Shown here piece after piece: positions 1 to 64,000 of a DNA stretch of 64,000 nt. Position 1 is the first letter of the stretch; each line of letters opens with the position of its first letter. Made by a program: the position numbers and the translations under genes. This stretch comes from Perkinsus chesapeaki ATCC PRA-425 (Eukaryota > Protista > Perkinsozoa), in contig JAAPAO010000096.1 in NCBI GenBank assembly GCA_013115145.1, positions 15,734 through 79,733 on the forward strand. Direction: 5' to 3'. The notes beneath the pieces were generated by a model. That model had not been told where the DNA came from. It ran no database searches and saw only the letters and a program-made list of their open reading frames with translations.

Positions 1-369
1 ATGTTTGAAACGACAGGAATTATTAAACTTGAGAATAGTGGAATACGGAAGGTTAGGGGCATAGATTTAACGAATACGTCATACTAGCAATGTGATAATA
101 TAATGGCTTTTTGTTATAAGAAAGGGTATCCTTGTTGACATCATCTGCTACTCCACTATCGGAGTGATTTCCACTAGATGTGCTCGCCAGAATAGTTTCT
201 AAGTCGCTAGTTTGTGCTCACCTTATTCAGAGTACCGGTGACTCGATCCTCAATACTGCTATAATAGATAGCGACACTACTGTTACCAGCAGCGGGAGCG
301 GCAGTCACACGAGCAATGTAGAGGATTCTCAGCTGCATATGAGGCAGTGATTGTCATTCACAGGCTCCC

Positions 370-1973
370 AAGCGACACGAAAGCCAAACGGCGCAACCGC
401 CTTTTGATCAACTCTTGGTAAAGGATGAATACAATATGTTGAAGGTTAGAATAAGCAGAGTTCGCATCATTTTCAAGTTTCAGAACGATGTCTTTGGAAG
501 ACCAAACCTCATCGGAGGGGAAGGCGAACGGCTTGTTTACCCGGTAGGCCTCAACGCGTGTTACTTGGCTCTTTCCATTTCTCATAATCTTGAAAAATCA
601 ATGTGTCTTAGGAACCCACGTGGACCACACATACTGGCAATTTCATGATCGAGTTTTTCACACCGTCATGGTCCCAGGGGCAGCTGGCAATCAGGCAGTT
701 AAGCTGCAAGGCCCGGTTAGATTATCATAATGACCACTTCGCTGGATATGTGTTCCCTAAAGGCCTACAGTAGCAAAGGAGCGCCAGCTTGTCACATCCA
801 TCTTTCCTTCCTTCAGTCGTTTCAATATGAGGTTCCCTGGATTCCCTGGAGCCCCAAAGGAGCATCGCCTTTATGGCATACAACACACTGGTCTCCTATC
901 AGACTCTGTCAGACTCCTCTACATAGGGACAGCAGAACCCGTCGAGGGTCCCCCCCAAGACGTCAGGGCTAGCGCCACTCTACTATATCCAATTACAGTA
1001 GCTTTATGCAAGATGATTCAAGATGACATCACTGCTCACGAGCAGGATGGAGACTATAGGATACTCAAGGTATCATATGGCGATATCTGTATTATATAGC
1101 CTTCTCTTAGGATGTTCCATATATCGAAGCGCATAAAAGCATAACAGGAGACGGTGGAGCAGAGATAACAGTAAGGTCCACTCTGACCCGCACTCATTAT
1201 TGAATTGCCCTTCAATCTAGCTGGTATCAAAGGCGCTGCCCGGACCGGATGATTTTCCCAATAAAGTTGACTCCAGTGTTCCTGAGCCCGAAACTTTAAA
1301 GGTAGAAAGAACCCAATGTGCAAAAACGGAGATGCTCATATGGTATCTTCTGCATTCAGGTCGAAGTCAAGAAGCGTAAAAAAGGAAATTCAGTCTACAC
1401 AGTCAAAGACAAGGGCAGCTTCATTTCTTTCGTGTCCGAAAAAGATCGGCTTAGATTCAACGCAATGTCCTGTCCTGGCAAGTTGCTCGCCAGTAAGATT
1501 TCCTACGAGAAGCTCGAAACCAAGCCAGCGTAGAAATTGAGCTTTCTGGGGTGTGAAATGTTTGCATGCCTTTTAGGTACATCTCCGCCCAGTGGAGAAG
1601 AACGTTCCTTAAAGACTATAATGTGCTTCCTTTCGTGATGAAGGAAAGTGCCTCCGACGAGGAAGTTATTAGCGCCTTGCGATGGGTATACTCTGGTCTT
1701 CCGTTCCCTCACTCTGGTACGGGTTACATTCCCGGGTCTAAAAGGAAACCTCCCCCGAAGTCCAGTGCTAACAAGCTGTTTGTGAAGATTCTTTGCTCGA
1801 ATCCACCGGGAAAATCTGGGGAGAAGAAGAAGAGCAAAGGATCAAAGATTAAGAAGGAAAAGCTACAGAAGGAGAAAAAGGGGGATAAAAAAGAGAAAAA
1901 ACCGAGAGATGCCCAAGGTGGAGGCAAAGGGTTTATGAAAGGCCTTTTCACACGAAAGAAGACAGCCTCATAA
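370..1973 (+). CDS. Multi-exon hypothetical protein with a Lys-rich C-terminus
   Basis: Coding-like segments flanked by GT/AG (FQNDVFGRPNLIGGEGERLVYP; RFPGFPGAPKEHRLYG...LLYPIT). The last exon reads ...KKEKLQKEKKGDKKEKK...RKKTAS*. No family recognised and the start is uncertain. Confidence 0.5.
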
Positions 1974-2309
1974 ATCATACGGTCTTGGCCTAGTGAATTC
2001 AGTACAGGATTTCAGAGCTGCGACTCTAACTTACCAAAATTTATTCTATTTGAAGTATCTATAAACTGGCTCATAAAAAGCATGCGTGTCAGCGGTGTGT
2101 ATGTTAGACTCAATTCACTCAAGTTGTTGTCCTTGTTAATAAAGGGTTGGTGCTGCTTACGAAGACTCGAACCAACACTATAGGTTGAGAAATCGAAACA
2201 CACTTGCTCGCTCTGCTGAGCAGAGCGAGCAACACAAAAGAGCAGAGTCTGCTCTTTCGTGTTCGAAGCAGAGGGCAATTAGCTGTATGCTTTAGAGCGT
2301 TCTTTGTGA

Positions 2310-3058
2310 ATGCTTTCATGTATAGACTTCACCAAAGAGCAACGTTCGATGACGCAACGGACAATATCGCTGTATTTCCGTCCATTCTCAACCCACTCGA
2401 TTTCCTTGGAAGGCTATTCAACATTTCTAGCAAGTTTTACCATTTTTAACTTCTTGCAGGATACTAACCGGATAGAACATGAGAACTACAAAGCTGTCTT
2501 CACTGACGGGGGCGAACTGGCGCTTGCAGAGCTAATTTGCTTACATCCCACCTTGATAAACTATCAGACGGTGTTTAGCTTCCCAGAAGGCTTATCGTAA
2601 TAAATCTCTTAGATAGGCACGCAGATAGCAGGCTCGAATCTCAGGAGATTCAAGCTCGACATGGCGAAGCTGGCTGGCGCACCCCGAACGCCACAAGTCT
2701 ATACCATAAAACGTTCACCTTCTATACAGGAATCTTACGGACTCCTCCTTACCGGTCTGGAGTATTTCACGAAAGAAAGCAACATGCCTAAAACAGCTGA
2801 AGAAGTTATCTTGAAAGGATTGTGCAAGATGGTCGAGGAAGACGTCAGTCTCATGATCGAGAAAGGAGCAAGTTTGCATTCTGAGGCGACAGGATCCCAT
2901 GTTTTGCAGCGGCCAGAGAGCAGAAAAGTCATCAATTGGGTTCATCCCATTGCTTAGTTCTCTCCTTTAGACTATTCCATATTTAAGGCTCACCAAGTTT
3001 GCCTTGACAAATACGTCGGCCATTGTTGATGTACCAACCATGCTTAGAATATGCTAAG
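2310..3058 (+). CDS. Multi-exon hypothetical protein
   Basis: Exon-like segments DTNRIEHENYKAVFTDGGELALAELICLHPTLINYQT, RFKLDMAKLAGAPRTPQ and ESYGLLLTGLEYFTKES...EKGASL join through plausible GT-AG introns. Confidence 0.4.
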
Positions 3059-4103
3059 CTTCGATTTTGGTCTTCTGCCATGTCAGATGGTATCCGATGA
3101 AGCACCAATCGACCTTTCTTTCGCAACTGATTTCGCGTTACCCAGTCCCAGTAGCCTAAAGGTAAGTTTCATGACTTCTACAAGTTCTGGCAGTATTGCG
3201 TCGTTGCTACGGGGCCGTTCATGAGACAGATTTTTCCCGCAATCTTTGAAGGTGCTTGTCATTAGGTTGCGCCGTCTTCTACTTCGAAAACCTACAAGAT
3301 TTCTCACGAAGGCAACTGGTTGAAGTTCGGTCTCCGCGATGACTTCATCGTCCTTAAATCTTACCAATGCCCTATGGAACCCGGGGAGTCTCACGAGACG
3401 TCTCGAATGAAAGAATTCAAGGATAGAAAACGGCCCTTGTAGTGTGATCCCAAGTTCCTCACATACACACACTTGTCATTCTTGTCAGTTTATTCGAGAC
3501 TCGTTGGATGCCATCAGATGCCTTGTCTGATGTAACACTCACATCTTTCCGTATACCCCAAAGTCTCCAACTTAATATGGCATTTGTTAACGCCTACTTC
3601 AAGTGGTTTTATGTTGGGGTGGCCTTGAATTCATTGGAAGGTAGACCCTTCCCACGAAGTTATGCTAATCAAGAATATTTGACGACTGCTACCGATGCGA
3701 ATGACCTATTTATTCGCAACGTGTGCTATTATGCGCGTTTGCGGGTAACGGAATCTAGTGCTCCAGTCCAAGCTCTAAGGAAGTGCAAATCATGCTCATC
3801 TCTTAACGCATTGGTATGAAGCTAAAGGATGATGTCATTGTGGCTTATATTGTTGTCCTTGCATGTTGTACTGTGTGGTTGTCTAATTTCATTTCTTGTG
3901 TACATAGTGTAGGCACAGACTCAACAAAGCATGCAAAGTGTAACACAACACATGCCTGATCTGCGTGAGCTACTACTTGCTACGCAGCCAACAACCTACT
4001 ACCACATTAAGAGTATTCTTTCAAGCGGTTTATCTTAACACTTGCGAGCGCTACTCCAATAGTGTAGTATGGAAACGTATAGTAATGTATCATGACAGTG
4101 TAC

Positions 4104-7100
4104 TTAAATTAATCGACCAGCATAGCACACAAAGGCACCGCCAGACAGCAGTTCGAGCTTAACGCTTTCTCTGGCTAACGCAATCGATACCGGCAAGTCA
4201 AATACTCCCTCTTCATGTACAGGAGAGGTGCTGGAAGTAACTCGCCACTTCTGCAGCAACTCGATGCAGAATGAATCGCACTCTCTGCCGAGGACTTCCC
4301 ATAAGGTGCCAACAACATGAGCGCTTCCTCCCACCATATAGTAGTAAGCTGGAGGGATAGGCTCGAACCGTCCATTAGCTATACCGGACTCTGAACACCG
4401 AATAGAAGCGCAACCCATGAGAAGGGCATCCGCTCTCAGAATCTGCGAAGCAAGCAACCGGGTGGGCCTATTTATCGGGTCTTACTCTTTTTTCCATACT
4501 ACTAGTGGACCAATATTGTCCGCCGCCACTGTGACCAATATAAAGGAATACTCGACGGCTCGAAAGTGCTTTGATGACTTCTTCAATCGAAGGGTCAGTA
4601 CCTGGACAGGATAATTGATCACACTGCAGGCCACCCCAATACGATGCAATATTTCGTATTTTTTATGATTTCTCATCTACTAGTCATTCACATCTACTAG
4701 CTGTAGATGACTCGTCTACTGTAGTAGACTTCTACTATCGACTGTTCCACTCTGAAGCCTCGTAGCACATGAATTGTCTGATTGTCAGCATTTCCTATAC
4801 AAATGCAGTCTCACTGCTCAAGGCGGTGTGTCTCGCGTTCTACGCCAAGACCAAGATTCGAGTAATAGCGCGAACTGACCGGCTTTTCCTTCCCAGAATT
4901 CATGTGCCAAAATAGGGTCGAGCTTCCTATTAGCTTTGGTGAGATCAGCGCTTGGATCAAGAACATAATATCCGCCCTTGCCAGCAGCCATGGGATGACT
5001 TTGGACCATTAGGTTAATGCAACCACCGCGTACAGTTGGATGTTGTCTGAACTCAGCATGACTCCATGTATGCTTTGCTCATCACCTACCCGCCAAGCAT
5101 GGCTTCTATGGGAAGGTTCATCAGACAGGGTGCTAGGAAGAGGAACAGTGCGGAAGCTCGTCTACTACGATCAAGATTAGACCTGAACCGGCGTAGCCGA
5201 ATTCGCCAACAGCATTTGTATGAACTACCCCTCATCTATATCAAACTCGAGCGCAGCACGGATCATTTCTCGAGCCTTTCGGCTTGTCGTCGTCTCCGAA
5301 GAATCGTCCAAAGCATCCAGGGAGGCCTCGGGTGATGCACAGTCTCCGTTACCGATAGTGAGCAGCAGACGCCAGTCTCCCAGGAGCTCCTTCCGGATTC
5401 GCTCGGTAGCTCGCCACGCTCTGGCTTCGTAGTTGTCTCGACTTCGCCAGAATTTATGACCATCTTGTTTCGATTGAACAGCGAGGCGGACATCGGCCAT
5501 GTTGTCGGAAACCACTTGCTCGAGTTTGCCAGCTGCCCGCAGGACCGCCTCGGGTGAGGCCGATAGTAGCGCCAGCAAGCAGCGACCTACATGAGGGATA
5601 ACGCAAGCCTTCCCAGGAGGAGACATACCCCAGGGAAATCTACGTAAGAGCCAAAAGCGGCCTAGATGATCTTGCTCTATGAATGCAGAGTTGAGGGCGA
5701 CAGGGTAGTGTTGCGTATCAATATCATCGGCCCATTGGGAGGTGCAAAGACGGACAAGTAACCTTTTGAGAAAAAGAATGTTTCATCAAAGTAGGCATGT
5801 GGTTACTTCTCCCGTGCGAGCCTGTCATCCAGGAACGCTGGAAGGTTGTTCTCCGATGATCGCTCGGACACTCGGTATTCCGTCAACATGAAGAGGAAGG
5901 CTCTGGATGACCAGGAAACTGAGCGGTGAACTCGAAACAGAGCATGAGAGATGTCACTGACCTGCTGTGATGGCGGCCTTCGCCACCACACTACTGAATA
6001 GCTGCCTATCATGCTTACTGACTTTGCACAAGGAGATGTCCCCCAATAACGATAGCAGCAAGCCTCCACCCTTCCGTGCCAGCCATGCACTCTGTGACTC
6101 TACAACGGCTTTCTCAAGGCTTGCTCGCACGGTGGCTATGAGCCTGGCCATCTCTGCTATATAAGAGCAACAGTCTTGTCCAGCCCCCCGGCGCCGATTC
6201 GTGTTGCAATCGCTCCGCTGAGTGTCGCTCCCCAGTAGAGCCAAGACCCGCCTCAGGCATTCTGGGCAAATGGTCAGCTTGGGCTTGGTCTCATGAACCA
6301 CCCAGTAAGCATGCGTGGCCTCTTGTAGATCTCTCTCGGTTGCACGCTCACGCGCCACACTCGGGATCTCCGGCATCGCATCTCCAGCGCACTGAAGGGA
6401 CGACTAAGGCGATGAGTGCTTGTAGAGAAGCCAACCTCATCGGTGATGCTAGTAAGGAGAGCTTCGGCAACTGAGCGGACAGTTAGATGGGGGCATTCAG
6501 CGGCTTTCTGGTAGAAGAAAAGTGCTCCCTTCTTCGATCCAGTGTCATCATGGGCAACTCCAGTTAGAAGGGCCGCCTTGTACGCCGCCATTACCTGAAA
6601 ACTCAAGATCAAAGTAGGCGGAGCGATGCAAGCCTAATTGGTATAAAGCACAGCAGACACTTTCACAAGGGGGAACGAACGAATGAGTTCAACTTTCATC
6701 TGCTGGCGAGAACTAAAAGGCAGCTACATTTCACCTTCCACGCTCCCGAGTCGATCGCGTCGTCCCCGAACAACTGCCGAGACAGCGAGCTCGAACCGTT
6801 GGTGAAGTCACTCACATTCACTGGAGGCCACCGAAGCAATCTGAGCTGCAACGGAGATATCCGACTCCGAATGGTCCACGGATCCTCACCAGTTTGAGAC
6901 CTACCGCCGATCTGAGCACGGCTGCGTGGTCCCGACAGTACAGCCACTCCAAGACAGCCAGAAGGAGCTTTGGCCGCTCCCACCACGCAGGCTCATCAGC
7001 CAGGACATTCGCTTTAAGATCGCGGATGGACTCGGCAGACCAGAGGTTAACCGAGAAGTCGGTGAGGTGAGGTAACCAGGAGTCCTCTTGAAGGTAACAA

Positions 7101-8437
7101 TTACCACAGGCATGGAGGTGATGATAAAGACTTGACTTCAAAGTTGCGAGTAATGCATTGCTGAGGAGGATTAGGAATGCTTGGGGCAGCATTGCTTTGC
7201 GAACGGCGAAGCGATAAAGTTGTAGAACACTCCCGAGGAATGTATGCTAACGTGGATACAAGAGCTGCTTCATACGAACCTCCGCAACAAGCATGTTCCC
7301 CTCACCTGTCACCATCAGGTCCATTTAATACGACACAGCCGGCCAAGATAATGGTGAGGTCAGAATCAGACAGCATGAACCATGGCGACGCCACATGATA
7401 CACCAATTTGGCCAAGTTAGACCAGTCTTTCCCATTGGAGCGTTTGGACTCTAGGACCTGACCGACAGATAGCTACCGCAGGCCCTCATCAGATGAAGAA
7501 CCTGAATATCTCGAGCTATCGTCGAGTCAACACCAGTAGTCTCGGTTATCAAATCAACTATTTTGGACATAGTTGCCGATGCTTCTTCCGTCTCTGTCAG
7601 CGACACTCTAGAGAGTAGGACCGAACACATGAGGATCTTCATATGCTTGGAGAGACCAGGCTCATGCATACTAGAAAGTATGAAATCGCGGGACATCTGC
7701 CAGACCAATTTCATCTGCGTTCGGGCCGGCCTGCTGACCTGTGCGATTAATCTGGCCAAATCATATGCCGCCAACTGTATGGCAGCCTCATCATGACCAA
7801 GTGCCGCTCTAAGGGGTGCCTCAACAGCTTCAAGGACAGCACGATCACCAGTAGCTGACCTGACCAGTATGGCTACCATACATCATCACACGTAGAATAC
7901 CGCGCAACAGTTCGAAGTCTGATAATATTGGTGATAATATTTCCCTGGTCAGTTGACGTCGACAACTCCTCAGCTATGATCCTTGAGAACACTGTGAACA
8001 CTTCTTCCTTGTCAGCACCACCTTCAACAACTGGAGCGGCAACAACCGCGCCTAACATGTCTTGGCACTGCAATCGACTGTACTAGTCACTTACCCAGGC
8101 TGATCAGATCGGTTGCGTGATCCCCGCTGAGTCGTTGAGCTATCCGAGCGGCCAAGAGTGCCCCATCTAGCGGCTCCAAGGGCTCATTCTCAGTTTTGCC
8201 CGCTGCCAGAGTTCTCAACCTCAGTCGGAGCCCGCCCGGCTTGAGGTGAACTGCTTTACATAAAGCTCGGCGCTCCTTTGAACTCAGTGGAGTCTGATCA
8301 ACGAAGATTCAACAGTGAGAAGAACTGCTAGCCACCACCTTGGGCAGCACATCAGTTATCTTGCGGACTAGAATCCCCACGTCAGAGCCATTACTTGCTC
8401 GAGCCAGCTCGGCCAACATTTCCTCAACGGTGACCAT
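4104..8437 (-). CDS. ESP1: Separase (peptidase C50)
   Basis: C-terminal protease motifs occur in order: NLPIEA, YYVLDPSADL...FWEGKAG, FLYIGHSGGGQY (catalytic His, ~4507-4550), LLMGCAS (catalytic Cys), VVGTLWEV...D, and ...GGAFVCYAG. A long helical-type N-terminal region precedes them; likely ATG at 8437 (MVTVEEML). Confidence 0.9.
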
Positions 8438-8585
8438 GACCTCCTCACTTGTCACTGTAATTCGGTATTAACAACGCAACATGACAAGAAGGTAGATGTT
8501 GGGTTAATTAAGTGGTGCGCACTTGGGCATGTACGCTCCAGCCTCCTCCCTGCACTCGTTCCAGGTGAGGCGATCTACACAAGAA

Positions 8586-9552
8586 TCAACTTGAAAAATA
8601 TCTTGGCTGGACCCACCTGGTCCCGTAGGAGAGCCCTCATCTCTGTTCCCGCTACATGGGACCAACTTGTAGATAAGAGGCCTGAAAGGGTATCGTTGGA
8701 TAGCTCAGCAGCTGCCTGCTGCTGCTGCTTCTTACAGAGGTGCCTCGGCGACTGAGGGATTGATACCGGTCTCCTGCTCCAGCACTTCCCTAGTGAACGG
8801 CCTTTCCTCTGGTGTCCCAGATTCTATAGAGAAAAACACATAGAATGCTACAATATTATGATGTAATATTGATCCGGATTGGTGATTAGTTCAGATTAAG
8901 AAGTCACCCAGGACCACTGAATATGCAATTGGCCACAAGAACAATTACCGTAGGCAACCGGCCGACACTTGCTCAAATTGCTATGTGTGTTTCTACATGG
9001 CACGACCTGGCTCGGCCCGCGAAGCTGTTTCGGTTGTCCTCTAGCAATGGCCGAGTCGAGGACGCCGCTCCAGATGCGGCTGCAGCGTACTCGTGGTAAA
9101 AGTGGTAACCGTTGTGTATCCCCAACAATTCCATGATAACACTTTGCACCGAGGGATGTGTGCTAACATTATTCCGCAGCGGGAATCTCAACTATTATAA
9201 TATGGAAGCGCGATAAGCAATGAGTATAGTAAGCAAGTCCTCTTACCTGCAACAAAGGTCGCCAAGGAGTGGTGATAGCCATTGAACTCGAAGTACCTGA
9301 TAAATCACAATAATGGTAGGGATTGGAAGAATACGGCTACTCCCGAATGAGCTCATTGATAATGACATTTTCCCTGGGTGGTTGCGGCACCTTCTCCTTG
9401 CCTTCAGCAACGCCGCCGCCGCCGCAGAGCACGTCGAACACTTCGGCCCGCAACCGTGCTCTCAACTTGCCCATAGTGCCACGAGATTCTAATGCCGATT
9501 CCAAGGCTTCCCGTAGCTCGTTTAAGGAGTCACCCTCAGGCATATGAGACAT
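8586..9552 (-). CDS. CEP20: LisH-domain centrosomal protein FOR20/FOPNL/CEP20
   Basis: The spliced product LNELREALESALESRGTMGKLRARLRAEVF...ENVIINELIREYFEFNGYHHSLATFVAESG...PLPLIYKLV follows the FOR20 pattern along its short length. Confidence 0.85.
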
Positions 9553-10048
9553 GGTAAGAGAGTAGCTGATAAGAACCTTGCTATTATAGTAGTGCAACGA
9601 GCACTGGAAGCAGGTGGAATCATTTCGATCAATTGAGGCTATGCTGTGGTATTTCTACAATTCGCGAAAAAGGCCGATATTCACTGACCGTGGGGTATAT
9701 AGTAACAATTTAATACAGACCAAAGCGCTAATGTAGCTCAGAGGCCCTGACCGACTTCGTGTGATGACACAATGCCAGCGTTTTAGAGCGCACAGAATCT
9801 GAAATGTGATCGAGCGCACCTTGTTCAAAAAAGACCTCCATCGGAAGACAAGAAGAAAGTGAACCTTCGTACGCCTGCGGGCATACAAACAATAAGGACT
9901 CGAAGATCCACTAGAAATAGTGTATTGATTGACATGATACTACTACTGTTGAACCCAACTCATAGGGACATGGGCAAATACCCAAAACACACAGTACGAT
10001 GATGATGATGATGATGAACAAAAGAATGAGTGAATTGGATACCACCAG

Positions 10049-13000
10049 CTACGCCAATACAGTATCTGAGCCATCGATTAAAACAAACCTTGTCACCGTC
10101 CTTACCGAAGTCGACCTCGGCAGCGGCAGTCTGAGGGTCATGCACCATAGTCTCCGACTCGCGGTCTGAACCTGAAAACCAAGGCACCTTCATCCGTGTA
10201 TTGAAGTATCTATCGCACTGTAAAGGATATGTTGCAGGATCTGCTCGTGGGGAGCCACGAAATCATCCCCATCATCATCAAGAAAGCTCTCCTGCGGTGG
10301 CCCATATGGCGCCGCCGTCGCGTTGCATACATCTTCCCATGTCCCAGTTCGCCCAGTCCAGATCTCAAGAGCACGTCTGCAAACAAATCGATCATGAGGG
10401 CGAGCGCTCTTTACACCATCCAACCTATAGTCACTCCACATGCACTTTGCCTTGCCCACACACAGCTTCGGCACAACTTCTGTTGCGGAGCCGGTCGAGT
10501 AGAAATCCAAAAGGTTACCGTCAACATATCCTCCACGGTGCTGAAAATAGATTATATCTAATAATGGCGTGAGGCCGAAAATCTATTCGAGGCTCCGAAT
10601 ACGCCCGGATGCGAACCGGAGCTGGTTGGCGAAAAGTCAGGCTTAAACACTACGAATAGTCACCAAGGAGCCATCGGTAGGCTCTACTTGGTGAGTTGGT
10701 CCCGAAGTAGGCCAGTTTTGGTTTTCAGTAATACCCATCAGTAGTATTCATTATAAGCACCGCCATATAACAAAGGCTCCGTAATATAAAGCATTACTCA
10801 TCTGGCTCAGCACCCTCATGTCAGATTACCGTTGACAAGGGTTAATCGCTGTACACAATTTATAATGGTGCATGCTAGTATCACTTCATGCACTTGCGGG
10901 GGCAATCAGAAATCTAGAGATCCAAACTGTGGCTACTAGTTGGAGAAGAAAGCTTGTAAATATGAGGTCTCCTACCTTCTGTTCGGTCGAAGGCTGAGTC
11001 GGCTTCCAGAACTTCATCTTCAGCGAGGTCTCCGCAGAATCGTCGTCATCGTAAACCTGATTCGTAAACCAATAACCATTCATCATCGGTCAGGTGATGG
11101 GGCACCTCGAATACAAACATACTGCCAGCAGGCAGGTCCTTCTTAACCACATCATCTATTTCAAGCATCTTGGCTATGGCCATCATCAGCTCACGATGGT
11201 TCAGGAATACCCCTATCTTAAGCCGATCCCAATACTCCTCCGCAGTCTGAGAAAAATAATATCATAACGGAACTCATCGTGAAGCTGGCCTGGCAGAATG
11301 ATAAGACCGACAGATCGACTCAGGAATAGGTCGGAAATAAAACGGACACCAATCGCCCATGCAACTATACTCAAGTACCCCGAGGATCCGAATGCCAGGG
11401 TAGGATCTTGGAATGTGCTTGGCATGAGCTAGAGTCCGTCCTAATGACGCCACTACTAGGACATTATATCATCTACAGAGTCTCAATTAGAGAGTATCAA
11501 TGGATGCCGCTCAACCGCAAAGCGGCATCCAGTTTAGTTGTTCAACTGCATAGCTTTGGATCTTATTGTTAGTGACAGATGACAACTTAATGAATGTTGC
11601 CGAGGTAAGCCCCGATATCCCGTCGACTTCGGAGATGCTCCTGCTGTTATCTTACCATGCTCCATGGTTCATCAGCTTTCGACTCCTTCAGCATCTTCAA
11701 TCCGATAGGCCAGTATAACCTAATAGCACCCATCAACAACAACAAAGCCGAGTCGGAAGCCTATACGTTGATTTGCTCTCTTCCGTTGAGTCCGGACGGC
11801 GTGCAAGGCGTAGAAGGATCTCCGGCATTCTGCCCATCCAGTAGGTCACCTACACACCATACGCCATGACGCGTGCGTGCAGATGACTCCTACCTGCTGC
11901 TCTGTCCCAAACATTTCCTCCGTGACGAGCTGATGCGACAGATCAATGAACTGTTGGATAACGTCATGTGACAGTGTGGAGTTTATGTCGTAATCTGACC
12001 GGCTCTGCTTTAGGGTTACACAGGTATGGCAGTATCACTAAAGCCGTCGACTAGCTTCATTCATACTGATGGGACTTTCACGCACACTTATCAAGGCTCC
12101 ACCGCGGAAACGTGTGAGCGCACATATAGCGCATTACGCCGCTTTGGGCTGTGGCCAAAACCAAAGTCCATAGGCGCGACGTCAAGCGAGCTAAGTGGTC
12201 AACTAACTCGCTTGACTGACGCACCACCACTCCAGAGGTTATAGGGGGAGCTCCGCAGCCCCATATCTTTACACAAACTGCGTACTAGAATTGAACTTTG
12301 ATGAGCATATTAAAAGGATTCGATATAGAACCCCTGAAGCCCCCTCCAAGTGGCGACTAAATGAGTAATAGAAATACTGGGTAATCCAAGTCCCTGTCAC
12401 CATGCTCCCTGGCTGTTCCCATGTCACCTACCTAGACCTTCATTTCTTGCAAAGCTGAAGGCATCAGCTATATTCTTAATTGTCCATGTGAGAGGCTTCT
12501 TGAAACTCGTCATATCCACCCCACACGCGGCAGACACTTTTGACAGGAGATCCTTCTGTTGTATCCGCAGTTCTGGAACGTGCTCAGCTTCCCTAAAAAC
12601 AGGACATCATCCTCACACCTCTATCCTCTGCCTCACCATTTCTTCCGATCCTGTTGGTAGGTAGACTTACACGGACCATCCCTCGGCAGATTCATAATGG
12701 TATCGAGATTGTGCATGGTTGTCATTATCGGCACAATGTTAGGTCTGCTCTTGAGATACCCTGGCTGGCCTGTTCCCTCTGGGTAGAGCCCTTGGATCAA
12801 GGACTAAGGAGAAGGATATTTAATATAAGTCATCTAAATGATTATGTCCAGGAAGCCTAGCCATTAAGGTCTCAAAAGGAGAAAGGACTTATCAATATGA
12901 TGTTGAGATCCAACAAACCAAACCACCTTAACCTATCCACGAGGGCCTGCCTACGGCCATAATACTTATGTTGAAGAACAACGGTCATAGTTCGGCCCGA

Positions 13001-13598
13001 GTAAAGCACGCGAGCGCTTGAGCACAAAAACACATGAAGTGTCACAGAGACAAAGACAGAGTATTGTTAACAGATGAGCCCACTATTGATTATGTGGTCA
13101 TCACGGCTCCCAGATGTGAGAACCTCACGGGTGAATCACTTACTAGGAGTGACGCAACGTTTCTGTCCATCCTCTCCGCGAAGAAGAACGAGCTTCCGTC
13201 ATTGACAAAACCATTGCCAGATTTCGGCAGCAGATGACCATACTGTTCCCGCAAATAACTAACAATAAATCCACTCACAAAGGGAAGAAGACAAACACGG
13301 CCTACTTGCCACTCTCCCAGTTCTCAGCAAGACCGATTCTAGACAACGCCGCGCCGTACTTGGAAAAAACAGGCTCGTCGAACTCCTCTAGTTGAGCCTA
13401 TCAACGAAGCGATTTGATCATGCCTTCAGCAGCCTAACAGATCCGTGCCTTCATATTGGGACAGAGATAAGGGACCGGTGCGTTAGGCGCTCGGTTGCCA
13501 TGCCTGGCGACTACGATAACCTTCTTCAGCGTCTCCTTGCCGGACGCTCTCGAAAACAGCGCTGAGCATAGCCAAAGAAGGAGATGAAGGTTCAACAT
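10049..13598 (-). CDS. Secreted histidine acid phosphatase (branch 2)
   Basis: Signal peptide MLNLHLLLWLCSALFSRASG, then RHGNRAP, AALSRIG...GKYLREQY, LIQGLYP...VPIMT, NHRELMMAIAKML at the HD position, and DLPAGSMFVFEVY. The 3' end is uncertain. Confidence 0.8.
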
Positions 13599-13893
13599 CG
13601 ACCAAGACGGGAATCTAAAACCTGTCGAGTGAGATCGATATGATACCATCGGAACGCAAGTCGATAAAAAGGAATGAACGCCAATAGGCAGCACTTCAAT
13701 GAACTTATGAGAGTCGATTAAATAATAATAGGACAAACTGAGGCAAATTAACTTAGAATATTGGATAGACGAATCCGTCCGGCGCTTGACCTGCGTCACT
13801 GCGCCATAAAATAGAAAAATATGCGAAACAGAAGCTACAATGTTAAAAGCAAAAGTACATATGAAATCGTTGGAGTGCTCGCGTGCCATCATA

Positions 13894-16800
13894 TCACAGC
13901 CGATACTTGCCAGCCGAATGGCCTTTATTTTCGGCGAGAATCTCGGCAAGTTCTTGACTGGTCTCCACTGGAGCAACTGACATCCTATCTTGTTCAATCC
14001 TTTCCGAGGCTAGCGAACCACGACTGCTCCTTTTCCTGATAGGAGCCTTCCCACTCATTTCGTGATTCAGGTTCAATCTGTGTATGTCAGTAAAATGCTC
14101 TGAATCAGTCAAGATAAATATCTTCAATAGGATACCGAAAAGTGTGAAGAACAGCTCCAACGAGGCGGCCATGCCGACCAGTAAGAACTCGTCGTAAAAT
14201 CTGCTGTACTCTTTTTTAGTGACCAAACTGTCAGCTTTCCGCACAATCCTCCCCGGAAGCTCCTCGAGCAACGGGTATATGATAAGCGGATAGGAATCGG
14301 TGTACGCACAGTTCCGCGAAAAGACCTTCACATAGCAGTTGGCTCGCTCAGGACTGAAGCCGAACACGCATCCCTCTAGCGATGTGGCAGCCTCGGCAAT
14401 GTCGACGTCGAACATCCCAGAGCACCCAGCTTGAATGTACTGGCCACCAATGGTTCCAGACTCATCCACGCAAACCAGCACAGAAGGATCGGATATGCCA
14501 TCATAGACCTTTTCGAAGACTGTCATATCACTGCCACCGTCACCGGCACCCATTTTAATGGTCTGAGAGGGAAAACAGCATGACAGCGATGCGTGCCATT
14601 CGGTGGAGCTCACCTGAAACACTAGCTCTCTGGAGTACTTATAGTCATAGGAGACTGATATAATACCAGTATATGAACGGTTACCACCACGACTGAGAGA
14701 CGACAGGATAGGATTGATGTACAACTAAGCTCGACGTGAAAAAGTAAATATAGGATTTTGAACAAAGAGCAAGAACAGTTGAGGGCACTATATGGTATTA
14801 CGCGAGAAACGATAGTACCACACTGTGGTAAAAATAATGACCTAGACACTAGGGCCATGTCTCTAGCATTCGACCGTCAACAAAATGGAGAGCCCGTAAA
14901 GTGGATAATTACCTAATTATGGTAACGCATTCACCGTCTATACTATATGTCCCTGAGCACCCAGGAGCCGAGGGTGTTTTCTCGAAATAGTCATTAACGT
15001 CATTAAACCAAGGGTATCTGAGTAGATTAAGTAATCTCTTTACCAGACACACGTGTATGTTGCGAAATCTGGTTCATCATTATACTGTCTATTAACTTAT
15101 GCCACTCTAAGAGCGGAATCAAACTCGACAGATGTGAGTCACATCATATGACAGTGTAAGTGCACGCAGACGAATTGCAACCATTATCATCCTGGGAATG
15201 GTGGGGTTGTGGTAAATACCTCCATTCACGGAGGGGAGTTTAACGGATTATATTACAAAATCGACTACAGTAACTGTAATAAAGTTGATTATCTCTGATG
15301 AATGTTGTAATGTGTGTGGATGTATAACAATGATAAGTTCTGTGACAGCCACATCGGTTGCGAACCACGACCAGGTGTCGCCAACATAGTGGATAGTGGA
15401 AACAAGTGTCACCGCCATTCCTATAAGTCCTGCCCAAGTCTAAGCCGTGGCTGTGTGACCCAATCACACTCGCCGCGAGTTGAACGCACACTGGACACTA
15501 TTATTGCTCTGAAACATTTGCTGCCAGTACCAGTCGTCGATAGACATGGCCGAGACAAGGCCATATCTTAGAATGGCTTTCTTTTCAACCGAAGAGACAG
15601 ATGCCAGTAGCTGAGTTGGTTATGCCAATGTCTTCGATGAAATGGTCGCCGCTTGCACTTGTACAAAAACATTACTGTTGGTCGAACTAGAGACCTGACA
15701 GATCTCTAGTTCGAACAGTTGAACAGGCTCAAGTACGTTTCTATTCGCAGACGAATTGTGTCTATTTGTAGTCTACAAATTGTGTAACTTGCGATAGATT
15801 GCCGCCGGCAGAGATACCTGCCTGGGGCCTGTGGGCCACAGGTCGTGGGTATCCACCGAAAATACTCTGAATTGAAGACCCAGCTTCCAGAGGCAAAGTC
15901 AGAGCGAGAAAAAATGTATGCTGTATCTCAAGAGTTCTGAGTTGAACCCAAAGAAGCCTGATGTCCACTGGGAAGCCTCGAGTTAAACTCAGTGACTTCA
16001 CTAGCGCAGAACCGGCTTTCATCCAGCGAATCGGGGTGCGCCGCCAGGCTTGCAACTGCGAGCTTCATACTGGAAATACACCAGCTACGGTACGAAAAAA
16101 TCATGGGGCAACTGTAACGAGAAGGAACAAGGGCCCGGCTAGCTGGGTAAAACATAGCTAACCGCACCCAGAATGCCGCAAAAAGCCGGCACCCAAGATC
16201 CATTTATTGGATTTGCCCGAAAAACTTAAAAGAGAATCAAAGGTTGTTCGATGTGACACACATTAAGTTATTCCGCATTCGGCAACGACTACCGATAGAT
16301 TGCCAAACTCACAACGTAAGGGCTCGGCCATATGGCGGCGACATAATGTCGTTACTAACAAAGGCTGCGGGATGATTGGGATTTTACATAGGATGCGTCT
16401 CGGCGAAGCGAATCCATATTGCAGACTTACATACAGCAACTGGGAACCACCCCATTTAAATGACAGTCCTCGGCGGACTCCGCGTTGAAGAGAAGGCACA
16501 CTGAGAGACCAGAAATCACATCCGTACAAGTGAAGAGTGCTTCCTACGCGACAGGGAGAGAGCCACCAATAAGCCGCCTCGGAATATCGTTCGACTGTTG
16601 GGCGGCCATCGCCAGAGCACCACGCTGAATCTGACATGTTCCATTCAATTTCAGAATGGTGCGGGGATGTATCTCACGTCGTTAGAGCTATGGGAGCAAT
16701 AACTGAGAGCATCGCCACCGCAAAGGTAGTCCACCGCCCTTGTACAGCAGCAGCATTAATTTCAGATAAATAGTAACTGTTGAACAGGTAGGCGACAAAT

Positions 16801-19108
16801 GAGCAGAATACCTTACAGATTGCTAACGACGAGGGCAATTACAACCAAGGAGACATCATAGTCGAATGGGGAGGAAGAGTCTGGATTTATGTCGAGCTCA
16901 TCGCGGGGAACACCCCAGGCGAACGACGTCGACCTAAAAGGAGGATCCCCATGGTACCGGAAAGCTTCGAAAACGACTAAGAGAACCTGTCAGGTTCTCG
17001 CGATGTGGCAGGTCGTATCAGTGACCCGGTCAGGTTGACTGGTATGGAACAAGTTTCTACTGTACACCGTAACGGTATAATGCAAACTTCGCATTTACGG
17101 GCTATGTGTGCATCAGATTGATCTCGTCACCACATGAGTTGTGCAGCCGGTCACCCAGTGGGCAATGTTGCTGAATCCGTTTATACTATTCTTTCCACTA
17201 CTAGGCAAAGGCCAATTTGGTGTCAAGTTTCGCCCCTAACTCACCGTTTAATAAAGCTCTTCTTCTGAGGATGACGGTTTATATGCCAAAACCAGAGTAA
17301 CAATAGAACCAATACTCCACCAGCTATTTGAAGGATCGACAATACATAAGGATATGACACAGTGACCCAACCCTCTTGGTTACGTCCAACAGCATGGTCA
17401 AACTCTCTAGTGAAGCAATACCATACAAATATAGCAACCACAATACCAACACCGACCAGCTTGAGGAGGCTTCGTGGGCGCAGATCCGGACATAAACCAG
17501 GATGCATATGATGCCCCAGTATTATTGCACCTGAGAGAAGACATCGGGATACACCTAAAGTGATTTCCGGATACCAGTATACAAATAAGGAGAGCCGAGA
17601 GGCACGTTGGAAGGCCCGGAGAATCGTATCCGAAGCACGGAAGTTTGGCTGTGTTCTCTGAAGCCCTGCGAGAACCAATCAAAACGGGGGAATTTGGAGG
17701 TCTACAACCCTCCAAATTGTCCCCGGCAGTCCGGTCCATCAGTTCACACTTCACCATATTGTCCGTGTTGTCCGGTCACGACAAACTTTCCCTGTGCTTC
17801 TGATCCCGCGCAGGGAAACGATCAACAAGCGTGAGGTACTTCCCAGGCGGCCTACCGAACATAATGGCACTGTGTGTCATAAACAACTGGGCGCCTGAAC
17901 CGAATGTCCGTTCAACATCTGCATCGTCGCTTTTATCGTAAATGAGCACAAAGAACTCAGCCAGCTGCAAGCCAATAATTAGTATGATAACAGCAGTGGC
18001 GAGCAAACTGCGACGTCGAACTACCACAGGACTGTACCTACAGTAGAAGCGATGGCTGCACAAGAAGGATGAACAAGATAACATGGCTAAATAGCTTTAC
18101 TAATGAATGGCGGCGCGTGAAGATTTTCCAAAGACTAAGGAAAGCTTTCTCTGAAAAAGCCAGTTTTGAAAATTGAATCTTCCTATCTACAATATGATAG
18201 TGAAGTGGGACTTACTCTAGCATATAAATTAGAACACCGCTCTTCACAATACTTTGCCATATACTCAGCACATGCGTATACCAACCAAAGGAGCCATCGA
18301 CCATACGCATAATATTGTAAGTTATATAGCAAAACCATACGATAAATAAAAGGATGTGATCTGATAGAAAAGTCGTAAACCAACGCTTCACAAACTTCTC
18401 TCGTCTCAGATAAGCCACGCCTTTCCGCAATGTCTGGAAGACGCCCATACCATTCAGTTCTTCATGGTGCAGCAAACCATGCTCGTGAATCCTATGATAG
18501 TTCGGCTTGTAGCAGAAGAAACACACCACATAGAGGGCCGTAATGGTGATGACAGACGTGACCAACAACACAGTCTCCAGCCGCTCACTCTGGCTCTTGC
18601 CGTCACCGTAGCTCGGGAACTCGGATTCCTTAGCGAACGAGAAGCATGCAAATACCAACACTTGCGTTGCGCCAAATACTAGAACGAGCACCACCAGCAC
18701 ATTCACAAATAAGCCTTGCACTCCTTCTTGCTTTCGGGTGTGCAGCTTATGCCTATGCCCATTAACCAGCGCCCACGGTGCGGTCTCGGGATACTTGAAA
18801 ATCCTAAATGGTAGTAGCAACGTACACACCTTCGACAGTATACTGCGACACCGTCCTCGATCATCCCCCTCACTCTCCACAGAAGGCAACCGACCGGGCG
18901 GAGACCCCGGCAACGTCGGCGGAGTTTCGACCGGCGGGCCTTGGTCGCAACCTAGGCCGCCGATCTCCTGCGGAAGCTCTCCGATTCCAACCGAAAAGCG
19001 TACAGATCTTCGTATATGCGGATGAGCAAGTGGTGACGGAGGCAAGGAGGAGGAGGAGTCGGAAGGTTCTGGGATACCATGAGGGGATGGCAGACGAGGT
19101 GGGTCCAT
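13894..19108 (-). CDS. Large polytopic membrane protein, family unrecognised (may be more than one gene)
   Basis: Long ORFs (18212-19132, 17776-18084, 17241-17678, 13894-14724) plus intervening exons carry many hydrophobic segments, a Pro-rich N-terminus, a Cys-rich loop and a charged C-terminal tail. Confidence 0.65.
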
Positions 19109-19789
19109 TAAATGAGTAACTTCACAGGACAACGTAACACATCACAGTCAGACGATAAATGTAGCACGTGAAGGACTGACACACTCTCAGGTAACCTGAG
19201 CCAGGTTTTCCCTTTCATCCATAAAAAGCTGGGATGGAAATCATCATTCAGAAACTGCGTCTCGATCGTGCGGGCTACATCTGTACAATAACCGCCACCG
19301 AAGTCACTACGCTCCCTGACCCCTTCAATTCGAACGGGTCTACAAAACACATAGCGATATGGACCGATAAGTGAGAGCGACTATGGAACGGCAGACTACA
19401 GAGCCTAAGTGTGATACAGAACCGAAGCCGGGACTTCCCACTTAACCTCCTGCAAGAAAATTACCACTTGAAACGACTTGACAAAAGGCTTGTTTACTGA
19501 GACATAGAAACTGCAACGTTAAGAGGACATTCACCAACTCTATAGAGCCTTTCACCCACTCAGGAGGAATAGGCCACTGAGTGCATCGCACTCGATAGAT
19601 TATAAAGATACGTCCGATACCATCTCTCTAACAACTGTGGGATAATATATTATTTCTCGATAACCTGTTCAACCTAGTAATGTAAAAAATTTAAATCCGC
19701 CTGAGCCAGTCGCCCCCCATCAACTGCCTCTGGTGAGAACTACTCATATGAATCACTAGAGATCGCTAACAGCTACAGCACGACCACAG

Positions 19790-22700
19790 TCAAGGTGATG
19801 CCATCATCCTAGCCGAGGCAGGATTCGACGGCAGTGCCGGTTTGGTCATATGTAGGACCCTATAGAAGCTATTAGTGGCCTTGATCATCCACAGTGTTGC
19901 CACACAGCCCACTAGCAGACAACCGATGTTAATGGCGAAGCTGGTAGAATAGCAAGCGGAAGAGATGCACACCTTCTTGTCTGTACACAAGTAACAATGA
20001 TAATAAATACCTCAGACACCGGCTTACTTCCATCAAACGTAGATTCGCGATCATAGAGCCTGCCGAAGGTCAGCGACGCCAACAGAAACGAGCCCGTCAC
20101 CTGAACCAGGATCATTATAACCAACATTCCGCCGGAAATGATCCGAGCATGGCGGGGAAGTGGTAAATTCCTACCTGAGCAACTTGGGTGAGGGCGTACG
20201 TCGCCGCTAGATGACTTCGACCATACAGCTCTGCGCATATAGCTGCCATCAACGACCAGAATGTACCTGCGGGAAGTGCTCAGTACTTTGGGCTGAGTTA
20301 GCAGTTAAGTGAATCTAAGCTGCTTTGAGTAATCCAGTTCCCGTCCAAGCCACCTAAGGTCTCTTTACAGGAAATGGCTCCAATAAGCGGATAACCGATA
20401 CTGCTGTGAACTCGCCAAAGCGAGAACCAAAAAGGCTTTTTAGGCCAGAGTATTAGTCGACAGGCTAGTACCAGCCGACCGGCCACTAGGCAGTGCACCA
20501 CTGCTAGCTGGGCACCGAAGAGCCAGCAGCTCAACCAACAAAGTAGACTGATTAAGCAGCTTACCATAAGCCATGCCCACAATGGCACATCCGGCAAATA
20601 CCAATCCTAGCAAGGCCAATATGTATCCGAAAATCATAAGTACCAGACCAAATAGCAGCGCCCATGGACGGACCACCAAGGAGTCAGATACCCTCCCACT
20701 CAATACTCGTCCTGGAAGGAAACGAATAGTTCACTCTACAATGTGAAATTCTCACGCGCCTCATAAATGCAAGCAAGCCACTGGTGAGAGAGGCGTCAAG
20801 CGGTGTTGGAATATAACATCATCGATGGCGTTTGGCTATGGAGTCCATAACCTAACATCATCGATGGCGTTTGGCTATGGAGTCCATAACCTAACATCAT
20901 CGATGGCGTTTGGCTATGGAGTCCATANNNNNNNNNNNNNNNNNNNNNNNNNNNNNNNNNNNNNNNNNNNNNNNNNNNNNNNNNNNNNNNNNNNNNNNNN
21001 NNNNNNNNNNNNNNNNNNNNNNNNATAACCTAACATCATCGATGAGTGTATTGAAGTCTATTAAATCTAACTCGTCTTTTATCTATCATTTCATTGCTCT
21101 TAATAGTTCCAGGGATCTTGCAATATCCTTACCCGCAGCATTGCCGATTGATATCATGCTCACCATACTAGCCACAGCACTCTTGCTCAGGCCAGCCGCC
21201 AGGCCTATTTGAGCCGAATTATTGATAACCGTCAGGCCACCGCCAAGACCAGTCAACAGAGCCACAAAGTACAACCAGAATACTCCAGTGAGCATGCTAG
21301 CTGGGCCCTGCCATCACATAATCCTTCCTAGCATTTTGGTTCTAATTACATTCTTAACGCATTTATAGCATCTCCTGTCACTAGTAGGCATCTCCTCCAA
21401 AGGCTCCTGCTCCAACATAGGGTCGCTCTTCGCCCTTGGATCACTCAACGACCGTACCTGAAACCAAACACGGATGCCCACAAGGAACCTGAATAAGCCC
21501 CGACATGGTTACAGTAAATTTGACGGAGCACCGTAAAATTTCCCCTCTCAGCAAAGATTCAGAATCATCATTTGAATAGGTTAGAGATATCATCATATTC
21601 TACACCTATTCGATAGGTACCCCATAAACACACGCCTCGACGATGGAGACTAACACCAGCAACTACAATGTCAACAATTCCGGACGACGGCATTAAGGAC
21701 TCGATATTCTACTCAGCCTCCGAATACTTCGAAAATCGAGTCTGAGCTGCCCGATATCTCAGTCGCGCTTTAACTCAAGATACTCTCAAGGCAACCCCCG
21801 GTTGTAATCAAGTTTCTGGGATTAATATGAGCCCCAGAAAAGCTGCGCGCTCTCACAAATGGAGCTACTCCATCAAAGCTGCTAGCAAAAGTTCGTAAGC
21901 ATCTGCCGCAGTAGCTCAAAACGTAAAGGCGTACTCCCTCCGACCGTTCCCTTCATTACGTCTGTCTTAACAGCTATTGGTAAGTAAAGTACAGTCGGAA
22001 GTATAACCACTAACGATGTGGTAAACCTACATTAACACTTACAGACACAAATGACGTCGAATGCGAAGAACGGACATTTAATAGAAATTTCACGAGAAAT
22101 TCCGACCGATTTCCCACCGGAACCGCTCAGCATCACGCTTGCTTGTATCTCGCTAGTACGATCTTCCGTGAATCGATAAAATTAAATAGAAGGTAGTGGA
22201 AGGTTCTCGCGGAGCATAAGCGTTATGGCTCATCATCATATAGGCAGCTACATAGCAAAACACTGCATTAGGCATTCGAACGATAACGCTTCGAATGTTC
22301 ACAATTGCAACGGACGCCATTATCTAAAAATATTATTTCCGACCACCAACCTACGCCACAGCTCCTGGCAGCACACTAGGCGCCAGAGAGTAAACCGTGA
22401 GGACTACTGCTAATATAAGTAACATACCATACGATATAACAAAGCATCGATGATAGGCATAGTACCTACCAACACGACAAGATCACAGAAAGGAGCGGTA
22501 TGAAGATATTACTCCACGCTCACATCCTCGTGAACAACAAATATAAACCTACTGCCTATGGCGGCTATGATGGGAGATGCTATGGCCACTGTGACGAGGA
22601 AATCAAGAGTATTATTGGAAAGGAATGTAGCCGTCACACACACCAGAAATGAGGCACCTGAGATATAGATTTAGGCAAAGGCGTACAATTTTTAATAAAT

Positions 22701-24403
22701 CGTGGTAACAGATTGATAAAAATATTAACATGTGAAATCCAGATCTGACGCACATGATGATGATGGTATTCAGTATAGAGGTATCCTACCTAACCTGACT
22801 AGTAGAGAGTTTAATTACTTCATTTCATCATTGGGTATCTTATACACTGGTGGAATTCTTTGGCGCTGAGATGGGTGGGTACAATGGCCGAGGTGACATG
22901 TTTGAACCTCCTTATGCAACCAACGTCGCTGAATTCGATTCCGAAGTCAGTTTAGCTGCTTTTATCAAAAGAAGCTAAACTCGGCCCTGCTTTTCCCACT
23001 CTAGAAGTCATTTCATGGATATACTCAATTTTCCAAAACAATTCCACCCGTGCATATGAATAATATCAGATCAATTGTCATTGTATTGCTACCAAAGTAC
23101 AACAATAAAGCCAACTACCCACCGCAGGCGTTCAATGGAAGGTAAGCTTAATAGTATCAATGGTAAAAGGCAGGAGGCAATAGAGAAGGTCGCTAGGGAG
23201 AATCGATAAGGTAACCCTAAGCCCACCAAACGACCATGCCATTCCCAACCAACAGCTGCGATAAAATTCTACTCAACCCGCTTCCTTATCGCCGCCGTTC
23301 TTACTCAAACCATAGAAGGCCTTAACAATGCCCACCAACTTCCCTCGATGCCACGGAAAATTCTTAGTATTGGTTGACACCAAAGCACTGTCCATCCATC
23401 CTACTCCTTGCCCAACACATAAAAAACAAAGTATCTGAGGAAAGCCGATGAACAGTGCTCACTGAGAACTATGGATGATGATGAGGCACTTACCGGCGGC
23501 AGGGGCGTCCAAATCCCCAGCCTACTGGGCAACCATACAAGGACGTAGCCAACACCGACCAGTAGAGAACCTGGAACGATATACAACACTCCAAGGAAGA
23601 ATCGAGAGAGCAAAACATATGAATGTTAATGAAATAAGACGTAATAAAAGTAGCCCAATCGGTGGTACCAAAAGTAGACAAAAAGCTGCCACAGAAGGCA
23701 TCTAAAGGATGAATAGATTCGCTAACCTTTATCAGCCCTAGTTCCCCTTTTACTACCAAATAGTATTGTCGGCCGCGGGCCGTACTTATCGCAGAATACT
23801 CCACCGAACACCGACAGACCATTGCCGGCATTGAACGCTAGAGAGAGGTAAGTCAATTGGGACTAAAGGATTAATGCATTAATAATATTATTAACAACGT
23901 TAAGTCGGCATAACTACAATTTAAATTTACTCGCTCGTTCAAAGCGGAAAAAGTAAATATCTGTGCCATCTTACTACGAGCTTGGACATGTGTGAAATTA
24001 AACCGCCTCAAGAGGCAAGTTATTCCTAATAGAAGTATTTTAGGATTCGAGCTGTATTAGAGTATATAAGAATTTCCTATATAGAGCGGCTCTAGACTAC
24101 GACGACCAAGTTGATAGAAAGATCAGTATCATTGCCTCCTCATTTCCCCGGTTATTATTCTACAGCTGCTCTAGACTACAGAGAACTCCATCAATAAAGA
24201 GCTCAGGTAATCATTTCCGAAGCCTGCCCGTTTTCCTGTATTAATATTACCTGGCTCAGATCCAATGCGAACTTCAACTGTTCCGAATACAATCCAAAGG
24301 TATATACCGAGCCACATATCAACATGATTGGTAAGGAGGCAGCAGCAGTGGCCCAGGCTGCAACATTGGGGCACATCGGATGGTCACGGTCAATGATACT
24401 CAT
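19790..24403 (-). CDS. Nodulin-like (NFD4/Mch1-type) major facilitator superfamily transporter
   Basis: GSVYTFGLYSEQLK; GVFCDKYGPR; TNTKNFPWHRGKLVGIVKAFYGLSAS; FWLYFVALLTGLGGGLTVINNSAQI; SIGNAAGRVLSGRVSD; GRLYD...C...CYSTSF. Confidence 0.88.
20814..21044. repeat. 39-bp tandem minisatellite in an MFS intron, interrupted by an assembly gap
   Basis: Unit aacctaacatcatcgatggcgtttggctatggagtccat. About 3 identical copies precede the N-run and the unit resumes after it. Confidence 0.95.
20928..21024. other. Assembly gap (97 N)
   Basis: Run of N in the sequence. Confidence 1.
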
Positions 24404-25161
24404 AGTAGAGGGAAAACAACAACAACAACTTCTGAAATAATGCAGTGGTGTGCCTACTACCTCCTAAGGATGACAGAATAGGATGGCACATTCTCAGGAG
24501 GTGGAACTACCCATGAAATGATTCACTATGAAGTCAGCTACCATCGCGAACTAATTACCACCCATAAAAAAGACGTAATAGAGTAGTAAAAATAAGTCGT
24601 CATGTGCTGCTTCTCAACAAGTGAAGCTTCCCTCTTAGCCATCCTACACTTTGAGTTTTTAACAATGATGAAAGACAGCCACTTCTCTGCCATCAACCCG
24701 CACCCTCTATATGACAGTCCTTCACAGACAACCATCCCTCCTCAGAGCTCACTTTAAATGTAGAATATTTCCCGACTAAAATCCCGGTGTCCCTCATGCC
24801 AACAGAACGGCTCGCTGTCACCACCGAGTTCCCACAATTCGATAATCAACCCAATCCACCCGCACATTCACAAACCACCAAACTAACGAAATCTCTATCC
24901 ACCCCCCCCCCTCCCCTGCCGTCCCGCAATCCGCTCACTTCCAGCAAGCTAGCAGCAGCAGTGTGACACAAATGTCTTCTAGCCTTGGCGCCGCACTAAA
25001 CAAGCATTCACCCCCTCCCCGTGAATTCACCTAAACACCAGTCGTATTAACAAAAATTAAACTTGCCAAAATAGTTAAACCAGTAGCCGGCAAAGTGCCA
25101 CTATGATGATCATGAAATCGATCACCAGGGCGAGCGATATCGATTATCTTGCGAACCACTT

Positions 25162-26830
25162 TCACTGAGTAGACACCACAACTAGCTGAGCTGTATGATC
25201 TGCCATCAATGCAGCCACCACCATTTCTCCGCCTTTCAAGCTCGCGATTCCTGTGTACCGTTCAACCCCTTCACTGCGATCTAATTCCGTAACTCTCAGA
25301 GATCCATATTGGAGATCCCATCGATGGAGCGTGCCGTTCGATAATAGAATTGAGACGTCAGATTCTTCAGAGTGCGCAATCCCCGCTATGGGCGTATCTT
25401 TCTGGTAGTCGCCGATCTTAACTCGTTTTCTCCATTCCCCTTCACTCCCCCTTTCAAGCATATACACCCTTCCCTCGCCATTCGCCGCCACAGCTCTCGA
25501 GGCGCCCACAAATCCAATTTTCGCTATTTCCATCGGAAACGTCACCTCCGTCCCCGAGCTGCAATTCCACAGAGCCCTACCGCCAAAGGCAATAAGAATA
25601 GACCCGTCCCACCACACAACATCTGTCCCCTCTCGGCCCTCCCAGCCCACATCACACTGACCTTCCGGCCAAATACTAATGCCATCCGTTGCCACCAGCG
25701 TACCGCTCTCTCCTCCTTTCGTTGCCAGACCCACTGGAACGAAAAACGCCGCCAGCGAAGCGAAGATTTCCGCGCTGGTCTTCAGCAGGCGAGGCTGGCC
25801 AGCCCCCGTGCCTCCCGGCAGAATGAGCCCTGTCCCGGTGGGAACATTCAAGACGTCCAATAGGCCCCAGATGAGCCTGATACGAAAGAAAATGGGCAAG
25901 GGAAGATGTCGACTATACATTATTATACTACTACTATCCACTAATAAGAATACCACGCACCACATTCAAATGTATTGCAATAAAGATGCAGGAAAACAGA
26001 GAAGGAAACAGCGAGTCCCATCGACCACGACAGCTGCTCTATACGCACGCGTGGCATCTGTGGAAGATACAGTGTCCAAAATTCTGTCGCTTTATCGAGC
26101 ATGCCACTCGATTCCCCAGGTCATGGGGACTTCTAAAAAGATTTCCTTAGAGTTGCCTTACATCTGTATATTTTTTACTGGCACATGAACAGAAATGGCG
26201 AGAAAAATGTAAAACTTTATCGCATACGTGAATCGTACAACTAGCTCACACCCATCTGCAGAATCTACGGGGATTATGATACATTATACATAACCATTGA
26301 CAAACTTCCCCGCCCAAGCAGTACAGATCCCCGTAATGGACAATAAACGGCATTACTAGATTCCCATAATGCCACCATTACCAGTATAAGACTCAAAGAC
26401 CTCGAGGCATATCCATTGCTCCCAAAGGAACGCACTTGACCATTCCTCTAGCCCCAGCAGCTCTCCCAATTTCTATCACAATAGGACCGCTTTCCGATCC
26501 CCAACCAACACATTCCTATGACGCCAGATACCTCCCCGCTATATTACCCAACTGCCCATGTAAAGACTACTATACTGGACGCTTGTTTATATATTGACCA
26601 TGGCCTCGATGAATACTTAATAAACTGCTTCCTGCCTCTATCTTCACCCTTCACCTCATCTTTGCCACCGCCACCACCCTCAGACCAATCCGCGCTTGTC
26701 GAAGCGAATCTACACTTTCCGCTGGACGCCAACCACCACTCTTCCTATATTACGTGACGTTCGGCTTAACCTCTTCAATAGGCTCAAGGCCCGGAGATCT
26801 TTTAATGTCCTCAGGCAGCAAGCTTTTAGA
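25162..26830 (-). CDS. Membrane protein with a C-terminal beta-rich (propeller-like) domain; 5' end unresolved
   Basis: The spliced TM segment KYSSRPWSIYKQASSIVVFTWAVG|LIWGLLDV is followed by a ~230-aa beta-strand-rich domain (ILIAFGGRALW, RVYMLE, VSILLSNGTLHRWDL). Confidence 0.55.
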
Positions 26831-27076
26831 TATCCTATCCGAATGCCCATGCTCATACCTACAAGAATCGATGCTTGGGCTGGGTTACATAATCAATGCC
26901 ACCAAGTACAATTTCTAATATAACCCATCACTTCACTTTGGACTGCTATATCGGCATTCCCTGCTCTGCACTATACCATAGACAGATCTATATTACTAAG
27001 TAATATATAATACATCAGTAGCTGCTCACACAAGGCGGCCCCGGCACGAATAAAACGATCCCTACTCTCAGCAACC

Positions 27077-27760
27077 AAGCTGAAAACGCTCGACCGTTAC
27101 CTGCGTATAATGTCGATCTACTTTTTACGATTCAGACCTTCTCTTATTGCCGAAGTACTCTCACTACTGATTTAATATAGGATGAAAATAACAAATAAAA
27201 TATTGCCAAATTATCCGACGTAAGCCTTTCTATATGACCCACACAAATTACGCACACTGAATCCTGCAAGTAGAAATCTGCTAAATCACCAGCAGAGCCG
27301 CGACCAGCCAATTGGCGCCTTCCGACATCCCTCCATCCGTTGTATTATTACAGTTCGCTACTGTGCCGTTTTTGGCCTCCCTTCACCTCACTGGTTCCCG
27401 TGGCGTCTTGAAACTTCCTAACAGCTTCATAAAAAGCATGAAGCTCAGTGGCGATCTCTTCAGGCGTTGGCGAGGGGCTCTCTCCCAGCGAATCACTGCT
27501 TGAACCCTACCCAGCACGAAAATGGTAAACATGCATCGCTTCGCTCCGCCTACCATAGACTTTAATTCCAACAGTGGCGGTTGCCATCGAATATCTCCAG
27601 TGTCAGTATTGAGGTAATAGTTCACTGATTGGCCTGATGACGAAGCCCTTATTCTACTTCCACTGAGAAATAGGACGAAAACGAAACCAGAATGAATATG
27701 CCTTCTTGGTGGTAACAGACCATGATCAAGAAAGACAATACCTTCGGGCTTCACTCCATC
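27077..27760 (-). CDS. Small protein with a WW-like motif
   Basis: Exon GQSVNYYLNTDTGDIRWQPP matches the C-terminal half of a WW domain. Following exons read GSSSDSLGESPSPTPEEIATELHAFYEAVRKFQD and AGRGSAGDLADFYLQD. Confidence 0.45.
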
Positions 27761-28658
27761 ATGGTGATAAAAGTAATAATAAAAATTCAAGCGACTTGAA
27801 TGGTTCACACTTGTCTCTTTGAAATTGCAATGATAAGCGCATTCCTGCTAGCAACACTCCCTTTTCCTGTACGACTCCCCGGCGCTATCTTTACAGGCCA
27901 TTGTATTTCATTGTCATTATTTCACTAGTACGAAAAATACTGCGCATGCTCGTATACTACCTGAAGTATCATCGAAGTAGCTTAATTTAACCCATTTCCC
28001 TTTGGCCAACTTATTAGCTGGTATCTGACCAGCTCTACCGAGCTCGACCATTGATAAATGCAGACCATTCCTGAAAACCAGATTATCCTCATTTATGCTT
28101 CTAATTCCTATCTACTATAAATTCTTACACACAACCTATCATTAATACTTTGGGAGGATCATTCAAGAAGCTATCAGCTTGATCATCGTGATCCAATATC
28201 ACACTTGATAATGCAGTTGATGACGTATGTTGAATGATGTTAATATAACTGCCCTTATTTACTATATCACGTCCTTGAAGCAAATTCTGTACTACAGTCC
28301 TCCAAATAAACTTACAATATTTTGGAACAATACCATTACTTTACAACGGGAACGAGTTTAGGGCTCATTTTCGGATATGTTACGCATATCGCAGTTCAGA
28401 CTCACTTGTCAAAATGTTGTAACCGTTTCATGCCTAGTTACTGACATATGGGCGAGCGAAATTTTTGCGCGTGCCAGAATTGCCAAATTAACTTAAAATA
28501 ATTATTAACCATCAACGGCAACAGATGTGGGTCTGTGTGCACAAACAAGACAGAAACCTATAAGGATCAAACCAGCACACCATTGCGCTCATATAAAAAA
28601 GTAGTATCTGCTGCCATGCATGCAAGGATATGTCTATAATCACCCATAATGCTCTAGG

Positions 28659-31600
28659 TCATAGCAGGCCGCCGCCGCCGGCCTCCTCGACCATCAGCTT
28701 CCGTGCACTTATTAGTATCCCTCCATACGTCAAAAAAGGCCTGTTTGAGTTGCCTCCTTTTGAAAAGCATAGGCTCTGGTGAAGACTAGTTTTCTACTCC
28801 TATCCGACCCACGCGTCTACGCTCCAGCCCTTCATACCGTATTTTCTCGAACTCTTCTTTAAGATTAATTATCTCTCCCTGCTGCAGCCTCGACAACTGC
28901 TCTTGATTCCGCCCAAATCGTCGGAACAACTTCTGTAGTTTCCTCTGTGCCGAGGCACATTCCTTTTCCAGCTTTTTCGAGGGCGTTTCCGCGTCACTGT
29001 CGCCCCGGTCCACATCTCCCCACAGGAATTCGCTTGCATTCTTAGTCTAAAACGCGAACATCTTCAGCTGCTCCGATAGATGGTCCTCACGTCAATGCCG
29101 AGGTCGGCAAGTTCTTGCTGTATGAAATTGTGAACTTGATTCTCTCCGATTATCTCTGAAAACAATCTATCCACCACCGACTGGCCTGTGACACTTTTTC
29201 GATCAAGTCTATTTTGTAATACATATGTAGCATCCGAGACACTAGTATCGAGTGGTATATAACGTTTTAATGCATAATAGGATAGGAGGCCACGTCCCCT
29301 CCCTCTACATCCTACAGTACTGCATTTTAAATGGCAATGAAAAGTGAGGAATTGTGCGAAAATAAAAAATATCGATATAGTACATAATCTCATACAACAC
29401 TTATTATGCACTGTATTATTATTAGGTACTTATTATTAGGATGCGCTTGTTATGTACTGTATGCAAGCACCTCCGCCACTCCCCTCCTACTACTACCCGA
29501 AGATATTCCCACCGTACTGAACTTGGCCGGCAATCCTCCCTTCGACTCTATAGCTTGGACCAATACAAAACATACCCACATACCATTCAAAATGAACGAT
29601 ACCAAAGCGATAGCTTTACCTTATCACCAAAACAGGTCCAAAACCGAGGCAGACAGATTCCTACCTGGTGTCACTTCCCCAGCATAATCGAACGTCGCTG
29701 CTACACCGGCCGATAAAGGTGCGCAGTATATAAGGAATGTCATTAGAACAGCCTCACCCTTGCTTAATATTAGATTAATCTTAAAGTGTAAAAGAGCAGT
29801 TGTAGCCATTACAACCACGAATGCCCAAGCTGCCCATGGTTGTCGATCCCCTATCATAGTTGTCCTAAATAACAACAAGTCTTCGCATACTGGCACCATT
29901 CTACCTAGTAATAATAGATACGCAACTCCTGGAACACACCACGGTACTAAACCACAGTCCGATAAAATATAACCGATCGTATTTCCGCCAACTTTTCGAT
30001 GTCAATAATTAGGCATGAAACGGTTGATCGATTTACTGTCAGATTTTCGATTATCATTACGGTTCTCATGTTTACTATCTCTTGGCGTTGGGCTGTACTA
30101 ACTCATGCACATTCATATAATTTAGATCAGCCAGAGTAAGGCCAGAAGATACACGAGGCCGCTCACCGACTTTGATCATGCTTACCCCAGAGCGAAGATA
30201 GCAAGAGTCATTAATAACTGATTAGTTCCCATGGCCATACACACCCTGGCATACGCATCATAGCCCTGCCAAGATGTTTGGAGATGTTGAAATAGTTTGA
30301 AGTGGATCTGGTACCTGTGGATCTGAGATATCATTTCACAGCCGTTCTTTGGAAGGCTCAGAGTCTCAACGAAGCCGGATCTGATTACTCAAGCAGAGCC
30401 TCGAGTCAGACAGAATAAGCCTTTTTGGGTCGACTTCGTTCTACTGCGCACAAACGATGTCATTTTTTCCTGGACCAAACCAATGTCACATCGATATAGT
30501 ACGAGGCTGCTGTGACGAGCCAGGAGCTGATTTTCAAGGAGCTTATTAGCGACGCCTATTATCTTGCTTAGTCCATCCAATTTACACAGTCCAACTCGAC
30601 CTATGAAGACTCAAGCTCATCCGGCCCGAGGTCTCCAAGTACTCTTCAATAAGACGATACGGCAAATTAAACACAGCGGAGCAACCGGGCAGCTTGGACC
30701 ACTTAAAACCCGTTAATATTGAAAACGCACTCCGTATCCTAGTACACACAAAAACTAGTAAACAACAACAACGTGAATCAGCAGGAAACCTACCTCATCA
30801 GAAGACCCATAAAAGATTCCCAAAAGGTTGATAACCGGACTACTACATTCTATCGGCTTCCTTCTTCATATCATCTCTCTCCATCTTTTGCAGCTGTTCA
30901 TGCTTCCGTGCCATTGTCGCATCGACTTCCTCATTTTTAGGGGCCAAGCGATGCAGGCCGGGTATCCGCAGAATCGAACTGCCAACCCCTGATGCCTCGT
31001 AGTCCTACGAACAAGTCCACCTCATTAATTGCGATACTATGTCTACAACCGCGCACAGTGAGGGAAATGTTATATAAGACTGACCGCGCTAGTGCCACGG
31101 GGAGAGCAAACCTAACCAGGTGACCTTCCTAGGCCATGCCCACGGCCATATACGGTATCTAGGACGAAGAAGCCAGGGAACCGGCAAGATCCACCCCAAG
31201 CTTGTAAATTACTAAAAGTTATTATTGATTAACATAGTAAGAAATTCATTATATCATAGTGTGCAGATATAAGCTATTTTCCCCGTGGCTCACCTTGAGC
31301 GTCGCTGATGCAGCAGCGATCTCGTCAGTACCCGGGACAGGCAACCTGTAAAGGAAGGACTCGTCCACCGAGGCCACCGCCGCCTGCTTGTACTACCGAA
31401 GCCATTGCGTAAGGAGACGCACTACGAAGGCTTGGGCAGTTATAGAAGCATGCAGGGATAGCCAAACTGATACCAAAAGGAACATAGTGGATCCTGATAG
31501 GTTAAGGCACCTGGAAAGAACGGGACGATGAAATCTCACAGTCGAATTCACAAGGGTTTGATATGGAAATAATTCAATTACGAGTCTAACGATTGAAGTG

Positions 31601-32027
31601 ATAGATCCGGGAATTAGGAAGAGACAAGGGTTCGTTCTCCTATCAAGTGTATCGTCTTTCTTGAGGTTCTGTGTACTTACCACATCCACCAGAGCCAAGG
31701 AGGATTCTCAGGCGGCAAAACACCATCATAGAACAAGGCAATACAAAAGCCGAGCATGAGGGTGTTAACAACAAGGTAGTTATCCATCTTGGTTATAGTC
31801 AAACCGAAGAGGTCTCGCAGATCCTCCCTGTACAAACCAACCTAGAATGAATCTTGCACGGAGGTTGAGTAAAATATCTTTCCTACTTGTTGCAACCGCA
31901 TGTTTTGTATCTGATGAATTTTATTCTGCCTCAGTGTCTGGTCGAATACAAAGGCATCTTTATTATACGAGAATATCGAACCGGCGCCGCTGGCCAGCGC
32001 CGCCCCCGCAGCAGCAAGCTCTGCCAT
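28659..32027 (-). CDS. Multi-TM protein with Orai/CRAC-like TM1-TM3 pattern and a C-terminal coiled coil
   Basis: MAELAAAG...FSYNKDAFVFDQ...QQ|VGLYREDLRDLFGLTITKMDNYLVVNTLMLGFCIALFYDGVLPPENPPWLWWMW|CLNLSGSTMFLLVSVWLSLHAS...; then WQGYDAYARVCMAMGTNQLLMTLAIFALG; further TMs and a charged tail. The gene is well supported; the Orai link is inference. Confidence 0.75.
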
Positions 32028-34471
32028 TTAAACAATGTCTACGAAAGAACAACTTAGTCGCTTTAACACAATAATATAGAAGAAAAAGATATGTTATGAC
32101 GAAGGCGTTGGGAGGGTATCTTTGGTGAGACCTGTATGATAGCAATAGGCAAGTACGTAGTGTCAATAATAATAGACCTTTTGTCGTGCAAAAATCCAAG
32201 GACAAGTAGAGTTCGAGTAGAAGCCAATCAGGCAAGTGCACGAAAAATAATGACAGATCGATCGGGTTGTTGACCTAGTTTTGGTGATCTGGTTATAGAA
32301 CAGGTGTTGTCAAAGCCAATGAGCCGTATGGACATTTGAATGACAGAGTCTGGTGAGGCCATTCGTATCGCTTATTGATAACAGATACTCTATAACGTGA
32401 GTAAACAACGCTACCAATGAGAGTTAATTTAACTCTCATTTAACTCACACAAAGTATCTTAAGTTGACGAGCGCAAGATACGATTGGAGTAAAATGATAC
32501 TCAAGAGGGACAAAGAAAATGTTGACTCGAAACACAAGATGTGTACAAGAGACTCTCTTGATTCAAGAGTCTTGAAGAGAGTTGCACAGGGAGAATGATA
32601 AAGCCAAAAAACGTCCGATATTATGTTCGGGCAGTTTCTACTATTGAAGCTAGCCATAGCTCTGTCGACTTAAATCATACTGTCATAGCAGGAAACTAAT
32701 TGATTTAGCCTACCTAACACTAATGAAAGGTCACGAGTACATCAGCAATAACGTGTGAAGATGCCTTGTGTCTGCGTATAGATGTACGCATGCACAAATT
32801 CTGGGTTAAGGGCATCTTCGTCGTGGTAACCCATCTGATCCAATATGAGTACGTCCAGTGGCCAGTTGGTCGATTCTTATTTCACCCCTTATTGAATCAT
32901 CCGCTACCACTCCGTCCATCTCACTTCGGCCAGCCGAGTGCGCCCACCGCGCGCCATTATCTTTTCATCCACTGCCACTTCATCCATTCGTATTTCGTCC
33001 ACATCTCGCGTTGCTGAACTTTTTAACATGTCACCGCGAAGCCGCTTCACCATATTGGCAAAGTGGTGAATAGGAGTCGTATAATATTCTCTGGCCGGCT
33101 ATCCCACCGAATAGTACGTGGAGTCCACAATTGAGACGATAAAAGGAAACCTACTTCCAATCCCAGAATACAGTCCTCCAGAATAATCTTAGAATATTTT
33201 GAAATAACATCATTACTTCACTACTTGAGTCATACGAATCATTCTCAGAGCGGTTCCACTTCAGCTGATTCGCGAGTTCGTATTTGTATAACGTTCAGGT
33301 AATGAAGTAGATCGGAATATTCAAGTAGAATGATCCCCGACACCCTCTACTTAGTAGAGTGACTACCACTACTACTGTAGACTCGGCTCATTATGACATT
33401 AGCAGGCCTTTAAAGAGCTCAGGGTTTTATCCTCCATACTGAACGGTCGTACAATATTCTGGCCTGGTGAAACTAGCTTAACTTCGCTGAGTTAGTTTAG
33501 CTAACCGCACTAGCGAAAAACTTTTGGTTGTCCAGGTTGTCGCAAGCTCAGTATCACCGACATATCCTTCCACCGTCAAGACTCGTCGAGTGTTTCAAGA
33601 CCTGAGGAAGAAGGAACAGTTGATGACGATTAAGGCTAGTAACCTTAGATCAGTTAGACGTGATTGTTGTATCATGTATTTGCTCGTTATTAAGGACCAT
33701 TTCAATCGACATAATCCTCGAAATGAGCTCTAATATTTCCCCGTGCGCAGGGTCCTGCGCTGAAACGTGCTCCCTCAACATTTACCATGCGAAAGTCAGT
33801 GAAATGCATGAGCGTATGCCGCCTTCGGACATTATACTAGTTATTGTATGATCATCAATATCATTATTATTTCGCAGCTTCTGCGATGCCCGCGCAGGGC
33901 GGGAGGTTCACTTGTATGTCGACTCTCGATCAGTTATAGATCGCGAAGATATGAAAAGCGCGGGACATGTAAGACATCGTTAGATGTCTTGCAGAACTAC
34001 TAATAACAGTGACTGTAATAGCAAAACCTGACACGACAGTGCCGCGACGGCACTATGCAGCACAGTCTGTGCCGTCGGCACAGTCCTCGGCACCCTGCGG
34101 CCAACGGATTGGATATGCTAGCACAATAATTTCTTCCTACATCGTGATGGTATTCATTACTCTACGCGATAGCACAAGAATTCCTCCTTACCTGTCCCCA
34201 TATCGTGAGGGAACTTCGGCAGTAGGAGGACTTCGCTTCCAGTAATTAAGGAACGAAGGTAAGTTGAGTTGCTGGAATCGCGAACGGGACTGGAATCTGG
34301 AACGCAGACGGAAGTAGAATATACCGCCGCATGGCGCGACCGGGTAGATCCCATGTGCACTCCATATTGTGCAGCATGGGCACAGACAGTGGCGCAAGGC
34401 GGATGCGCGCAATAGAGCCGCTCCTCTTGAAAGAGCTTTGGTGACAAGAAGCTGGAAACAAGTTTCGAATC

Positions 34472-35579
34472 ATGGTTTATGACATGAAAATCCTGCTACT
34501 ACTATTAAGTCTGGGATGTGGTGCTGATGTACCTTTTTATAAAGGTGTTGGTTATCCGTGGGTTAAAGACACTCAATTCTGTTTTAACTCGACTTTATGC
34601 CCGCAGCGTGTTGATTATACTTGGAAGTGGTATTTTAATACCATTATGGATAAAGGGGCAAAGCGTTTCATATTGGCTGGGTACTCCATTATCGATAGCA
34701 AGATCATACAGGATCCGCCATTCTCTCCACCGTGGGACAAAACGGATTTTGCGAACTTGAAGAAGAAGGTATCAGATGCTGGCGGACTTATTTGGTTACA
34801 GTTTGAGCGAATCTATGGAAAAGGAAAGTTCGATGAGTCTTTGTTTCGAGAAAGCGCTAGGCAATTCATACAGAACTACTCCGTGGACGGGTTTTTATTT
34901 GACTTGCAAAAGCCGGAAGTTGCAAAGGATGCATATAGGATTCTCAGCACAGTCAAGGCGCTGGGGAAGACTGCCGTTCTTCAGTAAGAATAACGGCTGG
35001 TGTTTGAGTATGGTCACCTGAATAAATCGGTGAAGCCTCCTTCTCAGATATTGGCCAGAGGCCGAAAAGGCAGTGAAGAAAACTGGGTTAGGTGCACTTG
35101 CAGATTACACTGTGGTCTACTTGACTCCCTACTTTGACAAATCTCTCACAAAGGTATTCAATACTGATAAGTTTGCTATCAACAGAGTCGGAAGTGCCAT
35201 AAAAGCCGGAGCAAATGCTAAGGCCATAATACTGAGAGTGAGCTTATCTTAACCGAGTCACTCTGACTCTTTGCTATCATTACTCTTTTTTCAGATCCCG
35301 CTTCTTGCGCGGGCTGACTATGAATCTAGTGACTCTGGATATTCAAGCGCAATTTTTGATATGCATGGTGACCCTAAGGGAAGCGGCTCTATTATATTCC
35401 CTAAAGGCAAAGGATATTACTTCTTCTCCCAACCGCGAGCTGTAGAGAAGGTCATCTTGGTGAAGAAAATGGGACTTCATGGTATCATGATTGACCCACC
35501 ATATAGCGAAACCACGGATATCTATCCGTGGGATGACCGCTCTATTTTCTATGCTTTAGCACAGTCAGTTAAGTCGTGA
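34472..35579 (+). CDS. Secreted GH18 chitinase-like protein, catalytic motif degenerate (copy 1)
   Basis: Signal peptide; YSVDGFLFDLQKP at the DGxDxDxExP position; C-terminal KVILVKKMGLHGIMI typical of the last GH18 barrel strand. Confidence 0.75.
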
Positions 35580-36942
35580 AGCTCAACAGCGAACGATTGC
35601 TCGCGGAGGTTCGACAATCGTTACGGCCAATATGGGACGTATGGTATGATGGACTTTATCGTTCTGTGTATATCTCCCCGGCCATCACTACTGCGTACAC
35701 GAGATCGTCTGGATGACTTCTTACTACATTATTTTCGGTAAGTTCTCACGAAGGACCAACCAGTTTACCCTCCATTGATTTTCTCTAGTCTCGAGAGTAT
35801 CAGCGATCTTGCGTAACACAAGTTGCGTCACCACTGTTACCGGATAACAGTTATCCGATCCGCTCGTTAGGCTGCAGCCGAAAGGTGAATGCTAGTGACG
35901 ACCCTTTTTATGGCTTCGAGTTCCTGCTACTCGAAGTCAGCATCTCCCCGTTCCCCTGACCAATATTGAACTGACAGGTTGTCAGAGACAACACTGTCTG
36001 ACTATCGTAAGCGTAACATTGTCGAGAGGAGCGGAGAATCAGACTATACTTTAGTTTGTTTGTCATATAGTTACTATATTATAGTATACTGCATCTTTCT
36101 TCATATGAAGAAAGTTTTCTCGAAAAACTACTTCTGTATGAACCGAGTTTCAATGTGGAATGATTCCACCGGAATCCTACGGACTTGGAGTAGGAGTACA
36201 GTCTTCTTGAAATGATCGTGGATTCGGCGATGTTCGCTTCATAATGTCGTAAACTCCTTCTCGAGAGATTCGGGCACCGAATTACCACTCGCTTCCACCG
36301 TGTATAGAAACGTCTAAGAAACACATCTTTCGTAAAAGAAATATAGCTCAATGTTTAGTGGCACTTCAACAGTGCAAAACACAAGCTCATCAAGCTGCAA
36401 GTTCGTCAACTTACTGAAACTAGTGAGCCTTACCTTGACATGGGAGAAAAATCATCCAGGCGATATATTACAGTATCAGGACTGATATGGAAGATGTTAG
36501 TCATCTTCAAAAATGGAAGATGACATGCCAACAGATCAAATCTCTCTGGTAGAAAGCAACTCTTACAAAACTGCAAACTATGTGGCAGCATCACCAGAAG
36601 CTAGAAAGCATCACTTATCAGTCATGATTACGTCTTTATTACGATTATTGCAAGAGTCTCTATTATTGACTTAGATCTAACTCAGTGATAGTGGCCGCTA
36701 GTTGTATGTGGTGGAGTGTTCCTGAATGAGACTCACTTTAACTACTACAGTGCAAACACAAGCCGCTAACATCGAGACTAGAAAACTCCGCAGAATGAGA
36801 CCTGGCAAGAGTTTGTCCGACTCAATGTAGTAAAAAGTCATCCAGACGATCTTGTGTAAGGAAAGGTGAGGTTCGAGGAGATGCAGGCAGATCAATAAGG
36901 CGCATCGTCATACCTCCGGAAGTAGTATTTTGCTGCTCAAAC

Positions 36943-38061
36943 TCATGCCTTAACTGCCTGTGCTAAAGCATGGAAAATAGAGCGCTCATCCCACGGGTAG
37001 ATATCTGTAGTCTCACTATATGTTGGGTCAATCATGATACCACCGAGTCTCATTCTCCTCACTAAGTTAACTTTATCCACAGCTCGTGGCTGAGAGAAAA
37101 AGTAATACCCGTCTCCACTTGGGAACATGATAGAGCCATTCCCCTTAGGATCACCATGCATATCAAAAATTGCACTTGAATATCCAGTATCAGAAGATTC
37201 ATAGTCAGCCCGTGCAATAAGCGGGATCTGAGAAAGAGAGATTACAAGTGACAGGAAGCCCAAGCGATTTGTCGGTCCAAGTACTCACTCTAAGAATTAT
37301 GCTCCCAGCGTTTGCGCCAGCATTCATAGCTGTCCTTATTTTACGGATAGCAAACGTATTGGTGTTGAATACTTTTGTAACAGATTTGTCGAAGTAGGGG
37401 CTCAAGTAAACGAGTGTGTAATCTGGAAGTGCACCTAACCCGCTCTTCTTTACAGCTTGTTCGGCATCTGGCCAATATCTGAAAATACAAGAGACATCTC
37501 AGAGTCGCTCTGTTCAGTCTAGTATAACCCCAGCAGAAATACTTACTGAAGAACAGCAGTCTTCCCAAGTGCCTTGACAGTGCTGAGGACCTTGTACGCA
37601 TCCTTTGCCTTTTCCGGCCTATCCACGTCTAATACGAAACCATCTACAGAGTAGTTCTGCATAAACTGCTTCGCGCTCTGACGGAAAATTGCCTCATCAA
37701 ACTTTTCTTTCCCATAGAAACTTCCAACCTCTAACCAGATACTTCCACCGGCACTTGATACTTTCTGATTAAGGGTAGCAAAAACATTTCTGTCCCACTG
37801 TGGATAGAACGGGGGATCTTTTGTGACCTTGCTGTCAATGATGGAAAAGCCACCAAACAAAAAACGCTTGGCTCCGTCAGCCATAATGGTGTTGAAGAAC
37901 CAATCCCAAGTATAGCTGACATGCTGTGGACATAGAGTCGAGTTGAAGCAGAATTGAGTTTCCTTAATAACCCAGGGGTAACCAACACCTTTATAGAAGG
38001 GTATGTCAACAGAATATCCCAGATTAACGAGTATCAGGAGAATCTTCACGTCCAGGACCAT
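36943..38061 (-). CDS. Secreted GH18 chitinase-like protein, catalytic motif degenerate (copy 2)
   Basis: Clear paralog of copy 1 with matching intron positions; YSVDGFVLDVDRP; KVNLVRRMRLGGIMI. Confidence 0.75.
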
Positions 38062-38316
38062 GAGTCTGAAATCGTTTACCGGCTGTATTCAGAAACTGTT
38101 GCAATCTCCAGCGGAGCCAGAAGCTTGTTCCTTGCCATCATTCCTCACTCAAGCGGAGCGGCTCTGTTGTGCGCCTATATCACGCGCAACTGTGTGTGCC
38201 CTGATGGACGCAGAATACAATTCCAGTTAGTCAGTTTGGCTCACTTGTTCTGCAATCCTTTCTTAGTGAGGATTAAACCTTTGATAAGCTCAATATTATT
38301 GAGTCAATAATGAAGG

Positions 38317-39138
38317 TCACTCCTTATACAGGAAGTTGCCGTATCGCCCGTTTCCCAGAGTTCTTGCGCTGTTGCGGCTCACAATTTGTGAGGACGAGAA
38401 GGGCGATAACAAGATACAGGGAGAACTTCTTGTGCTATCGCGAGGAGTGGAAGAGTTCAATATACGGACAATTCTTGTGCTATCACGTCGCCTCACGAGC
38501 AACTGACTTTTTGTTGGTGCCTCTACCGTTTGTTGCTGGAGCCTTGAAGGTACTAAACTGTAGCCGTGTTGTATCGGAGGCGATCGTTTAACGACCGTCG
38601 TTACCATCTTTCTCTTACGATCTTCTGGTAGGTGGCAGCCTTCAGTGTCAGGGGGTTCAATCTTTGTGACAAGCTCTGCGGAGGCTGAACCACTTTGCCG
38701 CTGTTTTTTAAAAACGGCAAAGAAGTTTAGCTTCGCATTTGCGTTCAGAACATTACTCCCCAAGTATTTACTGTATAAGTATTCGTAGGAGCTGTTCTTG
38801 TTTTGAAGATTGGTCTCGAATAATGAACCATGATTCGTATATCCCTCCCAATGGAAGACTTTCATTTCCTGATGAGTAACTAGTAGTTACTAACTACGAT
38901 ACTTCCGAGGTGTTCGAGTTGTCCTTGTAAAGGATTGGGTGGTTACTAACCATACTCTAATAGAGAAACGAGATGCTACAGCAGCCCGCTTGACTGACGA
39001 TACCAGGCAATGAGCTGCAAGTAAGAGCCGTCCAATCAAGTTGATTGAACCATCATTTGGGTGTGCTTTATTCGATGTCGCTTCGCCATATTCGATGACT
39101 ACAGTTGCATTAGCTTTATACTTTCGTACACTGTCCAA
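38317..39138 (-). CDS. Hypothetical protein
   Basis: ORFs 38890-39138 and 38317-38865 (182 aa) lie on the same strand with plausible splice sites; no family recognised. Confidence 0.3.
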
Positions 39139-40442
39139 AATAGGAGGTTGTTGAGGATTGAATAGGGTTCATATTCCCCCACAGTTTGGTATCCGTATCC
39201 TAATAGTGAATATTCTTAGTGTCTTTTCCAAGTAATGCTGACATATAAGTGAAAAGATAAACCTACTACGTACAACCTCAAGGCACTCAGAACTAGCAGT
39301 TGGCTAACTGATACGGTGAATAATTCACCCTATGGATCAACTGCTAGTTGATCCAGTCTGGATCGACTTGCCACTGGACGTAGTTATACTGGGTCAAATG
39401 AGATACACCCAGCTCAGGGTTAAGGGTCAATTTGTTTCTTGGGTTTAGCAAGTGCGCCATAATCAGTCGACAAATCGGGACGATTATCGGACGCTTCCGT
39501 CGTACCTAGTATTGCACCGATTAAATCTCGGGAATTTACATGCAAGGAATTTCCTCGCTCGCTGAACGCGTGCCGAATATCTAATCAAGACACCAAGCGA
39601 AAATGTCAGCTTTGCATTGTAAAGGGGTAACATCAGACCCGAGGCATTCACACTCACTCGATTGAGCTTATGGAAGGCCTCAAAAGATAGTACCGGAGCC
39701 AACACGGCCAGTGACTAGTACAGCTATTCGATGGCGGCGCGCTAAATTCTTGTCACGATATTTTTGCGCCGAGCGCACGGCCAAAGCGTTTCTCCAGTCT
39801 CACACCAGCTTCAAGGCTACTCCAATAATGGCTTGCAATTAATTATCCTCCTCATCCTTGTATCTTCCAGGTTATGTATACCCTTTGGAATTTCACAGTC
39901 TGCGTTGCGTCCAACTTCCCATCTCCTATAGCTAACGCCCGGATTCGGTCACAGATCATGCATTATGCTCTGTTCCGTACTAGTTAGGGCTCCGTAACGT
40001 TTTCTTATCCGCTGTGCTCCGAAAGTACCGGCCCCTCGTGTGGATTCTAGCTACGCAGAGGACAAGGGCTTCTCTGTAATTCGGGGGTGTTCTGCTTTGT
40101 GAGCATGGCGGGGTGATGCGTACGACGAGCTGCGGTCACGGGCCAATTTTTGATAAGAAAATTTGGGCACCGGGTTCCTGGCAGTCCTGTGCCAGGCTGG
40201 CACAGAACACACGATAAGCGGCTGTTTAGGAATGAACTTCCGGTTTTACAAGCGGTTGTGCGTAGTTCAGCGCGATATTGCCAGTCACCGAGGGCTTTGG
40301 TCAAAGGCGATTGGCTTTCTAAAGTGTTTTTGCGGACACCTCGTTTTAGCACAAGGACCCTTCGTGTCACTAAATTCATGAAATGAGTTCTTCGTTTCCG
40401 GTTCTATAACATTACTTTCCTCAGGGCCCACAACCTAATCAC

Positions 40443-41400
40443 ATGATAGCCCACATCATCACCGTTCTTAGTATCATTGGCCGTCTTATTGCAGGAGTTG
40501 ACGTCGAGCTCTACTATGAAAGCCTGTGCCCATTTTGTCAAGACTTTATCACTGAGGACCTCTACTGTGTTATGAACCAGCCTGATTTGGAGAAGCACAT
40601 CAATCTAACTTTTGTTCCCTATGGGAATGCGGAGTAAGCTGGTCCTCTCCACCTGATGTGAGCTCTACCGTTTCTTAGTATCAATGAAACAACTAAGACC
40701 ATCACTTGCCAACATGGAGAAGACGAATGTCATTTCAATTTTTATGAGGGTTGCATGATTGCCAAGGGAGGACAGGATCAGCTCCACACTTTTAGGGCTG
40801 TTTCTGCACTTGAGGGTAGTGAAAAACTAACAGACGATGCTGCTGAACACGGTAAGAGTGACGCTTGCCTGCCGCAGTCATCAGCATGGATTGATTTCAG
40901 CATGCAAGACGTTTGGTCTTAATTTTGATGCTATTACAGCTTGCAGGAACTCTGACCAAGCCTACGAATTGCAGAAGAGATTCGCCGAGAGTAAGCCGGT
41001 TCCCACACTGCTCCCAATTGCTTCGTCCAAATCATTGGAGTTGTCTGACATGTGATTGTCTATCAGTGACCGAAGAAGCAAGACGAAACTTCACGGAGCA
41101 ATATGTTCCATGGATCGTCATCAATGGAGAACACATCGATGGCGATGACTTCGCAAATATCCTATGCAAGGCTTTACGTGAGTAAGTTATGACAACTGTC
41201 GGCTCATAGCCTATGCTTATCCGAAATATCGTCTAAGACATTCAGTGTCATTACTTTGGTACCAATCACGCCGATAGAGTCGCAAAGCACTTTAACTGAT
41301 TCGTCTTCTTCAGACACCCTAGGAAGTGCGAATGTCCTGAAAGCGGTGGGTTCTTACATCCCAGACCAGGGTTATCGCTGGCCTAATACTCCATTATAGG
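40443..41400 (+). CDS. IFI30: GILT-family (gamma-interferon-inducible lysosomal) thiol reductase
   Basis: Signal peptide, VELYYESLCPFC (CxxC), FVPYGNA, TCQHGEDEC...N..EGC, YVPWIVING. The last exon is uncertain. Confidence 0.92.
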
Positions 41401-44400
41401 GGCCATATCAGGCTAGCTTAGCTGGCCTAGCTTTACTGTTATTAATCTTGCCCTTGCATTAGGGCTTTCTACTAGTATACAGAGGAGCTCTGTGAAGTGA
41501 TCGTTACTGTAACGATGATGTAACATCAGCTCACTACTATTAGTAGTATCGAATACCAACTATCTCAGTAGAACATCGTCAATACCTTTCTCTCTTTCTT
41601 GTTACGTCTTTTGTGTTACATTGAGTGAATCAGTACATCGTGGATATGATATCGAAGTGTACCAGGCTAAGGAACTGTAAGAGAAAATCTACTGTAGACT
41701 ATCTAGTAGACGGCATCTACGCAACGGTTGACATCCCGTGAAGTAACTTCACTGAAGTTGATTTGTTTCGCAGCATTGCTTGGTCAGCAATAGCAGAAGG
41801 CAGACGAGGCTTCGAAGGTCAATGATTGAGTCAATCACGATCAGACCGTCAGTCGTTACCCAGCAATCAGATCCTACTCTCTTTCAGCATCAAAAAGGAA
41901 CCTTGATGAAGGGTTTTATTGGGAAAGCATGTGGTAGAAAAAAAGATAGTGTCGCGGTGTGCTACATATAAATCATACGAATGCAAAGAGATAATATTGT
42001 TAACAAATCAGTAGCATAGGTTGCTAGGTACTCTGATTTGGATTACCTATAGCAGATGATAGAGCAGACAAGCAACATTTGGGCTACAGATTTGAAATAC
42101 TAATCTCGGTGGCTGTCAGCCACTGGCCGAGACCTAGCTGCGGTATCAATTGGAAGGCCACCAGACTGGTGGCATCAGTCTGTACCTTCCAGGAATCCTT
42201 TTCACGCTTGAGGCCACCAATTTGGCGAGCAGGAAAGTCACTTTCGCGGATAGGGACATCAATTTAGCCATTTGCGGTGGGGGTCGGATAGGGAGATCAA
42301 TTCCGCGAATGAGGAAAACAATCTCATGAAGACGGATCATGATTCCAGGGAAAAGGACATCAAGATCGGGTTGTTCTACAAATTACAACTCTCTTTTTCA
42401 TCCTCAAATGTCGATTGCGTGACTGACCTGGAGGCCCCTGAAAGGTCGCAAAGTCGACCTGGTAGAGTTTATCGTTCACATAGACTACTGACTCAGTAGT
42501 ATTGCATGGCGAGTGGCATTTAGCGCGGTTGACTGGAGAGGTTTATGCAGTTCCTACATTGCAGTATACCTGACTTTCTACGAACCTGAAATGTATCCTG
42601 GATGAACGATGAAATGGTCGCCATCTTCGGAACCGTGATGAGGTTCCTGACTGAGGGCATGCTAGGTACTCAATGAGTACTACTCATTAAGCGTTTGAGG
42701 AATGATACGAACCTGAGTTGATCTCGATGCGCGGAATCAATTCGGGTTTATATTAGAGCTCGGACTACGGAGCCACTCGTGCATATTCTCCATATTGAAG
42801 ATTTATATGCACGGCGACTGATAGGAAGTAACTAATGATATGCTAGGGCATCGGTACAGATAACTGCTGAGCCCTAACTGTTACACCGTGCAATTTGTGT
42901 GTAGGGCAAAATACCTTGTTCACAATCTCGTGTCCGAGGGAGCGCGAATCACGCCCTGATTCAAATGTCAAGGAAGCCTCACTTCAACACCCATGTTCGA
43001 TGTGGCATCACTTCTCGGATTCAATTCCGACATCAATACTGATCAATGACATGTAATCTCTAGATACTAAATTATATCTTTGTGGATCTTCGGGAGCTGT
43101 ACCTTATTTCCTTGGCATCCTCGGTAGGTGCTAGTGCCGCTCCTTTGGGGGCGATCTGTCGTGGGGAGACAGACCGCTTTTTGGTGCCTCAGTCTTTTCA
43201 GGAGCATTCTGGAACTGCTAACTCTCATTGAAAGGTTCAAATGGTGCTTCCGACTGGGTATGGCTCCTTCTTGAGTTCTCGAGCTCGCGGGAATCGAATT
43301 CAACTGCTATGATGCTCAGCATCGACGATACCCTCACTGAACCTTTTCAGATAGGCTCCTCAATGAACCAACTCGTACTATCAAAGATAGGAAGGTTTTC
43401 CCTAATATGAGAGCATTCTTACAGCTTATTCTTCCTGTAGAATAGTGATATTATTGCTGGAGGCAGGAAGAGTTGCATCTGGTCCGCCTGGTGCGAATCG
43501 CACCAGGCGATATCGCACCAGGCGATACAGCTTCTGCTCAGCATTGGTCCAGTGCACAACTCCCTGTCCTCCATTCTAGATGCACAAGTTCTTGGCAAAG
43601 CTCTGCTCGTGGTTCTCTACTCATATGCATAAGTCATGCTGGTATAGCGAATAATTATCCAGCCTCAAATTTCTTAAGACTAAAAAAAATCGGAAATAAA
43701 CTAAACGGCCTTGGTATGCATGGCGCCTCGTACAGCCACCGGCCCCAAACCCATTCGGGAAGAGGCGTGGTAGAAGAGGTGGTTGCGGTGGCGCTCAAGC
43801 ACGATTTATCCTCTCACTTCTAGGACGATTAGCAGCTCTGCCCTTTCCGTAAGAGCTCATCGACCCTCATCAAAATCGAGCTCTACTCAGGATCCATGGC
43901 TTTCAGAGAGCCGCTTTCCGTGGTACTAGGAAGGAACGCAGTCAGCGTCGGCTTCTCGGTACGGATTTGTTTCAAGTAGGTTTCAATATCTTATGTTTAT
44001 CCTCAACCTGCGCACCATTTTCCTCTTCATGTTCGGTAGCTTCGTGGTTCTGCTGTGCCCGGCTGAGCCCTCTGTGGAGACTGACCACGGTGTCCGTAGC
44101 TTGAACCGCAAATCCGACTGTGACTTTTGCCGCTTTTGCACTGGAGGAGGAATTCTGGTGTTTCCTGTCACAATCCCCTGTGCAACCTACAATGAAAAAT
44201 GTAAGGGTGATGAAGAATGCAGCGAATGCTGCGATTAACATTGTCTTCCAGCTCTCGGAATGAAAATCTTAGTCCGCGTCACTATGCCCTCGAAGTCATG
44301 TCATGCTATTCTTTATGTTGTTAAGTTAAACATCTCTAATCAACCCGCTGGCTTCCTCTACACTGTATTGACCTCGTCTTGGTCTCTTAAGCTATCGGAG

Positions 44401-45496
44401 GCCAGAGTGGCCTAACTGAGGCCGCTTAAGGGTCTGAATGGAGACGTCGATAAGAGCTATGTTTCATAACATCGCACCATCAATGTCGACTCTACTGCTG
44501 AGCTGTGTTAAGTCTGTCCATCATCAATACTACGTACGTCATATATTGTCGTGTGTTTATGTCCATTGCTGTAGAGCGCGCCACCATCTGGGCGACTACG
44601 GACTGGCAGTTGTGCTTCTCCCGTGGAGCCTCCGGCGCTCGAGGCCCACCCCCACACCAGAATGAGAGCCTTTTGTTGACCATCATGCCTCCTGCGGGTC
44701 GCATTACTAGAAACTTTGCTGATACCCTATCTGCTCAAGGATCTGGTGAACACAGCAGTCGTCACTGGGGGCGACTTTGATGCTCAATTCTGGTGATGCT
44801 ATTGTACGCAAAAGTCGGCCGATTGACCTATTTCTTGTCAATGAATGCTCTTCTTGTGTTCCCTTCAGTGTTAATGTATTGAATTGAGCAAAAGAATAAA
44901 CAGCCAAACATCAGATGTATACGGAATTATTCATTTTTCTTGCTTTTCGAAACCCTCAGTCGCTGCGCCTCAGTCATCAGCGATCTTCGATTAGTTCGTG
45001 GCGAATATGCGAGAAGTGAGTTTTGGAGAACATGGTTTTATAAGCATCGATTAATGAACCACATGACAGACATCAGCGATAATCGATAATCCAAGAAAGA
45101 TACGCACTGTGGCGACACTGTCACAGTTACAGCGAACCCCACGACCTTCGGCAAAGCAGGGGCCTTACAGGAGGTTAAACTAACAAACGTCAAACAATTC
45201 AACTAGTTTGTAATCAGTATACACGAAGTGAGTCATGACGAGACTCTACTGGCCACAACTGGCAGGCAGTGCGGAAATGAGCAAAATGTAGCACAGAGTC
45301 TACTTGTAGATGGAATGGTTGATACTTTGTTACCTATGAACACTGAAGGTCAGTAAATTTGAAGCAAACGTGGAGTGAATGTTGTGAGTCGCTACGAGCG
45401 AGTTCTGGCTTCTCCTCGGTAGCAGTGTATATGATTATGGTTGAAACTAAACACATCACCCTCAGAAAAGTCGATTAATGCAGCTAACAGCAGACA

Positions 45497-47672
45497 TTAG
45501 GAATACTCGATGACATAGTCGGATGTTTCAAACAACCATTTATGATTAGTTCCTCTGTGGAACGGTTCCAGTGGAATCCCCAGAGCGCTTAAAATAGTGG
45601 GAACATAATCCCTAAGGGGCGGACAGTAAGTCAGTTAGTTCTTGCACGGCGACATCATCACCACTTACATATTATCTACCCATCTCTCCATGTGACCCGG
45701 ATTCTTAATGAGCTTTGCGGTGCTGCAGAAGATCGCCGGAGTATCAGTATTAGCAGTATCCCAAGCACCATGGTTATTCCGATACCTAATGCATGTCAAG
45801 CTCAATATCGTGTACACACTCAGGCAGTCTAATTATGAATAACAACAAACACACTTGTTACTGTCCCTTCTCAAGACAACAGTGTTGTCTTAAGAAGTTG
45901 TCTTAATAACAGTTAGGGACAATTGTGTTGTCACAACACAATAGTCCCTAACTGTTATTCTAGCTTATTATGAAGACTTAGCAGCCGCACACTTACATAA
46001 GTACGTGACTAGAGTGAATTTAACTACTATTGTTGTTCATTCAAGGTTTGATTCCCATTCGTACAACAACTCCTGCGTAATGTCTGGTGACTCATAATTC
46101 AGCGATACCGTTTCGAAGGTGGGGTCGAGTCGGCTGATTCTGGTACACACTGGATTCCGAGTCAAGACCCCTTCACATCAATTCTACAACTAAAAGTAAG
46201 TTCCGTGAAATATTTGGCATCCAAAGCTACCAGGTTTGATGGTCTACTGATGAGCTATGTACAGTAGCAGTCATCTAGACTCTAGAGAGGGGGAATAGAT
46301 GAGCAGCCATAACTTCTCCAAAAATGGGGCGTTCCAGTTAATTTTCCCTTCTATACAGTACTGGCATAAACCCACAGTTTTGGAATATATGTATGTGGCT
46401 TAAAGTTTACTGCCAAGATTTACTGATGGACTTGTATTGTGAAGCATCCCCGAGGAATACCCGCCATGGTCAGCAGTTATCAAGATGAGCGTTTCATCCT
46501 CAATGCGACCCTGACCAAGAGCCTCCAGCATCTTGAAAACGTAGCCATCGGCGTTTTTCAAAGCGGCGTAATACCTGCAGCAAAATGAGCCAATCAGATG
46601 CAGGAAACTGACTGTGGAGAGCCCCAGTAGGATTCATGACCAGCGCTGTCGACCTGAGGCATGAGGCGGCCGGAAGACAGCAAGGAGTGGTTACGGACCT
46701 CTTCAATGTGGAGAAATGTAACATGAGGTGCATCATCGGCTATCATCAGATCGAAAAGGAACTTCACCGGACCATCATCATGCATCTTTCCTAAACCGAC
46801 CATCCTCATCTTGACCTATTTGCCGAGCCTTACCGTCAAACTCGTGGTCCACATCGTTGCCAGATAGGGTTTCTGAAACATGCTCGATGATCGAGACAGA
46901 TAACGAGACATAACGTACGCAACCAGGACCAGCCATATGCAGAGGCCGTTGAAATGAGCTTTGAGAAGGTCTTCGCCGAATGGAAAATTGTTGGCGGTAA
47001 TTTTCCTGAGGATCAACTCCCGCCTCATTCGACGCGGAATCTTACCTGCCCCAGTTACTGGGGCGACGCGCCCATCCACCAAACTGCTCGGGCTTGAGTC
47101 GTTCAAAGACCATCCATTGCTGAGTATTCCGGTACCGGCTGGAGGGATGCCTAAGAGCATCGTTTGTTATGACCAACACTAGTAGTGATGATATCTACCT
47201 GTCAGTATCGTCGACCAATTTGGTGCGCTGATAGTGGGATTCTTATTTCGTGCTGAGAACGTATAAGCGCATTCATCAGAATCAATCAAGGACCTGAAGG
47301 CGGACCAAGGATGACTTCAACATCATAAATACTGAAGAAAGGTTCACATTCCACCGTTTGCTCTTGTGCAACAAATCAATCGTTCTACCACGACTACAAT
47401 CCAAAAGGGATACAACACTACTGGTAACCAATGACGGCCTTAGGAGACACCAGATATGCAAAAATGAGAAGTTCTAGCGGACACGATTACGCTTACTTCA
47501 GAGTTGGTGCGTGATCTTTCGTAATGTTCCTCAAATAAACCCCGCCGAGCCCATCAATGCCGATTATCAAAGCCCGCTTGAACATACCGTGTGGCCACGC
47601 ACTCGTATCCGCTCCTGCTTCAATAGCGAGGAGGAGGAGGAGGAGGAGCAATGACAATATTGCGAGACGCAT
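45497..47672 (-). CDS. Alkaline phosphatase superfamily (type I phosphodiesterase/NPP-like), paralog A
   Basis: Signal peptide, IIGIDGLGG, PTISAPNWSTILTG (nucleophile), FLHIEEVDSAGH, NNHG; ends DYVPTILSALGI...YVIEYS*. Confidence 0.85.
45867..45959. repeat. Two adjacent near-perfect palindromes in an intron of paralog A
   Basis: 45867-45897 has 15-bp arms, 1 mismatch and a 1-nt centre; 45905-45959 has 27-bp arms, 1 mismatch and a 1-nt centre. Confidence 0.95.
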
Positions 47673-47749
47673 GCCAGGTAATCGGAAACTGGATCGATCG
47701 AGATTGCCATCTGCCTTTTGGAACGAACGCATATCGCTCCGCTAAACCT

Positions 47750-50650
47750 GACAATATACCGTGTCATGTCGCAACAGTATAGGCCAAGGGCCATGGCTAT
47801 ATAATTGACAATACTTCAGAATAACACAACACATAGAAAATACAGAGACAACTAGCCAATTTCCGAGCGACGAACTGAAGTCGGTTAAGCTGTACGCATG
47901 AACACAGAGGAGAAGCCTACATTGATCAACAGTGCTGCAAGGATCATCATGTTGATGGTGTTGCGGTTTCGGCACCCACCCGGCAATTGCCAAGTCGGGT
48001 GATGCCTTCTGAAAAAGCAGCATTTACCTGCTATATCGTCTCTGTTCATTCCCCTGCCCTGCCCGAGTGACAGGTGAGGCACCCAGAATAAGTACCGGAC
48101 AACAAGAACAGGCAACTGGAGAGGGGGTACTCCCATATCAGAGGTAACAACTATAACACCGGACACAAGCGAACAAGCCAGACTTACTTGTATGGAGCAG
48201 TGAGAATCCCTCTGGGACATGTCCGCCAACTTGAACGACATCAACAAAGAGATCGAGCGAAGCTAGCAATACGCAACCCGTTTTGATACCCTCATTTTTT
48301 GAGATGCTCGGGATAAAATGAATTAGAAGTGCCTACTAGATCTATTGAAACCTCCAAGGAACATAAGCAAGACTACACTGTCGATATACAATCGTCAGTT
48401 TCGGCGAATCGAAAGAAAATCGCAGCTTCCCAATGACACCGCTGATGTATACAGTTAACCCGTTGAAGGAAACTGGCAATGTCGGCGTTACTAATCACTG
48501 GTTTATTACTGATACCAGAAATAAAATATAAGGACAGCAAATATTCAACATAAATACAAGTATTAATGCAGACTTCACGATTTCAACCTTCAGTGGGGAA
48601 GGACCTGGCAATTTGCCACTGTAAGCTGCTCTGTGGAGAGGTGGGATCAGCACCCACATTCAGTGCTGAGAAACCTGAAGGCAATACCTCACCATGCCAC
48701 CTTCCAGCTCAAACAGACTCAATCTGAACATTCATGACAGGTGAGGCACCCAACTTGAAAACCATGCCGTACATGAACAAGGTGAGACCAATACAGTAGT
48801 AAGCAGTAAGACTAAGGGAACTCACCGATTGGCATTTATATCGGTGACAGCCATCGAGATAACCGAAACCTACAAGTCACTGAGAACCTGCACGATAGAG
48901 AACGAACTTCACTCCAGGATAACTGTAACGCGCGCAAACAAGGTCATATTTATCCTTTTCACTGGTCCTGTGTATTTGCAACTTTGTGTGCTTCAAGTAG
49001 AACATCTACAAGTAGAGAGTTGTATTATATAGAAGCTTCATTTCCGAGCCGCGCTGACCATGTCTCTAACATTCGTGTAATCTACAAACCATGTGAAGAG
49101 CGTGTTCGTCCTGGACGTGGAAGCCAACCGATATGCCAACAACGGTGTCGGATCGCCACGGGAGCTGCTGAGAAGTCTTGCTGTAGAACTTGAAGTGTCG
49201 AGGTAGACAATCGCAACCCTTGAATGTCTCTCAAGTAAACCCTTGGTCGTTAGTAACGAGACAGCGAACTACTAGCTACCATCTGGGTGCCACGGCGCGC
49301 TTGTTGAGGGGGAGCGTCTTCAAGTCATAGGAAACCGTGTTCTAACGAGATAACACTGACAACCATGATCATAATATATAATCCTGCTGGTTGCAAACAC
49401 AAGACAGCTGTTTAGGATAATTGACTACACTCGAGAGCCTAGAGCCTATCTAGCGGTAGTTATCGAGTAACTCCTCACTGATATATACTCGTCTGGCAGT
49501 AACATCATCATGCAGTCAGCACTGACAGGTGGGGCACCCACGAAGGGTACCAGAAAAGAACAGAAAAACGACAAGATTTGAAAAACTGTCCTTGAAGCTT
49601 ATACTTACGTTCAAAGATCTTGGGGGCAATCTCCATCCTGAAGACCACATGAAATATAGTGTTAACCAATCAGTAGAGCTTTACAACAATTTATATGTGC
49701 TTAATATGTATAGGTATACCATATCCTATTATCAAAGGGAGTTGCCAAAATATCCAAGTCTTAGGGAATCGTCAAAATATCCAAGTCTTAGGGAATCGTC
49801 AAAATATCCAAGTCTTAGGGAATCGTCAAAGTACCCGAAGTGCCGAAGGGAATCGTTAAATGTACCATAACTTCAAGTATACACACCAGAATGATCGATA
49901 GTAATGTTCATAACCCCTTACGAGACGATGAGTGGGTGAAAGGTCCTACAGGGTAAATACTATTGATCTGTTAGCCGTTTGGCTGCCAACTGATACACAC
50001 AAGAAACCACACTCACGGTAGCGGACTCACAATATAGCCATTAGAGTACTGATAATCATACAACTCGCTTAACCGTGCTAACCGCCTGATGACACCAACA
50101 ACAATGAAGAAGCAAACCGAGAATCACAGCAACTGTCGTCCTTCATTTTCGAGCCACGTTTTTCATTGTAATAAAGAGCGAGCCGTCCGAGAGACCTGAC
50201 GGAATTCGTCGAAGAGTAAGGAGTCGAGCACCTAATAAGTGCTGGCACAAGAAGTGGCAAAACCAAGGGAACACCGCTAAGGGGAATACAAGGGTAAGTG
50301 AATCTCGTTCAAACGTGCCTGATGTAGGTAAAACCGCATAACTAGCGCAGAAGCACATTATGGGAGAGTCGAGCCATAGTTCAAGAAAAGATAACTACCA
50401 AAGGGTTGAATATCGGAGATCAAGAGGCTCAGGTAGGGCGTCCATGTATGTCTGCAAGGGGCCCTTGCACAAAAGTCGGCCCTCAAGAGGCGACAGAACT
50501 AAACGGAGCAAGCCAGCTTCCTTGTGGCATCCTTGCATCAAGGAGTACTCACACGAGCATCGAAGACCGACCATAGTCAACGTAAGTGAAGATTATAGTA
50601 GTTACCAAAGTAGTAACAACCTCAAGGGGGGCAATGAAAGTCTTAGCGAA
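47750..50650 (-). CDS. One or two uncharacterised multi-exon genes
   Basis: Exon-like segments bounded by AG/GT on the minus strand (RLARLSELYDYQYSNGYI; YFDDSLRLG repeats; TSSSTARLLSSSRGDPTPLLAYRL; ASPDLAIAGWVPKPQHHQHDD). No confident full model. Confidence 0.35.
49746..49866. repeat. 27-bp tandem repeat (3 exact copies plus one diverged 30-bp copy)
   Basis: Unit caaaatatccaagtcttagggaatcgt; open on both strands (KYPSLRESS on +, DDSLRLGYF on -). Confidence 0.95.
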
Positions 50651-51227
50651 TGGAACAGCTAAGGGGGGCTGGCGCTCATCAAGTTGGCACGCATGAGCAC
50701 CGCGCGCATGGCAGTTATTCTCTCATAGACGAAGAAGGGCACGCACCTTGGTGGTAATGTTGAGCGGTTCTGTTGCGGCAACACTGTCGGTTACGTATAT
50801 GGCAGGGACATTCAACGCACTTAAGTACAAAGCAATTATATTGATAAAGATTCATAGGATTGTTTGCGCATGCGTGCAGGAGGGCGCAATTTGGCCCGCG
50901 CGCCGAAAGGGATTCGATTCAAGGCAACAGTTATAGTATGCGCGATGTAGAAAGAACTCCCTCCTGCGTGGCGCATTATAGCGCAATACACTTCGCTGAT
51001 ACGGCACTGGTCATTGAGAGTCAAGTTGTCAGAGTTGTTGAATCAAAGAAGGCTACTTCAAGGAAACTTCTTCACACAACTTCCTTTACTACGGGTACCC
51101 TACTTGCGTGCAATACGAATGCTTACTAAATTACCCGTAATGACGCTTTTCTATAAACGAGCGTCACCATTATCCAGGCGAGACCCTTTTTGTGCTTCGG
51201 CAAGTATAGCATTTCTTTGATCTGTTT

Positions 51228-53212
51228 ATGGTACTGAAGTCTGACACTGACGATTACTTCAATGCGAGGGAGCAAGCGATGCTCGCGATGGAGAAAGAAC
51301 TTGAGGAGAGGAAATCACGCGCACTCTCCGAGGCTGACCAGGCTATGCAGCGGGTGAAGTCCCAAAAGATGCAGGTCGGCAATACCGCCAGTAGTCAAGG
51401 AAACACAACACACATGTCAGGCTCTGCAACGTCCCAACTCGCGCTCTCTACGAGGTTTCGACCAGCTCGTCGCTGAGAAAGCTATTCAAGAGCCCAGCAA
51501 AGAAGTCCCCGCTAGCTCTTTTTCTGCAGCTACTCCGACACCACGCCTGTCGGCGAGAGCCCCGCCGAGTAAGTGCCAAATTTGAGGATTGTGTTATCCT
51601 TGCTACTGCGTAGGCGCTCCAGCCACCGAACCGGCGATCGGAGATGAGCTTGAGTCACTCCGTGGAACAATTCGTTTCCAGAAAGCCAGAATTCAAGCCC
51701 TGCAAGAGGAACTCGATGCAGCGGTGAAAGGAGGTTCGGAGCGCGGCAGAGAGGTGAACTCAACGGAAGTTAATACATAAAGGCGATCGTGTATTTTAGT
51801 TGCACGAACTGAAGGAGGAGACGAAGAATAAAACCGAAGAGAATGCTAAACTGGAGCGTAGATGTGCCATGCTTGAGAAGGAGAATGAGAAGCTATTAAT
51901 CAAAGCTACTAAGCAGGTGAGTTACGGTGAAGCAGCACGCTTTCTCCATCTAACACTAAATGGCCTGCGCTCATTGAGGGCACGGATATGGCTGTGGCAT
52001 CCTTGTATTCTTAGTCAGGCGGTAGATGGAGCGCGCGACTCACTAATTTGAGTACCACTGTCTGTAAATCCAGACCGGCGCCGTTTCATTGAATGTCTTT
52101 CAGGAGGAGCGTGCTAAGGCGATAGATGAGGAGCTTCATGAAGTGAAGAAGGACTACGAACAGCTACAGGTGACACTGTCCCGATGACTTCTGCGATACC
52201 TCCCACCGCAATCATCAGCACCATCCTGACTATTTTAACTACTTCATATGTTAAAATATCATGAGATCAACCCTGTCAAAACAGCTTCCCCAATAGGTCC
52301 CGAACACCGTAATCAGTTTACCCAACAGCCCTTCACTTAAACTCCAGTGGTGGGTTCTCAGGATTCTTATTACGTATCTTATTGAGACTTAGCATCACTG
52401 AGCTATCTGCACATTCATTCACTGCGGAAAATCAGCCCTTGGTTACTAAAGCTCCTCCTCGCGAATAGACTGCATAACGATATCTCAGAGCAGGAGACTT
52501 GCGCTCGTACTTTACTGGAAATTGATGTAGATTCTCCATCGTAAAATGGACCACGAGTCAAGAGCGAAGGACACAAGAATAGCTCGAATGACAGAGGAGG
52601 TCGAAAAGTAAGCTTTGTGTCATTATAACAAAATGTGGAAGACGGTATATGGCCGAACCTGTAACGCAGCTCACTTCGGCAGAAAACGAATGATAAACTA
52701 TACTGACTGAAGAGTGACGTTCTCCAGTTGTGTGCACAATAGAACGATTTTGGAGCCGATGGTTTTCTCAGGGCCAAAGTTGCCGTAAGGGAGGCGAGAA
52801 GCCACCAGAAAGAGAAGACAGTTTGTGACAAGAGGGAATCAGACCGCATGCTTAACGAGGTAGGGTTTGTTGCCTTGTAGCTCCGGTACGGGAGCACGAT
52901 TCTTTTGTGTTGCCCGCTGAATTGGTAACTAGTAAATTTGTTTGATAGATACGGAAGCTGGAGCGTCAGAGAGCCGAGCTAATAGGGGCTTTCAAGAAAC
53001 AGATGAAGCTCATCGATGTGTTAAAACGGCAAAAAGTATGCTTTTCAGATTGTGTCTCGGATTGCAGCCACGGTTGGATTCCCCGGTGGCGATCATCATC
53101 AACAAGAGGGTTGATGCCTTTAAATTAGATTCATGTTGAAGCCGCACGATTATTGTCATTCACCGAAGAAGAATTCATTTCGGCTCTCGAGCTCGGAGGC
53201 AAGCTGAAGTGA
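51228..53212 (+). CDS. TEX9: Testis-expressed protein 9-like coiled-coil (centriole/cilium-associated) protein
   Basis: Coiled-coil exons (TIRFQKARIQALQEEL; DTRIARMTEEVEK) and the characteristic C-terminus IRKLERQRAELIGAFKKQMKLIDVLKRQK|IHVEAARLLSFTEEEFISALELG. Confidence 0.88.
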
Positions 53213-53389
53213 TGTGTTTCATTGTGTTGTGTTCGAGAGTCACCACGGAGCATTCCAGTGTACTGTCTGCATATAGCCGAATTAGTCTGAATGGTGATTG
53301 ACACTGTCCCCGCGAAACTGTTATGAAGAATACGGAGAAAACCGTAAAACGTTCCGTATTGTCCGTAATGCGAGTACATGTCACGAGAG

Positions 53390-56000
53390 GCTCACGGTTG
53401 TGTTTGTTTGCTTGTGTTGAGAGGGAATCTCCGCTGTACTGTCGGGAACGCAACAGCGCCTGTGGGCATCAATCTAACGCATCATGGAGTACTTTGTCAT
53501 AGACAGACATGGCTTGCTGACGGAACTTGTTCAGCATGGCGAATGCCATCTCGCGCGATTGACTCGAGAGGGTTATGAAGGAAACCTAAATGTTGCTATG
53601 AACACGAGCATGCTAAGGCACGAGCAACGGCGTTGAGCCATTCATACAATAAAATCTTTGTTGTCCTCGAAACAGTGATGAGATGGCCGGCATAGTGCCC
53701 ATGGATAGGCATTGATCAATCTTTGCGGGATGAGCCTAACCTGCATGGATCTCAGAGAGAGAGCTTCCGACGGGCAGATTCACTTCAGGGATGTACTGGA
53801 ACTCGGACCACGTTCGGACTTGAACGTCAGACAAATCACTTCTCCGCGGTTCTGGTCTGACAGCGAACCATGTTGCGCGATATTAGATGGGAGGGCGGCG
53901 AGAACACCGGAACCGTATTCCCGAGATGGAACAAGAACACAGCGCTAAATGCCCATACACTGAAGTTAGGCCGTTACACGTCTCTTGTAGTAACCAGTGG
54001 TCGAAGCACATGCCAGAGGATAGCGAACTGGTCCTTTAAGTCATGTCGGTCATATGGATGAGGTGCATCTACCGGGCCCAACACAGAGCGAAGAAAACTG
54101 CATGACAACGTTCGAAGGTTCGGTGAGAAAGAAACGCACTTTTTGCCCCAAGGTGAATTGCGGATGAACCAGCTCCCACCAGCCAGGCCACGACCATCCT
54201 CCGAGATCAAAAAGTGCACCTGACAGTGGGAAGGTCCAATTTTTGTAGTGCTTGGAGTTCAGAGCACTCCTGGATCAAGCTGTAGACCCTGCGGGGTGTT
54301 CAGACCCGCATGTCGATATATCAAGTACTCTAGAGTTACTGTCATGTTGACGAACAAACAATCACAATCCATAGACAACACCCAGTCGAATCTGATGGAA
54401 GATGATGTAGATAAGCATAGGCGGCGCACTTCCCAGATTCGAGCATTTCCAGGGGCAGAGATACCGCAGACCATACAGGATGACGTGACGGCATCTAGAA
54501 AGGAAGCTGCATAAGAAGGAGCCGTATGAGTTACGTGATTGTTTCTCCTGAAGTCAATCTCATAACCATGTAGTGTCGCATAAGCTTGTCTATTCTCGAA
54601 CGAAACCTCGTCGATACCTGCCGAAAGGCATGTTGGAAGGCACAACATACAGCGGCTGAGGGCAAAAACTCCGATTCTGAATCCATACCAGAGTCAGGGT
54701 TCTAGTATCGAGTTTCGGGAAAATTTGGGCCCACCACGTAAGCTGCTTCCCTCCTTGTAATCACAGACGGATGCAATTCCTATGCGCAAGGTGCGGTCCC
54801 TATGTGATGTAGATAATTTCGGCGTGGGAGGCAAACCGTCATCTTCGTGCCGCCTTAGCAGAGCCGCAAGGGATAGATACCTGTAGAAGTTATAGGCGAC
54901 AGTTTCACTGGAGTAAAAACCAGTTTCTGGATTTTCTTCCGAGGAACTGAGTCTTCTTACTGATTCATAAACTCATCCCAGTTTTCCCCCCACACCATAG
55001 ATCCTGAAGCCTCTAGACATTGGAGGGCTTGAGGCCTGTAGTGACCAAGAATTGGGCTAACCCCGGCTGCAGGCTGCTGCTAGCGGCTCACCTTCTTGTG
55101 AAGTCCCAAAAGAACGCCATTGCCAGTTGGTGCATGTTATGGGACCGCTGAGGGAACCCACGAGATAGGTAGTACGAACCAAGCTTATAGAAGACAGCAG
55201 CTACCCCCATTGGGCAGTCCAATGCCGTATCTGAGCGTCTCATCGGTCACCTGGTGTCTCCTCTGGTAGAGCCGTATAGCATGCAAGTCTAGCATTGGTG
55301 TGAGTCCTGCAGTGTGGATGAAATCGACTTGACTTGTCTCAGTTCAGTGGTCTTATAAGAACTCACTCATCGCTCACGTATTAACGAACACGCTATATGG
55401 AGAGTTGTGTCAAAGGGGGGCGTGCAAACAGACGGAATTTTCAACATTCTGTTCTGAAAGATGCGATGGCTGCGGCCTGCCTACTTGCATGAAAACAAGA
55501 TTCGCCCTATATGATACACGCTCAACCTACGGCATACCCGCATTTGATGCAAATATGTCCGCCAAGCTGGCCAGTTTTTCTGCCATTGCGTCGCCTGGCC
55601 CGTCGGTAAAAGCAAAACGGTCGATACTTGTCTGAGGGGCAAAATATCAGACCCACAAATAGAGGAACTATAGGCCTCAAGGCAGTTGAGCCAGAGCTAA
55701 CTGACAACACCAGTGCTTAGCGGAAGAGACTAGAACGAAGCCGAATCTACGAGCCTCTGGGCGCTCTTCAAAGGAAGTCCTCTCTGAGGAATAGGCTACC
55801 AGTTCATTCTCAAGGAGTGTCCAGTTGACAGATGAGACCGACTCTTCTTGGCACTTGGTCAGGATGGCACATTCGCTGGGAGCTCCTCTGAGAGAGAGCG
55901 GATTACGTCTTGTGGTGAAGATTAGCTCATAATTAGCTCACCCGGTGATCGCGATGAGACCTGCGAGGATGCAAACCCCTGGGTTGCGCATTGAGCAAAG
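53390..56000 (-). CDS. GMA12/MNN10-like (GT34) glycosyltransferase
   Basis: IGIASVCDY; ENRQAYATLHGY; FDWVLSMDCDCLFVNMTVTLE (DxD); FLISEDGRGLAGGSWFIRNSPW; DQFAILWH; LIPQRLINAYP. Both ends are uncertain. Confidence 0.8.
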
Positions 56001-56219
56001 TAAACTTGATACTGACCTGTAACCTTGAGTATTACGCCCCCCTCCGAGAGCGCAGCCCTCCTCTTGTTATATTTGACCGTTAGTGACCAGTCGGCTGTCC
56101 TGCTAGATTAACCATTAGGTACTGGGACACAACAAAAAAGGCATACTCCTTGCCGCTTAAGTGGGCGCTGTAGATAAAACATAGTGATGGGTGTCAGTGA
56201 AATGGCTGATCCGAGTGGA

Positions 56220-57748
56220 TCAGAAGTACATAGGAGCTTTATCAGTAGTTGAAGTCTTCACGAAGAGGTAGCTATGATCCTGGCCCCTCTGATATGGAGT
56301 TATTGGTATGCCCAATGCTCCCATAATAGTTGGTAGATAGTCTCTGAAATATTGAAAAATTCACAGACGCCAGGGGACATGAATGCCATAGCAGAGCAAT
56401 ACTCACACGTCGACGATCGAGCGTTCGATGAGGCCTGTTGACTTGATCTTGCCGGCCTTGTTGCAGAATAGCACCGGTGTATTCGCTGTCGCCGTGGTCC
56501 ACTCCACATGATTATTTCCGATCCTGGATAAGGATATTGCAGTTAACTCTTTCGTTTTTGTTACCCGCCATGGTCAGCGGTGATAACAAGCAAAGTGGTA
56601 TCGCTGATTGCAGCTTTATCCATAGCAGCTGTGATCTCCTTCACATAACCGTCTGCCTTCGTGAGCGCTTTGTAGTATCTGATGAACTTTCGCAACAGCT
56701 CCTAATAATGGTCATTTACTCTGGGGATCCCCAGTAAGTCCCGTGGCCGGCCGAGTCAACCTGAGATATAACGGCTATTATGGCTAAGCTAGTTGGCTTT
56801 GGAGTCGATCAGACAACTAAAGCCTGAAAATCTCACCTCTTCTATGTGGAGAAATGTGATATGCGGTTTGTTAGTCGATAGAATGAGGTCCCTCACAAAC
56901 TTGACTGTATGGGTGTCTTGCATCTTGCCTGACTTTCAAATACAACAAGCGATGGCAGCTGCTTCTCTACCGTTTTTTTCATAGTCTACATCATTTCCCG
57001 ACAGTTCACCTGAAACAGGGAGCAACAGTGTGAGTTCACGAGGAGACTTCGAAGCGCCCACCAATCCATGGCCAGCCATAAGCTGAAGCTGTCTTCAGAT
57101 TCGCGGAGAAAGCTTTCCCCAAATGGAAAATAGTGGGTGGAAGTGTGCCTACAGAGAGTTACCTTTCCAGTAGAGAGCAGAAATAATCTATAAGCTCAGT
57201 AAGGGCATGGGGACGGAACAAAAGTGGCAGTTAAAAAGCCTACCGGCACCGCTCAATGGCGCAACTCAGCCATCTGACAAAGATTTGGGACTGAGGCACC
57301 TCGAGTTCCACGCATTGCTAATGATACCAGTCTCCGAAGGAGGCATACCTACCAAGCGCTCTCTAGCGTAGTCGAATATTGAACGCCTACCGGTCAGGAT
57401 GGAGGCCCAGTTAGGTCCGCTAACTGTTGGCAGTTGAGCCCGGACTGAGAATGAATAGGCGCACTTGCCTGAATCCAGTAGGCCTCTGGAAGGAGCGAAT
57501 GTTACATCAGCGATCGAGAAGGTGCTCAGCGAAACGTACTTGATCGTCGGGGCAGTTGCATCCGAAACATTCTTAAGGTATTCCCCTCCAAGACCGTCTA
57601 TGCCAATCATTATAACACGTTCGAATGCAGCATTCGGGTCACTGACTAAGGAAGCATCTCCCTTAGGCCGACTATCATTACACGCCAGGACGCTGCTGAA
57701 TGTAACGATGTTTACTAGCGGCAGGCTAGAGAAGCGCTTCATAAACAT
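56220..57748 (-). CDS. Alkaline phosphatase superfamily, paralog B
   Basis: VIMIGIDGLGG, LPTVSGPNWASILTG, TFLHIEE, ISDNTLLVITADHGG; ends DYLPTIMGALGI...DKAPMYF*. Confidence 0.85.
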
Positions 57749-58933
57749 GTGTTAAGAAGAGGGAAAAAGGCGCTGACATCACGGGATGAGCGGGTAATAT
57801 AAGAGTCCGAAGCATCGATTCATCCACCACTGGCAGACTACCATGATGAGTTGACGAGGAGTCGATCTATAAGAAGGTCTTCCTAGAACCGATAAATGTT
57901 CTGTGGAAATCAGCTATCTCTGAATGAACCATGTGGTACGTTCCCATGAGCTATGAGTAGCAATGGAAACAGCGCCTGCCATAGCTAAAAAAGGAGTCGC
58001 ATTATTAATAAAACTTGGCTCTCCCTACCGTCCCACTTGATATACACGAGAAGCTCCGTGGGTGCCCATTCTTCGTGTCTCGTTACGGGGCAGGATGAGA
58101 CGAGACTTTTATCTTTCGCCCTCGTCACGATGGCGAACGCCCTTCGCCATATTCTATTGTAGCGCTCGATGAGTCGGCATGACGAGACCATTATCATGTA
58201 GATCTGCTCATTGCGCCACACTCACTAGACTGGAGTGCTGCACGTCGCGTGCATGTGTGGTAGGAGGTTTCTGAATTCCTTCTGTTGTAGCTGGTAGCTA
58301 TGCCAGTTCGCGTTTCCCACAGGTGCCGTCGCAGCTGGCGAGATGTTGCAGCGAGGCTCCTAGACTTCCAGTCTTCCCCGCAGCATGATTCCCCGTACAC
58401 GGTCAGGGTGCGTTCACTGTGACGCCCTAGGAAAATGTATTTACCCGCGTGCCAGGGGGGTGCCCTGGCAGGAAGTGTGATTGGGATCCCAAGTCGGCAC
58501 TGTAGTCGCTGTGCTGTATTGATCACACTGGATGATAGGTTTCTCTCTGTTTGGAGTAGTGGCGTTTTCCACACTTGGTCTGATTGCTACACGTCCTAAT
58601 GATTGAGGCTAGTGCCTCTCTGGTCAATCCACAATCATCCTACTTTCCCGATTTGACATGAAGCGATCCGACTATACAGTCGTCGGAATAGGTGACCATC
58701 GCACTCGGGGGTCGCGGATTCTAGACGCATGAGCGGCTCATGATGAGCCTCTCATTCTTAGTCTCGCTCTGGGAACTCATCGGAGATGTAACATCACTAC
58801 TGTACAACCGTTGCCACTTCTTTCTGTGTCACTGGATTAGAATCTTCCGCGATGAGCGGGAATATAACTTCTTTCAAACAACACAACGGCATACCGATCT
58901 CATTGTGTGCTCAAGCCCACGATAAAGCTTCGA

Positions 58934-60468
58934 CTAAATGATAAGTGCGAATAGTAAGTTGACGATAAGTACAATCAAGAATGTTCGAGAGTGGATCAGC
59001 GCTTTGCTCGTATCTGCTCTCCTCTCGAAGAGGTAGCTATGATCTTGGCCCCTCTGATATGGAGTTATTGGTATGCCCAATGCTCCCATAATAGTTGGTA
59101 GATAGTCTCTGAAATATTGAAAAATTCGCAGACGCCAGGGAACATGAATGCCATGAATGTCGCCGACACTTACACGTTGACGACCGGGAGCTCCATGAGG
59201 CCTGGTGACTTGATCTTGCCGGCTGTATTGCAAAATAGGACCGGGGTGTTCGCTGTAGCCGAATCCCATATCTCATGTGTATCTCTATATCTGAGTAAGG
59301 CAGTATTATCTTACAATTAAAGATCCCGAGTATGCTACCCGCCATGGTCAGCGGTTATAACAAGTAAAGTGTTGTCGCTGATAGCAGCCTTATTCATAGC
59401 GGCTGTGATCTGTCCGACATACCCGTCGGCTTTCTTTACTGCTTCGTAATATCTACGGACATCTTCCATGACAATTACTTCGCAACGAGCCAACCACTTA
59501 CACCGAGGACCCCCAGAAGGTTGAGTGGCCGGCATGATCAACCTGAGGAGTAGGCGCTAAGCTATTCCGGATCCTCTAATTTACCGCGTCAATGTGGAGA
59601 AATGTAACATGTGGTTTGTCGGTCGACAGAACAAGATCCCTCACGAAGTCGGTGACTGAGGTATCATTCCCAAAGCCTGATTCGAAGATAGCTCAAGTAA
59701 CTGAGAGGTATTTCTACCGACTCTCTGATGATCTACGTCATTTCCTGACAGTGTACCTGACACCAAAAGGACCTCAAAAAGCACTGGCAGCTGACCACAG
59801 ATGCGACATGCCATTGAAGTTCTTACCTATCCAAAACCAACTATAGGCTGAAGCTGTCTTCAAATTGCGGGAGAAAGCCTTTCCCACATGGAACATCGTC
59901 GGTGGTATATTTCCTAGAGAAAACTATTACTTGAAGAGGGTTTGTGGGCTCATTAGGAGATGATAGTAGGAGATGGAGATTAACGCAATGACAGACATAC
60001 CGGCACCACTGAGAGGTGCCACACAGCCATCTGTTAAGGATGTCGGTTTCAAACAGGTAGTATTCCATTCATTTCCAATGATGCCAGTCTCTGATGGCGA
60101 CATGCCTAGCATGGGATCTTCACCGCACTGAGACGGTGACTGCCTACCAGTCAGGATGGAGGCCCAGTTAGGCGCGCTAACTGTTGGCAGTTGGGCCCGG
60201 GCTGAAAATGAATAGGCACACTTGCCTGAATCCAGTAGGCCTCTGAAAGGAAGAAGCGAATGTAGGCAGATAGCGTCAATAAGTAAGAAGTGGAGTACTT
60301 CATGGTAGGGGCAATAGCTTTTGAAACGTTCTTGAGGTATTCCCCTCCAAAGCCGTCTATTCCAATCATTATAACACGGTCGAATTTACCATGAGGCCAA
60401 CTTCTATCGCTTGCCAGCACCCTAGTAATTGTCAGAATGCTTAGCGCAGATAAGGCTGGAAGCAGCAT
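58934..60468 (-). CDS. Alkaline phosphatase superfamily, paralog C, with a hydrophobic C-terminal tail
   Basis: Signal peptide, VIMIGIDGFGG, LPTVSAPNWASILTG, ITADHGG; ends ...SKALIHSRTFLIVLIVNLLFALII*. Confidence 0.85.
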
Positions 60469-61584
60469 TGCGAAAAGCTTACTGATCAAGGAAAGATGTT
60501 ATCAACGCGCTACAGGGACTCAAATGATGTTCTCAAGATACTCTATAAATCCGCATATCTGAACGACATGTTCCGACAAGCGAATATGGATCCTAAGGGG
60601 TTATTCTAGCGTGCAGCATCCGTAGCGCCCACTGATCCGCCGAATCTCAACAGGCTCTCCTAGAACGGCTTCGAGCGCACAAGTGGACGAACTCTCCTGT
60701 TCCGACCGCGCACACCCGAGAGGGTGTGGTTCCGATGAAGCCTAAGCGTAACTACTGGTGAAACCTACTGCGTAACAAGCAGTAGTACCCGCGGTAGCTC
60801 GGCGAAGGCGGCTGCAGCTTCCCGGGCTAAATTTTCTTCAGATAGGCATGCACAACCTTTAGTATACTCGAGTCGTATTCAGCTGTGGGCTCGCCATGCC
60901 TATACGCATGAACAGCAAGTTTTCCATAAAGGTAGCGCTTACATGGCGCAATTTCGCGCCCTTGAGGGTCCCATCTGGCGTATACGAAAATGAAAATAGG
61001 CTACATACCTGACTCATATACAGATATCGCTTCACAGCCTGTTTGAAGCCAACTGTTGCGGATCACAAACGTATCATCAGCATGGTAGGCATGACCCACG
61101 TACGCACTCTCGCGCACAAAAAATTCCTCAAGGCTTGATGCTGAAGTAGACACTTGTTTCAGGACAGAAACTTCCCGCACCGACTCGTCGTAGGTTTCGG
61201 TGCCACTGAGATGTCATCTCTTGTCTTCATGAATAATGTATTGCGAGAGGCCTGTGAATACTGTGTTGAGTGTGCACTTATTGTGCTGCATCGTTCCTCA
61301 TGCTTTGTCTAGGATCGAAGACTACGTAGACTCCGGGTGGTCTTCGAGTTGCTCTGTAATCATCAAAACTCCACGGGTCTTGCTAGACTACTATGAGTAT
61401 TGCGGCCAATAGTATGTGGCGTTATAAAATAACAGTTTGCCAACAGTCTACTGTGATTAGTCGTAGTAAACCACGATCCCCATCTGCACATTTATCGATT
61501 GTAGCAATGGTTCACAACTGAGGGAAGTGATGAGGCTATGCTACACCCGGGATGGCTACACTCCCCCAAAGCCGCGTTTTTCTC

Positions 61585-61830
61585 ATGGAGCGCATCGTTC
61601 ACTACATTGTTTCGGTGGGCGTTGTGGTAGCAAAGCTGCAGGAGCAATGCTATTCCATAGACATGGAGATGACCAATATACGGTTCGATACCCCAGTGAA
61701 TCAGGCTCTCTAACTATTAATGATTGCGCATCTCAGCCTGTCGGCGGAGAGTCCCTTAGAGGGACCTACCGGAGGAACTTCTTCCCCCTCGCAGCGCAGA
61801 AGGGCTACTTTGGTACTCGATATTCGGGTT
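61585..61830 (+). pseudogene. Degenerate histidine acid phosphatase N-terminal fragment
   Basis: A signal-like MERIVHYIVSVGVVVAKLQEQ is out of frame with MLFHRHGDDQYTVRYPSESGSLT...GESLRGTY, which follows the RHG and GxLT(10)GExLRxxY spacing. Later HAP motifs were not found. Confidence 0.4.
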
Positions 61831-62326
61831 GGGAACAGTAACACGCAAATATTGCGAGATGTTACGGTAACGGTGCCCACAGGCACGACAATTATCCGCG
61901 GTATTGTGGTCTTCTTCATCTGTGTCGAGTCTGAAGCACATGGTTTTCCGCATAGCCTCATGTAATCGGCTGATGGAAAGTGGGTCGACCTCTTTTATTA
62001 TTTATGCCTCTTTGTGCCACTTACCTCCATCTTTTGTACCAGAAGTTTTACAAAAAGCCCGTCCGTCAGCTAGTTTTGCTTGAATCCGTGACGACTTTCA
62101 AAACTCAATAACATTCGTAATTGTGAGACCCCCTTCCGTATGCTTGTCTATGACTAAGCTCCCTTCTCTCATGCATAGATGATCAGTATAGGACAAAATA
62201 AATTAAACCGAGTATCGGCAAACCTTCCATGGCTCGCAAAAATACGTGTCGAGCTGCATAATGCAGCCTGCATTATCAGTTTCTGAAAGCAAATCACAAA
62301 TGAAAGAGCCCATAATCCGCCAACCG

Positions 62327-63390
62327 TTACACTTTGACGAGACTTTTGAAGCCGAGATAGAACCATGCCGTGAGAACACCGCCAACAGCCGTCAGAGCCA
62401 TAGCAGCCATTGGCAACGGACGCGATAGCATCCCAGTCTGAGCCGCCCTCGCGCTCGACCCCCTACCAACGACGACGCATAACTACTGTACCAAACCTGA
62501 TAGTACCTTGCAATGGCGATGGTTGCTGCCTTCTTCTGAGGAGCAGCGGATTTCCTCTTCTGCCTTTTCGAGACAGGAGGTGCCTCGAATGGAGTTACAT
62601 TGAGAGATCTCTTCGCTCGAGAATGACTGCGGATAGACAATGCCCTACCATACGAGAACTACAAACAATCCTACCTGTCAGTCTGGTCATCAGTACGATC
62701 CTCAATTTTGCGCATACCAAATGACTTAGCTCGCTTTCGAGCCGCAGGAGCAGGAGCAACGGAGGAGGCCTGTAAATAACCAAGTTACACCCAGGGGTGC
62801 ACAACTAGAGCACCGTCTTCTCTGCGGGCTCGGACTTCCTAACGGTCTCTTTGTTCGGTTTTTTCTTAGCAGAGATTGCCTGAATGTAAAACATAAGGGA
62901 AGCACCACAAAGACGATTCTACCTTAGCGACTTCGGCCTCGCCCTTCGGAATCGTTTTAGCAGGCTTTGATTTCGCCGAGGCAACTGTTGCCTTCCTCGG
63001 AGTGGCCTTAGGAGTCGGTGCTTTGGCGGGCGGAGACTGAAAGGGGGCAGTTGAGCTGAAATGTCACGTAATAAAATACCTTAGCGGCTTTCTTCGACGG
63101 TTTTCTTGATCTGGAGCGCGGCGTCTCCACTGCATTAGTCTCGTCCTACATCGCGCCCCAACATAAGATACCAAAGGTATTAGGAACTCACCGCCGGCTC
63201 CTCCACCTTTTTAGGCTTAGCACTGCGGGAGCGAGCGCGAGAAGAACCTAACAACTGCGTATATAACAAAGTGTGGGTGAAAGGGGCGACCTGTGGGGGG
63301 ATCTTGAAACTGCATTTCCAAGGGCTCTCGGCTGCGAAGCCTCGCGGACGACCTAGGTCGAGGGCTTTCTTTAGCCGGAGTTTTTGCCAT
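62327..63390 (-). CDS. Lys/Arg/Pro-rich low-complexity protein with a C-terminal TM anchor
   Basis: Exons MAKTPAKESPRPRSSARLR, VETPRSRSRKPSKKAAK, PPAKAPTPKATPRKATVASAKSKPAK and APPVSKRQKRKSAAPQKK; the last exon is ...PLPMAAMALTAVGGVLTAWFYLGFKSLVKV*. Confidence 0.65.
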
Positions 63391-63920
63391 ATCTGTCAAC
63401 TACGAAACCATGAGCCAAAGATCCGCATAAGCTAATCAAACTTGCGCACTTGATTGAAACGGTATGGCGAGCGCGCATGTCAAGAAACACACTACAAATC
63501 GATGAACGGATCCGATGTAGTATGGCCAGTCTAAGAGCAATTCGTTCCAATTCGTAGTGGAAAATAACTGCTATGTACAATGGGTCCCACTTAACTTGAA
63601 GGTTACCTCGTGCCAAGGAAAACGAGCCCCGCGTAAAAATGATTACAGGAATATCAAATTGAAATATTCAACTATCTGATTTATTCAACCGGGCCGATCC
63701 TCCCCCCTAACAACTTGGCAGGTTGTTGAGCAGTAAACTGCTCAAGTACTGGGCCTACACTTCATGGTCTATAGGACCCACCATACCTTTCATGTCCCAT
63801 GAATGGGACAGGACAAGAAAGATGACAACCAAGGCCCGCGGCTTACCTCGGTTTAATACCCGAGTAATCGGCGACAATCGCCGATTATCACACGGTGGTA
63901 ATGACACTGGAGCTCTCAAT

Positions 63921-64000
63921 AGTATCGGCCACTTCAATATACCCTGGGAGGTGGTTTAGTATCGGCCACTTCAATATACCCTGGGAGGTGGTTTAGTATC
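63921..64000. repeat. 37-bp tandem repeat running off the window end
   Basis: Unit agtatcggccacttcaatataccctgggaggtggttt; two exact copies plus the start of a third. Confidence 0.95.

What the first reader, a model, noticed from the sequence alone, without database searches (positions are those of the whole stretch)
28659..32027. Candidate remote Orai/CRAC-type channel with Asp at the selectivity-filter position
Seen: TM1 reads NTLMLGFCIALFYDG. Established: Orai1 TM1 reads ALLSGFAMVAMVEV, with the Ca2+-selecting Glu (E106) 8 residues after the Gly of GF. Here an Asp sits at exactly that offset (codon ~31725-31727). A Pro-rich loop and a TM2 of similar length follow. Further on, YDAYARVCMAMGT matches Orai TM3 IELAWAFSTVIGT, with an acidic residue 10 positions before GT in both. 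A cytosolic C-terminal coiled coil also fits. Apicomplexans are generally described as lacking Orai/STIM, and E106D in Orai1 is known to relax selectivity. Inference: this could be an overlooked, less selective Orai-superfamily channel in alveolates. The basic residue equivalent to R91 and the E190 equivalent are not conserved, and the protein seems to have extra TMs.
Basis: partly seen in the sequence, partly recalled or inferred. Interest (0 to 1): 0.75.

Follow-up and report, generated by a model that had tools for sequence, protein, structure and literature searches.

The report
Orai-like channel candidate in Perkinsus
A 16-exon gene of the shellfish parasite Perkinsus chesapeaki encodes a large membrane protein whose core is predicted to fold like the animal calcium-entry channel Orai, so it and its relatives in perkinsids and dinoflagellates are candidate ion channels, although the sequence evidence is weak and nothing has been tested at the bench.

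Summary
The organism is Perkinsus chesapeaki, a perkinsozoan and not an apicomplexan.

The protein belongs to a family of at least 76 proteins in Perkinsus, dinoflagellates and unidentified marine eukaryotes. No member has a Pfam domain, and public records call them "pumilio domain member 4".

Support for the Orai reading:
- Language-model features put Orai-1 clusters at ranks 2-3.

Against it:
- There is no Pfam or Foldseek match.
- The basic inner-pore residues are absent.
- The membrane domain has 6+1 helices, not 4.
- The acidic site is kept in only 38 of 65 homologues.

Verdict: probably a divergent Orai-superfamily branch. Channel function is inferred only. This scan noted the same family earlier on other DNA of this genome (s1-218098).

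The parts
32039..32040 (-). Trans-splice acceptor AG; the mRNA 5' end carries a spliced-leader-like tag
   Evidence: the RNA contig of run X1 ends at 32040 with a loose end. Its reverse complement is CCCGTAGCCATTTTGGCTCA. From my own knowledge this is a dinoflagellate/perkinsid-type spliced leader.
31887..32027 (-). Exon 1 (ATG at 32027); start of a long conserved cytosolic helix
   Evidence: The 45-nt GT-AG intron 31886-31842 is confirmed by RNA contigs X1 and X2.
31681..31841 (-). Exon 2: helix extension plus TM1 (residues 69-89, 31778-31716). GF is at residues 78-79. Asp86 is at 31727-31725. TM2 starts here.
   Evidence: In the register shared by hhalign and both structure alignments, Asp86 falls on Orai E178/E106.
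31397..31510 (-). Exon 3: the rest of TM2 with the conserved His121 and the RLLTQWLR segment
   Evidence: introns of 170 nt and 51 nt confirmed by RNA; for conservation.
31294..31345 (-). Exon 4: the family-invariant LPVP motif and the start of the cytosolic loop
   Evidence: L140 and P141 are invariant.
30847..31004 (-). Exon 5: variable cytosolic loop (DYEASGVGSSILRIPG...KKEADRM)
   Evidence: tblastn with P0010 and P0002. Its donor at 30846 is confirmed by a relative's transcript (X3).
30186..30314 (-). Exon 6: HFKLF...W...YDAYARVCMAMGT motif and TM3
   Evidence: hhalign at low stringency aligns H and W here with H and W of Orai SPHE...ELAW, at the same H-x10-W spacing.
29665..29864 (-). Exon 7: end of TM3, TM4 and TM5
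29497..29619 (-). Exon 8: TM6 and the conserved E..GGLP exit
29091..29155 (-). Exon 9: cytosolic linker (IIGENQVHNFIQQELADLGID)
28838..29046 (-). Exon 10: charged helical, coiled-coil-like segment
   Evidence: weak hits to coiled-coil families. The coiled coil itself was not verified.
27961..28070 (-). Exon 11: first half of the WW-like motif (KWVKLSYFDDTSG)
   Evidence: Weak WW-domain hits with the family profile. Pfam WW was not detected.
27554..27633 (-). Exon 12: second half of the WW-like motif (NYYLNTDTGDIRWQPP)
27352..27506 (-). Exon 13: linker. The P. olseni model P0002 ends here.
26754..26858 (-). Exon 14: linker
   Evidence: Rests on the public model P0010 only; there is no RNA evidence here.
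26548..26709 (-). Exon 15: linker and the start of the seventh membrane helix
25162..25876 (-). Exon 16: end of TM7, a C-terminal domain of about 230 aa predicted to lie outside the cell or in a lumen, and the stop TGA at 25164-25162
   Evidence: The family profile gives weak WD40/LST8-like hits. The window sequence alone gives none.

Best explanation
This is one gene of Perkinsus chesapeaki: 16 exons, 892 aa, already in public records as the partly mis-spliced model 'pumilio domain member 4'. It belongs to a multigene family of perkinsids, dinoflagellates and some unidentified marine eukaryotes.

The N-terminal 350 residues form a six-helix membrane domain. Its core is most likely a very divergent relative of the Orai pore subunit. 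It has a long cytosolic helix running straight into TM1, and TM1 carries Gly78-Phe79, Leu75 and an acidic residue (Asp86 here, Glu in most relatives) at the outer end. These fall on Orai G98-F99, L95 and E106.

By inference the protein assembles into an oligomer with TM1 lining a cation-conducting pore:
- an outer acidic ring (Asp86);
- a hydrophobic Phe/Leu gate;
- an inner acidic ring (Asp67) in place of Orai's basic ring.

Two further helices, a cytosolic helical segment, a WW-like motif, a seventh helix and an outward-facing C-terminal domain would be regulatory additions. Gating would therefore depend on partners other than STIM.

Shown here: the gene structure, the family, the predicted fold similarity and the shared register. 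Inferred only: homology, oligomer, pore, ion conduction and selectivity.
For: Gene and organism:
- Exons match P0010 of P. chesapeaki at 100% in most tblastn segments.
- RNA contigs confirm four introns and a spliced-leader-like 5' end.
- All 15 introns are GT-AG.

Family:
- 76 relatives, with strongly conserved TM1, TM2 and TM3 motifs.

Fold:
- Both alignments start at the same family residue opposite chain residue 144. An ungapped M1 then puts the acidic residue on E178 and GF on G170-F171.

Sequence:
- hhalign of the family against 18 animal Orai sequences gives P 0.0071 in the same register.
- Only 1 of 100 block-shuffled and 0 of 100 fully shuffled Orai profiles reach the score.
- One member hits Pfam Orai-1 at E 0.12, TM3 on M3, colinear.

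Language-model features:
- Orai-1 clusters come at ranks 2-3 for two members (0.84-0.85; 175-181 shared features). Jiraiya scores 0.84 with 176 shared features from Drosophila Orai; PMC7016017 reports that it shares a common origin with Orai.

Pore face:
- Position 82, the Orai V102 equivalent, is small or polar in 82% of members. Position 86 is acidic in most.
Against: - No Pfam match for any member at the curated threshold. The best Orai-1 hit is 12.5 bits against a cut-off of 25.
- The family profile finds no Orai chain in the PDB sequence set at E up to 10.
- Foldseek finds no Orai for either model.
- hhalign probability is only 5.4%.
- Shape search of the ESM Atlas returns PGG-domain and fungal clusters, not Orai, so the bundle is not unique to Orai.
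- The domain has six helices, not four. Which helices stand for Orai M3 and M4 is unresolved.
- The equivalents of the basic pore residues R91/K87/R83 are Ile/Val, Asp and Ile/Val.
- The acidic residue is absent at position 86 in 27 of 65 members.
- No oligomer model and no functional data exist.
Confidence: 0.55

Rival explanations
1. The family is an unrelated, lineage-specific multi-pass membrane protein, for example a receptor, scaffold or transporter. Its helices happen to pack like many four-helix membrane bundles, and the likeness to Orai is convergent or generic.
For: - No Pfam, PDB-sequence or Foldseek match to Orai.
- hhalign probability is 5%.
- PGG-domain and fungal clusters match the shape about as well: TM 0.65 by the match, 161 residues.
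- The architecture differs: 6+1 helices, a WW-like motif and a large outer domain.
Against: Three methods of different kinds single out Orai, and Orai was named before any test:
- Rank 1 and rank 2 of 48,161 chains for two members 34% identical, covering nearly every ordered residue of the Orai membrane domain.
- Orai-1 clusters lead the named language-model hits for both members.
- hhalign's best alignment has the same register as the structure alignments, with P 0.007 and 1 of 100 block shuffles reaching it.
Confidence: 0.3
2. It descends from Orai but no longer conducts ions, as PMC7016017 suggests for Jiraiya/TMEM221, which lacks Orai's calcium-binding residues. It would act as a membrane receptor or adaptor, with the WW-like motif and the outer C-terminal domain doing the work.
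For: - The basic inner-pore residues are lost, and the filter position varies between paralogues: E, D, A, K, G, C.
- Added protein-interaction parts are present.
- Jiraiya sits at the same language-model distance from Orai as this family does.
- PMC7016017 reports that Jiraiya lacks the calcium-binding residues.
Against: - TM1 is the best-conserved helix of the family, with Phe79, Leu75, Asp67, Asn73 and Thr74 kept.
- Most members, including all but one of the dinoflagellate-type members, keep Glu at the filter position.
- The predicted pore face carries small or polar residues rather than lipid-facing ones.
Confidence: 0.15

Closest known systems
Orai / CRAC channel pore subunit (Pfam PF07856; Drosophila Orai structure 4hkr)
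   Same: - The predicted fold superposes on nearly all ordered residues of the Orai membrane domain: rmsd 2.7-2.8 Å over 141-143 residues.
- A long cytosolic helix is continuous with TM1.
- GF, Leu and an acidic residue in TM1 lie in the register of G98-F99, L95 and E106.
- A Pro-x-Trp-Leu motif opens TM2.
- H-x10-W precedes TM3.
- A helical segment follows the last helix of the domain.
   Different: - No significant sequence match.
- Six helices in the domain plus a seventh downstream, against four.
- 892 aa, against roughly 200-350 aa in the animal Orai sequences fetched here.
- R91/K87/R83 are replaced by Ile/Val, Asp and Ile/Val.
- The E190 equivalent is not kept.
- The filter residue varies between paralogues.
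- It adds a WW-like motif and an outer C-terminal domain.
- STIM arose around the origin of animals (PMC7016017), so no STIM partner is expected.
Jiraiya / TMEM221 (Pfam PF15038)
   Same: It is a divergent branch sharing a common origin with Orai that lacks the calcium-binding residues (PMC7016017). It lies at the same language-model distance from Orai as this family (0.84, 176 shared features).
   Different: It is restricted to animals and has four helices.
PGG domain of plant ankyrin-repeat membrane proteins (Pfam PF13962), and a fungal (Basidiomycota) cluster with no common Pfam family that may be DUF6535 (PF20153)
   Same: They match in shape among predicted structures: TM 0.58-0.65 by the match, 161-163 residues, rmsd 3.2-3.5 Å. 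DUF6535 also appears among the weaker language-model hits of this family and of Orai.
   Different: No sequence signal: neither family appears among the Pfam hits of 57 members. TM-score normalised by the query is only 0.42. Domain architecture and taxa differ.

Membership tests
Orai / CRAC channel (PF07856) | Sequence match to the Pfam Orai-1 model at its curated threshold | tested here: not met
   No hit for the window's exons or for the close relatives. Of 57 members, one hits at E 0.12, 12.5 bits against a cut-off of 25.
Orai / CRAC channel (PF07856) | Profile-profile similarity to an Orai alignment | tested here: inconclusive
   hhalign P 0.0071, probability 5.4%, 49 columns, in the expected register; 1 of 100 block-shuffled and 0 of 100 fully shuffled controls reach it. 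The Orai profile held animal sequences only.
Orai / CRAC channel (PF07856) | Fold of the solved Orai subunit | tested here: met
Orai / CRAC channel (PF07856) | Four membrane helices with both ends in the cytosol | tested here: not met
   six helices in the domain and a seventh downstream. The first six leave both ends on one side, presumed cytosolic. The membrane side was not computed.
Orai / CRAC channel (PF07856) | Glutamate selectivity ring at the outer end of M1 (E106 human, E178 fly) | tested here: inconclusive
   The window protein has Asp86. In the family the position reads E30, D8, A8, K7, G5, C3 of 65. All but one of the dinoflagellate-type members have Glu; that one (P0076) has Asp.
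Orai / CRAC channel (PF07856) | Hydrophobic gate and hinge in M1 (V102, F99, G98, L95) | tested here: met
   in register, Phe79 (45 of 56), Gly78 (34 Gly, 14 Ala) and Leu75 (47 of 56). The V102 position is small or polar instead of Val.
Orai / CRAC channel (PF07856) | Basic inner-pore residues (R91, K87, R83) | tested here: not met
   the equivalents are Ile/Val71, Asp67 (46 of 56) and Ile/Val63.
Orai / CRAC channel (PF07856) | Hexamer with M1 lining a central pore | not testable with these tools
Orai / CRAC channel (PF07856) | Calcium-selective current gated by store depletion through STIM | not testable with these tools
   This is a bench experiment. STIM arose near the base of animals according to PMC7016017.

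The most novel reading that the evidence does not exclude
Perkinsids and dinoflagellates carry their own expanded branch of the Orai superfamily. In it, the pore domain is fused to two extra helices, a WW-like motif, a seventh helix and an outward-facing domain. These proteins would be the calcium or cation entry channels of these organisms, gated without STIM by cytosolic partners or outside ligands, with selectivity tuned between paralogues by the residue at the filter position (Glu, Asp, Lys, Ala).
Probability: 0.25. Interest if true: 0.8.

Novelty: new variant of a known kind. Interest (0 to 1): 0.6.

Why it matters
- Orai channels are thought to date back to the last common ancestor of eukaryotes (PMC7935092, PMC7016017). 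BLAST searches nevertheless found none in apicomplexans or Paramecium, and the channels behind calcium entry there remain unidentified (PMC3194816).
- Full-text searches of the held library for Orai with Perkinsus, dinoflagellate or Symbiodinium found no paper on Orai in these organisms.
- A divergent Orai-like family with several paralogues per Perkinsus species, also present in reef-symbiont and polar dinoflagellates, would give concrete candidate genes for calcium entry in a shellfish parasite and in ecologically important algae.
- It would also show how far the Orai pore can be rebuilt: extra helices, an acidic instead of a basic inner ring, and fused interaction domains.
- It corrects a misleading public name, 'pumilio domain member 4', and a mis-spliced public gene model.

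Tried and rejected
- My first reading was that the Orai likeness was a chance motif. I dropped that.
- I guessed an exon 'IRSAFSILTGF...' in 30770-30590. It is intronic: a relative's transcript joins 30847 to 30314.
It is coding sequence of exon 5. ARAGORN and Rfam find nothing.
- Pfam scans of exon pieces, full-length relatives and C-terminal parts found nothing, not even WW.
- PDB sequence searches with family profiles gave no Orai.
- Foldseek against the PDB gave nothing for either model.
- pdb_via was of no use, because Orai was not among Foldseek's top 753 chains.
- The contig of MMETSP fragment P0001 is not on record.
- The big protein search with a TM4-6 profile found only 9 representatives. 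The word search with the full-length relative found the family.
- The word search with the Orai alignment listed only animal Orai, so no plant, algal or oomycete Orai could be added to the profile.
- The reciprocal language-model search from fly Orai did not list the Perkinsus cluster among the rows shown. This is indeterminate.
- At low stringency hhalign also pairs His121 with the M2 His and LPVP with Orai's LP. These pairings need 9- and 8-residue insertions in TM2, so I do not rely on them.
- Locus L025 from the metagenome scan looks like a mammalian Orai1 contig. After seeing its excerpt I left it out of every alignment and search.
Full report
**What is in the sequence.**
The finding lies in a multi-exon gene on the minus strand. 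Contigs from two public RNA runs are identical to the window. They join 31839|31885, 31508|31679 and 31343|31395, each skipped stretch having GT..AG ends. They carry an unmatched 5' tag at 32040 whose reverse complement is CCCGTAGCCATTTTGGCTCA. From my own knowledge this is a dinoflagellate/perkinsid-type spliced leader. ATG 32027 is therefore the first ATG of the mRNA. A relative's transcript, about 87% identical with differences at third codon positions, joins 30847|30314. The spliced protein reads ...KMDNYLVVNTLMLGFCIALFYDGVLPPENPPW..., with Asp86 at 31727-31725, and YDAYARVCMAMGT at 30262-30224.

**The whole gene and its owner.**
- A word search with one exon found an MMETSP fragment.
- A profile of TM4-6 run against 1.84 billion representatives found nine proteins, among them the 573-aa P0002.
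- A word search with P0002 then found 76 relatives. These come from Perkinsus olseni, P. chesapeaki and P. marinus (several paralogues each, named 'pumilio domain member 4' or 'WW domain-containing protein'), from the dinoflagellates Polarella glacialis and Durusdinium trenchii, from MMETSP transcripts, and from many unnamed environmental proteins.
- tblastn shows the window's exons match P0010 of P. chesapeaki at 100% in most segments, so the organism is a perkinsozoan, not an apicomplexan.
- The public model retains intron 3 and skips 23 codons of exon 6. RNA contradicts both.
- The corrected model has 16 exons, all 15 introns GT-AG, and 892 aa, with the stop at 25164-25162.
- The order of parts is: a long conserved N-terminal helix; TM1; TM2; a cytosolic loop of about 90 aa; TM3 to TM6; a charged helical segment; a WW-like motif; a linker; a seventh helix; and a C-terminal domain of about 230 aa.
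- Exons 14-16 rest on the public model and on paralogues with the same layout. No RNA evidence covers them here.

**Sequence tests for Orai.**
- Pfam finds nothing for exon pieces or full-length relatives. Of 57 members scanned singly, one hits Orai-1 at E 0.12, with TM3 on M3.
- Family profiles find no Orai chain among PDB sequences at E up to 10.
I used a degenerate DNA pattern for the animal TM1 motif against metagenome contigs and obtained 34 loci. One mammal-like contig, L025, was left out.
- I aligned 18 invertebrate open reading frames.
- hhalign of the family against this profile gives one alignment: P 0.0071, probability 5.4%, 49 columns.
- At lower stringency the alignment runs on colinearly to TM3. 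It pairs the family's invariant His and Trp with H and W of Orai's SPHE...ELAW at the same H-x10-W spacing, and then Gly with Gly after a 7-residue insert.
- Shuffling Orai columns within 10-column blocks gives a mean score of 16.9 (sd 2.8), and 1 of 100 shuffles reaches the observed 26.1. Full shuffling gives 0 of 100. The reversed profile scores 20.3.
- The signal is real but modest.

**Structure and language-model tests.**
- AlphaFold2 on the family alignment gives confident models for P0002:1-350 (pLDDT 81.5) and for the Durusdinium member P0075:44-375, which is 34% identical (pLDDT 82.2).
- Both alignments begin at the same family residue, the Arg of LYRED, opposite chain residue 144. An ungapped M1 then puts the acidic residue on E178, which is the selectivity Glu according to PMC11085791, and GF on G170-F171.
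- This is the hhalign register, reached independently.
- Language-model features of both members put Pfam Orai-1 clusters at ranks 2-3 of named clusters (0.84-0.85; 175-181 shared features).
- From fly Orai, Jiraiya scores 0.84 with 176 shared features. PMC7016017 reports that Jiraiya and Orai share a common origin.

**What speaks against it.**
- Foldseek finds no Orai for either model.
- A shape search of the ESM Atlas returns PGG-domain and fungal clusters rather than Orai, so the bundle is not unique to Orai.
- The domain has six helices. I could not see residue-level alignments, so I cannot say whether Orai M3 and M4 correspond to TM3 and TM6 or to another pair.
- In register, Orai's basic pore residues R91, K87 and R83 are Ile/Val71, Asp67 and Ile/Val63.
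- Position 86 reads E30, D8, A8, K7, G5, C3 of 65. One clade has the acid two residues later, and another has Lys86 with Glu82.
- Asp is therefore the minority state, and the claim of lower selectivity is untested.

**Reading.**
None would stand alone. I put the Orai-derived core at about 0.55-0.7 and an actual ion channel at roughly 0.4.

Several features fit a water-facing TM1:
- TM1 is highly conserved.
- Position 82 is small or polar.
- An acid sits at position 86 in most members.
- Asp67 is conserved.

Oligomer, pore and conductance are inferences. The WW-like motif has only weak support: E 0.5-2 with the family profile and nothing in Pfam. It and the outer C-terminal domain suggest regulation by partners other than STIM.

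**Known or new.**
Orai outside animals is well documented: in plants, green and brown algae, diatoms, oomycetes, haptophytes and kinetoplastids (PMC7016017, PMC11085791). BLAST found none in apicomplexans or Paramecium (PMC3194816). Full-text searches for Orai with Perkinsus, dinoflagellate or Symbiodinium found nothing relevant. The same scan had already noted a tandem pair of Orai-like genes elsewhere in this genome, and its follow-up reached a similar view (s1-218098). That note is not independent support. I class the finding as a new variant of a known kind.

Noticed in passing
window 31346-31396 and 30245-30314: The public P. chesapeaki gene model (P0010, 872 aa) reads through the 51-nt intron 3, dropping VVRLLTQWLR. 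It also skips the first 23 codons of exon 6 (YQIHFKLFQHLQTSWQGYDAYAR). RNA contigs support the corrected splicing.
   Followed up: yes
window 32040: The mRNA 5' end carries a spliced-leader-like tag 13 bases upstream of the ATG (an 11-nt leader after the acceptor AG). The RNA library was made by RT-PCR, so the tag may come from a leader-specific primer.
   Followed up: partly
family-wide (P0002, P0010, P0012 and others): Public records name these proteins 'pumilio domain member 4'. No Pumilio repeat or any other Pfam domain is detectable in them, so the name looks like a propagated error.
   Followed up: partly
L035:3001-5148 (contig of 227 kb) and L036, L037: A clade of the family (about 700 aa, Ala/Gly at position 86 and Asp/Glu at 88) sits as single uninterrupted genes on gene-dense eukaryotic metagenome contigs. 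Its neighbours are mitochondrial carrier, SURF1 and ribosomal L11 genes. The organism was not identified.
   Followed up: no
window 25165-25875 (-): The C-terminal domain after the seventh helix has no Pfam or PDB sequence match on its own. The family profile gives weak WD40/LST8-like hits (E 0.0016). Its fold was not modelled.
   Followed up: partly
L025: One contig from the metagenome scan encodes a mammal-like Orai1, probably host DNA in a gut sample. It was left out of all alignments and searches after its excerpt was seen.
   Followed up: no
ESM Atlas clusters: An oomycete cluster of 359-aa hypothetical proteins is the nearest named cluster to this family by language-model features (0.86). 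The fungal DUF6535 appears in the weaker hits both of this family and of fly Orai. These may be further unrecognised relatives of Orai.
   Followed up: no
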